Part shown: in pieces, positions 1 through 64,000 of the stretch
How positions within the stretch are numbered: the first letter of the stretch is position 1
How the letters are laid out: each line of letters starts with the position of its first letter
NCBI GenBank assembly: GCA_016211945.1
Contig: JACRHV010000003.1
Location: 5,631-69,630, forward strand
Origin: Minisyncoccota bacterium
GTDB taxonomy: Bacteria > Patescibacteriota > Microgenomatia > UBA1400 > UBA12028
DNA: 64,000 bases
Direction of reading: 5' to 3'
Position numbers and translations under genes: made by a program
Notes under the pieces: generated by a model
Told to the model about the DNA's origin: nothing
What the model saw: the letters and a program-made list of their open reading frames with translations, nothing else
The model's database searches: none

Positions 1-1722
1 ATTATTATCACCGAGCTTCCGTACCAAGTGAACAAAGCAAAACTCGTGGCGAAAATTGCACAACTTGTTCGGGATAAAAAGATTATTGGTATTAGTGATC
101 TCCGTGACGAGTCGGACCGCGAGGGACTTCGCGTTGTCGTTGATCTCAAGAAAGATGCCAAACCGAAGGCAGTCCTCAATAACCTCTACAAATACACTGA
201 ACTCCAAACAAGTTTCCCGATGAACATGGTTGCGCTTAACTCGGAAGGTACCCCACAACTCATGAATATCAAGACCATCTTGGTCGAGTATCTCAAACAT
301 CGTCAAGTTGTTGTTGTCCGCCGGTCCCAGTTCGAGTTGAAGGCCGCTCGCGATCGCGCGCACATTTTAGAAGGCCTTCTTATCGCACTCAACCACCTTG
401 ATGATGTGATCGAGACCATTCGCAAATCACCAGACAGCGACACCGCAAGAACTCGCTTAATGGAGAAGTTCAAACTTTCTGAAATTCAAGCAACCGCAAT
501 CTTGGATATGCAGCTTCGTCGCCTCGCCGCACTTGAACGACAAAAAATTGAGGACGAATACAAGGCCATCAAACAAACAATTAAAGATCTCTGCACACTT
601 CTCTCGCATCCCAATAAAGTGCTTGAGGTTATTGTAAAAGAGGGGAAAGAGGTGATGGCACAGTTTGGTGATGAGCGACGCACAAAACTGCACAAAGGAA
701 AGATCGGCGAGTTTAGCGAGGAAGACTTGATTGCAAATGAGCCGACCATCATTACCGTCACTGAAACTGGATATATTAAGCGGATGAATCCGTCTGTTTA
801 TCGAACCCAACACCGCGGTGGCGTTGGTGTTACCGGTATGACCACCAAAGAGGAGGATACCGTAAAACTCATGCTTACCGCAACAACACATGATGGCCTC
901 TTACTGTTCACTAATAAAGGGCGCGTCTTCAAGTTGAAGGCTCATGAGTTGCCGGAAAGCGGACGGCAAGCAAAGGGAACAAGCATAGTGAACTTGATCA
1001 ATTTGCAAGGTGACGAACGACTGCAAACACTCCTCGCAATGAACGACAAAGAGGTTGAAGGAAAATTCATTGCCTTGGCAACCAAAAATGGATTAGTGAA
1101 AAAGACAAAACTTTCTGATTATCAAAACATTCGCACCAACGGCATTATTGCAATTATCTTGAAAGATGCGGATGAGTTGGTCTGGGGTAAGATCACGTCT
1201 GGCAAAGATCACATGATGTTGATTACCTTTGAGGGAAAGTCCATTCGATTCCCAGAGGATGAAATCAAGGTAACCGCCCGGGACACTCAGGGGGTCCGCG
1301 CGATCATGCTTCGCGACGAGGATTATGTTGTGGGTGTTGAGGTTTTCCCAGAGAAATTTGATGATCCTGAGGATAAACGACGCAAACTCTTCCACCACCT
1401 CCTCCTCGTGACTGAGAAGGGGATGGGAAAACGGACAGAGTTGGACGAGTACCCACTGCAAAAACGCGCGGGGCAAGGCGTGAAAGTGGCCGAGCTCACT
1501 GATAAGACCGGGAATGTTGCCGGCGCCATGATGGTGGATACCACAATGGACGAGGTTGTCCTCACAACAAAATCTGCACAAGTGATCAAGCTCCCCATCA
1601 AGAATATTCCAGTTCTGAAACGACCAACGCAAGGCGTGATCTTGATGCGATTTAGCGAGAAAGATGACGCAGTCGTGGCAGTCACGACAACAAAGAAGAC
1701 TGGAGAGGAAACGGATGGGTGA
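1..1722 (+). CDS. gyrA: DNA gyrase subunit A, C-terminal portion (5' end lies outside window)
   Basis: ORF 28..1722 is open to the window edge; GyrA-box-like 'QHRGGVGV'; C-terminal domain repeats typical of GyrA. Confidence 0.8.
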   Translation: MIITELPYQVNKAKLVAKIAQLVRDKKIIGISDLRDESDREGLRVVVDLKKDAKPKAVLNNLYKYTELQTSFPMNMVALNSEGTPQLMNIKTILVEYLKHRQVVVVRRSQFELKAARDRAHILEGLLIALNHLDDVIETIRKSPDSDTARTRLMEKFKLSEIQATAILDMQLRRLAALERQKIEDEYKAIKQTIKDLCTLLSHPNKVLEVIVKEGKEVMAQFGDERRTKLHKGKIGEFSEEDLIANEPTIITVTETGYIKRMNPSVYRTQHRGGVGVTGMTTKEEDTVKLMLTATTHDGLLLFTNKGRVFKLKAHELPESGRQAKGTSIVNLINLQGDERLQTLLAMNDKEVEGKFIALATKNGLVKKTKLSDYQNIRTNGIIAIILKDADELVWGKITSGKDHMMLITFEGKSIRFPEDEIKVTARDTQGVRAIMLRDEDYVVGVEVFPEKFDDPEDKRRKLFHHLLLVTEKGMGKRTELDEYPLQKRAGQGVKVAELTDKTGNVAGAMMVDTTMDEVVLTTKSAQVIKLPIKNIPVLKRPTQGVILMRFSEKDDAVVAVTTTKKTGEETDG

Positions 1723-1990
1723 GGTAACAAAGAAAAACGCTCCGGAACTTTTTCAAAAAAAGTTTGGCGTCCCCGAACTGAAAGGCATCATTCTCGATGT
1801 GGGAGATTATGAAAGAAAAATTGATCTTCAAAATCTTACGATGGAGCAATTAAGAGCATTGAATGAACTCGACCAAAATGACCACACACACGGAAGACCT
1901 TTTGATAATGAAGATGGATACCTCAGAATTAATGTGTTATACAATGAAACGTTTGGTTTCAACCAGGACGGTGAAGAAATAGGATATTAG
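1715..1990 (+). CDS. hypothetical protein (92 aa)
   Basis: ATG at 1715 preceded by GGAGAGGAAA RBS; overlaps gyrA stop; no recognisable domain. Confidence 0.4.
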   Translation: MGEVTKKNAPELFQKKFGVPELKGIILDVGDYERKIDLQNLTMEQLRALNELDQNDHTHGRPFDNEDGYLRINVLYNETFGFNQDGEEIGY

Positions 1991-2001
1991 GTGCAAAATC
2001 G

Positions 2002-2259
2002 ATGGCAAGTCTCTCTCGAACAGAATTAATCCGACTTATAGAAAACATTCACTTTGGAGGGAATAAAACTTTCGAGGATATTGTTGTTGCGGGTCAGTTG
2101 CATGAACTGGAAAAACTTTCCTTACAACATCTTGTTGCAATTAAGAGATTGCCAACATCTCGAGCTTATACTACAAATGGCGGAAAACTTATTATTGATA
2201 AAGAATTTTATCTCGATGTGTTGTTTACTGAAGCCGGTAATCGAATGGATGGAAAATGA
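2002..2259 (+). CDS. hypothetical protein (85 aa)
   Basis: ORF track; no recognisable motif. Confidence 0.35.
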   Translation: MASLSRTELIRLIENIHFGGNKTFEDIVVAGQLHELEKLSLQHLVAIKRLPTSRAYTTNGGKLIIDKEFYLDVLFTEAGNRMDGK

Positions 2260-2318
2260 TGGGTAACATAACAATCCATTTGGTATACTAAATCTGAGTC
2301 AATACTCAAGGAGGTCTC

Positions 2319-3089
2319 ATGCAACCAACACGTCCACTTCTTCTTTCAGTTCTAATGATTGCACTTGGTATTTCGCTTGGGGTTCTTGGCGTCACAGTCC
2401 TCAGTAAATACGTCGGTCCTCTTCCACTTTCCATTACACAAACCACCACACAAAAGCAGTCCACTTTTGACGTCACTGGCGAGAGTAAAGTAACAACAAT
2501 ACCAGACAAGGCCATGGTTAATCTCGGAATAACCATACAAGAGCAAACCGTAAAGCTCGCGCAAGACAAAGCAAACACTGTTATAAACAATATAAACGCC
2601 GAACTTGGAAAACTTGGTATACAAAAAAAGGATATCCGAACGGAAAATTACAGCCTTTATCCCACGTATGATTATCGCGAAGGCCAAAAAATTACCGGAT
2701 ATAACGTGAATGCGAGTATTAGCGTCAGTCTCACCGATTTTTCAATATTAAATCAAGCGATTGACGCCGCAACGAAAGTCGGTGCCAATCAGGTTGGGGG
2801 TATCTCGTTCACACTTTCCGATGAAAAGAAAAAGGAAGTAGAGAATGATGCACGGAAACAAGCCATCGATGACGCAAAGACAAAAGCACAGACTTTATCG
2901 CAACTCGCTGGAATGCGCTTAGGAAAAATAGTCAATGTTTCAGAGCAGCCAAACTACAATGGTGGTCCGTATCCTGTGGCCATGATGGAAAAAGCAGGCG
3001 GGGGAATGGGCGGTGGTGCTCCAACTACCGTTGAACCCGGATCAACAACCTTTAATTATTCCGTCACAATTAGTTACGAAACGTTCTAG
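2319..3089 (+). CDS. SIMPL/DUF541 (YggE-like) periplasmic protein with N-terminal TM anchor
   Basis: N-terminal hydrophobic helix, Gly-rich C-terminus; overall resemblance to 26 kDa periplasmic immunogenic protein / SIMPL family (recognised from memory, not searched). Confidence 0.55.
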   Translation: MQPTRPLLLSVLMIALGISLGVLGVTVLSKYVGPLPLSITQTTTQKQSTFDVTGESKVTTIPDKAMVNLGITIQEQTVKLAQDKANTVINNINAELGKLGIQKKDIRTENYSLYPTYDYREGQKITGYNVNASISVSLTDFSILNQAIDAATKVGANQVGGISFTLSDEKKKEVENDARKQAIDDAKTKAQTLSQLAGMRLGKIVNVSEQPNYNGGPYPVAMMEKAGGGMGGGAPTTVEPGSTTFNYSVTISYETF

Positions 3090-3143
3090 TGATCTCGTTT
3101 GATTCTTTTTGTCATCTTGCACGATTATTTGTTCTATGGTTAG

Positions 3144-3584
3144 ATGACGATCCTCATGTACGCAGTAACGCATTTAAATACTCCACTTACAGAGGAACGA
3201 TTTATTGTTCTTCTCAACATCATCATCGACAAAAAATTCGATGAGCAATTAAATGTGCTTGAAAAACGATTGGATACTGTTGAAAAGCGACTCGATACTA
3301 TTGAAAAGCGGCTAGATACTATTGAAAAACACACAGGAATTCTTGAGGAAAAAATAGGTATTCTTGAAAAACAATCCCTCGAACACTCCAACGTATTTAC
3401 TTCTGTGTATGAAGCGCTTCACACACTTACAACGCTTATCGACAATCATCACCAAATACATAAAACACAGATACAAAAACTCGATAAGAAATTGAGTCAG
3501 TTTATACAAACATCTCCATCAAGAAAAGAATATGATTCACTCACGTTTCGCGTTGATTATCTCGAGGAACGCGTCCTAAACTGA
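3144..3584 (+). CDS. coiled-coil hypothetical protein with internal 7-aa tandem repeats
   Basis: LEKRLDT(V/I)EKRLDTIEKRLDTIEK repeat encoded by 21-bp tandem DNA repeats. Confidence 0.4.
   Translation: MTILMYAVTHLNTPLTEERFIVLLNIIIDKKFDEQLNVLEKRLDTVEKRLDTIEKRLDTIEKHTGILEEKIGILEKQSLEHSNVFTSVYEALHTLTTLIDNHHQIHKTQIQKLDKKLSQFIQTSPSRKEYDSLTFRVDYLEERVLN
3257..3319 (+). repeat. 3 x 21-bp in-frame tandem repeat (gaaaa[ag]cg[ag]ct[ac]gatact[ga]tt)
   Basis: Directly visible in sequence 3257-3319. Confidence 0.8.
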
Positions 3585-3596
3585 TATACTTATGCA

Positions 3597-5282
3597 ATGC
3601 GTTACTTCGTTTGCGTTGTATTTTTTTTCATCTTCTTTTATGCATCATCTCGTCTCCTTGCATTCACCATCGCCTCAGATCCACAGTATCTCGTCATGAA
3701 TTTTTCCGAGATCAATGAACTCAACTGGGCAGCTCCGGAACCACAATGGCAAACAGAAATTAAACCAAAAATACTCGACCAGCTTCACCAACTCCAACGT
3801 ACACTTCCACCCGGAACTTCACAAAGAAAATTGGCGTGGAGTACGCTCCAAGAATATATGAATGTTCCGCTTGACATCCCAAGTGAAACATCGTCGTATG
3901 TCATAAAAATGCGACGTATCCTGGAAATTGCAGAACAAGAAAACCTTCCAGTCTTCCTTCCACTCAACGGTTTTCAATGGTGGGACGAGTTGCCGGAGTT
4001 GTACAACTGGTGGGACCCCGACGGCACTCATACCCCCATAGTTTTCTTTACACGCCAACGTACACCAGACTTTAAAGACCGATTTATCCGCGGCTACAAT
4101 CCGGAAAACAAATGGAATGTTGAGTGGCAGTCACCAACACAACCCATGACGCTTAACTGGCGGAATTGGGGTGGGGGAGGGTTTCGACTTGCACCACCCC
4201 CCAACCTCTTCCCACATTCCCGCACAGCTCTCACCTATAGAAAAGTCCAAAAAGAGCGTTTTATCGCACTTATTACCGAACTTTCAAGCATTATAAACAG
4301 ATGGGAAAAAGAAGGAAGGGGTGATCTTTTTGCAGGTATAACCATTGGCACAGAAGTCTCATTGAACGCCTCCGTCACACCAAAAGACGAGTTTGAGCCG
4401 TACGGATTCCGATCCACACAAGATCTTCTTTGTTCCAAAGACAAACCAACATGCGCCATACCACCGGCACAACTCAGCCAGGCACGACAAAAAATAGTGT
4501 ACCGATATCTTCAAGATCTCGCACGAACCGCCACCCTTCTTGGCATTCCAAAACAGCGCATTTATACACACGTGTGGGGTGAAGTAAAACAGGGCGAGCC
4601 TAAATTTGAGAACTACGCACAGTCCGCATTCAATCCATATGCTCGACCAGGTATGAGTTTTTACGGATATGCAGAAGACCCATTTTCACTTCCCGTATGG
4701 AAAAACGAGATGGAACAACACGGCAATCCATCTTGGGGAGCAGTCGAATACTCCGCAGAAAAAACAGAACGTGTGTGGCAAAAAGGACTCACAAATATCT
4801 TTAACCCACCATCAACACCACCAGCAAAAATCGTCACCATCTATAACTGGACAGAGCACAAAGATACACCCGCGATAAAAGCAATCGCCACCATACTTCA
4901 AGACTATACTCCTCCCACGCAATGTTCTATTCCAGAAATTCTTCCCGAAACACAAAATTATTCCATCACTCAAACATTTTCATGGAATTACTTTCCAACA
5001 GAATCACTCGTACGTTTTTCGCCAACATTAGAATTCATCACAAGTCCCGGTCTTTTCCCAATTCCTCAAGAAAGCAATGTAAAAGAACTCGATGTGTTGA
5101 GCAAAAATACCACGATGTTTGATATAAAACCCGGCGTATATACCATCTCACTCAAGCTCACTGGCTGTGGTGGAAAACGTGTCAGCATATCAGAACCAAG
5201 AACGATCGTGATCCCTGTCCAACTCCCGCAAAATGATACGCCAGCGTGGGTACGATTCATCCTAGAACACAATGCTACGTAG
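3597..5282 (+). CDS. large secreted/membrane-anchored hypothetical protein (561 aa)
   Basis: N-terminal hydrophobic segment (FFFIFFYASSRLLAF); Trp/Pro-rich; no recognisable catalytic motif. Confidence 0.5.
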   Translation: MRYFVCVVFFFIFFYASSRLLAFTIASDPQYLVMNFSEINELNWAAPEPQWQTEIKPKILDQLHQLQRTLPPGTSQRKLAWSTLQEYMNVPLDIPSETSSYVIKMRRILEIAEQENLPVFLPLNGFQWWDELPELYNWWDPDGTHTPIVFFTRQRTPDFKDRFIRGYNPENKWNVEWQSPTQPMTLNWRNWGGGGFRLAPPPNLFPHSRTALTYRKVQKERFIALITELSSIINRWEKEGRGDLFAGITIGTEVSLNASVTPKDEFEPYGFRSTQDLLCSKDKPTCAIPPAQLSQARQKIVYRYLQDLARTATLLGIPKQRIYTHVWGEVKQGEPKFENYAQSAFNPYARPGMSFYGYAEDPFSLPVWKNEMEQHGNPSWGAVEYSAEKTERVWQKGLTNIFNPPSTPPAKIVTIYNWTEHKDTPAIKAIATILQDYTPPTQCSIPEILPETQNYSITQTFSWNYFPTESLVRFSPTLEFITSPGLFPIPQESNVKELDVLSKNTTMFDIKPGVYTISLKLTGCGGKRVSISEPRTIVIPVQLPQNDTPAWVRFILEHNAT

Positions 5283-5856
5283 CGTGATGTATAGCGCGCC
5301 ATTCCTCTTCAACATCTTGCCAAGGAAAAACAATACAGTCGTTCGTTATTCCCTTTTTTTCTGCTTCAGATCGGGATATCATTCGCCGTTCATTTCCTAA
5401 AACCCCATAAAAAGTTTGATCGGCATTGGGTAGTGGGAAAAGGGATTGATCGAGGTACGCCGTGGCAAAAGAAATTAAAGCCAGTGGAAATAATCGTCGT
5501 ACATCAGATATGACTTGGTTTGCCGTTGTTCCGGTAACGGTGTTTGTATCAACAACGAGAATATGACTTTTTTCTGGGAGTTCTATTTTGAGTGTTGGTG
5601 GTTCACAAATCTTCTTCAGGCCACGTTCTTCCTCATACTTGTATTGAAAAGGAAGCATTACGACGACATGCAGTTTTGATGCAAGATGCATGCCTGTTAT
5701 CGCGCCGCTTCTCAGTATTGGAACAACGAGATCAAATGATACTTCATGCTCGAGACAGTATGTTGATACGTTATCCGTTAGTACACGCAACACCTCGCCG
5801 AACTCGTCATACGTGATCTGGCGCAACTCATTTTTTTGTATCGTCTTTCCCATCAC
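5275..5856 (-). CDS. phosphoribosyltransferase-domain protein
   Basis: PRPP-binding motif 'HILVVDTNTVTGTTA'. Confidence 0.5.
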   Translation of the reverse strand: MMGKTIQKNELRQITYDEFGEVLRVLTDNVSTYCLEHEVSFDLVVPILRSGAITGMHLASKLHVVVMLPFQYKYEEERGLKKICEPPTLKIELPEKSHILVVDTNTVTGTTANQVISDVRRLFPLALISFATAYLDQSLFPLPNADQTFYGVLGNERRMISRSEAEKKGITNDCIVFPWQDVEEEWRAIHHAT

Positions 5857-6794
5857 TCCTCCTTCTTCCCACCATGGAACTTCTCATGCACCTTTCGCAG
5901 TTCTGGCCGTGTAATATGTGTATAAATCTGTGTCGTTGAAATATTTTTATGCCCCAGCATTTCTTGAACATCGCGCAGTCCCGCGCCGTTGATTAATAAA
6001 TCCGTTGCAAATGAGTGTCGTATCCCATGTGGTGAAATTTTAATCGGAAGATGCGCCTTGCGGCAGTACTTATCCACAATCCGCTGGACCGATCTCGTCG
6101 TTAGCCGCATCTCCTCGCCATCACTCGTCGCATCAGCCTTATTGCGACTGTATCGAATAAATACTGGCCGCCAAAAATCGTCGCGGCCATTCAGATATTT
6201 ATCGAGCCACTCCGCAGATTTTTCACTCAAAAACACCACGCGATGCTTCCGACCTTTTCCGATCACCCCAAACTCCCGCCGCTGTGTGTCCACCTGCTCA
6301 CGGTTCAAAGACACCACCTCACTCACACGAAGACCGGTGCTAAACATCAATTCCAGCATCGCCTTGTCCCGTAGGCCTGTTTTCGAGCTTAAGGCCGGTT
6401 GGCCGAGTAAACGCTCGATCTGCTCAAAGTTCAGAAATTTCATAGATCTGGACTCGCCCTTAGGAAGGTCGATTTTCTCCGGAGTGAGCACGGCAACGTC
6501 GTTCTTTATGAGCCATTTGAAGAGTGATCGGAGCGCGATGATGTGATATGCCTGTGTGGTTCTTGATAGGGTACGCTCATCCACACCCATATACTGTGAG
6601 AGATGTACACGATATTTTTTCAGCATCTGCAGATCAAAAAGCGTCATATCCTCGAGTTTTTGAAGATCCAACCACTCGCAAAATCGGTTGAGATAGTGTG
6701 TATAATCACGGATAGTGAGTTTGCTAAGGTTGCGCTCAACGTCGCAATGCTCGAGGAAATCCCTACAAAGTTCACGGGGATGTGTGCTTTTCAT
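5853..6794 (-). CDS. tyrosine-type site-specific recombinase (XerC/XerD-like integrase)
   Basis: C-terminal catalytic region 'HGIRHSFAT...LGHKNISTTQIYTH' (R-H-R-Y signature); 4-bp overlap with upstream PRTase gene. Confidence 0.8.
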   Translation of the reverse strand: MKSTHPRELCRDFLEHCDVERNLSKLTIRDYTHYLNRFCEWLDLQKLEDMTLFDLQMLKKYRVHLSQYMGVDERTLSRTTQAYHIIALRSLFKWLIKNDVAVLTPEKIDLPKGESRSMKFLNFEQIERLLGQPALSSKTGLRDKAMLELMFSTGLRVSEVVSLNREQVDTQRREFGVIGKGRKHRVVFLSEKSAEWLDKYLNGRDDFWRPVFIRYSRNKADATSDGEEMRLTTRSVQRIVDKYCRKAHLPIKISPHGIRHSFATDLLINGAGLRDVQEMLGHKNISTTQIYTHITRPELRKVHEKFHGGKKEE

Positions 6795-8200
6795 CTCAAA
6801 CTTTCCTCCCTCGAGTTATATCCTATAGTTTTTATTCTGCGGAGTTAGCAGTCTCATTATCTGAGTGCTAATACCCGAATATTTAGCAAAGGGTTGATTT
6901 ATCAATCCTTTTTACAGTAGCCCGAATGAAAGAACCATAATCATTTCCAGATGTAGGTGTGTGTATTACATATGCAAGTACATGTTTTATTCCATGCAAC
7001 ACCGTAATCATCCATTTCTATGCATTCTATCTTTCTGCGCTTCAAACAGTGTGACAGAGAATGGGGGATGTGTCAACATTATGCGACATAGTGGTGCGCT
7101 GACAATTACATTATGCGACATAGCGTGAAAAGCAATGAAACAGTAACACACGTCAGCAATGCAACAGCATATGCCACACATACAATTTGTGTTCAATATC
7201 TCTCCCAACTAGTTCGTCCTTCCTTCGTATTATTGCACAGCGTACTGGAATAAATGGGCGATGATGTATGCGGGTATACTTCGGTATTTCTGCAGGATAT
7301 GCGTGAACACCTGAGGTTGACTCGAGTAAGTTATTTCCGCATTCAGCAGTTCTAAAGCATCGTAATTGCGTTAATACTTTTCAAGCACTACGGCTTATGC
7401 TGTGCTGTCATCACGCCATAATGGTCTGTTTTTGGTCATCACAAATCTCGCGTGGAAAAAGAGCATACTCCTGCCCAACATACCTTCATTCCCAGGCTAA
7501 ATACCAGATGTGAAGGCCCTAGAATGCCCGATTTTCGGCAAGAAGGTGAGTCTGCTATACAATGTATCGTCATTTCCAGAGGTACATCCATCATTTTTAA
7601 AAAAAATGCACACAAAGTTTCGGGTTTCTATACAAACGCAAAAACAATGCATCAAAGAAAAAACAGGGAAGTGACAAAATAGGGTAATTGGCCGTAATTC
7701 ACCAAAGAAACAGAATGACAAACAATGCAAGAACGCGCATATGTACAAAAGACGCACTTCTCCGTTGTTCCTTTCATTACGTCGCAAAAGTATTATTGTG
7801 CGACACTATTGAAACAGCTCCACCACCATGAAGAAGAGTGGACCATTCCCATTGAGACCACCCAACTATCAAAACAACATGTATGCTGCTAAATGCCGAT
7901 TCCATCACCCGCTTTTGTGTTCTACGGCTCTTTTCTCTCCTCCTTCAACTTCGCGCCCCCAGAGTGACATTCGGGTTTTTTCCGCACCACACCTTTTATG
8001 AGTTATCCACAATTGCTCATAGATCAATCTTTTTTCTTGTTTCTTATCTTAAGCGGTCTTCCCAACTTTGTGCTACCATTCTTGTGAAAAGTATCCTATA
8101 ATTATGTGAAAAGTGATGATATCAAACTATATCATCCTCTCTAGTACGCAGAGGAAACTCCCCTCCTTCCCCCACTACCCCACACGCATACAAAACGTCA

Positions 8201-8968
8201 TTACTTCCACTGGACTGTGAAGAAAAATGCGGCAAGAATAACAATCCAAACACTTGCATATTCCCAGGCGGTATTTCGGAACAATTTTCCGTGAAGCTGG
8301 CTCACCAGAATACCCAAGGCTGTGTACAACCCCCCCACGATAGAAAGTGAGGCGATCCAGAGTGAGATCGGAAGAAATGAGATAACTATTGCAAGCTCAC
8401 CCGCCAAAACTGCTACTGCGATAGCTTGGTAAAAGATCGATTTATCGATATGATTCTTTAACTCAACAGACCACAATGAGAGCAATGCTTGTGGAAATGT
8501 CGTACAGGCAATCGCAATGCCGTTCGCCCAAAATGGCCAATGAAATGAAAAAACGGTGTTTGAGAAGAAAAATGTGATCAACAGGGTTATCAGAAACCCA
8601 ACTGTGTGTGCAGCTCGAAGTAATTGGATCGTACGAAACTTTGCAACCGCGTAGATATTTGAAGTCAAATAAATCGCGTACATGCCTATACCAAACAGAA
8701 CTAAAACTATAATTTTACTCAAGAGATTTTCTGGAAGAAGAAAATAAAACACAGAAACCGCGGAGGCATACAATGCGGAAAATGGCACGACAGTAATCCA
8801 TTCAATGCCGTTTAATTCCTCAAATAAAGCCCATGCAGAAACAGCGTATGTAACAAAAAACAACAATGCTGTTCCAAGTAATCGATAATCAAGTGGGACG
8901 TACTGTGTGCCCAACAGAGCAAAAGACAACACGAGAGAACTCATAAGAAATTTTTCTCGTTTTCTCAT
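8201..8968 (-). CDS. integral membrane protein, unknown function
   Basis: multiple hydrophobic helices; 4-bp overlap with yebC. Confidence 0.5.
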   Translation of the reverse strand: MRKREKFLMSSLVLSFALLGTQYVPLDYRLLGTALLFFVTYAVSAWALFEELNGIEWITVVPFSALYASAVSVFYFLLPENLLSKIIVLVLFGIGMYAIYLTSNIYAVAKFRTIQLLRAAHTVGFLITLLITFFFSNTVFSFHWPFWANGIAIACTTFPQALLSLWSVELKNHIDKSIFYQAIAVAVLAGELAIVISFLPISLWIASLSIVGGLYTALGILVSQLHGKLFRNTAWEYASVWIVILAAFFFTVQWK

Positions 8969-9516
8969 ACCAACATTACGGCATTCATGTATACCGCCTC
9001 CACATCCTCATGTTCTTCAAGGAGATCAAAAAGATCTTGTACTGCTTCTGCGTGTTCGGGATTGGTGATCTCAAGTGGAATCGCAACAGCATACTCATTT
9101 CCTTCTCGAGTAAAAAGATACATGACCGACCCTGGTCCCCCCAATGATCCCCCGTTTTTTTCTATGATATTCCGAATCTCCGCGCCCGTCCGTTGTCTGT
9201 TGTCGGTGTGCACGACGATGAGAAAACCAACGCCACTGTGAGCGTACGCCTCGTACACCACCTCCTCAAACTTACCAGATCCCCCTTTACCCAATCCCCT
9301 CTCTATAGCACGCTGGATATGGTCATTCGACATGTTTGCCTCACGCGCTTTCTCGATAGCAAGACGCAATGTTGGGTTGGAGGAAGGATCGCCACTACCA
9401 TATTCTCTCACAGCAGTCCGAATATTTTTCGATATTTGAGTAAATACTTTACTCCGCTTAGCATCAGCGGAGGCTTTCTTGTTTTTGATGTTGTTCCACT
9501 TTGAATGACCGGACAC
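8965..9516 (-). CDS. yebC: YebC/PmpR-family transcriptional regulator (short form)
   Basis: N-terminus 'MSGHSKWNNIKNKK' matches YebC 'AGHSKWANIKH' signature. Confidence 0.85.
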   Translation of the reverse strand: MSGHSKWNNIKNKKASADAKRSKVFTQISKNIRTAVREYGSGDPSSNPTLRLAIEKAREANMSNDHIQRAIERGLGKGGSGKFEEVVYEAYAHSGVGFLIVVHTDNRQRTGAEIRNIIEKNGGSLGGPGSVMYLFTREGNEYAVAIPLEITNPEHAEAVQDLFDLLEEHEDVEAVYMNAVMLV

Positions 9517-9621
9517 ATGCCTCCTTTTTGATGTCGCAAAAAACTCGAGACAATCCTATTGTACCACTGTCAGCTTGGTCTCTTGATGTTTCGTTGAAGT
9601 TCTGTTACTCTTTGTGGAATC

Positions 9622-10362
9622 ATGAACACAGCACATATTCTTCAAGAGCAGGCAATCGCAGCGGCAGAGAAACAGAAATGGGATGACGCGGTTGAGGCAA
9701 ACTCCAAAATACTCGAGATAGAATCGACAAATATTTCCGCCATGAATAGGCTGGGATTCTGTTACCTCCAAAAGGGAGACAGGGCTAAAGCAAAGAAAAC
9801 ATACCAACGGGTTCTTGAAGTTGATCAATACAACGGCATTGCCAAAAAATACCTTACCCTACTCGCAAACAGTAAGGGAGTCATTCCCACGGCCATGGGT
9901 TCATTCCATGAAAATTTTATTGAAGAACCGGGGAAAACGAAGACCATCGCGTTATGTAGACTTGCCGATCCCTCGATACTTTCCGTGATGCCCGTTGCCA
10001 CGTCATGTAGACTTACCGTGAAACAGCACTGGATTGCGGTTGAGACGGACCGCGGAGCGTATCTTGGTTCTCTTCCAGATGACCTCTCGCACACATTATC
10101 GAAATTGATCAAGGGTGGAAATACATATAAAACCGTGATAAAAGCTGCGTCAAAAACTTCCTGTATAGTATTTATTAAAGAAGTCTCCCGATCGAAAAAA
10201 CAAGCGCACTTGAACTCGTTCCCCTCATTGTTGAATGCAAGAACTTCAGGAATTCATGAGGAGCTCCTCTTGGATAGTTCACCAGTTGACGTCTCGGAAA
10301 CCGGTCATGAACGCGAGATTGCAGACGATTTTGTTGATGATTTTACCGAAGACGCTTCGTAA
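9622..10362 (+). CDS. TPR-repeat protein
   Basis: TPR-like repeats (AAAEKQKWDDAVEANSKILE...GFCYLQKGDRAKAKKTYQRVLEVD). Confidence 0.5.
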   Translation: MNTAHILQEQAIAAAEKQKWDDAVEANSKILEIESTNISAMNRLGFCYLQKGDRAKAKKTYQRVLEVDQYNGIAKKYLTLLANSKGVIPTAMGSFHENFIEEPGKTKTIALCRLADPSILSVMPVATSCRLTVKQHWIAVETDRGAYLGSLPDDLSHTLSKLIKGGNTYKTVIKAASKTSCIVFIKEVSRSKKQAHLNSFPSLLNARTSGIHEELLLDSSPVDVSETGHEREIADDFVDDFTEDAS

Positions 10363-20273: not shown

Positions 20274-20725
20274 GTTTTTCCCTTCCGACTCGCCAATTGT
20301 ACTACAGAGAGAAAAACCGCAAGGAAAATCGCCCAATCCGCGAGGTTATTCCGTAGTCCTACAAAAGGTATAGGAAACCAGTCACGAACTCCACCAAAGT
20401 ATATTCTATCAATGATGTTGGAAACTGCACCTCCTATGAATAACCCAGTAAAAATGCCCTGCATATTTCGCCACACATACATCAACACACAACTCAGAAA
20501 AAAGAATAAAAACATTTGACTCAGAGGAAAAAGATTCAATGAAATGCCGGTGTTGAGCACTGTCTGACCACCCATCATACCCACACCATATTTTGATCCC
20601 TGATCCACAACGATCACGCCAAAGACTAAAACAAAAAACCAAATGCGTGAAGAGTAATTATTGAACCAATGTTGTCGCGGTTGGATCAACAAGGAGCCGT
20701 TGGATAGGAATTTCTTTGCCGTCAT
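20270..20725 (-). CDS. lspA: lipoprotein signal peptidase II
   Basis: 'GGAVSNIIDRIYFGGVRDWF' conserved LspA block; start codon uncertain (ATG 20725 or TTG about 20689). Confidence 0.8.
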   Translation of the reverse strand: MTAKKFLSNGSLLIQPRQHWFNNYSSRIWFFVLVFGVIVVDQGSKYGVGMMGGQTVLNTGISLNLFPLSQMFLFFFLSCVLMYVWRNMQGIFTGLFIGGAVSNIIDRIYFGGVRDWFPIPFVGLRNNLADWAIFLAVFLSVVQLASRKGKT

Positions 20726-20996
20726 GCGTAAGTCCATATATCCCCTTCTCCATACGGTCAAGCGCACCATTGACGCGCGCAAGCATATCAACCACCTCAG
20801 ATCCAACGACCTCACTCTCCAAAATCTGTGCTTCCTCACGTGCGTCGGTATCTGGACTTGCGTTGTTGTTCACTCGATCTTCGTTATGAACAGGATTCGC
20901 TTCATCAACAACTTTCTGAACCTCAGAAAGTTTTGCGCGGCGTTCTAAAAGTCTCTGCTTCAAAGTCTGGAGAACATCTGCGGGAATATGTTTCAT
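20658..20996 (-). CDS. DksA/TraR-family protein lacking the C4 zinc-finger cysteines
   Basis: 'MEKGIYGLTHDGKEIPIQRLLVDPTATT' resembles the TraR/DksA C-terminal region but has no Cys. Confidence 0.5.
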   Translation of the reverse strand: MKHIPADVLQTLKQRLLERRAKLSEVQKVVDEANPVHNEDRVNNNASPDTDAREEAQILESEVVGSEVVDMLARVNGALDRMEKGIYGLTHDGKEIPIQRLLVDPTATTLVQ

Positions 20997-21011
20997 ATGT
21001 TCTCTAGCCTA

Positions 21012-21860
21012 TCATACCTGCTCTGCTTGGTGCAATGGAGCTTTCTTCTTTGGAAATGAAAACGATCGACCTGAGCGATTGTAGAGCACCACAAATCCCC
21101 CAATGATTGATGCGATATACAGCACAACATCAACAGAAAACCCATACGCCACAATCATTCCTTGTTGAACAGCACTCAAACCCAATCCAATCGCGCCAAA
21201 TCCCATACAGAATATCGCAAAGATGAAACCTGTTTGTGCGGTGCGACGATTTTCTCGATACCAAAGGAAAGTCCTATAGACCCCCTCCAACCGCCATAAC
21301 AAGAAAAACAACCCGAGATATGCTATTGCGGCATACAGTTGTGTTGGATGGTGTTTATCGAAAACCCCCGGAAACGTAAGTCCTATTGGCAACGTTGTCG
21401 CATTGCCAAATCCCGAGCCATTCACAAACATTCCAATGCTTATTACTACTGTAGAAAGCGCAACCGCCATTGCACTAAAATCCGCGATCTCAAAACTATC
21501 CCAACGGAGTGTCTTTGTCTGCATAAACATCCCATACGCTCCAGTAAGAAGACCAGAAAACCCTAAATATCCAGGATACGACATGAGTGAAAACCACTTG
21601 AGCACATCAAACCCAAACTCATTGAAATGTACGAGGATAAAACCGAGACGTGCGCCAATGAACCCCCAAAATGCGGTGGATAGGAGAACGTCAAACAGAA
21701 GGTGTTCATCATAGTACTCTTCTTTTCCTTTTTTCCAAAATATAAAGGCTCCAGCAAAAAATGCGAGGACCAAAAAAGGGCCAAATGCTAGTGTTCGAAT
21801 GAGGTTCAAAACGTCAATCACAGCGTAAGTATACATCATGGGGGCGGCCCCCTGTGCCAT
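21012..21860 (-). CDS. lgt: prolipoprotein diacylglyceryl transferase
   Basis: 'HPTQLYAAIAY' (Lgt H-P-T-Q-L-Y signature), polytopic membrane protein. Confidence 0.85.
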   Translation of the reverse strand: MAQGAAPMMYTYAVIDVLNLIRTLAFGPFLVLAFFAGAFIFWKKGKEEYYDEHLLFDVLLSTAFWGFIGARLGFILVHFNEFGFDVLKWFSLMSYPGYLGFSGLLTGAYGMFMQTKTLRWDSFEIADFSAMAVALSTVVISIGMFVNGSGFGNATTLPIGLTFPGVFDKHHPTQLYAAIAYLGLFFLLWRLEGVYRTFLWYRENRRTAQTGFIFAIFCMGFGAIGLGLSAVQQGMIVAYGFSVDVVLYIASIIGGFVVLYNRSGRSFSFPKKKAPLHQAEQV

Positions 21861-21891
21861 TTTGCGAAGAGTTTGGTATACTGCGCAGGCT

Positions 21892-22368
21892 ATGTTATCT
21901 CTTTCACACGCGGCGACTGGAGCATTTTTAGCCGCTAAACTTCAGAATCCATTGCTTTATATTCCCATCATTCTTGCCTCACACTATCTTGAAGACTATA
22001 TCCTGCATTGGGACGTTGGGACCGGCCTTTCAAATGGTACGAGGAAACGCGAGCATGCGTTTATGTTGGAGGTAATAGATCTCGGCCTCACCGCCGTTTT
22101 AGTATTTGCGATGTATCCCACTACTCCGTGGACTATCACACAACATGTCTTTGCCGGACAATGGACTTCCCTCGCTCCCTACATTGGAGCGTTTTTTGCT
22201 TTAGTACCAGATTTTATTGAGGCTCCACGAAACTTTTTTCATTGGAACCCATGGTTCTTAAAACCATTGAATGCGTTTCATCATGCTATTCATCACTCGA
22301 CACCGAATATGTTGCTTGGACTGACGCCACAACTTATTCTTCTTGCCGGTCTCTGGTTTTTTAGATAA
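21892..22368 (+). CDS. membrane protein, unknown function
   Basis: hydrophobic ORF; start taken at Met 21892 inside the longer ORF. Confidence 0.4.
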   Translation: MLSLSHAATGAFLAAKLQNPLLYIPIILASHYLEDYILHWDVGTGLSNGTRKREHAFMLEVIDLGLTAVLVFAMYPTTPWTITQHVFAGQWTSLAPYIGAFFALVPDFIEAPRNFFHWNPWFLKPLNAFHHAIHHSTPNMLLGLTPQLILLAGLWFFR

Positions 22369-22419
22369 TGCGAGTTTTGCTGTAAGCTCCTTTGATCCTC
22401 TGGTATAATCGCTTATGTC

Positions 22420-22503
22420 GCCGAGATGCTGGAATGGTATACAGTCTAGTCTCAAAAACTAGTGGGCTTCGCGCCCATGAGGGTTCGACTCCCTCTCTCG
22501 GCA
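22420..22503 (+). tRNA. tRNA-Leu (anticodon CAA), class II with long variable arm; CCA not encoded
   Basis: Cloverleaf folded by hand: acceptor GCCGAGA/TCTCGGC, D-stem CTG/CAG with GG in loop, anticodon stem CTAGT/ACTAG, loop CTCAAAA (U33, A37), 16-nt variable arm, T-arm GAGGG-TTCGACT-CCCTC, discriminator A; extended -10 TGgTATAAT at about 22399. Confidence 0.9.
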
Positions 22504-22506
22504 CAG

Positions 22507-22830
22507 ATGCCAGCCCAGAAAAGAGATATCTTGAATCAAGATTCTTTAAGAGAAAGACTTTACACCGCCTCAACATTGAAAGATGTCTTGAGTATTTTAG
22601 ATGTGTTGAAGGAAACAGACGGGAAAGTCTTGATTGAGGAAAGCATTCGAGCGCTTGTTGCGATATACGAAGCGGGTAAAATTACCACACAAGATTTACT
22701 TTTTGTGCGTAGAATATTTACGGCACATATAAACCGAGACGATGCCAAGATATGGTGTTCCGACAAAAATAGTGTTCAACAAACCTATGCTATTTTTTTT
22801 GAGTACGCAGAACGAGCGTTCTCAAAATAA
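22507..22830 (+). CDS. hypothetical protein (107 aa)
   Basis: start placed at the first Met after the tRNA; no motif. Confidence 0.4.
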   Translation: MPAQKRDILNQDSLRERLYTASTLKDVLSILDVLKETDGKVLIEESIRALVAIYEAGKITTQDLLFVRRIFTAHINRDDAKIWCSDKNSVQQTYAIFFEYAERAFSK

Positions 22831-22832
22831 AT

Positions 22833-23120
22833 TTGTTTTGCTTATTTGATTCCTTACTCATTTTCCGTTACTCTACATGTATGCAATCTCTGCTCCATGC
22901 ATTGTTCTCTGTCGACAGCATTTGGTCATTTGTCTTTCAGGCGGTGATTTGGTTTGCAATATGTCTTGTGATGATCGTGAGCACCGATGTCGCACGTCCA
23001 GAAAGAAATTATAAAAAATTGAAGCAAAATTTGGGTTTATTGTTAATGTTCATCTTCTTATCAGGAGGATTGCTATTTGTGTTGTTTGGAAGAACTCCGG
23101 TACCAATGGTAAGAAGTTGA
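22833..23120 (+). CDS. small hypothetical membrane protein
   Basis: two hydrophobic helices. Confidence 0.35.
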   Translation: MFCLFDSLLIFRYSTCMQSLLHALFSVDSIWSFVFQAVIWFAICLVMIVSTDVARPERNYKKLKQNLGLLLMFIFLSGGLLFVLFGRTPVPMVRS

Positions 23121-23156
23121 TCATTTAAGTAAAAAGAAGTAATAATTTATATTACT

Positions 23157-23504
23157 ATGTCAAGTTTTAGTCTTGATAAATTGAAAAAATACCTCCCCGC
23201 TAGAGATTCTAGCCACGCTCACACTATTGCTGATAGTATTTTAAGGACGGATAGAACTGTTCGCGATGAAGAACGTCAATTACTTTACAAATACCTAATG
23301 ACTCAAATACTATTTCCTGACGCACAAGAAAAATTAGAGGAAGATAAAAGAGTGTGGGCACTTGCTTGTGCAATATTGAGATATTTCGAAAATCATAATC
23401 CCCATTATCGGCCACCAAATCCTTCATCTATGATGGATGGGGTTGGAGGGACAAATCCACGAATATATGATGGGGATGACGATTGGATGAATCTTAACAA
23501 TTAA
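23157..23504 (+). CDS. hypothetical protein (115 aa)
   Basis: ORF track only; AT-richer than surrounding sequence. Confidence 0.35.
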   Translation: MSSFSLDKLKKYLPARDSSHAHTIADSILRTDRTVRDEERQLLYKYLMTQILFPDAQEKLEEDKRVWALACAILRYFENHNPHYRPPNPSSMMDGVGGTNPRIYDGDDDWMNLNN

Positions 23505-23508
23505 GACC

Positions 23509-24816
23509 CTATCCTCTCTGTTCCATCCCGTAAAACTTAATGCGATCACCCTTAAAGAACAGGTCTATACTACGTAACGGTCCATTGCGGTGTTTTGCAA
23601 TGGTAAGCTTTACATGCTCCGGCGCCTCGTCTTCTTCTCGATACAAAAACATCACAACGTCCGAGTCCTGCTCTATCGAACCACTCTCGCGTAAATCCGA
23701 CAGTTGTGGCTGTTTTGTTCCTCTGTTTTCTACTCCACGGTTGAGCTGCGACAACGCTAAAACGGGAACCTTCAACTCGCGCGCTAAATTCTTTAGGCCC
23801 TGCGAAATTTCGGACACTTCCTGCACCCGATTGTCTTTTGTGTACCCCTGCATCAACTGTAAATAATCAACCACAATCAAGTCCAATCCATGTTCTGCCA
23901 TCAACCGTCTTGCTTTAGTCCGCACCTCCAAGATAGACTGGCCGGGAGTGTCATCAAAATACAGCGGAGCCTCGGCGAGTACACCCATCGCCTCAGAAAG
24001 TTTTTCAAAATCATCCTCACTAAGCCGCCCTGTTTTCAATCTCCACGCATCAATGTCGGCCTGTTGCACCAAGAGACGATCCACCATTTCCTCGGTGCTC
24101 ATCTCCAGCGCAAAATACCCAACCTTCATCCCTTTCACCACCGCGACATGTTGGGCGATAGAAAGAGAAAATGCCGTTTTTCCAATACCGGGACGCGCCG
24201 CCAACACAATGAGGTTAGACTTCTGCATACCAGCCAAAGTATTGTCCAAATCCAAAAATCCGGTTGAAACTCCGCGCAATCCATCACTGTTTTTGTGGAG
24301 TTCATCAAGTCGATCAAAACTTTCTGACAATGCTTTTTTCAAAGAAACAAATGATCGCCGCATCTGTTTCTGTGATAAGCTGAACACTTGTTTTTCCGTT
24401 TTGTCCAAAATCTGGTCTGTACTTAACCCGGGATCAAACGCCATTTCACCCAACTCTCCTGAGAGTGAGATGAGAGAACGTTTAATCGATAAATCGCGTA
24501 CGATCTTGGCGTATTGAACCACATGGGCAGCTGTAGGAACGCTGGAAGCAAGTTTGGCTAGATATGCAGACCCGCCAATTTCGGTAAACCGCTTCATTTT
24601 CTTCAGTTGATTGGTCAACGTCACCACATCAATGGGCTCGCGCTCATCGAAGAGCTTCAGCATTGCCTCATAAATATCAGCATGCGCGGTTTTATAGAAA
24701 TTGGCTGATTCTAATTTATCCGCAACTTGAACAATCGCTTCTCTATCGAGCAGAATAGCCCCTAAAACGCTTTCTTCTGCTTCAAGATTATGTGGAGGAG
24801 TTTTGAGATCTGCCAT
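23509..24816 (-). CDS. dnaB: replicative DNA helicase
   Basis: 'LEAEESVLGAIL' N-terminus, Walker A 'ARPGIGKTAF', typical DnaB. Confidence 0.9.
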   Translation of the reverse strand: MADLKTPPHNLEAEESVLGAILLDREAIVQVADKLESANFYKTAHADIYEAMLKLFDEREPIDVVTLTNQLKKMKRFTEIGGSAYLAKLASSVPTAAHVVQYAKIVRDLSIKRSLISLSGELGEMAFDPGLSTDQILDKTEKQVFSLSQKQMRRSFVSLKKALSESFDRLDELHKNSDGLRGVSTGFLDLDNTLAGMQKSNLIVLAARPGIGKTAFSLSIAQHVAVVKGMKVGYFALEMSTEEMVDRLLVQQADIDAWRLKTGRLSEDDFEKLSEAMGVLAEAPLYFDDTPGQSILEVRTKARRLMAEHGLDLIVVDYLQLMQGYTKDNRVQEVSEISQGLKNLARELKVPVLALSQLNRGVENRGTKQPQLSDLRESGSIEQDSDVVMFLYREEDEAPEHVKLTIAKHRNGPLRSIDLFFKGDRIKFYGMEQRG

Positions 24817-24852
24817 AATATTTCACTTTTCAACGACGGGACTCGCAGATAC

Positions 24853-25515
24853 CTAGGCTGTTTTTAACACAACGAGTTCTGTTTCTTCCGGCATCGAACC
24901 GGCGTTCACGACAAATGCTGTTGTTGGTTCCTTCGTGATACCGTAAATCTTCATAAAATCTTCAACCGTTGCGAGTTGTCCAAACGCTTTTTGATCGTGT
25001 TCGGCAGTACGATAATGCATTGGAATAACATAATACGGCTCAAGTTGCTGAATAACATCCACTGCTTGTTTCGGATCGAGGCTATACACTCCTCCCACAG
25101 GACAGAGTAATACATCGATCGTACCCATTTCCTCTACCGTTTTTTCATCAAGTACATGTCCCAAATCTCCTAAGTGTGCGACGCTCACATCGTCGATCTG
25201 CACCACGTACATCGTGTTGGAACCTCGCTCACCTCCTTGTGTTGCGTCGTGATATGAGGGATGGCCGAACACAGAGATTCCATTTACCTCATATTCACCT
25301 GGAGTATCAATAATAAATGGTTTCTCTCGACGCGCTGTCCCCATCGCATGGTCCACTGCATTATGATCTGAATGTTGATGCGAGACCGTTACAACATCTA
25401 CCGCAATTTTTGGTAACTTAAACGAGCGTGTGGCGTCATCATACGGATCCATGAGCACGGTCCCCTGTTTTCCTTTGAGCTTGAAACACGAGTGACCGAG
25501 GTAAGTAATTTCCAT
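24853..25515 (-). CDS. MBL-fold metallo-hydrolase
   Basis: 'HQHSDHN' (HxHxDH) motif. Confidence 0.7.
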   Translation of the reverse strand: MEITYLGHSCFKLKGKQGTVLMDPYDDATRSFKLPKIAVDVVTVSHQHSDHNAVDHAMGTARREKPFIIDTPGEYEVNGISVFGHPSYHDATQGGERGSNTMYVVQIDDVSVAHLGDLGHVLDEKTVEEMGTIDVLLCPVGGVYSLDPKQAVDVIQQLEPYYVIPMHYRTAEHDQKAFGQLATVEDFMKIYGITKEPTTAFVVNAGSMPEETELVVLKTA

Positions 25516-25580
25516 GAGACGATTGTAGCGTGGGTTTTCTTCGTATGCAACGGAGGAATGTGATGCCTGGCGAACGAGGA

Positions 25581-25601
25581 GGTCCGACCTAGTTCCGACC
25601 T
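25581..25601. promoter_or_regulatory. double half-site motif GGTCCGACC-TAG-TTCCGACC, 5 bp upstream of a TTGACT -35
   Basis: near-identical 21-mer recurs at 45139-45159 in the same position relative to another promoter. Confidence 0.45.
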
Positions 25602-25668
25602 TTCTGTTGACTCTTTCCGCTGGCCCTCTGGCAAAATATGCGTTTACCCGGTAGAATAGGCATCGCCT

Positions 25669-26172
25669 ATGAAAAAAGAGGTTGGTATTGCAATTATTTT
25701 CGGTGTATTCGTTGGACTCGTTCTGACGTTCGGCGTGTATGTTGCAAATACCGCACTTCAGAAAAAATCACAAAAAGAAACCACGACAACCGCAACACCT
25801 TCCCCTAGTGTTCAAGAAACAACGTCTTCTACTATTGTTCTATTTAATCCAGACGATGGCGCTCTTGTTGAAAAAGAACTTCTTCTTGTCTCGGGGCTTA
25901 CATCCGCAAACGCCACTGTTGTTGTATTCGTGAACAACGATGAATACGTCACTACTGCAGATCAAAAAGGAAACTTCACTGTGGAGGTAAAACTTACTGG
26001 TGGAAGCAATGTGATTACCACGATCGTTACAGAGCTATCTGGAAAACAAAATGAGGATACGCGCGTCGTTGTGTTTAGCACAGCAAATCTCGACGATGCT
26101 CCGCTTACTTCTCTACCACCCACACCTTCGGCATCACCAAAAAGTTCAGTAAAACCAAAGGAATCACCATAA
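25669..26172 (+). CDS. membrane-anchored Thr/Ser-rich hypothetical protein
   Basis: N-terminal TM helix, low-complexity T/S/P regions. Confidence 0.45.
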   Translation: MKKEVGIAIIFGVFVGLVLTFGVYVANTALQKKSQKETTTTATPSPSVQETTSSTIVLFNPDDGALVEKELLLVSGLTSANATVVVFVNNDEYVTTADQKGNFTVEVKLTGGSNVITTIVTELSGKQNEDTRVVVFSTANLDDAPLTSLPPTPSASPKSSVKPKESP

Positions 26173-26183
26173 ACGGAGCAATC

Positions 26184-26849
26184 ATGAAGTCATCATATTT
26201 CTTTCTTTCATTCATCATTGTGTGTCTCGTATGGTTGTTTTCCTTCTCTTCACTCATACAAGCAGCCACGGCGACAATCTCAGCAAATACCACAGCAACA
26301 CGTTCAGCGGTGGATCGTGTGAAGGAAATATTAGAAGAAACAGAGCAGATCCAAAACCAACGGAAACGTCGAGCGCTTGTAGGAATGGTAGAGCGTGTAA
26401 CAACAGAATCGTTATCTTTAAAAACATTAAAAGGAGAACAGATTATTAAGCTTTTGCCAGAAAAAACGACTATTCTCTCTACTCCTAAACCGCAGCCAAT
26501 GCAGGTGCAGGACATTGAGATCGGCGGATATGCTATTGTGATGGGTTATGTAAATAGCGATGATGTTATAGAAGCACGGCGTATTCTTGTATCCTCAACA
26601 ATTCTTTTCCCGCCAAAGAAGAAAATTGTTCTTGGTACTGTACAAAATATCTCTTCCTCTACTCTTACTCTATTGACCCGTATGCAAAAAGAAGAAAAAA
26701 TCTCTCTTTCAAAAAAAACAGTCTATGAAGATAAGCAGGGTGAATCGCTTAAAAGGACTGAGGTTCGGGAGGACGATGAGGTACTTGTTATCTTCAGAAA
26801 CGCTGATGATGCAAGTGCCTCTGCAACTGTCGTTACTGTACTTCAATAA
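26184..26849 (+). CDS. secreted hypothetical protein
   Basis: N-terminal signal-like hydrophobic segment. Confidence 0.45.
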   Translation: MKSSYFFLSFIIVCLVWLFSFSSLIQAATATISANTTATRSAVDRVKEILEETEQIQNQRKRRALVGMVERVTTESLSLKTLKGEQIIKLLPEKTTILSTPKPQPMQVQDIEIGGYAIVMGYVNSDDVIEARRILVSSTILFPPKKKIVLGTVQNISSSTLTLLTRMQKEEKISLSKKTVYEDKQGESLKRTEVREDDEVLVIFRNADDASASATVVTVLQ

Positions 26850-26914
26850 CGTGTTCTTTCTCAGTAATCCAGATGTATTTGCGCATTGTTGACACCCTGT
26901 GATATAGTATCTCC

Positions 26915-27178
26915 CACAAGTAAACTGTATAAAGCGCTAACTGGAGTCACGATCCAGGAGCTGCTCGCCAAAATGCGAGACGGAAGCTTCACCGTAAAAC
27001 CAAGCAGTCGATGTCGCTCAAGCGGAGTCGGCCCAAGAGCTTCTCAGAAAAATGCTGAGAAGAACAAAGGATGGGACCGCGGGAGGTCCTTTTTTATTGC
27101 GCAAATGTTTTGCGCAGGATGCCTCTCGTTCCTTACAGATCACAGTTGCTGTGGTGTGTAGCGAACGGGAGGTTTTTT
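26915..27178 (+). promoter_or_regulatory. T-box riboswitch leader (predicted tRNA-His specific)
   Basis: 27067-27086: helix A1 AAGGA, 7-nt bulge UGGGACC, helix A2 GCGGGAGG, matching the T-box consensus AGGGUGGNACCGCGG. A2/A1 3' strands CCUCUCGU-UCCUU (27122-27134) overlap the 5' arm of terminator CCUCUCGUUCC...GGAACGGGAGG-UUUUUU (27122-27178). Upstream hairpin CUGGA-GUCACGA-UCCAG (26941-26958) carries CAC. Promoter-like TTGCGC/TATAGT at 26879-26908. Confidence 0.7.
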
Positions 27179-27214
27179 GTTAGAAAAATAAAAGAGGAAA
27201 AAAGAAAGGAATAT

Positions 27215-28732
27215 ATGAACATCCAACTTACAGGAAAAGATTTAACGATTGATCTTGTAAAAAAAGTCGCCAGAGATAGAGAGAAAATTTCTCTTTCTCA
27301 GAAAGCTCGCAAAAATATAGAAAAAGGCCGAGGTATTTTACAAGCTTACGTTGATCGTGGAGAAAAGATTTATGGGGTAACAACCGGGTTTGGAGATTTC
27401 TCTAAGGTTTTCATATCCTCAAATGACGCCGCGCAACTTCAAGTGAATCTTATTCGCAGTCACAATGCAGGTGTTGGCAATCCAGTTCCAGAGGATGTAG
27501 TTCGAGCGACTATGCTTGCTCGTACAAATTACTTGGCTAGTGGAATGTCTGGCTGTCGACCAATAATTGTTGAAACACTCGTTGAAGCCTTAAACAAAAA
27601 CCTCTATCCTTTTATTCCAAGAAAAGGTTCTGTTGGTGCGAGTGGAGATCTTGCTCCTTTGGCTGCAATGGCTGCTTGTCTTATGGGTGAAGGATTTGCC
27701 ATTGTTGATGGGAAAAAAGTGCCTTCATTGCAAGTTCTGCAAGAAAAGAGAATTAAACCAATCAAACTTTCATTCAAAGAGGGACTCTCCCTTATTAATG
27801 GCGATACGCTCATGGTAGGATACGCCACCCTACTGGTATATGACGCAATTCAACTTGCAAAACTCTCAGATATTGCTATCAGCATGACAATCGAGAGTAT
27901 TGTTGGCGTTATGGAGGCTTTCGACGAACGCCTGCAACTCTCTCGAGGTTTTTTTGGTCAAGTTGCTTCTGCCAGAAATATTCGAGCGCTCACTGCTGGA
28001 AGCAAAATACTCTCTGGAGAAAAAAGACGGGTTCAAGATAGCTATGTTATTCGATGTGGTCCGGTTATTTTGGGTGCATCACGCGAAGCAATTTCGTTTG
28101 TTCGGCGTCAAACGGAGATCGAACTTAATGGATCGTGCGACAACCCACTTGTTTTCTTAAAAGATGACGCTGTTTTAGCTGGTGGAAACTTCCACGGCCA
28201 GCCACTCGCTCTTCCGCTCGATTTTCTCAAGATTGCGGTATCGGAATTTGCAAGCTCCTCTGAACGTCGAATGGAACGCATGATTAATAAAACATACTCG
28301 GGAATGCCTCCATTTCTTATTGAAAATGGTGGATTGAATTCCGGTTTTATGGTCCCGCAATATACCGCTGCTGGACTCATTAACTTAAATAAGGGGCTTT
28401 CGTGGCCGAATAGTGTTGATTCAACGCCTCTTTGTGCGGGTCAAGAAGATCACGTTTCCATGGGAACAAATTCTGCACTTACAGCATATGAAGTTGTTCA
28501 AAATACACAGTATGTCTTGGCAATTGAGTTGCTGATTGCTGCGCAAGCATTAGAGTTTTCCGAGAAATCTCCAAGCTTAGTCATACAAAAACTGAAACGG
28601 TTCATTCGAACAAAGATTCCAAAGGTTACACAAGACGTTGCTATGAGTCCACTCATCGAGCAAATGAAGAACTGGATTGCAGACGAATCGTTTGTTCGTA
28701 TGACAGAAAAAAATGTTGGAGTATTGGCATGA
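27215..28732 (+). CDS. hutH: histidine ammonia-lyase family (MIO-dependent) enzyme
   Basis: 'GSVGASGDLAPLA' MIO-forming Ala-Ser-Gly motif; 505 aa; start taken at ATG 27215 after AAAGAGGAAAAAAGAAAGGA. Confidence 0.8.
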   Translation: MNIQLTGKDLTIDLVKKVARDREKISLSQKARKNIEKGRGILQAYVDRGEKIYGVTTGFGDFSKVFISSNDAAQLQVNLIRSHNAGVGNPVPEDVVRATMLARTNYLASGMSGCRPIIVETLVEALNKNLYPFIPRKGSVGASGDLAPLAAMAACLMGEGFAIVDGKKVPSLQVLQEKRIKPIKLSFKEGLSLINGDTLMVGYATLLVYDAIQLAKLSDIAISMTIESIVGVMEAFDERLQLSRGFFGQVASARNIRALTAGSKILSGEKRRVQDSYVIRCGPVILGASREAISFVRRQTEIELNGSCDNPLVFLKDDAVLAGGNFHGQPLALPLDFLKIAVSEFASSSERRMERMINKTYSGMPPFLIENGGLNSGFMVPQYTAAGLINLNKGLSWPNSVDSTPLCAGQEDHVSMGTNSALTAYEVVQNTQYVLAIELLIAAQALEFSEKSPSLVIQKLKRFIRTKIPKVTQDVAMSPLIEQMKNWIADESFVRMTEKNVGVLA

Positions 28733-29769
28733 AAAAATATAAAGTTTTTTGCTATCAGTGTGGAAAAGAATACCAAGATCAATGGTGGTTATGTCCTGCG
28801 TGCGGGGGAAGTTTAGAGGTTGCGTATGCACAAACATTGGATACACCTCAATTCCCCACTAATATATTTATTGAAAGTTTAGGTGAGGGAAATACTCCAC
28901 TTATTCGTCTTTCAATACTTTCAAAAAAATATTTCTGTGACTTATGGGCAAAATGTGAAATGCAAAATCCAACGGGGTCTTTTAAGGATCGTGGATCGGT
29001 TATTGAGATAGCAAAAGCGTTGGAACTTGGTATGTCAGGTATTGTATGTGCTTCGACTGGAAACATGGCAGCTAGTCTTGCTGCCTATGCTACGCGAATT
29101 GGATTACGATGTATTGTCGTTATCCCAGTAAAAACACCAATTTCAAAACTCCAACAAGCAGTTATTTGCGGAGCAGAACTTATAAAAGTTCAGGGAGCGT
29201 ATGATGAATGCGTCAAGGTTGCAAAAAAAATTGCTCAACAAAAAAAATATTTTCTTTGTGGCGACTATCTTCTACGAAGAGAGGGTCAAAAAACACTTGG
29301 ATGGGAGCTCGCAAATTCTTGTTTTGACGCGTTTATTATCCCCGTCGGAAATGGAAATATAGGTCTTGCCGTAGCAAAAGGGATTTCGGAATTTATTAGG
29401 GAAAAAAATCTACCTCAATTTGTTGGTGTTCAATCAACACAAGTCAATCCTCTTGAAAAAGCTTGGGTGACACGCACAGAAATCTTTCCTGTAAAAAATA
29501 GAAATACTATTGCTTCAGCGTGCAATGTGGGAAATCCGCTTGATGGTGCGTTTACACTCGATGTTGTGAAAAAGACACGTGGTTGTTTTGTTGCAGCAAC
29601 AGATAAGGAAATTCTTACTTCACAAGATTTTCTTGCAAAAAATGAGGGTCTCTATGTTGAAGCAACCGCCGCGTCAACTTTGGCTGGATTTATAAAAATA
29701 CGGAAGCAATTTAGAAATAAAAAAGTCGTACTTATTCTGACTGGTTCGGGACTCAAGGAAAGGAAATAA
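28729..29769 (+). CDS. threonine synthase-like PLP-dependent (fold type II) enzyme with N-terminal C4 zinc ribbon
   Basis: 'NPTGSFKDRG' PLP-Lys motif; N-terminal CYQCG...CPACGG; 4-bp overlap with the upstream gene. Confidence 0.7.
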   Translation: MKKYKVFCYQCGKEYQDQWWLCPACGGSLEVAYAQTLDTPQFPTNIFIESLGEGNTPLIRLSILSKKYFCDLWAKCEMQNPTGSFKDRGSVIEIAKALELGMSGIVCASTGNMAASLAAYATRIGLRCIVVIPVKTPISKLQQAVICGAELIKVQGAYDECVKVAKKIAQQKKYFLCGDYLLRREGQKTLGWELANSCFDAFIIPVGNGNIGLAVAKGISEFIREKNLPQFVGVQSTQVNPLEKAWVTRTEIFPVKNRNTIASACNVGNPLDGAFTLDVVKKTRGCFVAATDKEILTSQDFLAKNEGLYVEATAASTLAGFIKIRKQFRNKKVVLILTGSGLKERK

Positions 29770-29774
29770 GACAT

Positions 29775-30155
29775 ATGGAAAGGATTATCGTAGCAAAAGG
29801 GCGTGGAAGTGAGAACTGGCAAAAGGAATTATCGAACGATCCCATAGATCGTATATGGAGATTATTAGCAAGCCTTTGGTGGAAACCAGAAAAACGAGAT
29901 AATTCACCGGAGAATATTGAATTCGTCATTACATCTATTGATGACATTATTCAAGGGTTTTCAGAAAAAACTTTATCAAATAGAAGTGAAATGTCTATTG
30001 CAGAAGCATTGCGAAACGGTTCAAAAGTTGACATCTGTTTTGAGTTTTGTAAAACAGGAGAGAGGTGTGGGAATGTATTTATTAGTACAGGATATGAAAC
30101 TCTTTGCTTAAAATGTTCGGGTGAACGGAGTAATAATAAATGGACATCAGAATGA
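29775..30155 (+). CDS. hypothetical protein with C-terminal Cys-rich segment
   Basis: CFEFCKTGERCGN...CLKCSGE. Confidence 0.4.
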   Translation: MERIIVAKGRGSENWQKELSNDPIDRIWRLLASLWWKPEKRDNSPENIEFVITSIDDIIQGFSEKTLSNRSEMSIAEALRNGSKVDICFEFCKTGERCGNVFISTGYETLCLKCSGERSNNKWTSE

Positions 30156-30343
30156 AAGACATATTCTTATCAGACAGTGAACGAGGAATCGACCGAACAA
30201 AAATAGCGGCAAATGATTGTGGTCGTTTACAAAACGCGCCCATTCGTGGAAAGATTCCTCGTTGGTGGCTAGAAGAAGGTACTACAGAACAAATAAAGGA
30301 ATGGAAAAGACAACTTGAAGCTGGTGAAGCAACTCTAGAGTAA
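30140..30343 (+). CDS. small hypothetical protein (67 aa)
   Basis: ORF track; overlaps the previous gene by 16 nt. Confidence 0.3.
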   Translation: MDIRMKDIFLSDSERGIDRTKIAANDCGRLQNAPIRGKIPRWWLEEGTTEQIKEWKRQLEAGEATLE

Positions 30344-30380
30344 TAGGAAAAAATTCGATACAATAGCCAAAGGAGATTTT

Positions 30381-31589
30381 ATGTCCAACACCATACCACA
30401 AACACTCAAAGGCTTCCGTGATTTCCTGCCAGAACAAGCAAGAAAACGGCAGTGGCTTCGTGACAAAATTATTGAGGTATTTGAGCTTTGGGGATTCGAC
30501 CCACTTGAAACTCCCACGCTCGAACCGCTGGAGCTTTTTGCTGGTCAAATTGGCGAGGATGAAAAACTCTTTTTCAAGTTCAAGGATTCTGGTGACCGTG
30601 ACGTCGCGTTGCGATATGATCAGACCGTCCCCACCTGCCGAGTGGTTGCGCAGTACTATCAACAACTCACGATGCCGTTCAAGCGGTATCAAATTCAACC
30701 CGCTTTCCGCGCGGAAAAACCGCAAAAAGGTCGGTACCGCGAGTTTGTGCAGTGCGACGCCGATATCTTTGGTGTGGACTCCCCTCTCGCTGACGCGGAG
30801 GTTATCGCACTTGGTTTGGATATCTATCGTCGTCTTGGATTTCCAAAGGCAAAGGTCCTAATCAATGACCGACAACTCCTCAAAGACCTTCCGTACGAGG
30901 CAATTGTCGCAATCGATAAGCTCAAAAAAATCGGCAAAGACGGCGTGATTGAGGAAATGAAAGCAAAAGGAATCGAGGAAAAGACGGCACGCGGCTATCT
31001 CGACACCGTGCTTACGTTGAAGCCAAATGAAACTATTCAAATCATCTTGAATTACCTCAAAAACCAAGGATTCGAGTCTGATTGGTACGAGTTTGATCCC
31101 ACCATTGCGCGCTCATTTTCATACTCATCAGGTCCAATTTGGGAAATTGAGATCCCGGGATTAACTGGTTCGGTTTTGGGAGGTGAACGATTCGATAATC
31201 TTGTAGAAAAAATCGCTGGTTTTCGCGTTGCGGGAACGGGATTTGGACTCGGATTTGATCGTACCTTAGAGGCTGCGGAAGCGTTCAATCTCATTCCCCT
31301 TTCTGCGACAAGCGCACAAGTGTTAGTGACAATTTATTCTCCAGAATATGTGAGTGAAAGCGTAGAAACCACCTTATTTTTGAGGAAAAACGGCGTGCGG
31401 ACTGAGATATATCCAGATGACACGGAAAAACTTGCGAAACAACTGAAGTATGCGAGTAAAAAAGAAATTCCATATGTCATTATTCTCGGTTCTGACGAAA
31501 AAGCACAAAATGTGGTTCAACTCAAAAATATGAAGACTAGCGAACAGAAAAAAATGACAATTGAACAGGTAGTAAAGTTATTTGTGTAA
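30381..31589 (+). CDS. hisS: histidine--tRNA ligase
   Basis: 'LKGFRDFLPE', class II motifs, C-terminal anticodon-binding domain. Confidence 0.9.
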   Translation: MSNTIPQTLKGFRDFLPEQARKRQWLRDKIIEVFELWGFDPLETPTLEPLELFAGQIGEDEKLFFKFKDSGDRDVALRYDQTVPTCRVVAQYYQQLTMPFKRYQIQPAFRAEKPQKGRYREFVQCDADIFGVDSPLADAEVIALGLDIYRRLGFPKAKVLINDRQLLKDLPYEAIVAIDKLKKIGKDGVIEEMKAKGIEEKTARGYLDTVLTLKPNETIQIILNYLKNQGFESDWYEFDPTIARSFSYSSGPIWEIEIPGLTGSVLGGERFDNLVEKIAGFRVAGTGFGLGFDRTLEAAEAFNLIPLSATSAQVLVTIYSPEYVSESVETTLFLRKNGVRTEIYPDDTEKLAKQLKYASKKEIPYVIILGSDEKAQNVVQLKNMKTSEQKKMTIEQVVKLFV

Positions 31590-31685
31590 CTTTTTTGTCA
31601 ACATTTTTTTCAAGATTCACGTGTACGCTTATTTTCCTCAGATCCCCTTCCTTTCCTCAATTCTTTTCCGTACACTATACCCACA

Positions 31686-32648
31686 ATGAATCGTCTGCCC
31701 GCAAAAACAGTTATTTTTGGAGTAACGGCCGCACTCATTAATGTATTGTGTTGGGGCGCCGCACCCGCAATTATTAAATTTGGTCTTGAAACTGTATCGC
31801 CGACCGTTTTCCTCTACTATCGATTCGTTCTTGTTATTGCACTCACAACTCCTTTTATGTATGCGTTTCGCAAACACATTGCTTCGTCGGTAAAAACTCC
31901 TCAGCATCTTGTTACATTGCTTTTAATCGGCATCCTCACAAACCCATTAAATCTTGGCATTCTTTTTCTCGGTCTTCATTACACAACGTCTGCGTCTGCG
32001 GCTATACTCGCGAGCGTCTCCCCTCTTTTTATCATGGCAGCCAGTGCACTTTTTTTAAAAGAGCGTATTACAAAGTTCGAGCTGCTTGGTGCTGCAATTG
32101 CAACACTAGGAACCTGCATTATCATCCTTGATACGCCAACACAATCAGGAGCAGCGAACCCTCTCCTTGGCAATCTCCTTATCTTTACCTACAACATCGT
32201 CTGGACCGCAGGAGCGCTGTTGATGAAAAAATACGCAACAACATATCATCCGTTCTTATTTGGATACACGGGATGGTTTACCGGCATGATTCTCTTCGGC
32301 CTCATCGTCATGATCACTGAACCATATTTTTTCTTCCGCCCACTCATGCTTACACAACTTCCACAGGCTTTCTTCTCCATTCTCTACATGGCTGTTTTCG
32401 GCTCTATTATCGGATTTACCTCATATCAAGTTGCACAGAAACATCTTTCTGCTTCGAAGGTAAGTATTTTTACCTACCTTCAACCCATCGTTGTTCTTCC
32501 CCTCTCTGTCTTTTGGTTAAAGGAAAAATTTGGTGTTCAGTTCATTCTTGGGGCGATGATCTTGGCTATCGGCGTATGCATTGCTGAGATGCATCAGCGA
32601 TCGAGATTGCGGACACTTCATCATAAACCACACAAAAAGGCGGCATAA
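31686..32648 (+). CDS. DMT-superfamily (EamA-like) transporter
   Basis: 10 TM helices, duplicated EamA halves. Confidence 0.6.
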   Translation: MNRLPAKTVIFGVTAALINVLCWGAAPAIIKFGLETVSPTVFLYYRFVLVIALTTPFMYAFRKHIASSVKTPQHLVTLLLIGILTNPLNLGILFLGLHYTTSASAAILASVSPLFIMAASALFLKERITKFELLGAAIATLGTCIIILDTPTQSGAANPLLGNLLIFTYNIVWTAGALLMKKYATTYHPFLFGYTGWFTGMILFGLIVMITEPYFFFRPLMLTQLPQAFFSILYMAVFGSIIGFTSYQVAQKHLSASKVSIFTYLQPIVVLPLSVFWLKEKFGVQFILGAMILAIGVCIAEMHQRSRLRTLHHKPHKKAA

Positions 32649-32672
32649 GTAACGCCGCCCTTCTGTTTTAAA
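32636..32672. terminator. bidirectional rho-independent terminator between convergent genes
   Basis: GGCGGC-ATAAGTAAC-GCCGCC flanked by A5 on one side and CTTCTGTTTT on the other; the stop of the + strand gene lies in the loop. Confidence 0.6.
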
Positions 32673-32682
32673 CTTCTTGGTA

Positions 32683-33099
32683 TTATTTCGCCGATTTCAC
32701 CGAAATTTTCTTCGGCTGTGTTTTTGGTGATTTCACAAATGTGATATGCATCACGCCATTCTTGATCTCAGCCTCCGGCTCCACACTTAGATCTATCTCT
32801 CCAGGGACAGCAACTTGGTATGAAAATGAACTCGATGCTCTCCTGAAGTACTTTTTCCCTTCTTTTTCTTCCTTCACGCCTTCCGCAACGATCCTCAATA
32901 CGCCCTTTTCAAACAAAACGTCAATGTCCTTAGAATAGACTCCTGGAACCGCCGCCTCAACATAAACGTGTTTGTCATCCTCAGCAAGTGATAATCCATT
33001 GGGAACATTGCCCACCAAACCAAAGGCGTCATCATCAAAAAACGAGGACAAACCAAGGCCAGGAAGAGACATAAGAGATCGCGGAATAAAATATGACAT
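32683..33099 (-). CDS. Hsp20/alpha-crystallin family small heat-shock protein
   Basis: alpha-crystallin domain (VYVEAAVPGVYSKDIDVLFEKGVLRI...GVMHITFVK). Confidence 0.85.
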   Translation of the reverse strand: MSYFIPRSLMSLPGLGLSSFFDDDAFGLVGNVPNGLSLAEDDKHVYVEAAVPGVYSKDIDVLFEKGVLRIVAEGVKEEKEGKKYFRRASSSFSYQVAVPGEIDLSVEPEAEIKNGVMHITFVKSPKTQPKKISVKSAK

Positions 33100-33148
33100 A
33101 GCACCTCCTTTATATCTACTAATGTTTTACCATGACGCGTTCACGGTA

Positions 33149-33175
33149 TTGGCACTACATTATCACGAGTGCCAA
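33149..33175. promoter_or_regulatory. CIRCE-like inverted repeat (HrcA operator-like) upstream of hsp20
   Basis: TTGGCACTA-N9-GAGTGCCAA versus CIRCE consensus TTAGCACTC-N9-GAGTGCTAA; 50-77 bp upstream of the hsp20 start. Confidence 0.55.
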
Positions 33176-33206
33176 ATCAATGTCAAGCAGTCAGTTAAGG
33201 AGAGTG

Positions 33207-33518
33207 CTAAGATTGTGCTATTGTATAGCCGTGGGAGTTGAGGACAGATATTATATCCAGAATATCCACCGCTCCGCCCAACTCGCCATATCTTTGATCC
33301 TGTGGATCATCCATATTTACAAATTCGATAGTATGATCGTATGTGTTTTCATGTTTATATGGCTTGATTGCGTCATCTAGCTTTATTGCGGTTATCCTAA
33401 ATTTTTTTCCATCTTTTACCACAATTCTACCAACCAAAGCATTCGCTCTTCCTTCTCCCTCTTTTAGGGGTCCAATCACTAGTTCCCCCCCCAGTCGTTC
33501 TCCTTTTTTCCTACTCAT
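33207..33518 (-). CDS. hypothetical protein (about 104 aa)
   Basis: start taken at Met 33518 (GGAGG RBS) within the longer ORF. Confidence 0.35.
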   Translation of the reverse strand: MSRKKGERLGGELVIGPLKEGEGRANALVGRIVVKDGKKFRITAIKLDDAIKPYKHENTYDHTIEFVNMDDPQDQRYGELGGAVDILDIISVLNSHGYTIAQS

Positions 33519-33600
33519 ACAACCTCCATCCGGACAGATATACAGTACGTATTGAACTACCATTTGCCAAATTATATCACCTACGATACAATGGCCCCCT

Positions 33601-33915
33601 ATGAAATCCAATGTTCATCCCAAGTGGAACCATGCAACGACTGTTACCTGCGGATGTGGAAACACCTTCCAAACAGGTTCCGTAAAGGACTCCATTCAAG
33701 TAGATGTCTGCTCAGTTTGTCACCCGTTTTACACTGGGGAAAATCGATTCGTTGATACTCAAGGTCGAGTTGACCGTTTTATCACCAAGCGCGCTGCCGC
33801 ACAGCAAAACAGCCAAAAGTCAAAGAAAAAGGCCGATGACAAGAAAAAACAAGACTCTCTTTCTTTCCGAGATATGCTCGAGGCAGAAAAGAAAAAACTT
33901 CCCGTCTCCAACTAG
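33601..33915 (+). CDS. rpmE: 50S ribosomal protein L31
   Basis: 'VHPKW...VTCGCGN...VDVCSVCHPFYTG' L31 zinc-ribbon signature. Confidence 0.85.
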   Translation: MKSNVHPKWNHATTVTCGCGNTFQTGSVKDSIQVDVCSVCHPFYTGENRFVDTQGRVDRFITKRAAAQQNSQKSKKKADDKKKQDSLSFRDMLEAEKKKLPVSN

Positions 33916-33921
33916 AATACT

Positions 33922-34881
33922 TTGCGAAGACACGCCTTCCTGGACTACAATACGGATATGAATCCATTTCAGCAACAACTTGATGAAATCCAACAAAAAA
34001 TCGAAGAATACACTCGACTTCTTCAGGACCCAGAGTTATGTATTTTGGCACAAGAAGAACTTCGTAATCTTGAGGATCAGAGAAAAACACTCGAGGACGC
34101 TTTCCGGGCTATGCAGACTGCAAAGGACCGGAATACACAAAACAACCTCTCTTTCTCCAACTGCACCATTGAAATCCGCCCAGGAACCGGTGGTGACGAA
34201 GCGAAAATTTGGTGCATTGATTTGATCCGCATGTACTCACGATATGCTGCCACACGGGGATGGAAAATCGAGGAACTTGACGAAGGCGTCGTTAAGTTTA
34301 TCGCAAAAGATGCTTATGAAACACTTAAGTATGAGGGTGGAGTACATCGCGTTCAGCGCGTCCCCGCCACCGAGGCCCAGGGTCGTATCCACACCTCCAC
34401 CGCGTCCGTCGCGGTCCTACCGGAAATTCCGCAGGCTGTCGTCGATATTAAAGAAGACGATTTGGAATGGCAGTTCACACGCGCTGGTGGTCATGGTGGT
34501 CAGAACGTCAACAAAGTAGCAAGTGCAGTGCGCCTCACCCATCGGCCAACCGGCATTGTAGTCGAGTCCCGTCGTGAGCGTTACCAAGCGCGTAACCGCG
34601 AACTTGCGCTAGAAATTTTACGCGCAAAACTTTGGGAAATCGAGGAAGCGAAACGCGAACAATCTCTTGAAGGATCGCGTTCGGTAATTGGTCGCGCGAT
34701 GCGCGCAGAGAAAATCCGCACCTACAACTACCCACAGAACCGCGTCACTGATCATCGTATCCACAAATCGTGGTACGCATTAGAAACCAATATGGAAGGC
34801 GGACTGCAAGATGTGTTTGACGCAATGAAAGACGAGAAAAATTGGAGTGAACCAGACCACCTGAGTGAAGATGAGGATTGA
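33922..34881 (+). CDS. prfA: peptide chain release factor 1
   Basis: '[17 protein letters not shown]' (PxT motif) and 'GGQNVNKV' (GGQ). Confidence 0.85.
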
Positions 34882-34967
34882 CCTATTTCGCATTCAATTT
34901 GGCGAGTTCGTTAGCAAACGTTTCCTGATGTTCCGATGCCACTCGAAAAACCATGAGAGAAAAATTT

Positions 34968-36131
34968 CTATTCCTTTACCTCTTTTAACTTCACTTGAAT
35001 AATCTTTGTTTCCTTCTCTCTCCACACCTCAATAGCCACGGTGTCACCAATCTTCTTTTGCGCGACTAAACTCGCGAGTCCCCCCTTGAACTCCTTCAGC
35101 ATCTTCCCATCAAACTTTGTAATCATATCTCCCACCTGAACCCCTGCATCTTCCGCGGAACTTCCAGGAACAACATCGACAACATATGCCCCTTCCGGCA
35201 CATCGTTTAAAAGTGCCGTTTCTCGAGGAATCATTCGATATCGGACACCAAAAAAAGGACGGTTGAACTGCCCCGTGCTGTTAAAGGTTGTTAATGTCTC
35301 CTTCAACACATTAATCGGGATGGCAAAACCAATACTTTGCGCCATCTGGGCGGTCGCGACATTTACCCCAATGACTTCACCGGCGTTGTTGATAAGGGGG
35401 CCTCCGGAGTTTCCTGGGTTAATTGCGGCATCGGTTTGAATAACATTATCGAGGCGTTCCGCAAAACCGGACATACCATCACCCGCATCAATACCCCTCC
35501 CCAATCCAGAAATTACCCCCGTTGTGACGGTTTGTCGGAACTGTCCCAATGCCGTACCAATTGCAACCACCGACTGTCCAACTTTTAAGTTTGTTGAGTC
35601 GCCAAGTTTGAGTGGTTCGAGAGGTGCATCTACCTTGAGAATAGCCAAGTCATTGGATGGGTCTCTGTATATCTTCTGCACGTCGTACTCTTTATCGTCT
35701 TTTGTAATAACCTTGTACTTGACATTGCCATCTCCGACAACGTGTTTGTTTGTTGCAATAAGACCATCTTTATCAACGACAAAACCGGTTCCGATGTCTC
35801 GTTTTGTCGTTTGCTGACGTGGTAAATTTGGACTTGAACCTCCAAAATACCCAAAAGGATCGAGGAAAAACATATCACCCCCAACTTCCTGCTTCACCAC
35901 TGAAATTGTCACAACAGAGCCAGCAGCCTTCTCAACAATACGTGTAACATCCGATTCAACACCTTTGTTTCCATCAAACGGTTGCGAAAAAGAGGTTTGT
36001 TCATTTCTTGGAAAAAATCGATCCAATGGTCGAATAATAAAGAGACGATCAGCTATCGCGCCACCAAGCGCAGAGGCACTGATCACCACAAAAACCCCAA
36101 GAAAAAGCATGATAGAAATAACTTTTTTCAT
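34968..36131 (-). CDS. htrA: HtrA/DegP-family serine protease with PDZ domain
   Basis: 'GNSGGPLIN' catalytic Ser motif, N-terminal TM, C-terminal PDZ. Confidence 0.85.
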   Translation of the reverse strand: MKKVISIMLFLGVFVVISASALGGAIADRLFIIRPLDRFFPRNEQTSFSQPFDGNKGVESDVTRIVEKAAGSVVTISVVKQEVGGDMFFLDPFGYFGGSSPNLPRQQTTKRDIGTGFVVDKDGLIATNKHVVGDGNVKYKVITKDDKEYDVQKIYRDPSNDLAILKVDAPLEPLKLGDSTNLKVGQSVVAIGTALGQFRQTVTTGVISGLGRGIDAGDGMSGFAERLDNVIQTDAAINPGNSGGPLINNAGEVIGVNVATAQMAQSIGFAIPINVLKETLTTFNSTGQFNRPFFGVRYRMIPRETALLNDVPEGAYVVDVVPGSSAEDAGVQVGDMITKFDGKMLKEFKGGLASLVAQKKIGDTVAIEVWREKETKIIQVKLKEVKE

Positions 36132-36142
36132 GTTTCCTCCTT

Positions 36143-37387
36143 TTACAACATCTCGGCAGCTTTTTGGACCGCCTCGTCTATATCTGGAGTATTTTGATCA
36201 TCAACGATTTCAACATCCGGAGAAAGGCCTTTTTCATGGATCCAACTCCCAGATGGCAGTAGCCATTTTGCGATGGTAATATGCAGACCCGCTCCATCCG
36301 GAAGATCGTTTTGCGCGTCTTGAACGGTTCCTTTGCCAAACGTGTTTTCACCTACTAACTTTGCTCCACGACGATCTCGAAGTGCCCCTGCAACAATTTC
36401 TGATGCCGACGCACTTCCTTTATTTGCCAATACCACAACTGGTACTTCTGTCAGTCTCCCCCTGCGCGACACGGTATATGTTTGTTTTTCTACTCGGCCT
36501 TGCTGTGTGACTATTGGACCATTTGGAATGAATTCACTTGCAATATCGATAGCCCCCTGAAGGTAACCTCCCGGATTGTTACGAACGTCAACAATGGCAC
36601 CGGAAACTTTTTTCTTTTGCGTGAGAATGTCGTCTACTATTTTTTTCCATTCATTATCGGTTCGCTCACCAAACCGAGAAAGAATGATGTGCGCGATGTG
36701 TTTTCCATTCTTCTCAACATATTTGAGCTCGACAGATGGAACGATAATGGTGTCCCGCATGAGCTCTTTTTCCTCTGGTTTCCCGCCTTCACGCAAAAAC
36801 GTAAGTTTGACATAGGTTCCCTTGGGGCCACGAATAAGATTTACTGCCTCCGGTAGCGAAATGCCCGTTGTTTCTTTATCGACATTCTTTTTCTCATCTT
36901 TGATGCGCAATATAAAATCACCAGCCTGAACCCCCGCTTTCTCAGCGGAATGCCCTTTGAGCGGGGCAATAACCGCTAACGTTTGGTTCTTATACCCCAA
37001 CTGAATTCCAACCCCATCAAATGCCCCCTGTAAATCCTCTACGCTGCGCTTATGCTCTTCAGGAGGTAAATACATGGTGTATGGATCTCCCAGCGCACTC
37101 GTCATTCCTTGTATGGCTCCGTACACCATCTTTTTTGCATCGAGTTTTTCTGGATCAACGTAGAATGATTCGAGTCTGTTCCACACCTCCCAAAATTGTG
37201 AAAAATCAACCGATGACTCTGATGATGGAACCTTTGTGTTTACCAATCGTTGCGATTGAGGGATCGCGGATACAACACGCGACAACACCGGAATCGTTTG
37301 ACCACTACCAAAACGATATCCTACAACACCACCTAAAAGAATAAGCAAGATACCGACAACAAAAGACTGTACTGTCTGCAGCTTCAT
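36143..37387 (-). CDS. ctpA: carboxyl-terminal processing protease (S41 family)
   Basis: 'NKGSASASEIVAGAL' S41 active-site region, PDZ segment. Confidence 0.8.
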   Translation of the reverse strand: MKLQTVQSFVVGILLILLGGVVGYRFGSGQTIPVLSRVVSAIPQSQRLVNTKVPSSESSVDFSQFWEVWNRLESFYVDPEKLDAKKMVYGAIQGMTSALGDPYTMYLPPEEHKRSVEDLQGAFDGVGIQLGYKNQTLAVIAPLKGHSAEKAGVQAGDFILRIKDEKKNVDKETTGISLPEAVNLIRGPKGTYVKLTFLREGGKPEEKELMRDTIIVPSVELKYVEKNGKHIAHIILSRFGERTDNEWKKIVDDILTQKKKVSGAIVDVRNNPGGYLQGAIDIASEFIPNGPIVTQQGRVEKQTYTVSRRGRLTEVPVVVLANKGSASASEIVAGALRDRRGAKLVGENTFGKGTVQDAQNDLPDGAGLHITIAKWLLPSGSWIHEKGLSPDVEIVDDQNTPDIDEAVQKAAEML

Positions 37388-37408
37388 ATGCCGTAAGTGT
37401 ACTACAGG

Positions 37409-37636
37409 TTAGAGTGTCGTGACAAACGGGAGTAGTCCGATGTGACGCGCGCGCTTAATCTGCTTTGCGAGCTCGCGATGCTGCTTTGCGGAAAGCCCAC
37501 TCCGCTCTCTGCTCAAGATGTCTCCGCGTTCCGTCATGAACCGCTTCAGTGTTTCAGCATCTTTATAATCGAAGACAAACTTATCTCCTTTATTCGCGAC
37601 CGGTCGCATCTGGAATGTCATTCTTTGTCGTATCAT
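37409..37636 (-). CDS. rpsR: 30S ribosomal protein S18
   Basis: '[50 protein letters not shown]'. Confidence 0.85.
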
Positions 37637-37658
37637 ATGTGTTACCTTTCACTATGTA

Positions 37659-38192
37659 TTAAAATGGGATGTCGTCACTAATATCTTCAGCAACAACAGG
37701 TTCCACTGAAGGAACTGATTCATCATCACCCTTCTTTGTTTTTTTCGATTTTGATTTTGATACAGGTTGTTGTGCTGGTGCTTGCGTTGCTCCAGAATCA
37801 TCTGTTGGATATGCATATCCTCCAGCATCGCTCTCTCCACTTACAGTTCTTCCTGCAGAATCGAGGAGAATCATGTTCTCCATCACAATCTCTGTGGTTT
37901 GGCGCTTTTGACCGTCTTGTGTTGTCCATTCGCGTGTTTGCAAACGACCTTCCGCAAAAATCTTGCGGCCTTTTTTCAAAAGTTGGCCACAAATCTCGGC
38001 AAGTTTGGACCAGGCAACCAAACGGTGAAACTCAGTTTCCTCATTTCGTTCTCCGCCATCCTGCGTTGTCCAACTGCGGTTTGTCGCCAAACCAATGGTA
38101 CAGACCGCGGTTCCTTGCGGGGTGTATCGCAACTCCGGATCTCTAGTGAGATTTCCAATGAGTAATACTTTATTTAATGAACGACTAGACAT
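37659..38192 (-). CDS. ssb: single-stranded DNA-binding protein
   Basis: OB-fold N-terminus 'LNKVLLIGNLTRDPELRYTPQG', acidic tail ending DDIPF. Confidence 0.85.
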   Translation of the reverse strand: MSSRSLNKVLLIGNLTRDPELRYTPQGTAVCTIGLATNRSWTTQDGGERNEETEFHRLVAWSKLAEICGQLLKKGRKIFAEGRLQTREWTTQDGQKRQTTEIVMENMILLDSAGRTVSGESDAGGYAYPTDDSGATQAPAQQPVSKSKSKKTKKGDDESVPSVEPVVAEDISDDIPF

Positions 38193-38203
38193 ATGGTTCT
38201 CCT

Positions 38204-38497
38204 TTAATCCTGTTCCGTAACGATACACATATGGCGGATTACCCCAGGTGTATGTTTCACAAGCTGCTCCAGTTCTTGTGCTTTTGAGGCGTCGAGCGAG
38301 ATGTAGTATATGACAAATACCGCATCCTCATGTTTCTTGATCTTGTAGGCCAAGAATTTTCGGCCAAGTTCGTCTTTTTTTGAAATTGTCCCACCTGCTG
38401 TGGTGATATAGCCGGACACTGCGTCCTGAGCTTTTTTTAATTCTTCGGAGGTTAACTCCGGAGAGAAAAGCACCGAAAATTCGTATGCTCTCTTCAT
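38204..38497 (-). CDS. rpsF: 30S ribosomal protein S6
   Basis: 'YEFSVLFSPELT...' typical S6; rpsF-ssb-rpsR order. Confidence 0.85.
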   Translation of the reverse strand: MKRAYEFSVLFSPELTSEELKKAQDAVSGYITTAGGTISKKDELGRKFLAYKIKKHEDAVFVIYYISLDASKAQELEQLVKHTPGVIRHMCIVTEQD

Positions 38498-38669
38498 ATA
38501 TTCCTTTCTAGCTCATAGGTATTGGGTCACATCGCACGCGATGGATGAGCTACGTGTCGGTATTGTACCAGACACATCCATCACGGGCAAGAAACAGAAC
38601 ACTCTCATCATAGCGCGAGATTCTTACAATAACCTTACAAAAGGTTAACTGCTTTTTCTTGAGGAAATC

Positions 38670-39770
38670 TTATGAACCAATGGCAAATTCTACGACATCA
38701 CCATCGCGCATCACATAGTCGCGACCTTCTTGTCGCATCTTTCCAGTTTCGCGCACACCTTTCCATCCACCGCAGGAAACAAAATCGTCAAAGTTAGCGA
38801 TATTTGCCTTGATAAACTTTTTCATAAAATCTGTGTGAATCTCTCCAGAAGCCTCTACTGCCGTTGCGCCGATTTTTGTTGTCCAGGCACGAACTTCTTT
38901 TTCTCCTGCAGTTAAAAATGATTGTAGACCAAGTGTGACGTATGCAGCACGGATGAGACGTTCCAATCCACTTTCTTTCAATCCTAATTCCTCGAGAAAT
39001 GCTACCTGATCTTCTTCCGATAACGTCGCTATTTCGCTCTCGATTTGGGCTGAAATAACAACACATTGCGTTGCTGGAACATGCAAAGACGCTGCGTATT
39101 CTTTTTGAAGGTCGTGTTCTCGCTTTACATCATCTTCACTGACGTTGAACACAAAAAGGACTGGTTTTATTGTCAAAAGACCGAGTTCTTTGCCAATCTG
39201 TTTTTCTTCATCGGTTTGTACAGCACCCCTGGCCGAAATTCCTGTATTTAATGCTTCTGACAATTTTTTAGTAACTTGCCATCTTTGTTGTATCGCTTTA
39301 TCTGCGACTCCTTTTGGCTCTTTTTGCTTTTCCAATGTAGCTAAATCGGCCAACTGCAACTCAGTTTCAATCGTTTGAAGATCACTTTTTGGATCTACAG
39401 CACCAGCACGAATAATATTGCCGTCTTCAAATGCTCTCAATACGTGAACAATAAGTGAAACTTCACGGATATGCGAGAGAAATTTGTTGCCAAGTCCCTC
39501 CCCCTTTGAGGCACCGGCGACAAGGCCGGCGATATCAACAAACTCTACCGTTGCGGAAACAAGGGGTGGTTGAACTCCAGATTCTTTTTGGATCACATCT
39601 GCGAGTTGATTTAGCCGTTTGTCCGGTACCGGCACAATTCCAATATTTGGCTCAATCGTGGCAAATGGATAGTTCGCCGCAAGTGCCGCCTGCTTTTTTA
39701 GGAGCGCGTTAAAAAGAGTGGACTTCCCAACATTTGGGAGACCGACAATTCCAGCAGAGAGTTGTGACAT
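38670..39770 (-). CDS. ychF: ribosome-binding ATPase YchF (Obg family)
   Basis: '[17 protein letters not shown]' G1 motif, C-terminal TGS domain. Confidence 0.9.
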
Positions 39771-39800
39771 ATAGGCCTCATTTTAACATCCAGAAGAAAA

Positions 39801-40427
39801 ATGTGTGGTATAAATAACAGTATGTTGAAATTATTAAACGAGACGGTGAGTACACTTTTAAGATTAAGCAGTCTAAAAAAAGAGAAAGCCTCTGATGGTA
39901 ACCCCAATTTAGAGATTGCCAAAAAATCTTCGGCGTATCAAAGATTAAAAGAAAAATTCGGGCAAGTAGAACAGATTTCCATCAGAAAAGATCTTACTAT
40001 TGGTGATCTTTATGATATCCTCGCGTTGTACAGAATAGCACAGGGTATTTCTCTTCAGTCGAACCCACCCAATGAGTTATATGAAAAATTAATCTCAGCT
40101 AAACTCATACCTTCCATGGAAAAAGAAAATCTTAATAGATTTTCGCACCAGTTTCCCTCAGACGAAGAACGTATGCTACCATTTTTTTCCACCATCATTG
40201 ACATACAGCAAGTGTCAGAAGCTCTTGCTCAACTCTTTGGTACAGAAGGGATTGAACTATCCCATTTGCCCGGAGGGATCACTATAAATCCTTCTCAAAA
40301 AGCTAATGATGTACAAACATTTCAAGTTTCCGTTTTGGAACGACAACAGAATTATCCTGATCAAATAAAAACATGTGCTGATCTTCGTACTATTTTTGCT
40401 GAACTGGGATTGCCTGTCAACCAATAG
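39801..40427 (+). CDS. hypothetical protein (208 aa)
   Basis: ORF track; no motif. Confidence 0.4.
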   Translation: MCGINNSMLKLLNETVSTLLRLSSLKKEKASDGNPNLEIAKKSSAYQRLKEKFGQVEQISIRKDLTIGDLYDILALYRIAQGISLQSNPPNELYEKLISAKLIPSMEKENLNRFSHQFPSDEERMLPFFSTIIDIQQVSEALAQLFGTEGIELSHLPGGITINPSQKANDVQTFQVSVLERQQNYPDQIKTCADLRTIFAELGLPVNQ

Positions 40428-40442
40428 ATTTCTAAACGCTTA

Positions 40443-41252
40443 CTACTTCCTATCATCATCAAAAAACTCATAGTATGTTAATACACCGATCGCTCCAAAG
40501 ATCATCCAGAAAAATAACTCCTCAAATGGGAATCGCAAAGAAAAAATCTCTACCCAACCGATAAAGTGTGTACCGGGAAACCACCATTGATTCAATTGTA
40601 GTGCGGTGATTTCATAGACAAGTGACAACATAAAAAAGTATGCAGAAACCTTGAGGAACTTTGCAAGAAGAGATGTGAATTTCGCCAAAAATAACAAGGC
40701 AGGAAGAACAAAAAGCAATGTTCCCAACCAGAGATATGCGTACTCAACTTTTAGGAGGTCTGGGTACTTCAGATAGAGCATGAAAAATACTCCCAGGAAA
40801 CACGTCGCTCCTCCGCCTAACCATCGGAACCATTGATTGTGTTTTTGGATATTTCCTCGATCTGCCATGTGCTCGTAGTACATGACGACAAAATACACAT
40901 AGCTAAAACTCCATACAAACTGTTCAATCGGAGTTGTTCCTAATGCGATGAGACGGGGAAAGGTTGACTGAATAGCCCAAGCCCCATCTACAACAGCCAA
41001 ATAATCAATGATAAATGTAAATGGGACTGCAAGGACTGTGGTAAATATCATCGATTTCTTCACATGAATTGGATTGCGAAATGACAAATAGACGGCGGGG
41101 ACACAGAAGAACATGAGCATAGAAAAAAGAAAGTTCGCACGGAATATCAATGAGAGTACAGCAGCAAGAAACGGAAAAAGGATGAGCACTACAATATCCA
41201 CTCTGTGGAGATTTTTGTAATTGGTGAATTTTTTCAATTGTTTATGTCTCAT
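40443..41252 (-). CDS. polytopic membrane protein, unknown function
   Basis: about 8 hydrophobic helices. Confidence 0.45.
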   Translation of the reverse strand: MRHKQLKKFTNYKNLHRVDIVVLILFPFLAAVLSLIFRANFLFSMLMFFCVPAVYLSFRNPIHVKKSMIFTTVLAVPFTFIIDYLAVVDGAWAIQSTFPRLIALGTTPIEQFVWSFSYVYFVVMYYEHMADRGNIQKHNQWFRWLGGGATCFLGVFFMLYLKYPDLLKVEYAYLWLGTLLFVLPALLFLAKFTSLLAKFLKVSAYFFMLSLVYEITALQLNQWWFPGTHFIGWVEIFSLRFPFEELFFWMIFGAIGVLTYYEFFDDDRK

Positions 41253-41279
41253 CGTACATATAATGTAACAAAAAATGTA

Positions 41280-42641
41280 CTACACAACACCTTCGCGTAT
41301 GACCGATAAGACCTCATCCCTTTTTTGCTCCATCTGTTCGAGTGTTGACGCCTCAAGATTAAGACGGACAAGTGGTTCTGTGTTGGATGCTCGCACGTTG
41401 AAGTGCCAGTCACCCATCTCCATTGTTATGCCGTCAATCTCGATAACCCGTTGTGCTTGAGGACTATAAATTGCTCGGATTTTTTCAAATACTTTTTGCG
41501 CATCTGCACCTTTTGTATTGATTTCGCCAGAGATAAAGTATTTCTTTTCTAGCGCAGATAATATCTCGTCTAAACGTTTTGATGAACTTGATAAATAATC
41601 CATCATATAGAGCATAGGGGCTATTCCTGAATCACAATAGTAAAATGATTCGAAATAATAATGCCCTGTTACCTCGCCTCCAAACACCGCTTTTTCATCA
41701 CTCATGCGTTTTTTTATGTAGGCATGGCCAACACGATTGTATAATGGCTTCCCACCAGCCTGTGTGATGAGGTCTGGGACGGCGTGAGAGGCTCGGATGT
41801 CGTATACGATAGGACTGCTCGGCTTTTTCTTGAGGAAATACTCAGAGAGAATTGCTGTGAGAAAATCGCCCGAGACAAATCGACCAGTTTTGTCTATACA
41901 GAAGAACCGATCTCCATCCGGATCAAACATAAATCCCAAATCAGCTTCTTCTGCTACTACGCGTTTAATAATCTCTGTGCGATTCTCTTCTTGAAGCGGG
42001 TCTCCACCGTGATTGGGAAAATTTCCGTCTGGATCAAAATACATCGGGACTAGTGCAACTTGTGGGATTTTTTTGAATAACTCGATTAAGGTTGGTCCCA
42101 CCATGCCATTTGCGGTATCACAAATAATTTTCATTGGTTTAAGTGATGATGTGTCAACGAGACTCATCATGTATTGAATAAACTCGGACAGCGTATCCCA
42201 TTTCTCTATGATTCCCTGTGTTAAAGATACTGTCGGAAATGCATCTGATTCGACGATCTCTCGAATATCTTGAATGCCTTCTTCGCCAGAAAGAAGGTAT
42301 GGAATACTGCGCACCATCTTAAATCCGTTATATTCCTTTGGATTATGGCTCGCAGTGACCATGATGCCGGGAAGGTTTTTTGTGACACATGCAAAATAGT
42401 ACATGTCTGTTGAAACCATGCCCACATCAACAACATGCACTCCAACACTCGTGAGACCTCGTATGAGCGACGCGTGAAGACTTGGGCTTGAAATTCTTGC
42501 ATCTCTTCCAACAATAACCGAGGTTGGCTGGAGGACTTTTGCAAATGCTTTTCCAACCGCCTCCCCCGTCTCATCAAACAGTTGTTTTCCGTATACTCCA
42601 CGGATATCGTAGGACTTGAAGATGGTTGGATCAACTTGCAT
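41280..42641 (-). CDS. phosphohexomutase (phosphomannomutase/phosphoglucomutase/GlmM family)
   Basis: 'FKSYDIRG', 'TASHNPKEYNGFK' active-site Ser loop. Confidence 0.8.
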   Translation of the reverse strand: MQVDPTIFKSYDIRGVYGKQLFDETGEAVGKAFAKVLQPTSVIVGRDARISSPSLHASLIRGLTSVGVHVVDVGMVSTDMYYFACVTKNLPGIMVTASHNPKEYNGFKMVRSIPYLLSGEEGIQDIREIVESDAFPTVSLTQGIIEKWDTLSEFIQYMMSLVDTSSLKPMKIICDTANGMVGPTLIELFKKIPQVALVPMYFDPDGNFPNHGGDPLQEENRTEIIKRVVAEEADLGFMFDPDGDRFFCIDKTGRFVSGDFLTAILSEYFLKKKPSSPIVYDIRASHAVPDLITQAGGKPLYNRVGHAYIKKRMSDEKAVFGGEVTGHYYFESFYYCDSGIAPMLYMMDYLSSSSKRLDEILSALEKKYFISGEINTKGADAQKVFEKIRAIYSPQAQRVIEIDGITMEMGDWHFNVRASNTEPLVRLNLEASTLEQMEQKRDEVLSVIREGVV

Positions 42642-42692
42642 ATCCCTCCTTTTATTAAGAGATATTGATCGTACAATGCTGTGAGAAAGGGG

Positions 42693-44120
42693 TCAAGTTT
42701 TTTTCTTTACGATATATCCAGCTTCGTTGTCTGTTACAACCCAACCATTGTCTTCGATTTTTTTTCGCAACAGATCTGCGATTGTAAAATCTTTTGTTTG
42801 TTTTGCTTGCCACCGTTGTGTCGCCAATTTTGCAATATCCTGTGGCACAGGAACTTTTTTTTCGTTGCCATTGCTTTGAGATACGGCCCCCGCAATTCCC
42901 AGACCCAATACCTCATCAAACTCACAGAGAAGGTCGTATTTATCTTTCGATGGAATATTACTTTTCGTCATTTCCCACAGAACTGCAACCGCCTCCGGCG
43001 TGTGGAGGTCATGTTCTATTGCAGTGAAAAATCGGGATCGATATTCCTCGATTTTTTCCAGTTTCTCCCCTGAAAGCTCCGTTCTTCCCTCCTCTTTCTT
43101 CCATCCGCTCGCCATCTGGACCAATCGATCCCCTGCTGTTTGAGACGCCGCCAACGTATCCCAAGTAAAATTGAGTTCATCACGATAATGTGCGCTCAAG
43201 TACAGTAATCGTAAAGCCATTGGTGAAAACCCCTTCTGTATGACATCGTCAATCGTGTAAAAGTTATTGAGCGATTTGCTCATTTTTTCACCATCAACTC
43301 GAAGAAAATTGTGGTGTACCCAGTATTTCACAAACGGCTTTTTTCCCGTGGCCGCCTCGCTTTGCGCGATTTCATTGGTGTGGTGAACCGGAATATGGTC
43401 AATGCCTCCCGTGTGCACATCAAATTGATCTCCAAGATACTTCATGCTCATTGCAGAACACTCGATGTGCCATCCGGGAAATCCTTTTCCCCAAGGCGAA
43501 TCCCATTCCATTTGTCTTTTTTCATTTTTTGATGAAAATTTCCATAACGCAAAATCTGTTGGGTGTTTTTTGCCATGGACCATCTCTACACGTGCTCCTG
43601 CTTTGAGTTTTTCAATATCCAGTTTCGCCAGCTGTCCGTACTCCGGAAATTTTGACGTGTCAAAGTAGAGACCATCATCAAGAATGTAAGTAAATCCACG
43701 CTTCTCTAATGTTTGAATAAGCATGATTTGTTCTGCAATGTGATCTGTCGCGCGACATGAAATGTCCGGTCTACTCACACCGACTGCATCAAGTCCTTTC
43801 CAAAAAAATGATTCAAACTCTTTCGCTATATCCCATACAGACTTTCCGTATTTCCGCGCCCCTTTCTCCATCTTGTCTTCGCCTTCGTCGGCATCGGAAA
43901 CGAGGTGGCCAACATCGGTGATATTCATGACATGTGTCACGGTCAATCCCGAATGTCTCAGAACACGGATGAGGACATCGTCCATGATGTATTTGCGTAG
44001 GTGACCAAGGTGAGCGTAATCGTAAACCGTGGGACCGCATGCGTACAAACCAATGTTGTTTCCAGCATGAAGTGGGACAACTTCCTCAACTGACCGCGTA
44101 AATGTGTTGTAGATTTTCAT
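42693..44120 (-). CDS. cysS: cysteine--tRNA ligase
   Basis: 'CGPTVYDYAHLGHLR' (HIGH), 'KMSKSLNN' (KMSKS). Confidence 0.9.
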   Translation of the reverse strand: MKIYNTFTRSVEEVVPLHAGNNIGLYACGPTVYDYAHLGHLRKYIMDDVLIRVLRHSGLTVTHVMNITDVGHLVSDADEGEDKMEKGARKYGKSVWDIAKEFESFFWKGLDAVGVSRPDISCRATDHIAEQIMLIQTLEKRGFTYILDDGLYFDTSKFPEYGQLAKLDIEKLKAGARVEMVHGKKHPTDFALWKFSSKNEKRQMEWDSPWGKGFPGWHIECSAMSMKYLGDQFDVHTGGIDHIPVHHTNEIAQSEAATGKKPFVKYWVHHNFLRVDGEKMSKSLNNFYTIDDVIQKGFSPMALRLLYLSAHYRDELNFTWDTLAASQTAGDRLVQMASGWKKEEGRTELSGEKLEKIEEYRSRFFTAIEHDLHTPEAVAVLWEMTKSNIPSKDKYDLLCEFDEVLGLGIAGAVSQSNGNEKKVPVPQDIAKLATQRWQAKQTKDFTIADLLRKKIEDNGWVVTDNEAGYIVKKKT

Positions 44121-44144
44121 ATCACTGACGTGTAGTGTATCAGA

Positions 44145-44639
44145 TTACCCCGCGCCAACCGAGGCTGCTTTTTCTGCATTCGCCGCGTCTTTTGCCATCT
44201 GCACCTGGAGGTTTTCTCTTTTTTGTTTTTCCAGTTGTTTGATCTCGAATTTCTTTTGCTCCTCGTGCTGCTGTTTTTCAACTTCTTTCTGCTGGCGTTC
44301 TTGCGCCATGTTTTGATCGTAATGCGCTTGTTGATTCGCCATAAATTCTTGATGTGCACGAATTTTTTGTTGGCGAGTTACTTCGTCTTCCTGCATCCTT
44401 TGCTGAAGCATGGCTTGTTGTGCGGGATCGGCATTTCCAGACTCTTGTTTTTCAAGTTGATCCGGCGGTTTTTCCTGAGAAGAACTTCCGGGACCTCCGC
44501 CAGATGGTTTCCCTCCCAAAATTTCTTCAAGAATATCCAAAGGAGTTTTTGCAACAGCCTTCGCGGTATCAGAAACAACGCCCCCAACGGCATCACCAAC
44601 ATCTGAAGCTATTTGTTTAACATCATCACCAAGACCCAT
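44145..44639 (-). CDS. Gln/Glu-rich coiled-coil hypothetical protein
   Basis: low-complexity Q/E/K-rich C-terminal half. Confidence 0.4.
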   Translation of the reverse strand: MGLGDDVKQIASDVGDAVGGVVSDTAKAVAKTPLDILEEILGGKPSGGGPGSSSQEKPPDQLEKQESGNADPAQQAMLQQRMQEDEVTRQQKIRAHQEFMANQQAHYDQNMAQERQQKEVEKQQHEEQKKFEIKQLEKQKRENLQVQMAKDAANAEKAASVGAG

Positions 44640-44700
44640 AAATCAAGCATATCAGAAAACCAAAAGGAAGTCCCGATCTTTCTATTCGCCCTCTGGAAAA

Positions 44701-45012
44701 TTATTTTCTCTTCTTCCTCTCCGCCTTTTCTCTCCCAAGTTTCTCCTCAATTTTTCTATAGACTCGAAAAAATACCTGAAATAAATTGTCACCCACTTCC
44801 TTGAAGGCATAACGTGCTCCTTTCAACTGTGCTACAACCTCTATCTGTGCCTCACTTGAGTTCCTGCCACCACGTTTCACCCGATCAATAACGACCTGGA
44901 GTTGCTCTACTCCGAGTGAAGAAAATTTTTGCAAGCCCATCAGTTTTTTCTCAATAAATTGCCGTACTTTGTCTGTAATTGCGGCTGTTTTTGATGAAAA
45001 CATGATGCGCAT
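44701..45012 (-). CDS. hpf: ribosome hibernation-promoting factor / RaiA family (short form)
   Basis: 'ITDKVRQFIEKKLMGLQKF...' resembles the HPF/YfiA N-terminal fold; RBS AAAGGAGGAG. Confidence 0.65.
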   Translation of the reverse strand: MRIMFSSKTAAITDKVRQFIEKKLMGLQKFSSLGVEQLQVVIDRVKRGGRNSSEAQIEVVAQLKGARYAFKEVGDNLFQVFFRVYRKIEEKLGREKAERKKRK

Positions 45013-45030
45013 ATCTCCTCCTTTGGGTAT

Positions 45031-45066
45031 AAAAAAAGCCGTCCTGGTTATGCAGGATTCGGCTTA
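45031..45066 (-). terminator. rho-independent terminator in the hpf leader / downstream of recR
   Basis: minus strand AAGCCGAAUCCUGCAUAACCAGGACGGCUU followed by U7. Confidence 0.6.
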
Positions 45067-45138
45067 CACATGAACAAACGCGGTTTTCGTTTGCACACAG
45101 TCACAGTATAACGCGCTACGATAAAAATCCAATGGGAA

Positions 45139-45159
45139 GTTCCGACCTAGGTCCGACCT
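45139..45159. promoter_or_regulatory. second copy of the double half-site motif (GTTCCGACC-TAG-GTCCGACC), abutting the -35 of a minus-strand promoter (TTGGAT-16-TATACT)
   Basis: same motif as at 25581-25601. Confidence 0.45.
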
Positions 45160-45180
45160 CTCTTCGTCCTACACCCCATC

Positions 45181-45777
45181 CTACATCTTTCGTCTACCCT
45201 CCATTGCCCGCGCAATAGTGATTCCATCGGCATACTCAATATCAGCACCTATTGGTAAACCATGTCCTATACGTGTGATTGCTACGTCTGGATGACCTTC
45301 AGCAAGTAACTGCTGTATGTACATTGCTGTAGCCTCTCCTTCCATGGTTGGGTTCGTTGCAAGAATAACCTCATCAATGTTGTGAACTCGCTTTACAATA
45401 TCGTGGAGAAAAAGTTGATCCGGTCCAATATTGTTGAGCGGAGAGATTGCCCCGTGTAACACGTGATAGAGGCCGTCATATTTTCCGGATCGTTCAATCG
45501 CCAAAACATCCAGGGGCTGTTCAACGATACAAAGCAAAGATTTATCTCGAGTTGAATCGGAGCAGATCTCGCATGGATCTTCCTCACCAACATTATGACA
45601 TCGCGAACACACTTTTGTGTTTTTCTTCATCGCAACAAGAGAGTCAGCAAATTTTTGGATTTCTGATTCAGGGACATGGAGGAGATAAAACGTAAGACGC
45701 TGTGCTGATTTTGGCCCTACTCCCGGTAAACGTTCAAATTGAGTAATTAATTGTTGGATAGATCGAGGCAACTTCAT
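45181..45777 (-). CDS. recR: recombination protein RecR
   Basis: 'LPGVGPKSAQRL' HhH, C4 zinc finger 'CSRCHNVGEEDPCEIC', Toprim. Confidence 0.9.
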   Translation of the reverse strand: MKLPRSIQQLITQFERLPGVGPKSAQRLTFYLLHVPESEIQKFADSLVAMKKNTKVCSRCHNVGEEDPCEICSDSTRDKSLLCIVEQPLDVLAIERSGKYDGLYHVLHGAISPLNNIGPDQLFLHDIVKRVHNIDEVILATNPTMEGEATAMYIQQLLAEGHPDVAITRIGHGLPIGADIEYADGITIARAMEGRRKM

Positions 45778-45826
45778 ATCAAGGAGTATACACGACTTCC
45801 CATCTCTGTGTTACAGAAATACCGTA

Positions 45827-46048
45827 TTACAGAATTTCTACCACTTTCTGCTTATTTTTTTCACCACGAATAACAAATACTCGTGACTTAGGGACGTGAA
45901 AATATTCTGCAATCATCGCGATTACTTCCGTGTTTGCTTTCCCCTCACTTGCGGCAGAGAGAGTCCAAATATGAAAAACATTATTCCTCTGTTGAATTTC
46001 TTTCTTCTGTGCACCAGCACGCACATGGACGACATACTGCATATTCAT
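45827..46048 (-). CDS. DUF167 (YggU-like) protein
   Basis: 'EGKANTEVIAMIAEYFHVPKSRVFVIRGEKNKQKVVEI' matches the YggU C-terminal block; start moved to an internal Met to avoid the ybaB overlap. Confidence 0.5.
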   Translation of the reverse strand: MNMQYVVHVRAGAQKKEIQQRNNVFHIWTLSAASEGKANTEVIAMIAEYFHVPKSRVFVIRGEKNKQKVVEIL

Positions 46049-46088
46049 GAACACCGCCAGCATCTGTACAAACGTTTTGCGAAAAAGG

Positions 46089-46379
46089 TTATTGTTGTCC
46101 GCCGCCGCCAAATAATCCACCGAGGCCACCACTCATGGACTGGAGTTTCTTTGCGGCCAATTCTTGTGACTTCTTAATTGCTTCATTCAAGGCAGAGACC
46201 GCCTCATCACTCGTGATTCCCTGAACACTGAAATGTTTTATCTTTTGTGATCCCGTTATAACTACGCGAACATCACCATGTTCAACAACAATCTCCTCCG
46301 CTTCCAACTGCTGTTGCATCTGAATAGCTTGCTGTCGAAGTTTATTTAAATCACCAATTTTTCCGAAAAGATTGGACAT
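46089..46379 (-). CDS. ybaB: nucleoid-associated protein YbaB/EbfC
   Basis: 'MSNLFGKIGDLNKLRQQAIQMQQQLE...' with Gly-rich tail. Confidence 0.85.
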   Translation of the reverse strand: MSNLFGKIGDLNKLRQQAIQMQQQLEAEEIVVEHGDVRVVITGSQKIKHFSVQGITSDEAVSALNEAIKKSQELAAKKLQSMSGGLGGLFGGGGQQ

Positions 46380-46431
46380 GTTGCTCCTTTTAGTTCAATA
46401 CTTGCGTTGAGTATAGCATAATGTGCAAAAA

Positions 46432-47961
46432 TTATGACAGCAAGGCTTCGGACGCAGATTGTATGAGATCTTCATCTTTTGCCTTCTGCGTTTTTGGTTT
46501 GTTTTCTTTTTTCCCAAGCACATACGAAACTCGAAGAACTGGAAGACTGAATGCCTGTTTTATAACGTCCTCTATCACCCTGCGATGTTTCTCGAGTTCA
46601 AGTTGTTCTTTGTGAAAGGAATAGAACACCTCAATTGTTACTACCTTCCCTTGAATGTTTTGTGGCCGTGTCGCGCGAAGTAATGCCTCCACCGTTGCAT
46701 TTGTCGATTTGATCTTAGCCAAGATATCTTGCCACCGTATGAGTATTTCTTCGCCGGTTATGACAAGTCCATCAGTTTGCTCTGTCTCATGATGATCATC
46801 CTGCACCAACGAGACCCTTGTGTCAGATTGTGTGCTTTTTGTTTGCTCTTCTGTGACGTGCGTCTGGGAGTTTTTTTGAGGAGTTCGTTCTGATTCAGGT
46901 TTGCGTTCTACCTGTTGTATTTCACCAAAACACCATGAAAAACACGCCAGTTCAAAAGGGAGTGAGGGGAACGGTTGAAGAGGATCGAGTGGAACCGCTA
47001 GATGTGAGAGGAGAGATTGGATCTGTGCAGCTTTTCCCTTCTGCGTTTCTTGCACAATTTCGGCGACAAGACTCTCATGCAACATCTGGAGTGTCATTTT
47101 TTGTGCGTACGTAGGATCAATGTTTTTTTCTTCGATATGTTGAAAAATATGTGCAACACGTTCTGCATCGCGAGAAAAAAGCGCATCACACAACGCACGA
47201 AGTTCAACCTTCACGCCATCATCTGAAAATGATGCAGCATCTTCATTTGTAATCGATGTTTTTCCTTGAGCGAGATGCTCGAACATTTTCACCGCATCTC
47301 GAAACGATCCATCTGCTTTTTGTGCGATTTTAGTAAGTAAGGAAGAATTGATGGTGATAGTTTCTTTTTTCGCAATTGCCTGGAGCGCATGCTCGATATC
47401 TTCAAGTGAAGCCTTCTTGAATTGAATCACGATACATCGGGAAATAATGGTTTCTGGTACCTTATGAAACTCCGTTGTGGCAAGGATAAAAATGACATGC
47501 TTCGGCGGCTCCTCAAGCACTTTGAGTAGCGCATTGAAGGCTTCCGTGGTCAACATGTGAACCTCATCGATGATGTAGACATTTACCAGTCCGTCTGACG
47601 GTGCAAGATTTATCCGCTCACGAAGCATGCGGATATCGTCAATTCCACGATTACTCGCAGCATCCATCTCAACAACGCACATACTTGAACCGCGCGTTAT
47701 ACGTTCACATGAAGGACATGCACCGCATGGCTCGACAAATGGTTTTTTTGATGATGACTTGATGTGATCTGCATTTTTTTCACAGTTCACCATCTTTGCA
47801 ATGATACGAGCACTACTCGTTTTTCCGGTACCCTTGGGACCGGTGAGCAAATATGCGTGGCTATATGTTCCACCTTGACGTATCCGATCTAATGCCTCCC
47901 TCACAGAGGGAAGATGAAGCTCATGAATTGTTTGTGGACGATAGACGCGGTACCAAGACAT
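46432..47961 (-). CDS. dnaX: DNA polymerase III subunit gamma/tau
   Basis: 'YRPQTIHEL...YLLTGPKGTGKTSSARIIAK', Zn module CxxC. Confidence 0.9.
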   Translation of the reverse strand: MSWYRVYRPQTIHELHLPSVREALDRIRQGGTYSHAYLLTGPKGTGKTSSARIIAKMVNCEKNADHIKSSSKKPFVEPCGACPSCERITRGSSMCVVEMDAASNRGIDDIRMLRERINLAPSDGLVNVYIIDEVHMLTTEAFNALLKVLEEPPKHVIFILATTEFHKVPETIISRCIVIQFKKASLEDIEHALQAIAKKETITINSSLLTKIAQKADGSFRDAVKMFEHLAQGKTSITNEDAASFSDDGVKVELRALCDALFSRDAERVAHIFQHIEEKNIDPTYAQKMTLQMLHESLVAEIVQETQKGKAAQIQSLLSHLAVPLDPLQPFPSLPFELACFSWCFGEIQQVERKPESERTPQKNSQTHVTEEQTKSTQSDTRVSLVQDDHHETEQTDGLVITGEEILIRWQDILAKIKSTNATVEALLRATRPQNIQGKVVTIEVFYSFHKEQLELEKHRRVIEDVIKQAFSLPVLRVSYVLGKKENKPKTQKAKDEDLIQSASEALLS

Positions 47962-47983
47962 TATGAGGCAATGATATCATGAA

Positions 47984-48388
47984 CTACTCATGGTGAAATC
48001 CAAGAAGATGAAGCAGTCCGTGTTCGACAAGAAAGCAGATCTGATCATCAACCATACGACCGAGTTTTCTTGCTTCGTTTACCGCCTCAGGAAAACAGAC
48101 AACAACATCCCCCAGTTGTCTTGGTATTTCAGGTTGCCCTTTCGGCGCATCAAGAAAATCTTTATCTGGCTGTTCAGGATCCATTTGAGGAAAAGAGAGT
48201 ACATCTGTCACTCCTTGGTGCTTCATGAGATTCTCATTTAACTCGATCATTTTCCGTGATCCCACAAGCGACACGGAAACCTCTGCATCTTCTACTCCTT
48301 TTTCGGATAGGACGCGTAAAACACAGGCTCGCACCATTGTGCGGTTTACCGGATATCTCGATCCAACGGAAATGAAAATAGTAACCAT
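47984..48388 (-). CDS. ybeY: endoribonuclease YbeY
   Basis: C-terminal 'HGLLHLLGFHHE' (HxxxHxxxxxH zinc motif). Confidence 0.75.
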   Translation of the reverse strand: MVTIFISVGSRYPVNRTMVRACVLRVLSEKGVEDAEVSVSLVGSRKMIELNENLMKHQGVTDVLSFPQMDPEQPDKDFLDAPKGQPEIPRQLGDVVVCFPEAVNEARKLGRMVDDQICFLVEHGLLHLLGFHHE

Positions 48389-48394
48389 GTGAGA

Positions 48395-48631
48395 CTACTT
48401 TTTCTTCGATTTTTTAAATGATTTCTTTGATGATTTTTGACGTTCCATACGTTCACGGTATTTGCGTCGCTCGATTTCTTTATTGTGATCTTTGCGAAGT
48501 AATGCCGGTTTTTTATAGAACTCTTTTTCCTTCACCAATGTCAAAATATTATCGATCATCATGCGTTTTTTAAAGCGCTTAATGACACTGTCTGTTGATT
48601 CATCTCGTTTTGCACGTACGATAGATGGCAT
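48395..48631 (-). CDS. rpsU: 30S ribosomal protein S21
   Basis: 'VIKRFKKRMMIDNILTLVKEKEFYKKPALLRK' matches S21. Confidence 0.8.
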   Translation of the reverse strand: MPSIVRAKRDESTDSVIKRFKKRMMIDNILTLVKEKEFYKKPALLRKDHNKEIERRKYRERMERQKSSKKSFKKSKKK

Positions 48632-48728
48632 GAATACTCACCCCCTCTCACAAAAACAGATTACTCTGTGTATCTCTTCAAAAGAATATTGGTGTATTGT
48701 ACATCGAGGAGTGCCAGAGGGCAATGCG

Positions 48729-49199
48729 CTAACTCTCTCTGATTTTTTTCGCTATCTCCTCGAGTTTTTTGTCGTCGGCGCGTTCGCCGTTATGTGAAGA
48801 TAAATACCCCTCGTATCGGGTAAAAAACTTCTTTGTTACTCTCTCTGGAGGCATCTCCCTCCACAACTCTACTCCTTTTGTTCCGTGCATCGGAAAGAGT
48901 TTTGCGTGCAGGTGATTCACACCAAATCCTTCAAGAAACATTCCTGTACGCCCTACGTCTTCAAATGCTGCATTGATCTTTTTTGCGACCGTTTTGCAGG
49001 CCAAAACAAGTCCTGTTATTAACGTATCATCTTGGGAAAAAGCATCGCTCGGATAATGGTTCTTTGTTGCAACCACGGTAAACCCCTTTGTGTTGGGGAA
49101 AATGGTGAGAAAGGCTATGTGAAGATCATCCTCCCAAACTTTATGGCATGGAATCTTCCCCTCCACAAACTGACAAAAGAGACAATCATCCTTCTGCAT
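48729..49199 (-). CDS. HIT-family (histidine triad) hydrolase
   Basis: 'CLFCQFVEGKIP', 'VNHLHAKLFP' histidine-triad region. Confidence 0.7.
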   Translation of the reverse strand: MQKDDCLFCQFVEGKIPCHKVWEDDLHIAFLTIFPNTKGFTVVATKNHYPSDAFSQDDTLITGLVLACKTVAKKINAAFEDVGRTGMFLEGFGVNHLHAKLFPMHGTKGVELWREMPPERVTKKFFTRYEGYLSSHNGERADDKKLEEIAKKIRES

Positions 49200-49210
49200 A
49201 TATGCTCCTT

Positions 49211-50065
49211 TCAACATGCCCTCACAATCTCCATCACTTCTTGCAAAGAAAGTGGAGTTGGAGTTTGGTTCGCGTGACTTGAGTTATTAATGATCATGTG
49301 TCGACCATTATGAAAAAACCAAGAACCCTTTTTGTCGCGTGCGACAATTTTCTCGTACAATGGTGTTAAATCTAGTTCTTTTCGCGGGGCCGCCTTAATA
49401 TTCACTCCACCACGACGAGGATCTTTTTGGACAACGAGCATATATCCTTTGAGTTGACCGTACCGAACCGCTGCCTGGTTCGAGGTTTCAAGTCCCACAG
49501 ACTTCCCCCATCGCGACTCAAACTCAATTCCTTTTTTAAGTTCCTGCATCGCCTTATGTCGTTCTTTAAGAGAGCTATAGATCGCATCTAAACATCGAAA
49601 TCCGAACACAATTTGTGCGTCGTCATCATGAAGACCGGCTAACTCTGATCCATGAAGAATTCCACGCAATGCAAAAAGGTGACGAACAGAATCAGCATCC
49701 TCAAAAAAATAGTCCTCAAAGTGATCATCAACTAAACAATACTCAACGATCTGTTGGAGCGCCCAATCCTTTTTGTTTTCAGGATTTACTACACAAACGT
49801 GATCGAACACAAGACTTGCGGCAGACATACGTTGCAAAGCTTTGTCGGGTTGGTGGTGATCAAACTGGCCAAATCCAGTATCGGTATACGTAATCTCATC
49901 CGGTGGAAAACTGTGTTTTGCCATTTCTTCTTGAGACAACGTTCCACCTGCATCAACAAAAGCAATCTTTGCATCCGCGTAGTGTTCGGGATCAAACCTT
50001 TTTAAGATCCACACCGAGGCGATTGCGTCGATGTCTGGTGCGCGATGAGTAACGAGGAGTTTCAT
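49211..50065 (-). CDS. DHH-family phosphoesterase (NrnA-like)
   Basis: 'HRAPDIDAIASVW' and 'GFGQFDHHQ' DHH motifs. Confidence 0.7.
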   Translation of the reverse strand: MKLLVTHRAPDIDAIASVWILKRFDPEHYADAKIAFVDAGGTLSQEEMAKHSFPPDEITYTDTGFGQFDHHQPDKALQRMSAASLVFDHVCVVNPENKKDWALQQIVEYCLVDDHFEDYFFEDADSVRHLFALRGILHGSELAGLHDDDAQIVFGFRCLDAIYSSLKERHKAMQELKKGIEFESRWGKSVGLETSNQAAVRYGQLKGYMLVVQKDPRRGGVNIKAAPRKELDLTPLYEKIVARDKKGSWFFHNGRHMIINNSSHANQTPTPLSLQEVMEIVRAC

Positions 50066-50068
50066 TCT

Positions 50069-50449
50069 TTATGTTCTTCCATTCAAAAGATGATCGAATA
50101 ATTTGATATCGGTCATATATTCATTTGCTTGACGTGCAAAATCCGGAAATGCAACATTAATACGTTGAACTATGATATCTCCTATTGCCTTCATGTGATC
50201 TCGAGTAATTGTCTCACGTGATTCTTGCATACTTACAACAACCGCAAGTTTCCAAAGGAACTCACGAATATATCTCGATTGTGTTTCGTTTGCTTTTTCT
50301 TCACCAATTAATTCTAATCCACTCTCAACTAGAGTGTTAAATCGAGGATGTGATTCTCGAAATTTTTTTAATTTTTCTTGTTTTGTGAGATCAAGTTCAA
50401 TAAATTCCGATGATGGATACGATTCTTGTGGCCTTCTGGAAAGAAACAT
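50069..50449 (-). CDS. hypothetical protein (126 aa)
   Basis: ORF track. Confidence 0.4.
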   Translation of the reverse strand: MFLSRRPQESYPSSEFIELDLTKQEKLKKFRESHPRFNTLVESGLELIGEEKANETQSRYIREFLWKLAVVVSMQESRETITRDHMKAIGDIIVQRINVAFPDFARQANEYMTDIKLFDHLLNGRT

Positions 50450-50450
50450 A

Positions 50451-51707
50451 TTATTCCTCTCCTTTTTTCACCATCTTCACCATCTCCTCCATCCCAACTA
50501 TGGGACTCTCTCCACCGGCACGCGCCTTCACCTCAACCCTGTCTCCTGTCTTCTCAGACACTACCACGCGTAAGGGCAACCCAATCAAATCAGCATCGGT
50601 AAACTTCTCACCAGCACGAAGATCTCGATCATCCCAAAGCACTTCTACCCCTGCTTTTTGCAAAAGATCGTACACGCGTTGCGCTTGTTCTTCTGCTTGA
50701 ATATTTACGAGATGAACCTGATATGGTGCAACTTCTTTTGGCCACACCAACCCTTTATCATCCGCCAAAACCTCAACCATCGTGCCCATCACACGCGAAG
50801 GACCAATGCCATAGCATCCCATCACTGGATTATGCTTTTTCCCCTCAGCATCGGCGTAGGTTACATCAAAAGCTTGAGAAAATCGCGTACCTAGTTTGAA
50901 AATATTTCCAACCTCAATTGATCGCTTTTCAATCAATGATTCCTTTTTTACCCCTAACTCTGATAATACTTCATCGGTATACACTTCTTTGTTGATTGCG
51001 ACTTTTTTCTCCTCGGAAACATACACGGTATCTTCGCCCACATCAGAAATGACCTGAAATTCGTGTGAGAATTTTGAGAATACGCCGCCGGATGCAAAAG
51101 TGAGATAGATCACGTTTCCCAATCCAACTCTCGTAAAAACGCGTCGATAGGCCTCGGTTGCCTCCAGATAAAAACGATCCAAGTCAACTTGATCGATATG
51201 GAACGAGTACATGTCCTTCATTAAAAATTCGCGTCCACGCATGATCCCGCTTTTTGCGCGCGCTTCATTCCGGAATTTTGTTTGAATCTGGTATGGCGCA
51301 AATGGAAGATCTCGATAAGACGAGATAAACTGCTTTGCCAAAGGCGTCACAACCTCTTCATGCGACCATCCCAATGCAAACTCCTTGCCGTCATAAAGTG
51401 CGGTTTTAAAAGGAACATCCAAGTCCCACCGCTTCGTTTTTTCCCACAGTTCCTTCTGCACCAACGCAGGCATGAGAATTTCTTGTCCGCCAATGGCATT
51501 CATCTCTTCTCGAATAACAGTGTTGATGTTATTGATTACGCGTAGTCCCAAAGGCAAAAACGTATAAACACCCGCTGAAAGTTGATCGATGTATCCAGCT
51601 TTTTGCAACAGCGTTTGATTTTTCGACTCATATTGTTTCTGATCTCGTTTGGTTTGTCCAAAATATTTCGAATATTTCATATTTGTTTCCTTTTTGTGTT
51701 TCTTCAA
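50451..51707 (-). CDS. proS: proline--tRNA ligase (compact form without editing insertion)
   Basis: N-terminus aligns with bacterial ProRS ('QLSAGVYTFLPLGLRVINNINTVIREEMNAIGGQEILMP'); class II motifs; 418 aa. Confidence 0.9.
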   Translation of the reverse strand: MKKHKKETNMKYSKYFGQTKRDQKQYESKNQTLLQKAGYIDQLSAGVYTFLPLGLRVINNINTVIREEMNAIGGQEILMPALVQKELWEKTKRWDLDVPFKTALYDGKEFALGWSHEEVVTPLAKQFISSYRDLPFAPYQIQTKFRNEARAKSGIMRGREFLMKDMYSFHIDQVDLDRFYLEATEAYRRVFTRVGLGNVIYLTFASGGVFSKFSHEFQVISDVGEDTVYVSEEKKVAINKEVYTDEVLSELGVKKESLIEKRSIEVGNIFKLGTRFSQAFDVTYADAEGKKHNPVMGCYGIGPSRVMGTMVEVLADDKGLVWPKEVAPYQVHLVNIQAEEQAQRVYDLLQKAGVEVLWDDRDLRAGEKFTDADLIGLPLRVVVSEKTGDRVEVKARAGGESPIVGMEEMVKMVKKGEE

Positions 51708-51710
51708 TTT

Positions 51711-52052
51711 TTAGTACAATTTTCCTCCGAGTTGTGCTCCCTGCTTGCTTGGTGTAATCAGTATACATCCCCCTTCGCCATCCGGCACCCCGAGCGTCAG
51801 TGCTTCGCTCATGAACGGCCTAATTTGCTTTGGCGGAAAGTTCACCACACACAGCACTTGCTTTCCCAAGAGTTCTGCTTTCGTATAGTACTTCACGATT
51901 TGTGCGCTACTCCACCGCAAACCAATTTCTGGTCCAAGATTGATGTGAAGTTTATATGCGGGATTTTTTGCTTCCGGAAAATCGAGTACTTCCTCTATAA
52001 CACCGACACAAATTTCGAGTTTTGCGAAATCGCCATAGGTGATCGTTGTCAT
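51711..52052 (-). CDS. CsaA/Trbp111-like tRNA-binding domain protein
   Basis: EMAP/Trbp111 fold ('KLEICVGVIEEV...KLHINLG...LCVVNFPPKQIRPFMSEALTLGV'); start at Met 52052 with AGGAGGAAG RBS. Confidence 0.7.
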   Translation of the reverse strand: MTTITYGDFAKLEICVGVIEEVLDFPEAKNPAYKLHINLGPEIGLRWSSAQIVKYYTKAELLGKQVLCVVNFPPKQIRPFMSEALTLGVPDGEGGCILITPSKQGAQLGGKLY

Positions 52053-52340
52053 GCTTCCTCCTTTTTTATACAAAAAACCGCCCATGCATAACTCAGAACA
52101 TTTGCTCTGAATCATGCACAGGCGGTCATCCTTGCGATCTTTCGCGGATGAACGCGGTACCACTGCGCTTTGATCTCTTTGCTCTATATCGGGAGCCCCC
52201 GAACGGGTTCCGCTGTTACGCTGTGCCCGTCACCGACCTTTTCAGGAGTAAGGACCGGATTTCCTTACCTTTCGGTTGAGATAGAGTATAGCATACGGGG
52301 CAACTATCATTCTCCAGGCTTACTTTCAAGGCTTGTCTTC
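52053..52340 (-). promoter_or_regulatory. T-box riboswitch leader (predicted tRNA-Pro specific)
   Basis: minus strand AGUGGUACCGCG (52154-52165) matches the T-box core. Helix A1 GCGCAG/CUGUGC, bulge UGGUACC, helix A2 GCGUUCAUCC/GGAUGACCGC. Overlapping 14-bp terminator CCGCCUGUGCAUGA...UUAUGCAUGGGCGG followed by U6 (52072-52125). Candidate specifier CCU in an internal loop. Confidence 0.75.
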
Positions 52341-52718
52341 ATCTTTTTTGGTTCTATACATAACTTTTGGTTCCGCAACTCCGCGAATTTCGCGAATTGC
52401 CCGTGAATGCGATTCTAACTTTATTTCTGTATAATCTCGATGCTCTCTGAGACTTCTTTGCGTAATGAACCCATTTTCTTTCACACGAATAATTTCCTTT
52501 TCAATCGGTTGTATCCTTTCTTCCATCTTTATTGTATATAACTCAAATTCTTCTCTTAGATCTTTTTTGCTCACAAAGTTTTCGTTCATCCAGGGAATCA
52601 TGACATGCTCCCAATGATCTCTCAAAATATCCTCTGTTGTAGACCGAATAAGCCTCTCAATACTCTGAAGATCTTCTCGGGTAAGCGACATACACCCTCC
52701 TTTGGCCTGTTTGGCCAT
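52326..52718 (-). CDS. hypothetical protein (130 aa)
   Basis: ORF track. Confidence 0.4.
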   Translation of the reverse strand: MAKQAKGGCMSLTREDLQSIERLIRSTTEDILRDHWEHVMIPWMNENFVSKKDLREEFELYTIKMEERIQPIEKEIIRVKENGFITQRSLREHRDYTEIKLESHSRAIREIRGVAEPKVMYRTKKDEDKP

Positions 52719-52864
52719 ACATATGAGTAGAAATGATTCGCTTCACGGAGAAATGGACGCTATGTGTAGATTGGAAGAGCGGCGAATATATGTTCGTTAT
52801 ACAAAATCTAAGAAAAAACTTCAACTGGAAATAAATCAAGCAGATCGAATCAGAACAGCCAAAA

Positions 52865-53764
52865 TCACATCATCTTGTGAATCGCCTCGGCAAACACCGG
52901 GACCACAGATAATACACGAAGTTTTGGAAACATTTTTTCTCCTACCGCTACCGTGTCCCCAACCACCACCTCATCAACAGCGCTCTCTTGCAAAAGAGTA
53001 CTGGCCGATCCCGCCAATAGCGCATGCGTTGAATAAAACACCACTTTTTTTGCACCATGCTCTTTTAGCAATCGAGCAATCTCAACAACAGTAGAACCAG
53101 TGTTGATTACATCATCGACAACAAGACAGATCTTCTTTTTGACCTCACCCACCATGAATTTTGCTTGAACTTTTCCCGTATGCAAATCTCGCGCTTTATC
53201 AATGTTTGCAAGTGACACGCCAAGACGCTCCGCGAACACGTGTGCACGCTTGAGGCCACCAAAATCCGGCGACACAACAATACTCTCTTCTTTCCTAAAA
53301 CGATTTTTTACATCGTCAACAAAAAGATCCCATGAACTTAGTACTGTTGTTGGAACCGAAAAAAATCCTGCGACACTGTTGCTGTGAAGATCCATCACCA
53401 TAACCCTATCAATCCTGGAACCAGAAACAATATCTGCAATAACACGTGCGGCGATGGGCTCTCCCTGTCGAAACACCTTGTCTTGCAATGAGTATCCCAT
53501 CCACGGAATAACGGCGGTAATGGTTTTTGCCCCCGCTCGTTCAGCGGCATCTGCGAGGAGTGAAAACTCAAGAACATGCATGTCTACCGGAGTTGAAAAG
53601 GATTGAACCAAGATAGCATCCTCGTTTATGACGGAAGACTGTATCCATACTCGTCTTTCACCATTAGGAAAAGATCCTAACTCAATATTTCCAAAAGAAA
53701 CAGAAAGCTGTGTTGCGAGCTGACGACCAAACATGGGATGTGAGGAACCGGACAGAACGATCAT
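52865..53764 (-). CDS. prs: ribose-phosphate pyrophosphokinase
   Basis: 'VVDDVINTGST' PRPP loop; N-terminal Prs domain; start shares 1 nt with the rpsT stop. Confidence 0.9.
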   Translation of the reverse strand: MIVLSGSSHPMFGRQLATQLSVSFGNIELGSFPNGERRVWIQSSVINEDAILVQSFSTPVDMHVLEFSLLADAAERAGAKTITAVIPWMGYSLQDKVFRQGEPIAARVIADIVSGSRIDRVMVMDLHSNSVAGFFSVPTTVLSSWDLFVDDVKNRFRKEESIVVSPDFGGLKRAHVFAERLGVSLANIDKARDLHTGKVQAKFMVGEVKKKICLVVDDVINTGSTVVEIARLLKEHGAKKVVFYSTHALLAGSASTLLQESAVDEVVVGDTVAVGEKMFPKLRVLSVVPVFAEAIHKMM

Positions 53765-54012
53765 TACTTTTTCGCAACCGCGGCGAGCACTTTACTCAAC
53801 TGACTTTTCAACCGAGCTGCCTTATTTTTGTGGAAGATGTGACGTTTTACTCCACGATCAATTGCGGAAAACGCTTTGGAAAGATTCTCTAATGAGGGCG
53901 TCAATCGCATGAGATCTATCGTTGTTTTTGCGTGTGACTTTACCGGCCTGTTGATAAGTGTTTTGCGCTTTGTTTGCCGCAATGCTTTTTTTGCTGAAGA
54001 AAGAATTGGCAT
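53764..54012 (-). CDS. rpsT: 30S ribosomal protein S20
   Basis: 'SAKKALRQTKRK...HIFHKNKAARLKSQLSK'. Confidence 0.8.
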   Translation of the reverse strand: MPILSSAKKALRQTKRKTLINRPVKSHAKTTIDLMRLTPSLENLSKAFSAIDRGVKRHIFHKNKAARLKSQLSKVLAAVAKK

Positions 54013-54125
54013 AGTTGGGATATTGTATCAGAGGAAAACTGTGGGCTCAAGGAGGAATTTTGGTGGCTTGTTGGAGATCTTAATCTGGTCCCGCAAAAAG
54101 TCCCAATCTAGTCCCGATCTCTTCT

Positions 54126-55220
54126 TTACGGCCGAATCCACGCAACAACATCTTTAATACTGATCAGGACAATGAGGATCAAAAGTGCGAGCATACCAAA
54201 GGCGTTGGTGTACTGCTCGTATTTTGCTCTCCTTACTTTTCCGATAAATACCTCGAGGAAAATGAAGAATCCCCTCCCGCCGTCAAGCGCAGGAATGGGA
54301 AGGAGGTTCATCACTCCTAAGTTGATCGACAAGAGACCAGCGAAGTTGAGCCACGCCATAGGCCCCTGCTCAAACAGTTTTTCTTTTTCTGCCATGTGTA
54401 CGATACCAATCGGTCCACTAATGTCTTTTGGTATCGTCCGTTTCTCCGCAACTTGGATTACCATTCCACGTAAAGACTGCAAGATTTGATGTGAGAATGC
54501 GTATGAGTCCTGCATACCCTTCCACACACCCTTACCCATCATCACGTACCATGGATATCGCTTCCATTCAACATCGATGAGCGAAACACCTAAAGACCCT
54601 TGGTCTTGAGGTGTTTCCGCTTCTGTCCGAATATACGGTACTACTGTGATGACTTGGTTGTCGCGCTCCAGGTCAAGCGAGATGATTTTCCCTCGATGCA
54701 ACTGAATCTCTGTGATAAACAGTTCTGAAGATGTGATGTCTTTCTCGTTCACGCGGAGAATAGTGTCGTCTTTTTGCAGTCGAACGAGCGCGGCTGGCGA
54801 ATCTGCAATAACTCGATCAATTCGAGGATGGTTCAGTTGCTCTGGAATACCGAGGATCATGTACAGTGCCGCAAACGCGAAAATGCCAAAAAGAATATTC
54901 ACGACTGCTCCCGCCGCAACAACACACAGGCGCTGGATTTTCGATTTTTCTCGAAAAAGTTTTTCCTTTTCTACAAAAGGCTCCTCGCTTCCCTCAACTG
55001 TTTCACCATCATCACCGGCAAGACGTACAAACCCGCCGAATGGAAGCCAGTTCAACGAGAAAAGCGTTCCTTTGCGAGAAAAGAGTTTCTTGAGTCGAGG
55101 AGGATATCCAATCCCAAACTCTTCAACATGTATTCCGACAATTTTTGCCACAATATAATGCCCCCATTCGTGAATGAGGACGAGAAAAGACAGAATGATA
55201 ATAAAGAAAAAAATAGTCAT
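54126..55220 (-). CDS. rseP: RIP zinc metalloprotease RseP (site-2 protease, M50)
   Basis: 'HEWGHY' HExxH in TM1, PDZ, 'LLPIPALDGG'. Confidence 0.85.
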   Translation of the reverse strand: MTIFFFIIILSFLVLIHEWGHYIVAKIVGIHVEEFGIGYPPRLKKLFSRKGTLFSLNWLPFGGFVRLAGDDGETVEGSEEPFVEKEKLFREKSKIQRLCVVAAGAVVNILFGIFAFAALYMILGIPEQLNHPRIDRVIADSPAALVRLQKDDTILRVNEKDITSSELFITEIQLHRGKIISLDLERDNQVITVVPYIRTEAETPQDQGSLGVSLIDVEWKRYPWYVMMGKGVWKGMQDSYAFSHQILQSLRGMVIQVAEKRTIPKDISGPIGIVHMAEKEKLFEQGPMAWLNFAGLLSINLGVMNLLPIPALDGGRGFFIFLEVFIGKVRRAKYEQYTNAFGMLALLILIVLISIKDVVAWIRP

Positions 55221-55226
55221 ACCGGA

Positions 55227-55778
55227 CTACATCTGCATCAACTCTTCTTCTTTTTCTTTCGACAATGTCTCGAGTTTTTCTATATACACATCAGTGTTTT
55301 CCTGAAGTTTTTTGAGAGCGTTTTCTATGTCGTCCTCGGATATTCCGGGCTTTCCCTTTTGATCTTCAATGATTTTTTTGTGTTTTTGCCGAACATCGCG
55401 AATCATTTGTTTTCCACCTTCGAGTTTTTGATACACAAGTTTCACCATGTCTTTTCTTCGATCTTCGGTCAGCGCGGGAATAATGATACGAATTTGATCG
55501 CCATCAACAACGGGACTCAGATTTAGCCCGGCACTTGCGATTCCCTTTTCTACCGCGGAAAGCAGTGATTTATCCCACGGCGCAACGATGATCATTGTTG
55601 TATCCGGGGCAGAGATCATAGCAAGCTCCATAAGCCGCATGCGCGTTCCGTATGCCTCAACCATTACATTTTCTACAAAAGATGGCTTTGCGCGACCAGT
55701 ACGGATCGTCGCCATATCGTCACGAATAACTTGAAGCACTTTATCGCCGTCTTTTGCAAATGCAACTGAATCAAACAT
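55227..55778 (-). CDS. frr: ribosome recycling factor
   Basis: full-length similarity to RRF ('IRTGRAKPSFVENVMVEAYG'). Confidence 0.9.
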   Translation of the reverse strand: MFDSVAFAKDGDKVLQVIRDDMATIRTGRAKPSFVENVMVEAYGTRMRLMELAMISAPDTTMIIVAPWDKSLLSAVEKGIASAGLNLSPVVDGDQIRIIIPALTEDRRKDMVKLVYQKLEGGKQMIRDVRQKHKKIIEDQKGKPGISEDDIENALKKLQENTDVYIEKLETLSKEKEEELMQM

Positions 55779-55815
55779 TGTTGTTCTCCTTCACCTGATA
55801 TAGTACCATACCGTC

Positions 55816-56532
55816 ATGCCATTCTGGACAATGCTATTTCGCTCCTTTATCGATCTCACGTGTTACCGTGACCGTATTACTGAACCCCTGCGTGCCTTAA
55901 TTCGATACATGGTTCAGTTTTACCTACTCCTTCTCGTTGTGACGAGTACGCTTGGATTTTTTGGAGGAAAAATATTTGCGGATACGATTGTCTCACAGAT
56001 TTCTCAGGATACGCAGTTCACTCTTTCGCCAGAATATATTTCCGCAACAAATATTGAACTGCCACTTACATTAACACTGCCTTTTTTTCTGCGTGCAACC
56101 ATACAAGCAGATACATTGGAGTTCGTTCTTCCCAACCAACATTCTCTTCGCGTTCCGATCAAAGATCTCATGAACGATGAAACATATACCTTTACGGGCA
56201 ACGACGTAAAAGAATCGCTTCCATCTCTGCTCCCCACAGCACTTATGATGACCGCGATGATGTTTGTCGGCGTCCTTTTTATAGGAAGAATTGTGTCGCT
56301 ATTCTTTCATGCAATATTCTTTTCTTGGATCGTGCAGTTATTTGGGAGACGCGTTCATTTTTGGAAACTGGTACAACTCGGTATGCATATCACTGTGACG
56401 GCAGAAGTTGTGACAGTTCTTTCTCTATTCATCTATAGAAGCACCGCATTCCCCATGTTTGAGGTCGCATTTACTCTTTTGATGGTGCTTGTGCTGCGGT
56501 CTCTCCAACAGCCATCCGAACAAAACGGGTAA
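55816..56532 (+). CDS. membrane protein, unknown function
   Basis: 5-6 TM helices; sits where pyrH usually lies. Confidence 0.45.
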   Translation: MPFWTMLFRSFIDLTCYRDRITEPLRALIRYMVQFYLLLLVVTSTLGFFGGKIFADTIVSQISQDTQFTLSPEYISATNIELPLTLTLPFFLRATIQADTLEFVLPNQHSLRVPIKDLMNDETYTFTGNDVKESLPSLLPTALMMTAMMFVGVLFIGRIVSLFFHAIFFSWIVQLFGRRVHFWKLVQLGMHITVTAEVVTVLSLFIYRSTAFPMFEVAFTLLMVLVLRSLQQPSEQNG

Positions 56533-56962
56533 CAACCACATTTTCGCCAACGGTTCCCGCGACAGTTTTTACGAGGTCTTTGATTGTGGTTTTTGCATCA
56601 CGAATGTAGGGTTGTTCAAGAAGTTCTGCTACTGTTGCCGGCTTCATGGAAGCAACCTGCATCGCCACTTCTTTGCCGAGGTTTATAAACGCATCGGTCC
56701 GCGCAACAAAGTCTGTTTCACAGTTTAACTCTACTAGTGCGACGACTTGGCTTCCTTGGTGAACGTAGCTCGCAATCACTCCTTGTTTTGCTTCACGGTC
56801 AGCTTTTTTTTCTGCACGCATGATGCCTTTTGCTTTGATCCACGCTTCTGCCTTTGCCATATCACCTTTGGACTCTTCTAGGGCTTTTTTGGCATCCATC
56901 ACACCCGCACTGGTTTTTTCACGAAGCTGTTTGATCAAGTCCATCGAGATTACTTTTGGCAT
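56471..56962 (-). CDS. tsf: elongation factor Ts (short form)
   Basis: 'LIKQLREKTSAGVMDAKKALEE' UBA-like N-terminus, 'ELNCETDFVARTDAF'. Confidence 0.8.
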   Translation of the reverse strand: MPKVISMDLIKQLREKTSAGVMDAKKALEESKGDMAKAEAWIKAKGIMRAEKKADREAKQGVIASYVHQGSQVVALVELNCETDFVARTDAFINLGKEVAMQVASMKPATVAELLEQPYIRDAKTTIKDLVKTVAGTVGENVVVTRFVRMAVGETAAQAPSKE

Positions 56963-57669
56963 GCCATCCTCCCCTCCTTGTACGCATTCGCGACCGCGTG
57001 TACGAGCAACTTAATACTGCGAACTGCGTCGTCGTTTGCGGGGATTGGGTACTTCACTTTTGTTGGATCACAGTTTGAGTCAACAATCCCAACAACCGGA
57101 ACGTCCTTCATCACTGCTTCTTTGACAACCCCATCTTCCTTGCCTATGTCAACGATAAAGAGCGCATCCGGAGCTGCGTTTAATGATTCAATTCCACCAA
57201 AAAATCGTTCCAAGCGTGCGATGTCTTTATCGATCAACACCCGCTCTTTTTTGGTGAAGATGTCGAGTTTTCCTTCCTCGCGGTCTTTCTTCAGTTTCTT
57301 CATTTTATCGAGTGATCGCTTGATCTGTTCCCAGTTAGTGAGCGTTCCACCGAGCCATCGCACCACGATGTATGGAGCTCCCGCGGCAATGGCTTCTTCG
57401 CGCACAATATCCTGTGCTTGGCGCTTTGTTCCAACGAACACAACATTTTTCCCCTCTTTTGCGAGGGCATAAACCGCTTGGCACGCTTCCTCGAGTTTTG
57501 CAGCGGTTTTGAAGAGGTCAAAAATATGCACCCCATTCTTTTCCGTATAAATATACGGTTTTATTTTTGGCGACCACCGTTGCGCCTGGTGCCCAAAATG
57601 ACAGCCCGCCTCGAGCATGTCCTTGACGTCTACTGAAAATGAAACAGTTTTGGCTTGTGTGTCTGCCAT
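56950..57669 (-). CDS. rpsB: 30S ribosomal protein S2
   Basis: 'MLEAGCHFGHQAQRWSPKIKPYIY...'. Confidence 0.9.
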   Translation of the reverse strand: MADTQAKTVSFSVDVKDMLEAGCHFGHQAQRWSPKIKPYIYTEKNGVHIFDLFKTAAKLEEACQAVYALAKEGKNVVFVGTKRQAQDIVREEAIAAGAPYIVVRWLGGTLTNWEQIKRSLDKMKKLKKDREEGKLDIFTKKERVLIDKDIARLERFFGGIESLNAAPDALFIVDIGKEDGVVKEAVMKDVPVVGIVDSNCDPTKVKYPIPANDDAVRSIKLLVHAVANAYKEGRMACQK

Positions 57670-57811
57670 AGTGTTCTCCTTATTCCTCCTTCGCGGCGAG
57701 GTTCAATTCAGGAGAACGCCACGAAGTGTGTATTTGTATTGAGGGGATTATAGCACAAAAAATGTGGTATGATCCGTGGTAAATAAAATTATCCTGCTCA
57801 GAGGAGTGTTT

Positions 57812-58093
57812 ATGGGAGACCTTAGAGAAATTGGAAATATTGTTTTGAAAGTTGATAAAGCAGTAACAATGGGTAAAACTCGGAAAGTATTGCCTAAAGT
57901 GTCACATCTCAAGATTGATGGTATGGCTATTACTAATACACAGAATACAGAACTCCGTGTTTTAGGTGAAGAGTTTGAGGATATTAATGAATATTTAAGG
58001 AAACATGAGGAAGAAATTATAAACATTCTTTCAGAATCCGGACTTATTGTTCAAGAGATTAGTGCTGAGGCAGCTGAAGCTCAAAAAAAATAA
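57812..58093 (+). CDS. hypothetical protein (93 aa)
   Basis: start at Met 57812 after an extended -10 TGgTATGAT promoter-like sequence. Confidence 0.35.
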   Translation: MGDLREIGNIVLKVDKAVTMGKTRKVLPKVSHLKIDGMAITNTQNTELRVLGEEFEDINEYLRKHEEEIINILSESGLIVQEISAEAAEAQKK

Positions 58094-58132
58094 GAAGTTC
58101 TTTATTCTCAATGTGAGAATATTAATTGCTTT

Positions 58133-58927
58133 TTATAAATCAAGAAGATTTTCCAAGAGACACACTCTGGTCATGGGGCCTACTCCGCCGGGAACAGGAG
58201 AGAGGTAGCTCGCAATTTGATCTAGGTTTGTTGGGTCAATTTCCGGCTTGGGTGAACCGGCGTCAATAATAATAACACCAAGCTTGAAGTCGTTGGCATT
58301 GAGAAGATTGGGTTGCCCTGTGGCGGAGATAACAACCTCCCCCTCCTTTACCAGTCCTCGGTTCTCCGCAAGTTCTTTGCGACCTACAAGGTGAACCACT
58401 GCACATTCTTTCCGTAGCTCCTCAGCAACAGGAAGGCCCACAATATCACTTCTCCCCACCACAACCACTGTCATTGTTTTCGCATCTTTATGCAGAACAC
58501 GACACGCATCGTGGAAAATCTCCAGAATTGCTCGAGCAGTTGCCGGCATAACTCTACTCTGCGGAGTGAGGCCATCAACATCTTTTTCTGGCGGTATTGC
58601 GGAAACTACTGTTGTCCACCATGTATCACTTGGCATAAGCGACTTGGCTGGTTTTTGCACAATGATTCCGTTTACCGTGGTATTCGCACCTGCACCACGA
58701 ATAATTTCAATCAAATCCTGAATTGGTGTGTTGATTGGTACTACTCGAACTTCATACCCAATCCCAACGCTCTCCGCATCTTTTTTCTTCAGATTCGCAT
58801 AGATCATACTCGGTTTATCTTCTTGACATACCAATGAAAATATCTTTAATTGAGGAAGTTTTGTAAGCTGTTCTTTGAGTGCTTTCATGCGGAGAGCAGC
58901 ACCCGAAGAACCATCGAAGATAATCAT
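58133..58927 (-). CDS. folD: bifunctional methylenetetrahydrofolate dehydrogenase/cyclohydrolase
   Basis: 'PVPGGVGPMT' signature. Confidence 0.9.
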   Translation of the reverse strand: MIIFDGSSGAALRMKALKEQLTKLPQLKIFSLVCQEDKPSMIYANLKKKDAESVGIGYEVRVVPINTPIQDLIEIIRGAGANTTVNGIIVQKPAKSLMPSDTWWTTVVSAIPPEKDVDGLTPQSRVMPATARAILEIFHDACRVLHKDAKTMTVVVVGRSDIVGLPVAEELRKECAVVHLVGRKELAENRGLVKEGEVVISATGQPNLLNANDFKLGVIIIDAGSPKPEIDPTNLDQIASYLSPVPGGVGPMTRVCLLENLLDL

Positions 58928-59763
58928 AGGAGACTCTTCACAATTTCAACGTTTTTTGCATCTGGGCCGTTGCCGTCAAAACCTGGAACTTCAAGAATAA
59001 GCGGAAGACGAGACAATAGCGGTTTCTGTAAAAATTTCTGTAAAATTCCTCGACCAATCATTCCTTCTCCAATATTTTCATGCCGATCTCGTCCACTTGC
59101 AAATGGATCGCGCGAATCATTCAAGTGAATAACTTTTAAGGCGTTTAATAATTGATATCGTTGCATTTCTGCATCAATCGTGAGCAAATCGTACCCCGCC
59201 GCAAAACCATGACAGGTGTCAAAACACCACCCTAACCGACCGTCTTTTACATATGTTGGCAGGGCATCAAAAATACGCCGAATATCCTCGAGTTTTGAAC
59301 ATAACTTCCCTTCTTGACCCGCCGAGTTTTCAATCAAAAAAGTGCTTGTTTTTGGCGTTGCATCCAAAATTGTTTTGAGTCGACCAACTAAGTCGTCAAA
59401 CACCGCATCAAACCCTTTGCCCAAATGGCTCCCCAAATGCACCACCACCCCACTACCGTGGATTTGCGCGCTATAGTGAAGATCATAGATAAGGCTTTTT
59501 ATCGAATTTTGGATGAGATCATCGCGATCACCAGTGAGGTTTACCAAGTACAACGCGTGAAGAATAACTGGGCCAAAGTCGTGATCTTTACAATAGGAAA
59601 TGAGGGCGTCTGCTTTTTCTTGGTCAAGCGGTTTGCGCGCCCATCCTCGAGGAGATCCAGAGAAAATCTGCAACGCGTTGCCACCCATTGCCACCATAGA
59701 CTTCGCCGCAGACACAAGTCCTTTGCCGACGGAAAGATGTGCGCCAATGCGTCTCTGTTGCAT
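58924..59763 (-). CDS. nfo: endonuclease IV (AP endonuclease family 2)
   Basis: 'IGAHLS...LQIFSGSPRGW' TIM-barrel Nfo N-terminus; 4-bp overlap with folD. Confidence 0.85.
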   Translation of the reverse strand: MQQRRIGAHLSVGKGLVSAAKSMVAMGGNALQIFSGSPRGWARKPLDQEKADALISYCKDHDFGPVILHALYLVNLTGDRDDLIQNSIKSLIYDLHYSAQIHGSGVVVHLGSHLGKGFDAVFDDLVGRLKTILDATPKTSTFLIENSAGQEGKLCSKLEDIRRIFDALPTYVKDGRLGWCFDTCHGFAAGYDLLTIDAEMQRYQLLNALKVIHLNDSRDPFASGRDRHENIGEGMIGRGILQKFLQKPLLSRLPLILEVPGFDGNGPDAKNVEIVKSLL

Positions 59764-59814
59764 ATGGTCAAGTGTAGCACAGCGTATGGTATACTCAGCA
59801 GCCTCCCAGAAAAT

Positions 59815-60777
59815 ATGCTCAATACTATAGAAAATGTTGTTGAATTAGGAGGTAGGATCATCGCCTCCAAAGAAGAGTTAGAGAAGAAACTCAAGAACGG
59901 TCTTATTATCGTTGTATCAACCATTCCAGATGAGATGGGTGTTGGCGGTGCTGGCGCAACGACGTTTCGAACAAAACTAGCCGAGATTTGCAACATACTT
60001 TTTGTTGAACATGCTGGAGCCGCTTTACGAAAATTCGCATATGAGTACTTTTTGGAATCTGGAACTCCTGAACAAAAAGAGAGAATGAAAAGTTTAGATC
60101 CCCGTGGTGACTTTAATGATTTTCCAGATGATCTCTTGGCTATTTATACGGAAAAATTCCGAGGACCAGAACAAGATAAACACGTAGATAAGGGTGTTAT
60201 CGATAGGGTCATACAAAAATTGAGGTTAAATAAAATCGTCGAAAATCCCACCATTGTCTGTGTTGACGCAAAGATAGGTCCACTCATTTTGGAAAAATTA
60301 TGGGAATTGCCGGAAGAGGAAAAGCCTGCGATTCTTTTTGTTGGTGTTCATGCAGATACTCAAGAAACAATCTTACGACAGCTTCAACGAGAAAATGCCA
60401 AGAGAAAGGAGATGATAAGAAAAGAAAATGAGAAAAGAAAGACTGAGAGTTTGTCTCCATTAGAATTCGTTCCCATGACTCAGGATGAATTATTGGCAAT
60501 ACGTAGTAATCGACTTATTGAAGAGGCAAAACGATATTTAGATGCTTACGGTATTGAGTATTCAAAAGAGTCCATGACGAAAGCAGTTCATCTCCTTATT
60601 AATTCCACCACTGCCTCTCCAGAAAAACAAGTTGAAGAACTACTCACATATCTTCGGATGCATCATCCTGAGTTGGCGCTGCCGTTACTCAATCAACTTA
60701 ATGTTGGTTTGTTAAAAATTCAGCAACTTCTTTTTTTACAGCTAGACATAGCTCGTCGGCTCGCATTTGCTGCTTAA
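59815..60777 (+). CDS. hypothetical protein (320 aa)
   Basis: start moved to Met 59815, because the upstream extension overlaps nfo on the opposite strand; no recognisable motif. Confidence 0.45.
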   Translation: MLNTIENVVELGGRIIASKEELEKKLKNGLIIVVSTIPDEMGVGGAGATTFRTKLAEICNILFVEHAGAALRKFAYEYFLESGTPEQKERMKSLDPRGDFNDFPDDLLAIYTEKFRGPEQDKHVDKGVIDRVIQKLRLNKIVENPTIVCVDAKIGPLILEKLWELPEEEKPAILFVGVHADTQETILRQLQRENAKRKEMIRKENEKRKTESLSPLEFVPMTQDELLAIRSNRLIEEAKRYLDAYGIEYSKESMTKAVHLLINSTTASPEKQVEELLTYLRMHHPELALPLLNQLNVGLLKIQQLLFLQLDIARRLAFAA

Positions 60778-62002
60778 AGTTCTTTATAAACTCGGCACGC
60801 TTAGTTTTCTCTTTAGGGAGTTTGTGTGTTTTCACTCGACCAATAACACGAGCAATCCAGTCCGCCACCTTTTCCATATCCTTCTCTTGTAATCCGATTG
60901 TTGTTATCGCGGGCGTACCTAATCGAACACCAGAGGGATAGAAAGGAGAGTTTGGTTCGTTGGGAACTGTGTTTTTGTTCGCGTACATACCTGCGCAGGC
61001 CATCGCATAGGCCACTTGCGTCCCACCGCCAAACTCGGAGAAATCCATAATCATGAGGTGATTCTCTGTTCCCCCACCCACCAGTTTCACACCGTGCGCG
61101 GTCAGTGCGCTCGCTAACGCTCGCGCATTCTTCACCACCCGCTTACCATATTCTCGAAATTCCGGCGTTGCTGCCTCACCCAACACCACCGCAATCCCAG
61201 CGGTTACGTTGTCGTGTGGCCCACCTTGCAAACCGGGGAATACGGCTTTGTCGATTTTCTCGGCCAACTCCGAATCTTTCAATAATCCCTTTTCCGTCAC
61301 CATAATCATAGCTCCACGTGGACCGCGCAGTGTCTTATGTGTTGTTGTCATAACCACATGTGCGAACGGAACTGGATTGGGATGCGCCTCAGCAACAACC
61401 AGACCCGCAACGTGTGAGATATCCGCCAACACATACGCCCCAACTTCTTCCGCTATCGCATAGAACTCTTTGAATGGCAGAATGAACGGATACGCCGTTG
61501 TTCCAATAATCATCAATTTTGGCTTGTGCTCATGCGCCAACCTCCGAATTTCATCAAGATTGATCCGAGCATCCTGTGTTAAACCATACTGTACGGTATT
61601 GAAAAACACTCCGCCAAACGTAACCCCAGGATGACCGTGCGTAAGGTGCCCCCCACTCGTTAACTTCATCCCGAGCAACGTATCTCCTGGACGCAAAATG
61701 GCCATCTGTACTGCGCTATTTGCCGGGCTCCCACTGTAGGGTTGAACATTGACGTGCGGCACTCCGAAAAGTTTTTTTGCGCGATTAACTGCGATATCCT
61801 CGATCTCATCAATCACATCATTTCCCTCATAGTACCGCCGACCTGAATATCCCTCAGAATATTTGTTCATGAGCGGCGAACCAACCGCACGAATCACATT
61901 TTTTGATGCAAAGTTTTCGGAAGGAATAAGTTGGAGACCTTCACGCTGGCGCGCAGACTCCTTCTCTATCAAGTGAAAAATAGGATCGATCATGTTTTGC
62001 AT
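60698..62002 (-). CDS. glyA: serine hydroxymethyltransferase
   Basis: 'HVVMTTTHKTLRGPRGAMI' PLP-Lys region. Confidence 0.9.
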   Translation of the reverse strand: MQNMIDPIFHLIEKESARQREGLQLIPSENFASKNVIRAVGSPLMNKYSEGYSGRRYYEGNDVIDEIEDIAVNRAKKLFGVPHVNVQPYSGSPANSAVQMAILRPGDTLLGMKLTSGGHLTHGHPGVTFGGVFFNTVQYGLTQDARINLDEIRRLAHEHKPKLMIIGTTAYPFILPFKEFYAIAEEVGAYVLADISHVAGLVVAEAHPNPVPFAHVVMTTTHKTLRGPRGAMIMVTEKGLLKDSELAEKIDKAVFPGLQGGPHDNVTAGIAVVLGEAATPEFREYGKRVVKNARALASALTAHGVKLVGGGTENHLMIMDFSEFGGGTQVAYAMACAGMYANKNTVPNEPNSPFYPSGVRLGTPAITTIGLQEKDMEKVADWIARVIGRVKTHKLPKEKTKRAEFIKNFKQQMRADELCLAVKKEVAEFLTNQH

Positions 62003-62008
62003 TGTACA

Positions 62009-62746
62009 CTATGCAAACTGCGTTTCCACCTCGTTTGCGACGTACGTTCCAATATCACTGCCAGTAACCGCTTTTCTCAAGTTTCCCGCCTTAAACAGCT
62101 CAAAAACCATGACCGGCATGTTGTTTTCCATACACATCGCCATCGCACTCGAATCCATCACCGCAATGTTCTCATTTTTCAAGATATCCATGAACTTGAT
62201 GGTCTTGTACCGTTTTGCATCGGTGTGTTTTACGGGGTCTTTATCATAGACACCGTCGACCTTTGTTGCCTTCATCACAACATCGCAATGGAGTTCGAGC
62301 GCATGGAGCGACGCACCAGTGTCCGTGGTAACATATGGAACCCCCGTGCCAGCCGCTAAGATGACTACACGCCCTTTCTCGAGGTGACGTAGGGCTTTAC
62401 GTCGAATGAATGGTTCTGCAACTGCGGGCATGGTGAGCGCAGATTGTACGCGTGTTGGTACCCCGACTTTTTCTAACGCATCCTGTAATCCAAGCGCATT
62501 CATGACCGTCGCAAGCATACCCATGTAATCGGCGGTTGCTCGATCAATTCCATTCTTTTCTCCAGCAACTCCACGGAAAATATTTCCACCGCCAATCACA
62601 ATGACCAACTGTGATCCAAGGTCGTATACATCTTTAATTTGACGCGCAACATCAAGTGCTGCTACAGGTGAGATGCCATACTCCCGGTCACCCATCAATG
62701 ACTCCCCTCCTACTTTCAGTAGAATTCGCTTAAACCGCATCGTCAT
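62009..62746 (-). CDS. pyrH: UMP kinase
   Basis: 'ILLKVGGESL', 'IVIGGGNIFRG'. Confidence 0.9.
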   Translation of the reverse strand: MTMRFKRILLKVGGESLMGDREYGISPVAALDVARQIKDVYDLGSQLVIVIGGGNIFRGVAGEKNGIDRATADYMGMLATVMNALGLQDALEKVGVPTRVQSALTMPAVAEPFIRRKALRHLEKGRVVILAAGTGVPYVTTDTGASLHALELHCDVVMKATKVDGVYDKDPVKHTDAKRYKTIKFMDILKNENIAVMDSSAMAMCMENNMPVMVFELFKAGNLRKAVTGSDIGTYVANEVETQFA

Positions 62747-62755
62747 AGATACTCC

Positions 62756-63385
62756 TTATGCCTGGACTAGACGTGTATGTACTGTTTTCCAAATTTTTTC
62801 TGCAATGTCATCGATACTTTTCTCTGCATTGACGACAACCCACCGCTTGTGGTCATTTTTCTTTGCAAGAGTGAGATAGGCTTCGCGTACTTTTTGATGA
62901 AAATCTTTTGTTTCCATATCTAGCCGATCCATTTTGTCTGTTTGCGCGCGGCGGCCTAACCCAACCTCCACGGAAACATCAAGTAAAAAGGTGATATCCG
63001 GATATGTTTCCCGTGTTGAAATGTTATTCAGCTGCTCAATGACTTCTACTCCAAATCCACGAACCATCCCCTGGTAGACAACTGAAGAATCGCGTGTTCG
63101 ATCCATCAACACGACTTTTTGTGCCTCTAAACTCGGAAGAACAAGCTCTCTGTACAGTTGCGCGCGTGCCGCCTGAAATAAAAGCACTTCTGTGGTGTAC
63201 GCAATGCCAATGTTTTTTGATGAAAGTACAACGTCACGAATCTGCTCAGAAATAACGGTTCCTCCAGGCTCGCGGACAACAACAACGTCAAATCCTTTTG
63301 CGACAAGTTTATCCCGAAGGCGCTTAATCTGAACAGTTTTCCCTGCTCCTTCACCACCTTCAAATGAAATGAGGTATCCCTTTTT
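62756..63385 (-). CDS. tmk: thymidylate kinase
   Basis: 'ISFEGGEGAGKT' P-loop; start at the internal Met. Confidence 0.85.
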   Translation of the reverse strand, partial: KKGYLISFEGGEGAGKTVQIKRLRDKLVAKGFDVVVVREPGGTVISEQIRDVVLSSKNIGIAYTTEVLLFQAARAQLYRELVLPSLEAQKVVLMDRTRDSSVVYQGMVRGFGVEVIEQLNNISTRETYPDITFLLDVSVEVGLGRRAQTDKMDRLDMETKDFHQKVREAYLTLAKKNDHKRWVVVNAEKSIDDIAEKIWKTVHTRLVQA

Positions 63386-63453
63386 CATGCTGGATAGTAT
63401 TGTGCCGTCCATCGGGAAGAAATGCAAGTCGATCATTCCACAGAAAAACAGCG

Positions 63454-64000
63454 TTATATTCTCACGGGCATTTGTTTTTTATTCGTTTCATCCAGAGGAA
63501 GAAGTTCTGTTCTTAGCCAATCCAATGTTTGATAAAGTTGTGCTCCCATAATGTAACAAACAAGTCTCATTTTGTCGTAAGGCGAAAGCGACCTATAGGG
63601 TTCATATTCATTCGTAACGTATTGCTGAGTTACGGCACCACCTCCGGCTTGAACATCAATGTTTATCACCGCCAAGTCGGGAGCATTATAAATTTCATAT
63701 GTAAGTTTCTCTACGATTGATGAGGCATGATCGCCCGCTAGAACACCGGTCATTGCAGGAACCGCAGCCAATCCAGCTAAATGACTTATGATTGCGTGGG
63801 GAGCATAATTTTCCTGTATGAAGGCTTGACAAAATTGTGCTACTCGTTCTGCGTAATCGTCTTCATTTTTATCTGGAAAACCTTCCATGTTTATTGGTTT
63901 TCCCAGTGTAACTTCCTCACCATTTGGCTTTTTAACATGCTCTGCGGTGTCACCACTTAAACATACTGCCGCAACTCTTTTCAACGCTTCCGGAGCATGC
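63454..64000 (-). CDS. hypothetical protein, N-terminus outside window
   Basis: ORF open to the window edge on the minus strand. Confidence 0.4.
   Translation of the reverse strand, partial: HAPEALKRVAAVCLSGDTAEHVKKPNGEEVTLGKPINMEGFPDKNEDDYAERVAQFCQAFIQENYAPHAIISHLAGLAAVPAMTGVLAGDHASSIVEKLTYEIYNAPDLAVINIDVQAGGGAVTQQYVTNEYEPYRSLSPYDKMRLVCYIMGAQLYQTLDWLRTELLPLDETNKKQMPVRI

What the first reader, a model, noticed from the sequence alone, without database searches (positions are those of the whole stretch)
26915..27178. T-box riboswitch (tRNA-His type) upstream of a hutH-like / thrC-like / hisS operon
Seen directly: promoter-like TTGCGC/TATAGT, then a structured leader of about 260 nt. Positions 27067-27086 read AAGGA-UGGGACC-GCGGGAGG, i.e. 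helix A1, the 7-nt bulge UGGNACC and the start of helix A2, close to the T-box consensus AGGGUGGNACCGCGG. The 3' partners CCUCUCGU and UCCUU (27122-27134) complete the antiterminator. They are also the 5' arm of a strong terminator, CCUCUCGUUCC...GGAACGGGAGG followed by U6 at 27173-27178. This is the canonical mutually exclusive antiterminator/terminator pair. The variable N in UGGN is G, which pairs with discriminator C73, the state of bacterial tRNA-His. The last gene of the operon is hisS. A 5' hairpin, CUGGA-GUCACGA-UCCAG, presents CAC (a His codon) followed by a purine in its loop, reminiscent of the ultrashort stem-I T-boxes of Actinobacteria. T-boxes are best known in Firmicutes, so finding them in what looks like a reduced CPR-like genome is notable.
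Basis: partly seen in the sequence, partly recalled or inferred. Interest (0 to 1): 0.8.

Follow-up and report, generated by a model that had tools for sequence, protein, structure and literature searches.

The report
Miniature T-box riboswitch in CPR bacterium

Summary
The sequence features are at the stated coordinates. The leader (about 26915-27178) is a real T-box-type attenuator. Rfam's T-box model matches at only 34 bits (cutoff 93; E = 5e-6 locally). The core is complete: A1 / UGGGACC bulge / A2, whose 3' strand is also the 5' arm of a -33.5 kcal/mol terminator plus U6. A sister lineage (L002) keeps the leader core 90% identical against about 56% at near-neutral sites, with four compensatory pairs. 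A second leader of the same design precedes proS in this window. It is conserved in four lineages and covaries in both antiterminator and terminator, yet Rfam misses it. The design combines an ultrashort stem I and an insertion in helix A2, known from translational actinobacterial T-boxes, with an intrinsic terminator. The host is a CPR bacterium. His specificity is probable (about 0.6) and rests on context: hisS in the operon, a tRNA-His gene (G-1, C73) inside the sister's operon, and His-codon leader-peptide attenuators before the orthologous hutH-thrC operons of at least 15 relatives. The canonical codon slot reads ACG (Thr), CAC is a -1 frame, and N = G is rare in known His T-boxes.

The parts
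26879..26908 (+). Promoter: -35 TTGCGC (26879-84), 18-nt spacer, extended -10 TGaTATAGT (26900-08). The likely transcription start is near 26915.
   Evidence: Read directly. L002 has a different sequence but a TTGGCA / TGgTACAAT promoter at the same distance from stem I. It was not listed by the simple consensus scan.
26934..26963 (+). Stem I, ultrashort. It has a basal helix with a degenerate K-turn-like internal loop, an upper helix CUGGA/UCCAG (26941-45 / 26953-57) and a 7-nt apical specifier loop GUCACGA (26946-52). CAC is at 26948-50 and ACG at 26949-51.
   Evidence: Rfam aligns it to stem I, with 75 model positions replaced by 6 nt. One double-sided compensatory change (U-A to C-G) and one G-C to G-U change relative to L002; the loop is invariant.
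26964..26979 (+). Stem II, reduced to a 5-bp hairpin CUCGC-CAAAAU-GCGAG. No recognisable S-turn.
   Evidence: Rfam alignment with 10 model positions deleted; predicted in the MFE fold; invariant in L002.
26980..27005 (+). Stem IIA (ACGG/CCGU) with an F-box-like CCGUAA. Candidate IIB pseudoknot between loop GCUU (26986-89) and AAGC (27002-05).
   Evidence: Rfam alignment to the IIA/F-box positions. All pairs are possible and invariant. The pseudoknot is inferred, not tested.
27007..27032 (+). Extra hairpin not present in the Rfam consensus (treated as an insertion).
   Evidence: MFE fold. Stem invariant; tetraloop UCAA becomes CCAG in L002.
27040..27062 (+). Stem III: CUUCUCAG-AAAAAUG-CUGAGAAG.
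   Evidence: Rfam alignment. Three double-sided compensatory pairs relative to L002 (CUUUUCGA/UCGAAAAG).
27067..27086 (+). T-box core: A1 5' strand AAGGA, 7-nt bulge UGGGACC (UGGG would pair with the 3'-CCCA of a C73 tRNA), A2 5' strand GCGGGAGG.
   Evidence: Identical in L002, L168 and L169.
27073..27095 (+). Local hairpin T1 (GGGACC-GCGGGA-GGUCCU) plus U6. It sequesters the bulge and is terminator-like. Role unknown; possibly an early checkpoint or pause.
   Evidence: Terminator scan. -9.7 to -11.5 kcal/mol, and the MFE of transcripts ending at 27095-27121. 100% conserved, U tract included, up to 27099, after which the two lineages diverge completely.
27097..27117 (+). Hairpin inserted in the apical loop of helix A2.
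   Evidence: L002 has an unrelated sequence here that also forms a hairpin. The Pro leaders carry an analogous insertion, absent in L174.
27122..27134 (+). Shared strand: A2 3' strand CCUCUCGU plus A1 3' strand UCCUU. It is also the 5' arm of terminator T2.
   Evidence: All 13 antiterminator pairs are standard. Invariant in L002.
27121..27178 (+). Intrinsic terminator T2 (-33.5 kcal/mol) and U6 (27173-78).
   Evidence: Stem arms are conserved and the interior is variable in L002. Full-length terminator form -66.2 versus enforced antiterminator -49.8 kcal/mol.
27215..28732 (+). hutH, histidine ammonia-lyase (505 aa), preceded by SD AAAGGAA at 27205-11, which is not sequestered by the terminator.
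   Evidence: TIGR01225 564.9 bits (cutoff 539). Best PDB hits are HALs, and the ASG MIO triad is present.
28729..29769 (+). Threonine-synthase-family PLP enzyme with an N-terminal CxxC...CxxC zinc ribbon (346 aa).
   Evidence: TIGR00260 172.1 bits (cutoff 167.1); PF00291. Best PDB hits are threonine synthases, E = 4e-53. Always paired with hutH in relatives.
29775..30343 (+). Two small ORFs of unknown function: 126 aa (29775-30155, Cys-rich C terminus) and 67 aa (30140-30343).
   Evidence: No family hits. The 126-aa ORF is kept in L001 and L169.
30381..31589 (+). hisS, histidyl-tRNA synthetase (402 aa).
   Evidence: TIGR00442 345.4 bits (cutoff 286.75). No terminator between hutH and hisS.
31686..32666 (+). 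EamA-family transporter (31686-32648) and the terminator at the end of the operon (about 32632-32666).

Best explanation
The leader is a T-box-type riboswitch that controls read-through into hutH - thrC-like - orf126 - orf67 - hisS - eamA by transcription attenuation.

By default the nascent RNA first folds the T-box sequence into a local hairpin. It then forms the strong terminator T2 (27121-27173 plus U6), and transcription stops before hutH.

An uncharged tRNA docks its anticodon on the 7-nt apical loop of a very short stem I. It is probably helped by the small stem II / IIA-B module rather than by an elbow-binding platform, which is absent. The tRNA pairs its free 3'-NCCA with UGGG of the bulge. 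This stabilises the antiterminator (A1 27067-71 with 27130-34; A2 27079-86 with 27122-29), which consumes the 5' arm of T2, so the polymerase reads through. A charged tRNA cannot stack its 3' end there, and T2 wins.

The effector is most likely tRNA-His(GUG) reading CAC (26948-50).

What is shown: the sequence elements, the alternative pairings and their energies, conservation with compensatory changes, and a covarying paralogous switch in the same genome. What is inferred: tRNA binding, the identity of the tRNA, and the role of stem II / IIA-B.
For: T-box identity:
- RF00230 matches end to end (model 1-219) at 34.2 bits, E = 5e-6, in the window and 37.3 bits, E = 9e-7, in L002.
- The A1 / UGGGACC / A2 geometry, with contiguous 3' partners that are also the terminator 5' arm, was found at only 3 sites in 1.57 Mb and 0 in shuffles.
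- Terminator form -66.2 versus antiterminator -49.8 kcal/mol. A2 forms spontaneously once 27122-34 are transcribed.
- The leader core is 90.1% identical to L002, against 56% at hutH third codon positions and in the promoter flank.
- 52 of 52 proposed pairs are kept in both sequences, with 4 double-sided compensatory changes and 0 in the slid controls.
- The Pro leader of the same design is conserved in 4 lineages. Shared-strand column 227 covaries with both its A1 partner (column 171) and its terminator partner (column 256), and the distal A2 pairs covary.

His specificity:
- hisS lies in the operon with no intervening terminator.
- L002, L168 and L169 carry a tRNA-His(GUG) gene with G-1 and C73 between the T-box terminator and hutH.
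- At least 15 related CPR loci have, at the same position before hutH-thrC, a leader ORF with His-codon runs and a 1:2 / 2:3 / 3:4 attenuator. The orthologous operon is therefore switched on by low His-tRNA charging.
- UGGG can pair with C73-C-C-A.
Against: - The Rfam score is far below the gathering cutoff (34 versus 93), and stem I, stem II and the K-turn are degenerate.
- Only two independent sequences of this leader exist. The antiterminator, terminator arms and specifier loop are invariant between them, so those parts have conservation but no covariation.
- Against His: the canonical codon-purine-helix slot reads ACG-A (Thr), the same register as CCG-G in the Pro leaders. Gene 2 is most similar to genuine threonine synthases.
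- N = G is rare among known His T-boxes, and C73 of tRNA-His is normally paired with G-1.
- The window organism's own tRNA-His and tRNA-Thr were not available.
- Reviews state that transcriptional T-boxes generally need a long stem I with the elbow-binding module for fast tRNA capture. Function of such a short stem I in a terminator-type switch is unproven.
Confidence: 0.6

Rival explanations
1. The same T-box mechanism, but the effector is tRNA-Thr(CGU) reading ACG (26949-51) followed by the conserved purine A26952. The biologically relevant target would be the threonine-synthase-like gene.
For: ACG-A sits immediately before the 3' strand of stem I, which is the canonical specifier position. 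It is the same register as CCG-G in the four Pro leaders, whose hairpin shares the GGA...UCC closing stem. TBDB gives the '+0' frame priority. Gene 2 passes the thrC equivalog cutoff, and its best solved homologues are threonine synthases.
Against: The first gene is hutH and the aaRS in the operon is hisS, not thrS. The orthologous hutH-thrC operons of at least 15 relatives respond to His codons, not Thr codons. The sister lineage inserted a tRNA-His gene into this operon. UGGG would need C73, or a G-U wobble with U73; from general knowledge, bacterial tRNA-Thr usually has A73. This could not be checked for this lineage.
Confidence: 0.13
2. A two-codon T-box. The overlapping CAC and ACG in the loop (CACG) would let either uncharged tRNA-His or uncharged tRNA-Thr switch on an operon that contains both His-related (hutH, hisS) and Thr-related (thrC-like) genes.
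For: Both codons are present and invariant in the two lineages, and each is followed by a purine. The operon mixes His- and Thr-family genes. A two-codon T-box binding two tRNAs (Asn and Glu) has been demonstrated in Clostridium acetobutylicum (Saad et al. 2013, as summarised in PMC4052509).
Against: There is no direct evidence. A single UGGN must suit both discriminators. Relatives regulate hutH-thrC by His alone. Any 7-nt loop contains overlapping triplets.
Confidence: 0.12
3. Not a tRNA sensor. It would be a structured 5' leader with an ordinary, constitutive or protein-controlled terminator, and its resemblance to the T-box core would be fortuitous or vestigial.
For: The Rfam score is below gathering. 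The stem I platform, S-turn and canonical K-turn are absent. There is a weak alternative hit to bglG-cis-reg (E = 0.13).
Against: An end-to-end T-box alignment is reproduced in two lineages. The exact UGGNACC bulge geometry was not seen in shuffles. There is strong purifying selection and compensatory changes. A second switch of the same design lies before proS, with covariation in both states and a matching Pro codon and UGGU. No conserved leader ORF exists: no SD, and +1 / -1 indels relative to L002.
Confidence: 0.08

Closest known systems
Class I (transcriptional) T-box leaders of Firmicutes, Rfam RF00230, e.g. B. subtilis tyrS / glyQS and the hisS and his-operon T-boxes
   Same: The T-box core (A1, UGGNACC bulge, A2), stem III, an F-box-like CCGUAA and a mutually exclusive intrinsic terminator with a U tract. 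Control of an aaRS-containing operon. ON when tRNA is uncharged.
   Different: Stem I is cut from about 90 nt to a 5-bp helix with a 7-nt loop. There is no specifier internal loop with S-turn, no AG bulge or distal loop (the elbow-binding IDTM), and a degenerate K-turn. Stem II is 5 bp without an S-turn. Helix A2 has a 35-nt insertion. It scores 34 of the 93 bits required. N = G, whereas known His T-boxes mostly have A. The first regulated gene is hutH, which I found in no T-box regulon description.
Class II (translational) ileS T-boxes of Actinobacteria with intermediate or 'ultrashort' stem I (Sherwood et al. 2015; Mycobacterium / Nocardia ileS structures)
   Same: Short stem I lacking the IDTM. 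Reliance on a stem II / IIA-B module. Insertions in the discriminator domain 'especially in Helix A2', as the review describes for this class.
   Different: Those act by sequestering the Shine-Dalgarno sequence. Here the alternative helix is a -33.5 kcal/mol hairpin plus U6 that ends 27 nt upstream of a free SD, so the output is termination. Stem II here lacks the S-turn that is essential in ileS. The host is CPR, not Actinobacteria; TBDB searched for class II only in Actinobacteria.
hisL-type leader-peptide attenuators
   Same: The same regulatory signal (low His-tRNA charging), the same output (terminator read-through) and the same position before hutH-thrC in the relatives L004-L008, L010, L082, L083, L085-87, L090, L122 and L162-165.
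   Different: Those need translation of a His-codon ORF. The window's leader has no such ORF and instead has the T-box core. The two are analogous, not homologous.
Two-codon T-box of Clostridium acetobutylicum (Saad et al. 2013)
   Same: Overlapping triplets in the specifier loop that match two amino acids relevant to the operon.
   Different: That case is experimentally shown (Asn/Glu). Here the CAC/ACG overlap is only a possibility.

Membership tests
T-box leader (RF00230) | Conserved T-box sequence forming a 7-nt bulge UGGNACC between helices A1 and A2 of an antiterminator | tested here: met
   AAGGA / UGGGACC / GCGGGAGG pair with CCUCUCGU / UCCUU; all 13 pairs are standard. The geometry is unique in 1.57 Mb, with 0 hits in shuffles.
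T-box leader (RF00230) | Mutually exclusive terminator (or sequestrator) that shares a strand with the antiterminator | tested here: met
   27122-27134 is both the A2/A1 3' strand and the T2 5' arm. -66.2 versus -49.8 kcal/mol. Both arms are conserved in L002. The sister Pro leader shows covariation of the shared strand with both partners.
T-box leader (RF00230) | Score at or above the curated gathering threshold of the covariance model | tested here: not met
   34.2 bits (window) and 37.3 bits (L002) against 93; E = 5e-6 and 9e-7 in roughly 500-nt searches. The Pro leader gives no hit at E <= 1.
T-box leader (RF00230) | [quoted passage not shown] | tested here: inconclusive
   The canonical slot reads ACG-A (Thr). 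CAC-G-A (His) is a -1 frame. Gene context favours His. The thrC-like gene leaves Thr open.
T-box leader (RF00230) | Long stem I with K-turn, specifier S-turn, AG bulge and distal loop (tRNA-elbow platform) | tested here: not met
   75 model positions are replaced by 6 nt. The K-turn positions read UAA instead of UGA.
T-box leader (RF00230) | Stem III preceding the antiterminator | tested here: met
   8-bp helix 27040-27062 with 3 compensatory pairs.
T-box leader (RF00230) | Binding of cognate uncharged tRNA and tRNA-dependent antitermination | not testable with these tools
   Needs in-vitro transcription or binding assays.
Class II 'ultrashort stem I' T-box (Actinobacteria ileS type) | Short stem I without IDTM, plus stem II with S-turn and the IIA/B pseudoknot | tested here: inconclusive
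   Short stem I: yes. A IIA hairpin with F-box-like CCGUAA and a possible 4-bp IIB: yes, but invariant. Stem II is only 5 bp, with no AGUA/GAA S-turn.
Class II 'ultrashort stem I' T-box (Actinobacteria ileS type) | Output by sequestration of the Shine-Dalgarno sequence (translational control) | tested here: not met
   The SD at 27205-11 lies 27 nt downstream of the U6 tract and outside any alternative helix. The alternative helix is a canonical intrinsic terminator.
His-specific T-box | Cognate tRNA-His present with an acceptor end able to pair with UGGN | tested here: inconclusive
   The sister lineage's tRNA-His has C73, complementary to N = G. However, C73 faces G-1, known His T-boxes mostly use N = A, and the window organism's own tRNA-His was not available.

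The most novel reading that the evidence does not exclude
The conserved HutH + threonine-synthase-like pair of Microgenomates-group CPR bacteria is not a histidine-catabolic module. Instead it is part of a pathway the cell needs when histidine is scarce, such as an unrecognised histidine-supplying or histidine-sparing route. The reason is that two unrelated RNA sensors of uncharged tRNA-His, leader-peptide attenuators in most lineages and this miniature T-box in the window's lineage, both switch it ON under His starvation. In different lineages the pair is also linked to hisS, a tRNA-His gene or hisG.
Probability: 0.25. Interest if true: 0.8.

Novelty: new variant of a known kind. Interest (0 to 1): 0.6.

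Why it matters
First, current reviews hold that terminator-type T-boxes need a long stem I with the tRNA-elbow platform to capture tRNA fast enough, and that ultrashort stem I belongs to slower translational switches. Two independent leaders in one CPR genome combine an ultrashort stem I with a strong intrinsic terminator, and one of them has covariation in both states. They offer a natural minimal transcriptional T-box of about 250 nt for testing that rule.

Second, I found no paper in the searched library that links T-boxes to CPR / Patescibacteria. The Rfam model scores these leaders at 34 bits or not at all, so routine annotation would miss such elements in these very large, poorly understood lineages.

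Third, the regulated operon starts with a histidine-degrading enzyme that is induced by histidine starvation. This is corroborated by His leader peptides in at least 15 relatives, and it points to an unrecognised role for HutH and its ThrC-like partner in organisms thought to lack amino-acid biosynthesis.

Tried and rejected
- Rfam at the gathering threshold on the whole window found only a tRNA.
- Other T-box-core-like 12-mers in the window (18 matches with up to 2 mismatches): all but 27070 and 52153 are inside coding sequence or lack the geometry.
- Compact antiterminator as aligned by Rfam (A1 AAGG/CCUU around a 2-bp A2, 27066-27092): rejected. A2 would be only 2 bp, no competing terminator overlaps it, and the local MFE is the T1 hairpin instead.
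- More copies of the His leader: the genome and metagenome scans and five contig look-ups yielded only the window type and the L002 type. L168 and L169 are identical to L002, and L001 and L166-167 are cut off.
- Loop-loop duplex energies to choose between tRNA-His and tRNA-Thr: non-discriminating. The same calculation prefers tRNA-Ser over tRNA-Pro for the Pro leader.
- Search for tRNA-Thr and tRNA-Pro genes in 32 CPR loci to read their discriminators: none present.
- No thrS in the window; cysS has no leader.
- A relaxed scan for variant cores in 429 kb of CPR sequence found nothing credible.
- A leader peptide in the window's leader: no SD, no His run, and indels relative to L002.
- The 126-aa ORFs in the His and Pro operons are not paralogues (E = 1.3).
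- bglG-cis-reg and microRNA Rfam hits: E of 0.13 or higher, dismissed.
- Sherwood 2015 and 2018 could not be read because they are not held.
Full report
**1. Observation.**
- The promoter is TTGCGC (26879-84), an 18-nt spacer, then TATAGT (26903-08) with an upstream TG.
- The 5' hairpin is CUGGA-GUCACGA-UCCAG (26941-57).
- The T-box core is AAGGA-UGGGACC-GCGGGAGG (27067-86), with partners CCUCUCGU-UCCUU (27122-34).
- U6 lies at 27173-78.

The only correction concerns the terminator 3' arm, which reads CGAACGGGAGG. The basal stem is therefore 10 bp plus a G-U, continued by inner helices; the hairpin alone folds at -33.5 kcal/mol. The 271-nt leader folds far better than shuffles (z = -5.3).

I wrote a geometric scan requiring A1 (5 bp), UGGNACC, A2 (at least 7 of 8 bp), contiguous 3' partners and a downstream U run. 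It found three sites in 1.57 Mb on both strands and none in five shuffles. The sites are this leader, its orthologue in L002 and a second leader in the window.

Rfam RF00230 gives no hit at the gathering threshold. On the 461-nt region it gives a full-length alignment (model 1-219) at 34.2 bits, E = 5e-6, against a cutoff of 93. The orthologue in L002 gives 37.3 bits, E = 9e-7.

The alignment shows why the score is low:
- Seventy-five stem I positions are replaced by 6 nt.
- Stem II loses its S-turn region.
- An extra hairpin (27007-32) is treated as an insertion.
- The model closes the antiterminator on the nearby UCCUUUU instead of the true partner 35 nt further on.

The elements that do align are the stem I base, stem II, stem IIA with an F-box-like CCGUAA, stem III and the T-box sequence.

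**3. Two-state switch.** The full-length minimum-energy fold is the terminator form (-66.2 kcal/mol), and the enforced antiterminator is -49.8. A transcript ending at 27134-27161 spontaneously forms helix A2. Before that point (ends at 27095-27121) the T-box sequence sits in a local hairpin, GGGACC-GCGGGA-GGUCCU (-9.7 kcal/mol), followed by U6.

This is the energetic ordering expected of a T-box: a weaker antiterminator that needs stabilisation by the tRNA 3' end. The SD (27205-11) is not part of any alternative helix, so the output is termination, not translation.

**4. Organism and relatives.** The window's HutH is MBI5150988.1 from a Candidatus Pacebacteria MAG on a 137-kb contig, so the host is CPR, in the Microgenomates group. 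The downstream genes are:
- hutH (above the equivalog cutoff);
- a threonine-synthase-family PLP enzyme with a zinc ribbon;
- two small ORFs;
- hisS;
- an EamA transporter.

No terminator lies between hutH and the one after eamA.

Scans of genome and metagenome collections and contig look-ups gave one independent orthologue of the leader: the L002 type, at 91% HutH identity. L168 and L169 are the same population.

Between the two lineages the leader core is 90.1% identical. Third codon positions of hutH and the promoter flank are about 56% identical. All 52 proposed pairs are kept, with four double-sided compensatory changes (one in stem I, three in stem III) and none in the slid controls. The A2 insertion and the terminator interior are replaced by unrelated sequences that still form hairpins. 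The specifier loop, the T-box core, the shared strand and the terminator arms are invariant. They are conserved but give no covariation signal.

**5. A second switch of the same design.** On the minus strand (about 52290-52072) lies another leader. It precedes a CsaA/Trbp111-like tRNA-binding protein and proS. Its parts are:
- a short stem I hairpin, GGUAAGGA-AAUCCGG-UCCUUACU;
- the core GCGCAG-UGGUACC-GCGUUCAUCC;
- a small hairpin inserted in A2;
- the partners GGAUGACCGC-CUGUGC, overlapping a 23-bp terminator plus U6.

Rfam finds nothing here even at E <= 1. Orthologues exist in three further lineages (L170, L171-173, L174).

Their alignment shows covariation in stem I, in A1 and in distal A2 (CC/GG, CU/AG, UC/GA, UU/AA). 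Shared-strand column 227 (C to U in L174) is compensated in both its A1 partner (column 171, G to A) and its terminator partner (column 256, G to A). That is direct comparative evidence that both conformations are selected. The loop keeps CCG-G directly before the helix, and N = U suits A73 of tRNA-Pro (the latter from general knowledge). The organism therefore uses T-boxes of a small, terminator-type design.

**6.

First, the codon. In canonical T-boxes the codon is followed by one purine and then the helix. The Pro leaders obey this rule (CCG-G-helix), and their hairpin shares the GGA...UCC closing stem with the present one. In the same register GUCACGA reads ACG-A, which is Thr. CAC-G-A is a -1 frame. 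TBDB's annotation does accept that frame, but only when other criteria demand it.

Second, the discriminator. In the cmsearch alignments of 157 Firmicutes His T-boxes, the strings UGGAACC, UGGUACC, UGGCACC and UGGGACC occur 128, 177 (about 157 of these are consensus lines), 10 and 9 times. TBDB does not use discriminator matching for His because C73 is paired with G-1. N = G is therefore compatible with tRNA-His but not diagnostic of it.

Third, gene 2 most resembles bona fide threonine synthases.

In favour of His is the gene context:
- hisS is in this operon in both T-box lineages, and was absent from the operon in the attenuator lineages I could check (L162-164).
- In L002, L168 and L169 a tRNA-His(GUG) gene (Rfam tRNA 50.1 bits; G-1; C73) lies between the T-box terminator and hutH.
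- In at least 15 related CPR loci the same hutH-thrC pair is preceded by a short ORF with His-codon runs (HHHH, HHYH, HHH, HHPH, HHAH, HHTH, HLH, HH). Its codons pair with a segment 2 that alternatively pairs with segment 3 of a 3:4 terminator, and the stop codon sits right after segment 2. This is the classical hisL logic, ON at low His-tRNA.

The orthologous operon is thus a His-starvation operon. The simplest reading is that this lineage replaced one His-tRNA sensor with another.

I could not obtain tRNA-Thr or the window organism's tRNA-His. Loop-loop duplex energies were not discriminating. My estimates are His about 0.6, Thr about 0.13, and a two-codon CAC/ACG switch about 0.12 (precedent: the Asn/Glu two-codon T-box). 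I put about 0.08 on its not being a tRNA sensor; the remaining share, roughly 0.07, covers possibilities I have not named.

**7. Comparison with known classes.**
- With class I T-boxes it shares the core, stem III and the terminator output.
- With class II (actinobacterial, translational) it shares the ultrashort stem I without the elbow-binding module and the insertion in helix A2. [quoted passage not shown]
- It fails the Rfam cutoff, lacks the S-turn of stem II and has a degenerate K-turn.

It therefore works like a T-box and belongs to the T-box superfamily in its core. It is neither a standard class I nor a class II member, and I classify it as a new variant of a known kind.

The 2008 census found T-boxes in Firmicutes, Actinobacteria, Chloroflexi, Deinococcus-Thermus and two Proteobacteria. 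TBDB searched for class II only in Actinobacteria. Three full-text searches combining T-box with 'Candidate Phyla Radiation' or 'Patescibacteria' returned no paper. That is absence from this library, not proof of novelty.

**8. Unexplained.**
- A histidine ammonia-lyase with an intact MIO triad that is induced by histidine starvation is paradoxical. Its constant partner is a ThrC-like enzyme, and the pair is variously linked to hisS, tRNA-His, hisG (L163) and an upstream TrpR/HisR-family gene.
- The T1 hairpin with its U tract is 100% conserved up to 27099, exactly where the two lineages start to diverge. It may be an early terminator or pause that tRNA binding to UGGG would also defeat.
- The L002 tRNA-His has C33 instead of the near-universal U33, and an A3-C70 mismatch, reproduced in three assemblies. 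C33 would extend the pairing with the loop to CACG, which is suggestive but untested.

**9. Verdict.** The T-box interpretation is well supported. Interest is moderate to high (0.6): a miniature terminator-type T-box class in CPR that standard models miss, controlling an operon whose regulation contradicts its annotated catabolic function.

Noticed in passing
window 52290-52072, minus strand: A second T-box of the same small design lies upstream of a CsaA/Trbp111-like tRNA-binding protein (52052-51711) and proS (51707-50451). Stem I hairpin 52269-52247 has loop AAUCCGG (CCG-G). Core GCGCAG-UGGUACC-GCGUUCAUCC is at 52168-52146, the partners at 52131-52116, and the terminator plus U6 ends at 52072. 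It is conserved in L170, L171-173 and L174, with covariation in both antiterminator and terminator. There is no Rfam hit at E <= 1.
   Followed up: yes
L004-L008, L010, L082, L083, L085-L087, L090, L122, L162-L165 (100-250 nt upstream of hutH): His-codon leader ORFs (e.g. MNHHHHVNSGVI, MLITDVQNQVSHHHHATSGVI) with 1:2 / 2:3 / 3:4 attenuator structures precede hutH-thrC-like in related CPR genomes. This is hisL-type attenuation in CPR, controlling a histidine ammonia-lyase.
   Followed up: partly
L002 5887-5960 (also L168 5889-5961, L169 1209-1281): A tRNA-His(GUG) gene sits inside the T-box-controlled unit, between the terminator and hutH. It has G-1 and C73, but also C33 instead of U33 (anticodon loop CCGUGGA) and an A3-C70 mismatch. 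C33 is complementary to the G that follows CAC in the T-box loop.
   Followed up: partly
window 27073-27095: The T-box bulge sequence itself forms a 6-bp hairpin followed by U6 (terminator-like, -9.7 kcal/mol). The whole block, U tract included, is identical in the sister lineage up to 27099, whereas the sequence immediately after it is unrelated.
   Followed up: partly
window 27215-29769; L162, L163, L164, L166, L169: hutH is always followed by a threonine-synthase-family PLP enzyme (with a zinc ribbon in the window's copy), and the pair is under His-starvation control. In L163 it is followed by hisG. HutH of this type is widespread in Microgenomates (Roizman-, Levy-, Gottesman-, Pacebacteria). 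The function of the pair is unclear.
   Followed up: partly
L162 4415-4717, L163 5578-5907, L165 554-853: A TrpR-family (PF01371) gene lies directly upstream of the hutH leader in several relatives. HisR repressors of Firmicutes belong to this family (PMC9413887). In L163 the His codons (EEHHTHIPPARA*) are at the C-terminal end of this gene rather than in a separate leader ORF.
   Followed up: no
window 42693-44120, minus strand: cysS has only a 24-nt gap to the upstream gene and no leader, so not every aaRS gene of this organism has a T-box.
   Followed up: partly
window 3597-5282 (+) and 4391-4472 (-): A 561-aa mechanical ORF overlaps a tRNA-Gln(UUG) gene on the opposite strand, so the long ORF is probably not a gene throughout.
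   Followed up: no
L168 867-3132: In the sister lineage the DnaB gene upstream of the locus carries an intein with a LAGLIDADG endonuclease. The window's DnaB (23509-24816, 435 aa) shows no intein domains.
   Followed up: no

Follow-up and report, generated by a model that had tools for sequence, protein, structure and literature searches.

Histidine ammonia-lyase (HAL, HutH) is familiar from the Hut pathway, whose known operons use histidine or urocanate as inducer (HutP, HutC). Among T-box leaders, a short Stem I with the specifier in its apical loop is a known type, and an ultrashort Stem I is mainly associated with translational T-boxes (PMC7583486). Histidine enhances the DNA binding of HisR, a repressor of the same family as YerC/YecD (PMC9413887). 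The locus described here lies in a window of 64,000 nucleotides (the whole stretch of DNA analyzed) from a CPR bacterium with a tiny genome. Unlike known hut operons, its HAL gene and the adjoining gene for a ThrC-like PLP enzyme appear to be induced by histidine limitation. The original prediction saw a paradox in a histidine-degrading enzyme switched on by uncharged tRNA-His. The paradox stands and is much stronger than one locus suggests, since the HAL-PLP pair is conserved in about 25 loci of Microgenomatia (CPR) under several sensors of histidine limitation.

The T-box leader and its competing folds

A T-box ahead of the operon had been predicted, and we locate a His-specific one at 26928-27178, 5' of the gene interval (27215-31589) that the prediction covered. 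It comprises the following elements, listed with a candidate promoter.

26900-26908, + strand: candidate extended -10 promoter (TGATATAGT), picked by eye from the sequence, aligning with TACAAT of the relative L125
26936-26961, + strand: ultrashort Stem I with a GCU/AGC base and a CUGGA/UCCAG helix (fold and Rfam alignment)
26964-27039, + strand: middle domain (Rfam alignment and fold)
27040-27062, + strand: Stem III, CUUCUCAG / CUGAGAAG (Rfam alignment and fold)
27067-27134, + strand: antiterminator (enforced fold and conservation in L123 and L125)
27121-27178, + strand: intrinsic terminator, GCCUCUCGUUC with GAACGGGAGGU, then a U run (fold and conserved arms)

The extended -10 promoter is possible; a TTGACA at 26889-26894 cannot be its -35 element because it is too close. 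The apical loop of Stem I is GUCACGA (7 nt), with the His specifier CAC at 26948-26950 and a purine next. The middle domain contains a Stem II-like hairpin (CUCGC/GCGAG), a Stem IIA/B-like hairpin (ACGG..CCGUAA, F-box-like) and an extra hairpin, and the T-box core AAGGA-UGGGACC-GCG is present. In the antiterminator, helix A1 pairs AAGGA (27067-71) with UCCUU (27130-34), helix A2 pairs CGGGAGG (27080-86) with CCUCUCG (27122-28) and encloses a hairpin in its loop, and the 7-nt bulge UGGGACC (27072-78) starts with UGGG. The terminator 5' arm is also part of the antiterminator, making the two folds mutually exclusive. For the nascent RNA to 27140 the enforced antiterminator fold has -37.0 kcal/mol versus -37.4 for the MFE, and the full-length leader favours the terminator (-67.7 versus -50.6 kcal/mol), whose hairpin on its own has -33.5 kcal/mol. 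The tRNA-His genes of L123/L125 and L119 have G-1 and C73, and the C73-CCA end is complementary to the UGGG bulge. Uncharged tRNA-His would pair with the apical CAC through its GUG anticodon and with the bulge through its C73-CCA end, and this pairing would stabilise the antiterminator over the 27121-27178 terminator. As read from its sequence, the leader is a transcription-attenuating T-box specific for tRNA-His.

Against Rfam RF00230 the leader scores 34.2 bits (gathering score 93; local E 7.6e-6), and it goes unreported when the whole window is scanned. These scores, and a Stem I without the distal platform, could mean that the likeness is accidental, or the element dead, and the operon constitutive, a reading which we consider very improbable. 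The score falls far under the family threshold since some 75 positions of Stem I are missing, including the distal tRNA-elbow platform. L125 gives an independent second detection (37.3 bits, E 1.2e-6), and compared with the window it shows compensatory changes in three helices: Stem I (CCGGA/UCCGG in L125, U-A to C-G, with an identical loop), Stem III (CUUUUCGA / UCGAAAAG in L125, both sides altered at three pairs) and one further hairpin; the extra middle-domain hairpin reads CGCU/AGCG in the window and CGCC/GGCG in L125. Among relatives there is no variation in the specifier loop, the core or either terminator arm, whereas loops diverge; L123 and L125 keep both terminator arms and both antiterminator strands, with a variable antiterminator loop. 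The competition between antiterminator and terminator is itself canonical.

Genes of the operon

The tight + strand packing that had been predicted is borne out: a + strand terminator scan of 27200-32600 gave no convincing terminator-like site, its single match being a weak 6-bp stem with a poor T tail at 28413-28427, within HAL. After the T-box come HAL, the PLP enzyme, a conserved small protein, hisS and eamA, and the features of this region are as follows.

27215-28732, + strand: histidine ammonia-lyase, a HutH-type MIO enzyme of 505 aa (Pfam, TIGR01225)
28729-29769, + strand: ThrC-derived fold-type II PLP enzyme of 346 aa with an N-terminal C4 zinc ribbon (PALP, TIGR00260)
29775-30155, + strand: conserved small protein of 126 aa, 56-59% identical to same-position ORFs in L125 and L086
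30140-30343, + strand: 67-aa ORF with one Cys, a doubtful gene, inside an insertion of about 150 nt that is specific to the window
30381-31589, + strand: hisS, histidyl-tRNA synthetase with anticodon-binding domain (TIGR00442, Pfam)
31686-32648, + strand: EamA/DMT-family transporter (Pfam EamA, E 2e-41)
32632-32666, no strand assigned: strong hairpin between convergent eamA and a minus-strand small heat-shock-like gene (terminator scan)

The expected HAL-type MIO enzyme is confirmed by GSVGASGDLAPLA, by Pfam Lyase_aromatic (E 9e-171) and by TIGR01225 hutH, an equivalog model, at 564.9 bits (cutoff 539). Aligned to P. putida HAL, it keeps Y53, S-H83, the A-S-G MIO triad and N195, and also Q277/Y280/R283, F329 and E414. 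Identity is 50-91% within the CPR clade, and the next matches are Clostridia at about 46-48%. With catalytic and imidazole-binding residues all kept, it is by sequence a bona fide HutH. HutH-clade placement had been named among the points that would count against the original prediction; the model match and the alignment put the enzyme firmly in that clade, none of its catalytic residues lost, which in part speaks against that prediction.

The PLP enzyme also agrees with its predicted description: the gene overlaps HAL by 4 bp (ATGA), the product has NPTGSFKDRG and an N-terminal CxxC...CxxC ribbon, and both PALP (E 2e-69) and TIGR00260 (172 bits versus a cutoff of 167) match. The nearest solved structures are ThrCs (36-38% identity). 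Compared with ThrC, the clade has the invariant replacements T88>M113, N154>G178 and S155>D179, at positions which we take to be ThrC phosphate-pocket residues; genuine ThrCs retain STGNT and NS.NP. To judge from these motifs it is not a canonical threonine synthase, and its substrate is probably not an O-phospho amino acid. Members of the wider family overlap RidA, lie between ilvD/RidA and ilvE, or head ilvBNC, and L106 and L109 have RidA 3' of their PLP gene. Since the wider family occurs beside RidA and inside ilv operons, the enzyme is probably a Thr/Ser ammonia-lyase (deaminase).

Two small Cys-rich proteins had been expected before hisS. The 126-aa protein fits, with four invariant Cys near its C-terminus and a KWTSE end; it has no match in Pfam or NCBIfam and is putatively Zn-binding. 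The 67-aa ORF does not: it has one Cys and is not conserved, being absent from L125 and L123, in which hisS starts about 70 nt after the 126-aa ORF. hisS itself is secure (TIGR00442 at 345 bits, cutoff 287; Pfam tRNA-synt_His and HGTP_anticodon). The proposed five-gene operon thus includes one doubtful gene and lacks a conserved member: the hisS-eamA order is common to L089, L104, L107, L116 and L119, and we assign eamA as the sixth gene, part of the conserved cluster. The operon likely ends at the 32632-32666 hairpin (15 pairs, reported by the scan on the - strand).

Regulation and gene content in relatives

In nearly all other HAL-PLP loci, a HisR-type repressor of the TrpR family and a leader-peptide attenuator with His codons take the place of the T-box. 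Among 18 distinct related leaders read, most contain a short ORF in which two or more His codons are consecutive (exceptions are L103 and L117, with H-x-H, and L106, with one His); 12 of the 14 tabulated have a copy of the terminator 3' arm at the leader stop codon and the terminator after it. In these lineages ribosome stalling at the 2-4 His codons would switch HAL-PLP on. The TrpR-family neighbour gene passes TIGR02531 YerC/YecD, TATTAAC..GTTAATA palindromes overlap the promoters, and in two loci the tRNA-His gene itself is inside the leader. T-box, attenuator and HisR-type repressor are thus independent histidine-limitation sensors driving a "catabolic" enzyme. With attenuators and HisR-type repressors outside the window's sub-lineage, induction by histidine limitation appears to have been kept through a change of sensor, which makes an accidental or read-through T-box less credible and favours a histidine-supply role.

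Wherever a locus extends far enough upstream to tell, HAL is immediately 5' of the PLP gene, L107 being the sole exception. It is possible that the sensors target hisS (and tRNA-His) and that HAL-PLP, with an unrelated role, merely lies between, as hisS is downstream in about 12 loci, tRNA-His is in two leaders, and synthetase genes under T-box or leader-peptide control are well known (PMC9413887, PMC7583486). We find this improbable: the leader is always directly 5' of HAL, or of tRNA-His or a HisG-like gene and then HAL, and is kept in at least ten loci with no hisS within 5 kb downstream (L001, L004, L090, L099, L100, L102, L105, L106, L109, L118), and it is HAL, not hisS, that the HisR-type gene accompanies.

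Most loci have a small ORF after the PLP gene, several sharing a GE[FH]GDT or GEGxGAP motif, and accessory genes vary: two aminotransferases, a methyltransferase, a PEP-utiliser mobile-domain protein, a 422-aa HisRS-like protein accompanied by an M20 peptidase and, in L104, a second MIO enzyme. This variety could mean that HAL, the PLP enzyme and the variable small protein produce or alter some other compound derived from histidine or urocanate, or that the pair acts on a histidine analogue, e.g. a natural HisRS inhibitor raising uncharged tRNA-His. Such a role seems fairly improbable, as the imidazole- and carboxylate-binding residues of HAL are those of true histidases, biosynthetic scaffold genes are not conserved alongside the pair, and HAL and the PLP enzyme are the only invariant partners.

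Four related loci (L097, L106, L109/L110, L112) carry a bona fide hutU (837 bits) within this operon. As hutU, within a complete hutUIG pathway, had been named as evidence against the original prediction, this finding partly contradicts it. The window has no detectable hutU, and neither hutI nor hutG was seen in loci with annotated downstream genes. The CPR hutU genes form a small cluster with 70-78% identity to genes of archaea and planctomycetes, which suggests a late addition by recent transfer into one sub-lineage. Together with the HutH equivalog match, the fully kept catalytic residues, the family assignment of both enzymes as ammonia-lyases, and the M20, M24 and M29 peptidases and EamA transporter of related operons, hutU would suit a catabolic or homeostatic module, in which a normal histidine-degrading HutH and a Thr/Ser deaminase are co-expressed with hisS, transporter and peptidases. 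Starvation might then induce uptake and peptide breakdown with a high-Km HAL as overflow valve, or both deaminases might recover carbon and ammonia from amino acids that the cell scavenges. We regard this as rather unlikely, because inducing a histidine consumer when charged tRNA-His is lacking is self-defeating, yet the induction is conserved through T-box, attenuator and HisR-type repressor, also in loci without hisS; moreover, hutU is limited to its small, probably recently acquired cluster, and urocanate would be a dead end in most loci.

Proposed histidine supply and comparison with known systems

Because relatives tie the same pair to histidine starvation by other means, the pair probably supplies histidine rather than burning it. 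The explanation that we tentatively prefer is that HAL aminates urocanate with NH3 from its PLP partner while HisRS pulls the product. The module would serve histidine supply when charged tRNA-His is scarce, with HAL running in the amination direction (urocanate + NH3 to L-His). The PLP enzyme, as a translationally coupled Thr/Ser deaminase, would give NH3 locally, its release speeded by RidA in some operons, and co-induced HisRS (and tRNA-His) would draw histidine from the equilibrium at very low free histidine. EamA may transport urocanate or histidine, and the peptidases of related operons may release histidine from peptides.

The HAL equilibrium favours deamination, with K of the order of molar, and the reverse reaction needs very low histidine with millimolar urocanate and NH4+, or channelling. 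Also against amination, HAL is an ordinary HutH in sequence, with no mark of an aminating enzyme, and the hutU of the four loci would consume urocanate within the same His-attenuated operon. A literature search found no experiment or paper supporting a urocanate-amination pathway. The anabolic or salvage reading of the original prediction is therefore upheld in part: conserved induction by histidine limitation and a deaminase-like partner favour it, the latter as an NH3 source fitting the proposed reverse ammonia addition to urocanate, and HutH-clade placement and hutU stand against it.

Among known systems, the Hut pathway is closest in enzyme: the window HAL is orthologous to P. putida HAL (PDB 1B8F/1GKM) by HMM and active-site residues, and hutU adjoins HAL in four related loci, but the module has an obligatory ThrC-like partner. 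The PLP enzyme shares with ThrC (T. thermophilus 1UIM, B. subtilis 6CGQ) the type II fold and the equivalents of the PLP lysine, R160 and N188, and its zinc ribbon is similar to that of archaeal ThrCs. It differs in STGNT, which becomes STGNM, and NSVNPxR, which becomes (L/F)xGDYxxR, and members of its family are paired with RidA and, in ilv operons, stand in the position of the threonine deaminase IlvA, so that deamination of an unphosphorylated amino acid is expected, not threonine synthesis. Two-subunit amidotransferases are alike only in the proposed logic of a translationally coupled NH3 producer beside a possible NH3 user; their components are unrelated to a PLP deaminase and an MIO lyase.

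In regulation, the relatives share with classical his/trp/pheST attenuation the short ORF with 2-4 His codons, the U-run terminator, the 1:2 / 2:3 / 3:4 alternative pairings and a stop codon on region 2, but control hutH and a ThrC-derived enzyme instead of histidine biosynthesis or uptake. As with E. coli trp and Firmicutes HisR (PMC9413887), a YerC/HisR-family gene is adjacent and a palindromic operator lies over the promoter, although the operator consensus (TATTAACnnGTTAATA) is unlike published HisR and TrpR motifs. The window has a T-box in place of this control. With known T-boxes (RF00230, and the short-Stem-I class of actinobacterial ileS leaders) it shares the core, a 7-nt bulge starting UGGN beside helix A1, Stem II/IIA-B-like elements, Stem III, an antiterminator competing with a downstream helix, and, with the short-Stem-I class, an apical-loop specifier codon ending in C and followed by a purine. 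It differs in combining an ultrashort Stem I with an intrinsic transcription terminator, in its CPR host, and in controlling hutH.

Gene row and the histidase

The leader and the genes that follow it occupy 26.9-32.7 kb of the window:

upstream of HAL, + strand: structured leader, about 290 nt
27215-28732, + strand: HutH-type histidine ammonia-lyase (HAL), 505 aa
28729-29769, + strand: ThrC-like fold-type II PLP enzyme, 346 aa
29775-30155, + strand: 126-aa ORF
30140-30343, + strand: 67-aa ORF
30381-31589, + strand: hisS
31686-32648, + strand: EamA-family transporter gene (eamA)

The overlap expected between the first two genes is real, the start ATG of the PLP gene lying on the HAL stop codon (ATGA). 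A terminator scan of the + strand found no convincing site within the gene row, where its sole match was a weak stem at 28413-28427, internal to HAL, and reported a strong hairpin downstream of eamA. Of the two small Cys-rich proteins originally predicted, the 126-aa ORF shares 56-59% identity and four invariant cysteines with ORFs of L125 and L086, two related loci from other genomes, and judging from this alignment is a conserved gene, whereas the 67-aa ORF sits in an insertion absent from L125. A non-coding block just upstream of hisS, CTCTAGAGTAATAG..AATTCGATACAATA.C.AAAGGA, is kept between the window (30320-30380) and L125 (9990-10017) although the sequence preceding it diverges; it may be a processing site or, with its TACAAT, a promoter internal to the gene row. 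The DnaB helicase at the syntenic position in L125 (1619-4225, 868 aa) contains an intein with a LAGLIDADG endonuclease, while the window DnaB (23509-24816, 435 aa) has no intein.

HAL passes the HutH equivalog model TIGR01225 (564.9 bits, cutoff 539.15) and NF006871 (587.9 bits, cutoff 524). In an alignment with Pseudomonas putida HAL (1GKM/1B8F) the Ala-Ser-Gly triad of the MIO group is kept, and Y53, S/H83, N195, Q277, Y280, R283, F329 and E414, which we take to be the catalytic and imidazole-binding residues, are all identical. The predicted identity of the enzyme thus holds at its substrate residues as well, and by sequence HAL looks like a wholly ordinary HutH. HAL falls in a deep clade of CPR proteins, comprising about 100 clusters with 50-91% identity, whose named members are Pacebacteria, Roizmanbacteria, Levybacteria or Gottesmanbacteria. 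The nearest HALs beyond this clade are clostridial HutH proteins at about 46-48%, and HAL is ancient in the CPR group.

Exact-protein look-ups and a clade-specific metagenome scan yielded about 25 distinct related loci. HAL lies immediately upstream of the PLP gene wherever there is sufficient upstream DNA, with L107 as the sole exception. About 17 loci have a TrpR-family gene upstream of the pair; hisS lies downstream of it in about 12, and 6 have eamA after hisS. Accessory genes are variable and include M20/M24/M29 peptidases, two aminotransferases, a HisRS-like 422-aa protein and a weak HisG-like protein. The "HisG" of L001 (30 bits against a 76-bit cutoff) and a "HisZ-like" protein of L118 (26 against 272 bits) were discarded as evidence of histidine biosynthesis.

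Several further features of these loci deserve mention. In L118 (7542-8810), L091 (935-2188) and L108 (1327-2373) the PLP gene is followed by one for a protein of 350-420 aa with weak likeness to the catalytic core of HisRS/HisZ; in L118 and L091 an M20 peptidase comes after it. This protein may act as an amino-acid ligase or as a sensor of the HisZ type. In L104 a second, divergent MIO-family enzyme (744-2291), 30-34% identical to HALs, is encoded after the PLP gene plus a small ORF, with hisS-eamA downstream of it. In most loci the PLP gene is directly followed by a short ORF of low conservation, which could encode a fast-evolving third component or a small partner protein; several of these ORFs share a GE[FH]GDT or GEGxGAP motif or, at the N-terminus, (T/G)ERI(I/L):

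L103, 7509-7706
L095, 542-766
L098, 2342-2500
L104, 502-621
L092, from 1012
L003, 7038-7244
L001, 7035-7292

The T-box and other histidine sensors

Neither an Rfam gathering-threshold (GA) scan of the window nor a whole-window E-value scan for RF00230 detected the T-box. A local scan placed RF00230 at 26928-27094 with 34.2 bits (E 7.6e-6), and the element of L125 scored 37.3 bits (E 1.2e-6), both below the GA of 93 bits. About 75 Stem I model positions are deleted in the window's alignment to RF00230. Stem I measures about 26 nt, and its 7-nt apical loop, GUCACGA, displays CAC, a His codon that ends in C and is followed by a purine; the K-turn, S-turn and distal double T-loop platform of long Stem I elements are absent from the window T-box. 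Sequence reading and folding placed next a Stem II-like hairpin, then a IIA/B-like hairpin containing CCGUAA, and then Stem III. Short Stem I elements are known to bear apical-loop specifiers (PMC7583486), and the window element agrees with the criteria of that review in its C-ended specifier, 3' purine and specifier position.

The T-box core AAGGA-UGGGACC-GCGGGAGG pairs with CCUCUCG-U-UCCUU (27122-27134). This pairing yields helix A1, a 7-nt bulge opening with UGGG, and helix A2. The same order is conserved in T-boxes, where A1 and A2 flank a 7-nt bulge that has UGGN at its 5' edge (PMC7583486). The terminator reuses the antiterminator 3' strand as its 5' arm, GCCUCUCGUUC, which pairs with GAACGGGAGGU followed by U6. 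The strand at 27121-27134 is therefore common to both structures, which are mutually exclusive. In folding of the nascent RNA to position 27140 the antiterminator (-37.0 kcal/mol) came close to the minimum free energy (-37.4 kcal/mol), while the full leader favours the terminator (-67.7 vs -50.6 kcal/mol).

A hairpin GGGACC..GGUCCU with a T run (27073-27090) was also considered as the T-box terminator and dropped after folding and comparison with L123 and L125, which favoured the terminator at 27121-27178 with the canonical antiterminator. This small hairpin, followed by UUUUUAUU (27073-27096), overlaps the T-box bulge, and without tRNA it could sequester UGGG or serve as a weak early terminator.

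Among the leaders compared, the T-box is limited to the window, L123 and L125. L125 encodes a HAL 91% identical to that of the window in the same DnaB, MBL-hydrolase and Ig-domain synteny, and carries the same T-box element. Stem I shows a compensatory change between the two (CUGGA/UCCAG in the window, CCGGA/UCCGG in L125), three pairs of Stem III are altered on both strands, and one extra hairpin has also changed in both of its strands. No change between the window and L125 touches the specifier loop, the T-box core or either terminator arm, while loops differ. L123 has the same T-box core as L125 and shows the same conservation of arms and variation of loops in its 3' half.

The tRNA-His genes of L123, L125 and L119 carry a GUG anticodon and encode both G-1 and C73, and UGGG is complementary to their C73-CCA end. 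Since the relatives' tRNA-His has both the GUG anticodon and C73, CAC and UGGG indicate one and the same tRNA. No tRNA-His gene was found in the 64 kb of the window. In view of the specifier, the UGGG/C73 match, the competing folds and the compensatory changes, we accept the predicted His-specific T-box as real on sequence grounds. That it is non-functional is very improbable; the low RF00230 scores would fit such a reading, and the preserved pairing in L125 argues against it. In L125 (6888-6959), L123 (210-282) and L119 (4954-5029) a gene for tRNA-His(GUG) stands between HAL and the His sensor, whether T-box or leader peptide; this insert is missing in the window. A tRNA in this position would be governed by the sensor that senses it, amounting to positive feedback.

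Leaders other than those of the window, L123 and L125 have a promoter under TATTAAC..GTTAATA palindromes, followed by a short ORF with His codons. Four consecutive His codons (HHHH) occur in L001, L090, L116 and L124, three (HHH) in L003 and two (HH) in another nine distinct loci. L103 and L117 have H-x-H, and the ORF of L106 has only one His. No leader ORF of this kind exists in the window. The stop codon falls on or just past GCGGGG, which repeats the 3' arm of the terminator (CCCCGC..GCGGGG and a U run) farther downstream, and the geometry of an attenuator (His ORF, 1:2, 2:3 and 3:4 pairings, U-run terminator) was found in 12 of the 14 tabulated leaders. A ribosome stalled on His codons covers region 1, so that region 2 is freed to pair with region 3 and transcription reads through. 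As read from these sequences, the relatives' leaders are textbook attenuators. The frame across GCGGGG varies between loci, which indicates that the RNA and not the peptide is the conserved feature. In the terminator scan L116 and L119 had no simple terminator beside their His-run ORFs. In L103 (about 4950-5010) and L127 (570-700) a TrpR-like ORF ends in ..NHSH.. with a terminator next to it, resembling a leader peptide fused to a regulator C-terminus; these ORFs did not fit as simple attenuators, their geometry being unclean.

The palindromes overlap the -35/-10 region in about 15 loci and provide a putative operator, TATTAACnnGTTAATA, for a CPR YerC/HisR-like protein. The regulator neighboring the pair in L001 passes TIGR02531 (YerC/YecD; 52 vs 42.2 bits), and tblastn found no homolog of this type in the window. 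HisR, of the YerC/YecD family, represses genes of histidine biosynthesis and uptake, and histidine stimulates its DNA binding (PMC9413887). By analogy, histidine would be the effector of the CPR protein as well. Three mechanisms reporting histidine limitation therefore converge on HAL and the PLP gene. One could regard these two genes as passengers of hisS control, in keeping with the presence of hisS downstream in about 12 loci. Yet HAL-PLP loci under His-limitation sensors include at least 10 without hisS nearby, and we consider the passenger explanation decidedly improbable.

The PLP enzyme and its wider family

The PLP protein of the window is annotated as "threonine synthase" in a record from a Candidatus Pacebacteria MAG, and threonine synthases are its nearest relatives, with 36-38% identity to solved ThrCs. 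Its score on TIGR00260 is marginal (172.1 bits, cutoff 167.1), and more specific ThrC models score far under their cutoffs. Foldseek with the AF2 model (pLDDT 91) ranked ThrC first, followed by TdcB, IlvA and serine racemase, and gave no clue to the substrate. The C4 zinc ribbon proposed for the N-terminus is present as CxxC...CxxC, and archaeal ThrCs share one. The ThrC-like assignment holds for fold and closest relatives but not for the whole of the presumed phosphate site. The residues that we take to bind the phosphate of O-phosphohomoserine, reportedly listed by Omi et al. in 2003, are T88, N154, S155, R160 and N188 (Thermus thermophilus ThrC numbering). R160 and N188 are retained, while T88 is replaced by M113, N154 by G178 and S155 by D179, invariantly in 28 members of the PLP clade. 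The corresponding motifs change from STGNT to STGNM and from NSVNPxR to LCGDYxLR.

A profile search with the full PLP alignment was unproductive, among the matches listed returning only canonical ThrCs at 32-43% identity, because the generic motifs NPTGSFKD and CASTGNMA dominated the matches. These ThrCs later served as the control set for the motif comparison, and a clade-specific sub-alignment succeeded in finding the related loci on metagenome contigs. STGNT and NS.NP are kept by all four solved ThrCs and by 25 of 28 further ThrC-family genes taken from other genomes, the exceptions being L030, which has the GDY motif, and L042 and L060, which have STGNL and an unmatched second motif.

In a search of 1.8 billion representatives the CPR PLP clade formed 3 clusters (501-553 bits), separated by a gap down to 347 bits from a broader family with STGNM and GDY. 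In L130-132 RidA overlaps the gene of this "GDY" family (L130 5001-6266). L133 (5001-6845) has a fusion of the PLP enzyme with a LeuA-type regulatory domain in the order ilvD..RidA, fusion, ilvE, and in L134 (794-2656) the same PLP/LeuA_dimer fusion stands first in an operon with ilvB-ilvN-ilvC. Within the CPR clade itself RidA is found downstream of the PLP gene in L106 and L109. "GDY" relatives are thus associated with RidA and the isoleucine pathway, with the position and the partner of a threonine deaminase, and we therefore read the window enzyme as a probable deaminase, presumably a ThrC-derived Thr/Ser ammonia-lyase. The broad family, frequently fused to a LeuA-type C-terminal regulatory domain and found in ilvD/ilvE or ilvBNC operons, looks like an undescribed ThrC-derived threonine deaminase standing in for IlvA. 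Some of these proteins nonetheless pass PRK08197, an NCBIfam model named "threonine synthase".

Possible histidine supply and other readings

In other systems, control by limitation of an amino acid is a hallmark of genes for its synthesis, uptake or charging onto tRNA; histidine supply is the simplest function consistent with the control of HAL and the PLP gene. With a true histidase and a probable deaminase as the pair, we tentatively favor amination of urocanate to histidine. The translationally coupled PLP enzyme, together with RidA where present, would generate NH3, HAL would convert urocanate and NH3 to His, and co-induced HisRS and tRNA-His would draw His away. The equilibrium constant of HAL is of molar order; net amination would thus need free His at or below micromolar levels with millimolar urocanate/NH4+, or channeling of NH3. 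Histidine starvation is the low-His state that this requires. The most complete form of this proposal is a two-enzyme "histidine synthase" of Microgenomatia, so far undescribed, in which a ThrC-derived deaminase feeds NH3 to a HutH-type MIO enzyme aminating scavenged urocanate, under three interchangeable His-limitation sensors and coupled to HisRS and tRNA-His; in this entirety it is doubtful.

Two observations speak against urocanate amination, namely that HAL is ordinary by sequence and that in one sub-lineage the attenuated operon also contains hutU, whose product consumes urocanate. Both would suit a catabolic or overflow unit, which we regard as rather unlikely. L097, L106, L109/110 and L112 carry RidA or part of a set of a PEP-utiliser-domain protein, an alpha/beta hydrolase and hutU; the hutU of these loci is bona fide (837 bits on TIGR01228). 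There is no hutU in the 64-kb window or in most loci, and neither hutI nor hutG was seen in loci with annotated downstream genes. The hutU genes of CPR form a small cluster; their identity to genes of archaea and planctomycetes is about 70-78%, suggesting recent acquisition. The counter-evidence from hutU is weakened accordingly, as hutU looks recent while HAL is ancient. In the hutU operons of L106 (7937-9918), L109 (4023-6023) and L097 (2171-4050) a protein consisting only of the PEP-utiliser mobile (phosphohistidine) domain and the alpha/beta hydrolase take the place expected of hutI and hutG, and the two are fused to each other in L109. That the pair makes some other product is improbable; the small ORF that follows the PLP gene in most loci and the variable accessory genes would fit it, and the identical imidazole-binding residues of HAL argue against it.

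We found no paper that connects hutH with T-box or His-attenuator control or with a ThrC-like partner, and nothing relevant on T-boxes in CPR, HAL in Patescibacteria, the reverse reaction or equilibrium of HAL, or ThrC-derived deaminases; one paper describes a hisR paralog adjoining hutH in Oscillibacter. The components all come from known families; the novelty lies in how they are wired, in the conservation of the pair and in its likely function. CPR bacteria are presumed to be amino-acid auxotrophs dependent on partners, and little is known of how they deal with shortage of any one amino acid. In the present case an entire CPR class retains a "degradative" histidase and a rebuilt threonine-synthase homolog under His control of the kind seen for biosynthesis and uptake. 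If the pair makes His from urocanate, it would add a salvage pathway and show MIO lyases to be anabolic in vivo, and hundreds of CPR "hutH" and "thrC" annotations would have to be re-read. If the two-enzyme synthase as a whole is true, it would be a new amino-acid route in supposed auxotrophs and the first physiological reverse use of a histidase.

Even a catabolic role would leave a candidate family of ThrC-derived threonine deaminases in ilv operons, the exchange on one operon of a T-box for a leader-peptide attenuator plus HisR with the terminator logic kept, and a T-box that joins an ultrashort Stem I to an intrinsic terminator. The ultrashort Stem I is a known variant found mostly in translational T-boxes, and the distal platform is deemed essential in transcriptional ones (PMC7583486). 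Against this pattern the window element (26936-27178), in which an ultrashort Stem I without the distal tRNA-elbow platform is combined with an intrinsic terminator, is unusual.

Follow-up and report, generated by a model that had tools for sequence, protein, structure and literature searches.

The region ahead of a csaA-like gene and proS, on the minus strand of the 64,000-nucleotide stretch of DNA analysed here (the window), raises the question of whether it encodes a T-box and, if so, which tRNA is read and by which part of the RNA. The first-pass annotation had described a T-box of the tRNA-Pro type in an intergenic span of 288 nt. All of the motifs it quoted lie inside the gap but the real span is 273 nt, 52053-52325, the upstream 130-aa ORF ending at a stop codon at 52326. 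The leader elements together with the terminator occupy 52290-52072 of the minus strand and the csaA ATG is at 52052 on the same strand. Folding of the 291-nt region gave a z-score of -4.66 relative to shuffled sequences, and the minimum free energy (MFE) fold of the window leader independently gives P1, P2, P3, P4, the IIA hairpin and the terminator, Table 1.

Table 1. Features of the csaA-proS leader, of the two genes that follow it and of a second leader elsewhere in the window. Positions are those of the window.
Feature	Positions	Strand	Description
Second leader	about 26,900-27,200	+	Bulge UGGGACC, A1, A2, terminator, IIA/B-like element
proS	50451..51680	-	Bacterial-type ProRS without INS editing domain; probable start ATG 51680
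csaA-like gene	51711..52052	-	Free-standing tRNA-binding-domain protein, 113 aa; from profile matches
Shine-Dalgarno of csaA	52057..52063	-	AAGGAGG; from sequence
Intrinsic terminator	52072..52125	-	22-bp stem 52125-52078 and U6 52077-52072
Antiterminator	52116..52168	-	A1 GCGCAG/CUGUGC, bulge UGGUACC 52162-52156, A2 GCGUUCAUCC/GGAUGACCGC, interrupted by a small hairpin
Purine-rich linker	52169..52180	-	AAAGAGAUCAAA; AAAGAG in most orthologues, ACAGAG in L172
Stem IIA/B-type pseudoknot	52181..52201	-	21 nt; IIA CGGG/CCCG; loop GCU with AGC 52183-52181
P4, Stem II-like helix	52203..52230	-	Outer ACGGG/CCCGU, internal loop CACA/(G/A)GAA, variable tip
Short Stem I, three-way junction	52232..52276	-	From MFE fold and covariation
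P1	52276-52273 with 52235-52232	-	ACCG/CGGU; 39/40 cells paired in hand alignment
P3, variable hairpin	52237..52246	-	CCUGAAAAGG; holds CCU and a purine
P2	52268-52263 with 52253-52248	-	GUAAGG/CCUUAC; 60/60 cells paired in hand alignment
P2 apical loop	52254..52262	-	AAAUCCGGU; proposed specifier CCG 52258-52256, preceded by an invariant U
Extended -10 promoter element	52285..52293	-	TGCTATACT; positionally conserved; predicted start ~52278

Orthologous leaders were sought through the neighbouring protein. A search with CsaA turned up orthologues of the locus in another 13 contigs (L081 and L161-L172), and 11 leaders from related Patescibacteria were aligned, 10 of them being distinct after removal of near-duplicates, with the window counted. 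In the MAFFT alignment, left unedited, standard pairs fill 90.9% of 440 cells and at 15 of the 42 pairs both partners change. Covariation scored 0.310, compared with 0.160 when shuffled, none of 500 shuffles reaching it, and with 0.05-0.11 when the pairing partners are slid. A hand alignment, the segmentation of which was checked against the real sequences, gave pairing in 319 of 320 cells, pseudoknot included.

The arrangement rseP-rpsT-prs-...-leader-csaA-proS is kept among these loci. In L161 the upstream ORF is gone and the leader is retained, and the leader and csaA are also kept where ProRS is archaeal-like with a ProRS-C_1 domain (L164, L165, probably L167, L168, L170). In keeping with a place of the organism in the Patescibacteria (Paceibacterota), the closest relatives of the window ProRS are from Patescibacteria MAGs, and the csaA-like protein has an identical counterpart in a 'Candidatus Pacebacteria' MAG. 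A scan of ProRS loci in a genome collection (80 loci, from Patescibacteria and others) found a T-box-like core before proS only in L022, another Patescibacterium, where an independent proS leader has UGGUACC, a terminator and the loop UUUCCCG. The closest ProRS relative in that collection, L001 at 69% identity, has proS right after rpsT, without leader and without csaA. Among 80 metagenomic csaA loci the leader was found in L081 alone.

The T-box core GUGGUACCGCG is matched exactly, and of the 14 nucleotides most conserved among T-boxes, AGGGUGGNACCGCG (consensus from PMC11297988), the core of the proS leader has 11. There is a single copy of the 11-mer GTGGTACCGCG in the window (minus strand, 52163-52153), against 0.01 copies expected from dinucleotide shuffles. 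Folded in isolation, at -22.9 kcal/mol, the segment 52168-52116 forms A1, the 7-nt bulge UGGUACC and A2, giving the 7-nt UGGNACC bulge between A1 and A2 by which T-boxes are recognised. In the orthologue alignments A1 is paired in 60 of 60 cells, the outer pairs of A2 covary from G-C to A-U, the bulge is unchanged across 11 sequences and UGGU is found in every orthologue. The core, A1, the bulge and A2 are thus present where the first-pass annotation had placed them, with the isolated fold and the covariation in agreement.

The terminator, at -36.6 to -37.2 kcal/mol in fold predictions, has a 5' arm (52125-52104) that includes the 3' strands of both A2 and A1. The two structures are mutually exclusive, at about -23 kcal/mol for the antiterminator and -37 kcal/mol for the terminator. 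The overlap and the run of six U residues were correctly described at the outset, but the stem has 22 pairs and not 14. A terminator followed by U5-U7 is kept in all of the orthologues. The Shine-Dalgarno sequence of csaA is 8 nt downstream of the U-tract, outside both alternative folds, and is not sequestered by either. At the other end of the leader, TGnTATACT lies at the same distance from the structured elements in the window, L161/162, L081, L163, L164, L165, L168, L170 and L172, and judging from this -10 box the transcript would begin at about 52278. The leader was also examined for a leader peptide with many Pro codons and none was found, and a 150-aa ORF with a GTG start running through the leader was dismissed as an artefact.

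Upstream of the antiterminator lies a structured 5' domain. Stem I consists of a 4-bp and a 6-bp helix forming one arm of a junction whose other arm is only P3, with no conserved distal motifs; a long Stem I bearing a specifier internal loop, an AG bulge and a distal loop is not present. In the hand alignment one P1 pair and four P2 pairs change on both sides, and in the MAFFT alignment all P2 cells are paired (100%) and 4 of the 6 P2 pairs covary. P3 ranges from 9 to 35 nt in the orthologues and its sequence changes as well. A K-turn was sought by inspection in the window clade, and no tandem G.A/A.G beside a 3-nt bulge was seen at the P1/P2 junction. The L022 leader has a K-turn-like arrangement, CGU-GA / GGA. 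A partner for the apical loop within the leader was also considered, as CGGA in the internal loop of the window could pair with it, and was rejected as unconserved.

The next helix, P4, resembles Stem II. Its outer part, P4a, is paired in 50 of 50 cells with 3 of 5 pairs changed on both sides, and GGCACAG...RGAAC is invariant in 11 of 11 sequences. The 4x4 internal loop CACA/RGAA differs from the AGUA/GAA consensus of the S-turn (loop-E) given in PMC7583486. P4 is followed by the hairpin CGGG-GGCU-CCCG, with its partner AGC six nt downstream, in agreement with the published 3-bp pseudoknot between loop and linker (PMC11297988, PMC7583486). The F-box belongs to the IIA/B pseudoknot according to reviews (PMC7583486, PMC11297988), and an F-box-like CCGAUA is found in the window leader while L171 has the canonical CCGUUA. 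In IIB a U-A pair is replaced by G-C in 5-6 orthologues, including L164, L165, L168, L170 and L172 (GCG/CGC), and in L171 all three pairs of the pseudoknot are different, CAAG/CUUG, and still complementary. The covariation between loop and linker supports a IIA/B-type pseudoknot with an F-box-like sequence, as in T-boxes. Stem III is absent from the window leader; L171 and L172 have added hairpins at the position of the linker.

As the candidate specifier the first-pass annotation had named a CCU next to a purine, placed in an internal loop. However, CCU-G at 52246-52243 forms one strand of the P3 hairpin and CCU is missing from 6 of the 10 distinct orthologues (L081, L163, L165, L168, L170 and L171). 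Given that P3 also varies in length and sequence, CCU is not the specifier and this part of the proposal has to be abandoned. The P2 loop contains the sole conserved unpaired proline codon of the leader. It reads U-CCG in 9 distinct orthologues, with a covarying stem beneath it, and U-CCC, still proline, in L171, the most divergent orthologue, and in the unrelated proS leader of L022. Specifiers in the apical loop have been documented in short-Stem-I T-boxes, a class II feature (PMC7583486), and such a short Stem I with a codon in its tip is what the proS leader has. The base 3' of CCG is G, A or U and so is not consistently a purine. The same loop also holds an invariant UCC and a CGN in other frames, thus the proline register has to be chosen from context: the synthetase is always ProRS, UGGU suits a tRNA with A73 and the register U-NNN is shared with a His leader in the same genome, described below. 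Assigned in this way the specifier and the regulated synthetase share one amino acid, and the leader probably shows a proline codon in the tip of a hairpin. The only tRNA genes in the window are those for tRNA-Gln and tRNA-Leu; the single tRNA-Pro in the fetched loci, in L111 from another organism, has the anticodon UGG and A73.

Bacterial tRNA-His has C73, which calls for UGGG in a T-box bulge, and this is the sequence in the second leader of the window. There A1 is AAAGGA/UCCUUA, A2 is GCGGGAGG/CCUCUCGU and the overlapping terminator ends in U6. A IIA/B-like element, ACGG-AAGCUUCA-CCGU...AAGC with an F-box-like CCGUAA, is also present, as is a 5-bp hairpin with a 7-nt loop, G-U-CAC-G-A. Downstream of this leader lie a hutH equivalog, the gene of a thrC-like PLP enzyme, a small ORF and a gene for HisRS. 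The combination of U-CAC-G with UGGG supports the reading of the specifier in an apical loop. In relatives the hutH...hisS operon has instead a leader peptide with runs of His codons and a terminator, suggesting that control of this operon by histidine starvation is exerted by two different devices. The suggestion that two T-boxes in 64 kb point to wide use of such elements in the lineage is accordingly borne out as to the number of elements but not as to wide use: the second element is there, most relatives have no leader and a strict antiterminator scan of ~0.9 Mb of Patescibacteria loci gave only the Pro leaders, the His leader and two probable coding false positives. A looser scan with UGGNA-type motifs was too noisy and the strict version was used in its place.

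The genes downstream of the proS leader were named correctly from the start as a tRNA-binding-domain protein and proS. Profile matches identify both, and they form one operon with 30 nt from the csaA stop to the proS start and no terminator between them. The alignment of the window ProRS with that of L081 starts at residue 10, and an SD-like AAAGGAAA precedes the ATG at 51680. The csaA-like protein scores 44.6 against PF01588 (cutoff 27), 129.8 against NF007494 (109), 129.5 against NF007495 (117) and 122.5 against TIGR02222 (119.65). Among solved structures CsaA proteins come nearest (2q2i, E=1.4e-30), with ~50-60% identity over the aligned region, Trbp111 reaching just 3e-9; the product is therefore a closer match to CsaA, which is annotated as a chaperone of secretion, than to Trbp111. 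The gene adjoins proS in several independent arrangements (L012 and L021, both from Saccharibacteria; L082; and L111, as tRNA-Pro-csaA-proS), and in just 3 of the 80 metagenomic csaA loci. A putative functional link of csaA to ProRS or to the switch would be plausible. Trbp111 binds the 3'-terminal CA of tRNA and not the elbow (PMC11286949); this is the same end of the tRNA that a T-box bulge reads. A literature search found no CsaA/Trbp111 member reported to be controlled by a T-box or to share a conserved operon with proS.

A search with the Rfam T-box model RF00230 had been put forward as the check on the annotation, and the outcome was negative throughout. No match was found in the window at the gathering score or at E<=1, none at E<=10 in a 501-nt slice or in a 94-nt slice with only the discriminator region, and none in 20 related loci or in the L022 or L171 leader. 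This silence is not taken to mean that a T-box is absent, given the strong comparative structure and the fact that RF00230 models class I. TBDB has a covariance model of its own, not part of Rfam, for T-boxes with a short Stem I, applied only to Actinobacteria and to class-I matches (PMC7778990). That this class required its own model would explain why RF00230 is blind to the proS leader.

The silence of RF00230 does count against a canonical class-I T-box in which CCU and its purine act as specifier from the 3' side of a Stem I internal loop. B. subtilis proline T-boxes use CCU, and CCU-G does sit between the upper and lower Stem I helices, the canonical position of a specifier. Yet the model finds nothing at any threshold, neither an AG bulge nor a distal loop is present, no K-turn is recognisable, and the triplet is part of the stem of a variable hairpin that most distinct orthologues have without CCU, leaving this explanation very improbable and largely refuted. 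A different tRNA might be sensed by the T-box-like discriminator if the apical loop were read as UCC (Ser) or CGN (Arg). UCC is present in every loop, those of L171 and L022 included, and the CGN frame differs at the third position only (CGG, CGA, CGU and CGC). Bacterial tRNA-Ser has G73, however, for which the expected bulge sequence is UGGC and not UGGU. In addition the CGC frame of L171 extends into the closing base pair, the first synthetase gene of the operon is always proS whichever type of ProRS it encodes, and the U-NNN register agrees with U-CAC-G in the His leader found elsewhere in the window. Sensing of tRNA-Ser or tRNA-Arg is thus unlikely.

The remaining alternatives dispense with tRNA sensing. 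Autoregulation by aminoacyl-tRNA synthetases through tRNA-like leaders exists, for example with E. coli thrS, so an attenuator run by ProRS, CsaA or another RNA-binding protein can be envisaged, the likeness to a T-box core being convergent or vestigial. The decoding domain is unlike that of all modelled T-boxes, and CsaA/Trbp proteins bind RNA 3' ends (PMC11286949), both of which would suit such a protein. What it leaves unexplained is an invariant UGGUACC bulge held between covarying A1 and A2 helices, which is the device by which NCCA of a tRNA is bound, the change of that bulge to UGGG in the His leader as tRNA-His expects, and a pseudoknot and F-box-like element that fit the decoding modules of T-boxes. 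We regard a protein-run attenuator as improbable. The simplest alternative is that no regulation takes place, with the terminator belonging to the upstream 130-aa gene, a promoter serving csaA and the motifs matching by chance. A terminator after an ORF is ordinary enough, and a promoter scan listed no sigma-70 site there. The terminator lies 200 nt past the upstream stop codon and downstream of the conserved -10 box, L161 keeps the leader without the upstream ORF, the chance expectation of the core is 0.01 and covariation across 42 pairs is strong. The comparative sequence data refute this explanation, and we give it almost no weight.

The motifs, the two exclusive folds, the conservation and covariation of the helices and the pseudoknot, and the operon context are observed. 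From these we infer that the proS leader is, with good confidence, a T-box-type tRNA-sensing transcription attenuator of an atypical short form, the ligand of which would be tRNA-Pro. Transcription would start below the extended -10 box and stop by default at the terminator, 52125-52072, before csaA and proS, provided that the terminator functions in vivo as predicted. When uncharged tRNA-Pro builds up its anticodon, most likely the CGG of one isoacceptor, would pair with the apical CCG. Both the IIA/B pseudoknot and the Stem II-like helix, whose internal loop is invariant and rich in purines, may buttress this codon contact and bring the discriminator into position. UGGU in the 7-nt bulge would pair with the unpaired 3' end of the tRNA, in which A73, the presumed discriminator base, precedes C-C-A. 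The antiterminator, which is the weaker structure at -23 against -37 kcal/mol, could thereby be stabilised and RNA polymerase would read into csaA and proS.

A broader interpretation is tentative, and on present evidence it is doubtful rather than probable: the leader may represent a CPR subclass of T-box with a terminator, no elbow platform, and decoding by an apical codon, a Stem II-like helix and a pseudoknot, in which CsaA acts as a ProRS cofactor and/or in feedback on the riboswitch. If this were true a CsaA/Trbp-type protein could compete for uncharged 3'-CCA ends, the very moiety sensed by the bulge, and the repeated and independent linkage of csaA to proS in Patescibacteria, surviving a swap in the type of ProRS, would reflect a partnership of CsaA with ProRS. 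Apart from this interpretation, the genetic tie between a CsaA/Trbp-type protein and ProRS gives a lead on a cellular role that has long been unclear. The leader would also indicate that CPR bacteria with reduced genomes retain feedback on tRNA charging for at least proS and the hisS operon. No paper tying T-boxes to Patescibacteria or CPR was found in the literature; catalogues of T-boxes rest almost wholly on RF00230 and an Actinobacteria-only class II model, to which elements such as this one would be invisible. At about 200 nt the leader may be a compact natural scaffold.

How the leader relates to known systems can be set out by comparison with the two described classes. The type modelled by RF00230, such as the tyrS, glyQS and proline leaders of B. 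subtilis, would share its logic with the proS leader, uncharged tRNA favouring an antiterminator over a terminator before an aminoacyl-tRNA synthetase gene. The core GUGGUACCGCG, the geometry of A1, bulge and A2, the IIA/B pseudoknot and the purine-rich linker are common to both. The proS leader differs in having no long Stem I, S-turn specifier loop, AG bulge, distal loop or Stem III, and in the 14-nt hairpin inserted in A2, and the covariance model is blind to it.

Class II of TBDB, comprising the actinobacterial ileS leaders of M. tuberculosis and N. farcinica among others, offers a parallel in the decoding region. T-boxes with a short Stem I are without the elbow-binding double T-loop and rely on Stem II and the IIA/B pseudoknot (PMC7583486), and in the M. 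tuberculosis ileS T-box three nucleotides of the Stem IIA/B loop pair with the linker (PMC11297988). The proS leader is alike in its short Stem I with an apical specifier and in having no double-T-loop platform, and also in its Stem II, its compact IIA/B pseudoknot with three loop-linker pairs and an F-box, and its UGGN-ACC bulge (PMC7583486, PMC11297988). Differences are found in the host, which is a Patescibacterium, in the amino acid, proline, and in Stem I, which forms part of a three-way junction alongside an additional, variable hairpin; the leader has no recognisable K-turn, and its internal loop is CACA/RGAA and not the S-turn consensus. The output differs as well. The class II ileS leaders act on translation, with the Shine-Dalgarno sequence sequestered, whereas the proS leader has a terminator with a U-tract and leaves the Shine-Dalgarno sequence free. 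According to reviews the elbow-binding platform is generally required for transcriptional T-boxes (PMC7583486), and a T-box that ends in a terminator yet has no Stem I for binding the elbow would challenge the need for this platform in fast capture of tRNA. As read from its sequence, the proS leader couples the decoding module of the short-Stem-I, mostly translational T-boxes of Actinobacteria to a transcription terminator.

The csaA gene as called by gene finders reaches upstream across the terminator and the T-box core of the proline leader. The true start is the ATG at 52052, which is preceded by AAGGAGG. Over-long calls, listed also for proteins P0005 (137 aa) and P0016 (149 aa), can mask the leader in annotations. 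In one subgroup an additional ORF of 83-123 aa, for which no Pfam match was found, lies between the leader terminator and csaA; the unit behind the T-box-like leader there consists of three genes.

Part of the clade sharing the leader and csaA carries an archaeal/eukaryote-like ProRS (ProRS-C_1 domain, 488-493 aa), which has replaced the original enzyme. Despite this exchange, the T-box-like leader was retained, together with its CCG loop and UGGU. Genes similar to csaA also adjoin proS, in various arrangements, at other Patescibacteria loci, one of which (L111) has the order tRNA-Pro(UGG, A73)-csaA-proS; proS was absent beside csaA in 77 of the 80 csaA loci.

The shorter proS leader of an uncultured Patescibacterium (L022) contains UGGUACC, the A1 helix GGCAAGA/UCUUGCC, a K-turn-like CGU-GA/GGA motif, the apical loop UUUCCCG and a terminator. 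It gave no Rfam match and probably represents a proline T-box of a related, short-Stem-I kind.

Coordinates of features in the window and at related loci
Feature	Locus	Position	Strand	Detail
tRNA-Gln(UUG)	window	4391-4472	-	82 nt
Second T-box-like leader	window	26900-27200	+	operon extends to 31589
UGGGACC bulge	window	27072-27078	+	second leader
Over-extended csaA call	window	51711-52163	-	GTG ORF, 150 aa
Inserted ORF	L165	2172-2423		
Inserted ORF	L166/L167 and L170			about 123 aa
Archaeal/eukaryote-like ProRS	L164	2855-4321		
Archaeal/eukaryote-like ProRS	L165	2855-4336		
Archaeal/eukaryote-like ProRS	L167, L168, L170			
csaA-proS neighbours	L111	124-2004		
csaA-proS neighbours	L012 and L021	about 4811-5153		
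csaA-proS neighbours	L082	545-2666		
Shorter proS leader	L022	2799-2981		829-kb contig
His-codon leader ORF and terminator	L173	275-520		
His-codon leader ORF and terminator	L174	925-1203		
His-codon leader ORF and terminator	L176	920-1203		

The tRNA-Gln was called by ARAGORN and was not reported by the Rfam tRNA model at the gathering score.

A second T-box-like leader in the window precedes a hutH equivalog, the gene of a thrC-like PLP enzyme, a 126-aa ORF and hisS. Besides its bulge it has an apical loop reading G-U-CAC-G-A, an IIA/B-like pseudoknot and a terminator followed by U6 and, like the proline leader, no Rfam match. It is paradoxical that histidine starvation should induce a 'histidine ammonia-lyase', and this may indicate a salvage or reverse role. 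The L173 operon, from a relative, additionally holds a HisG-domain gene. In relatives the hutH-PLP enzyme(-hisS) operon has no T-box-like leader but is preceded by a terminator and a short leader ORF with runs of His codons, either CAU CAU CAC CAC or AAU CAU CAU AAC.
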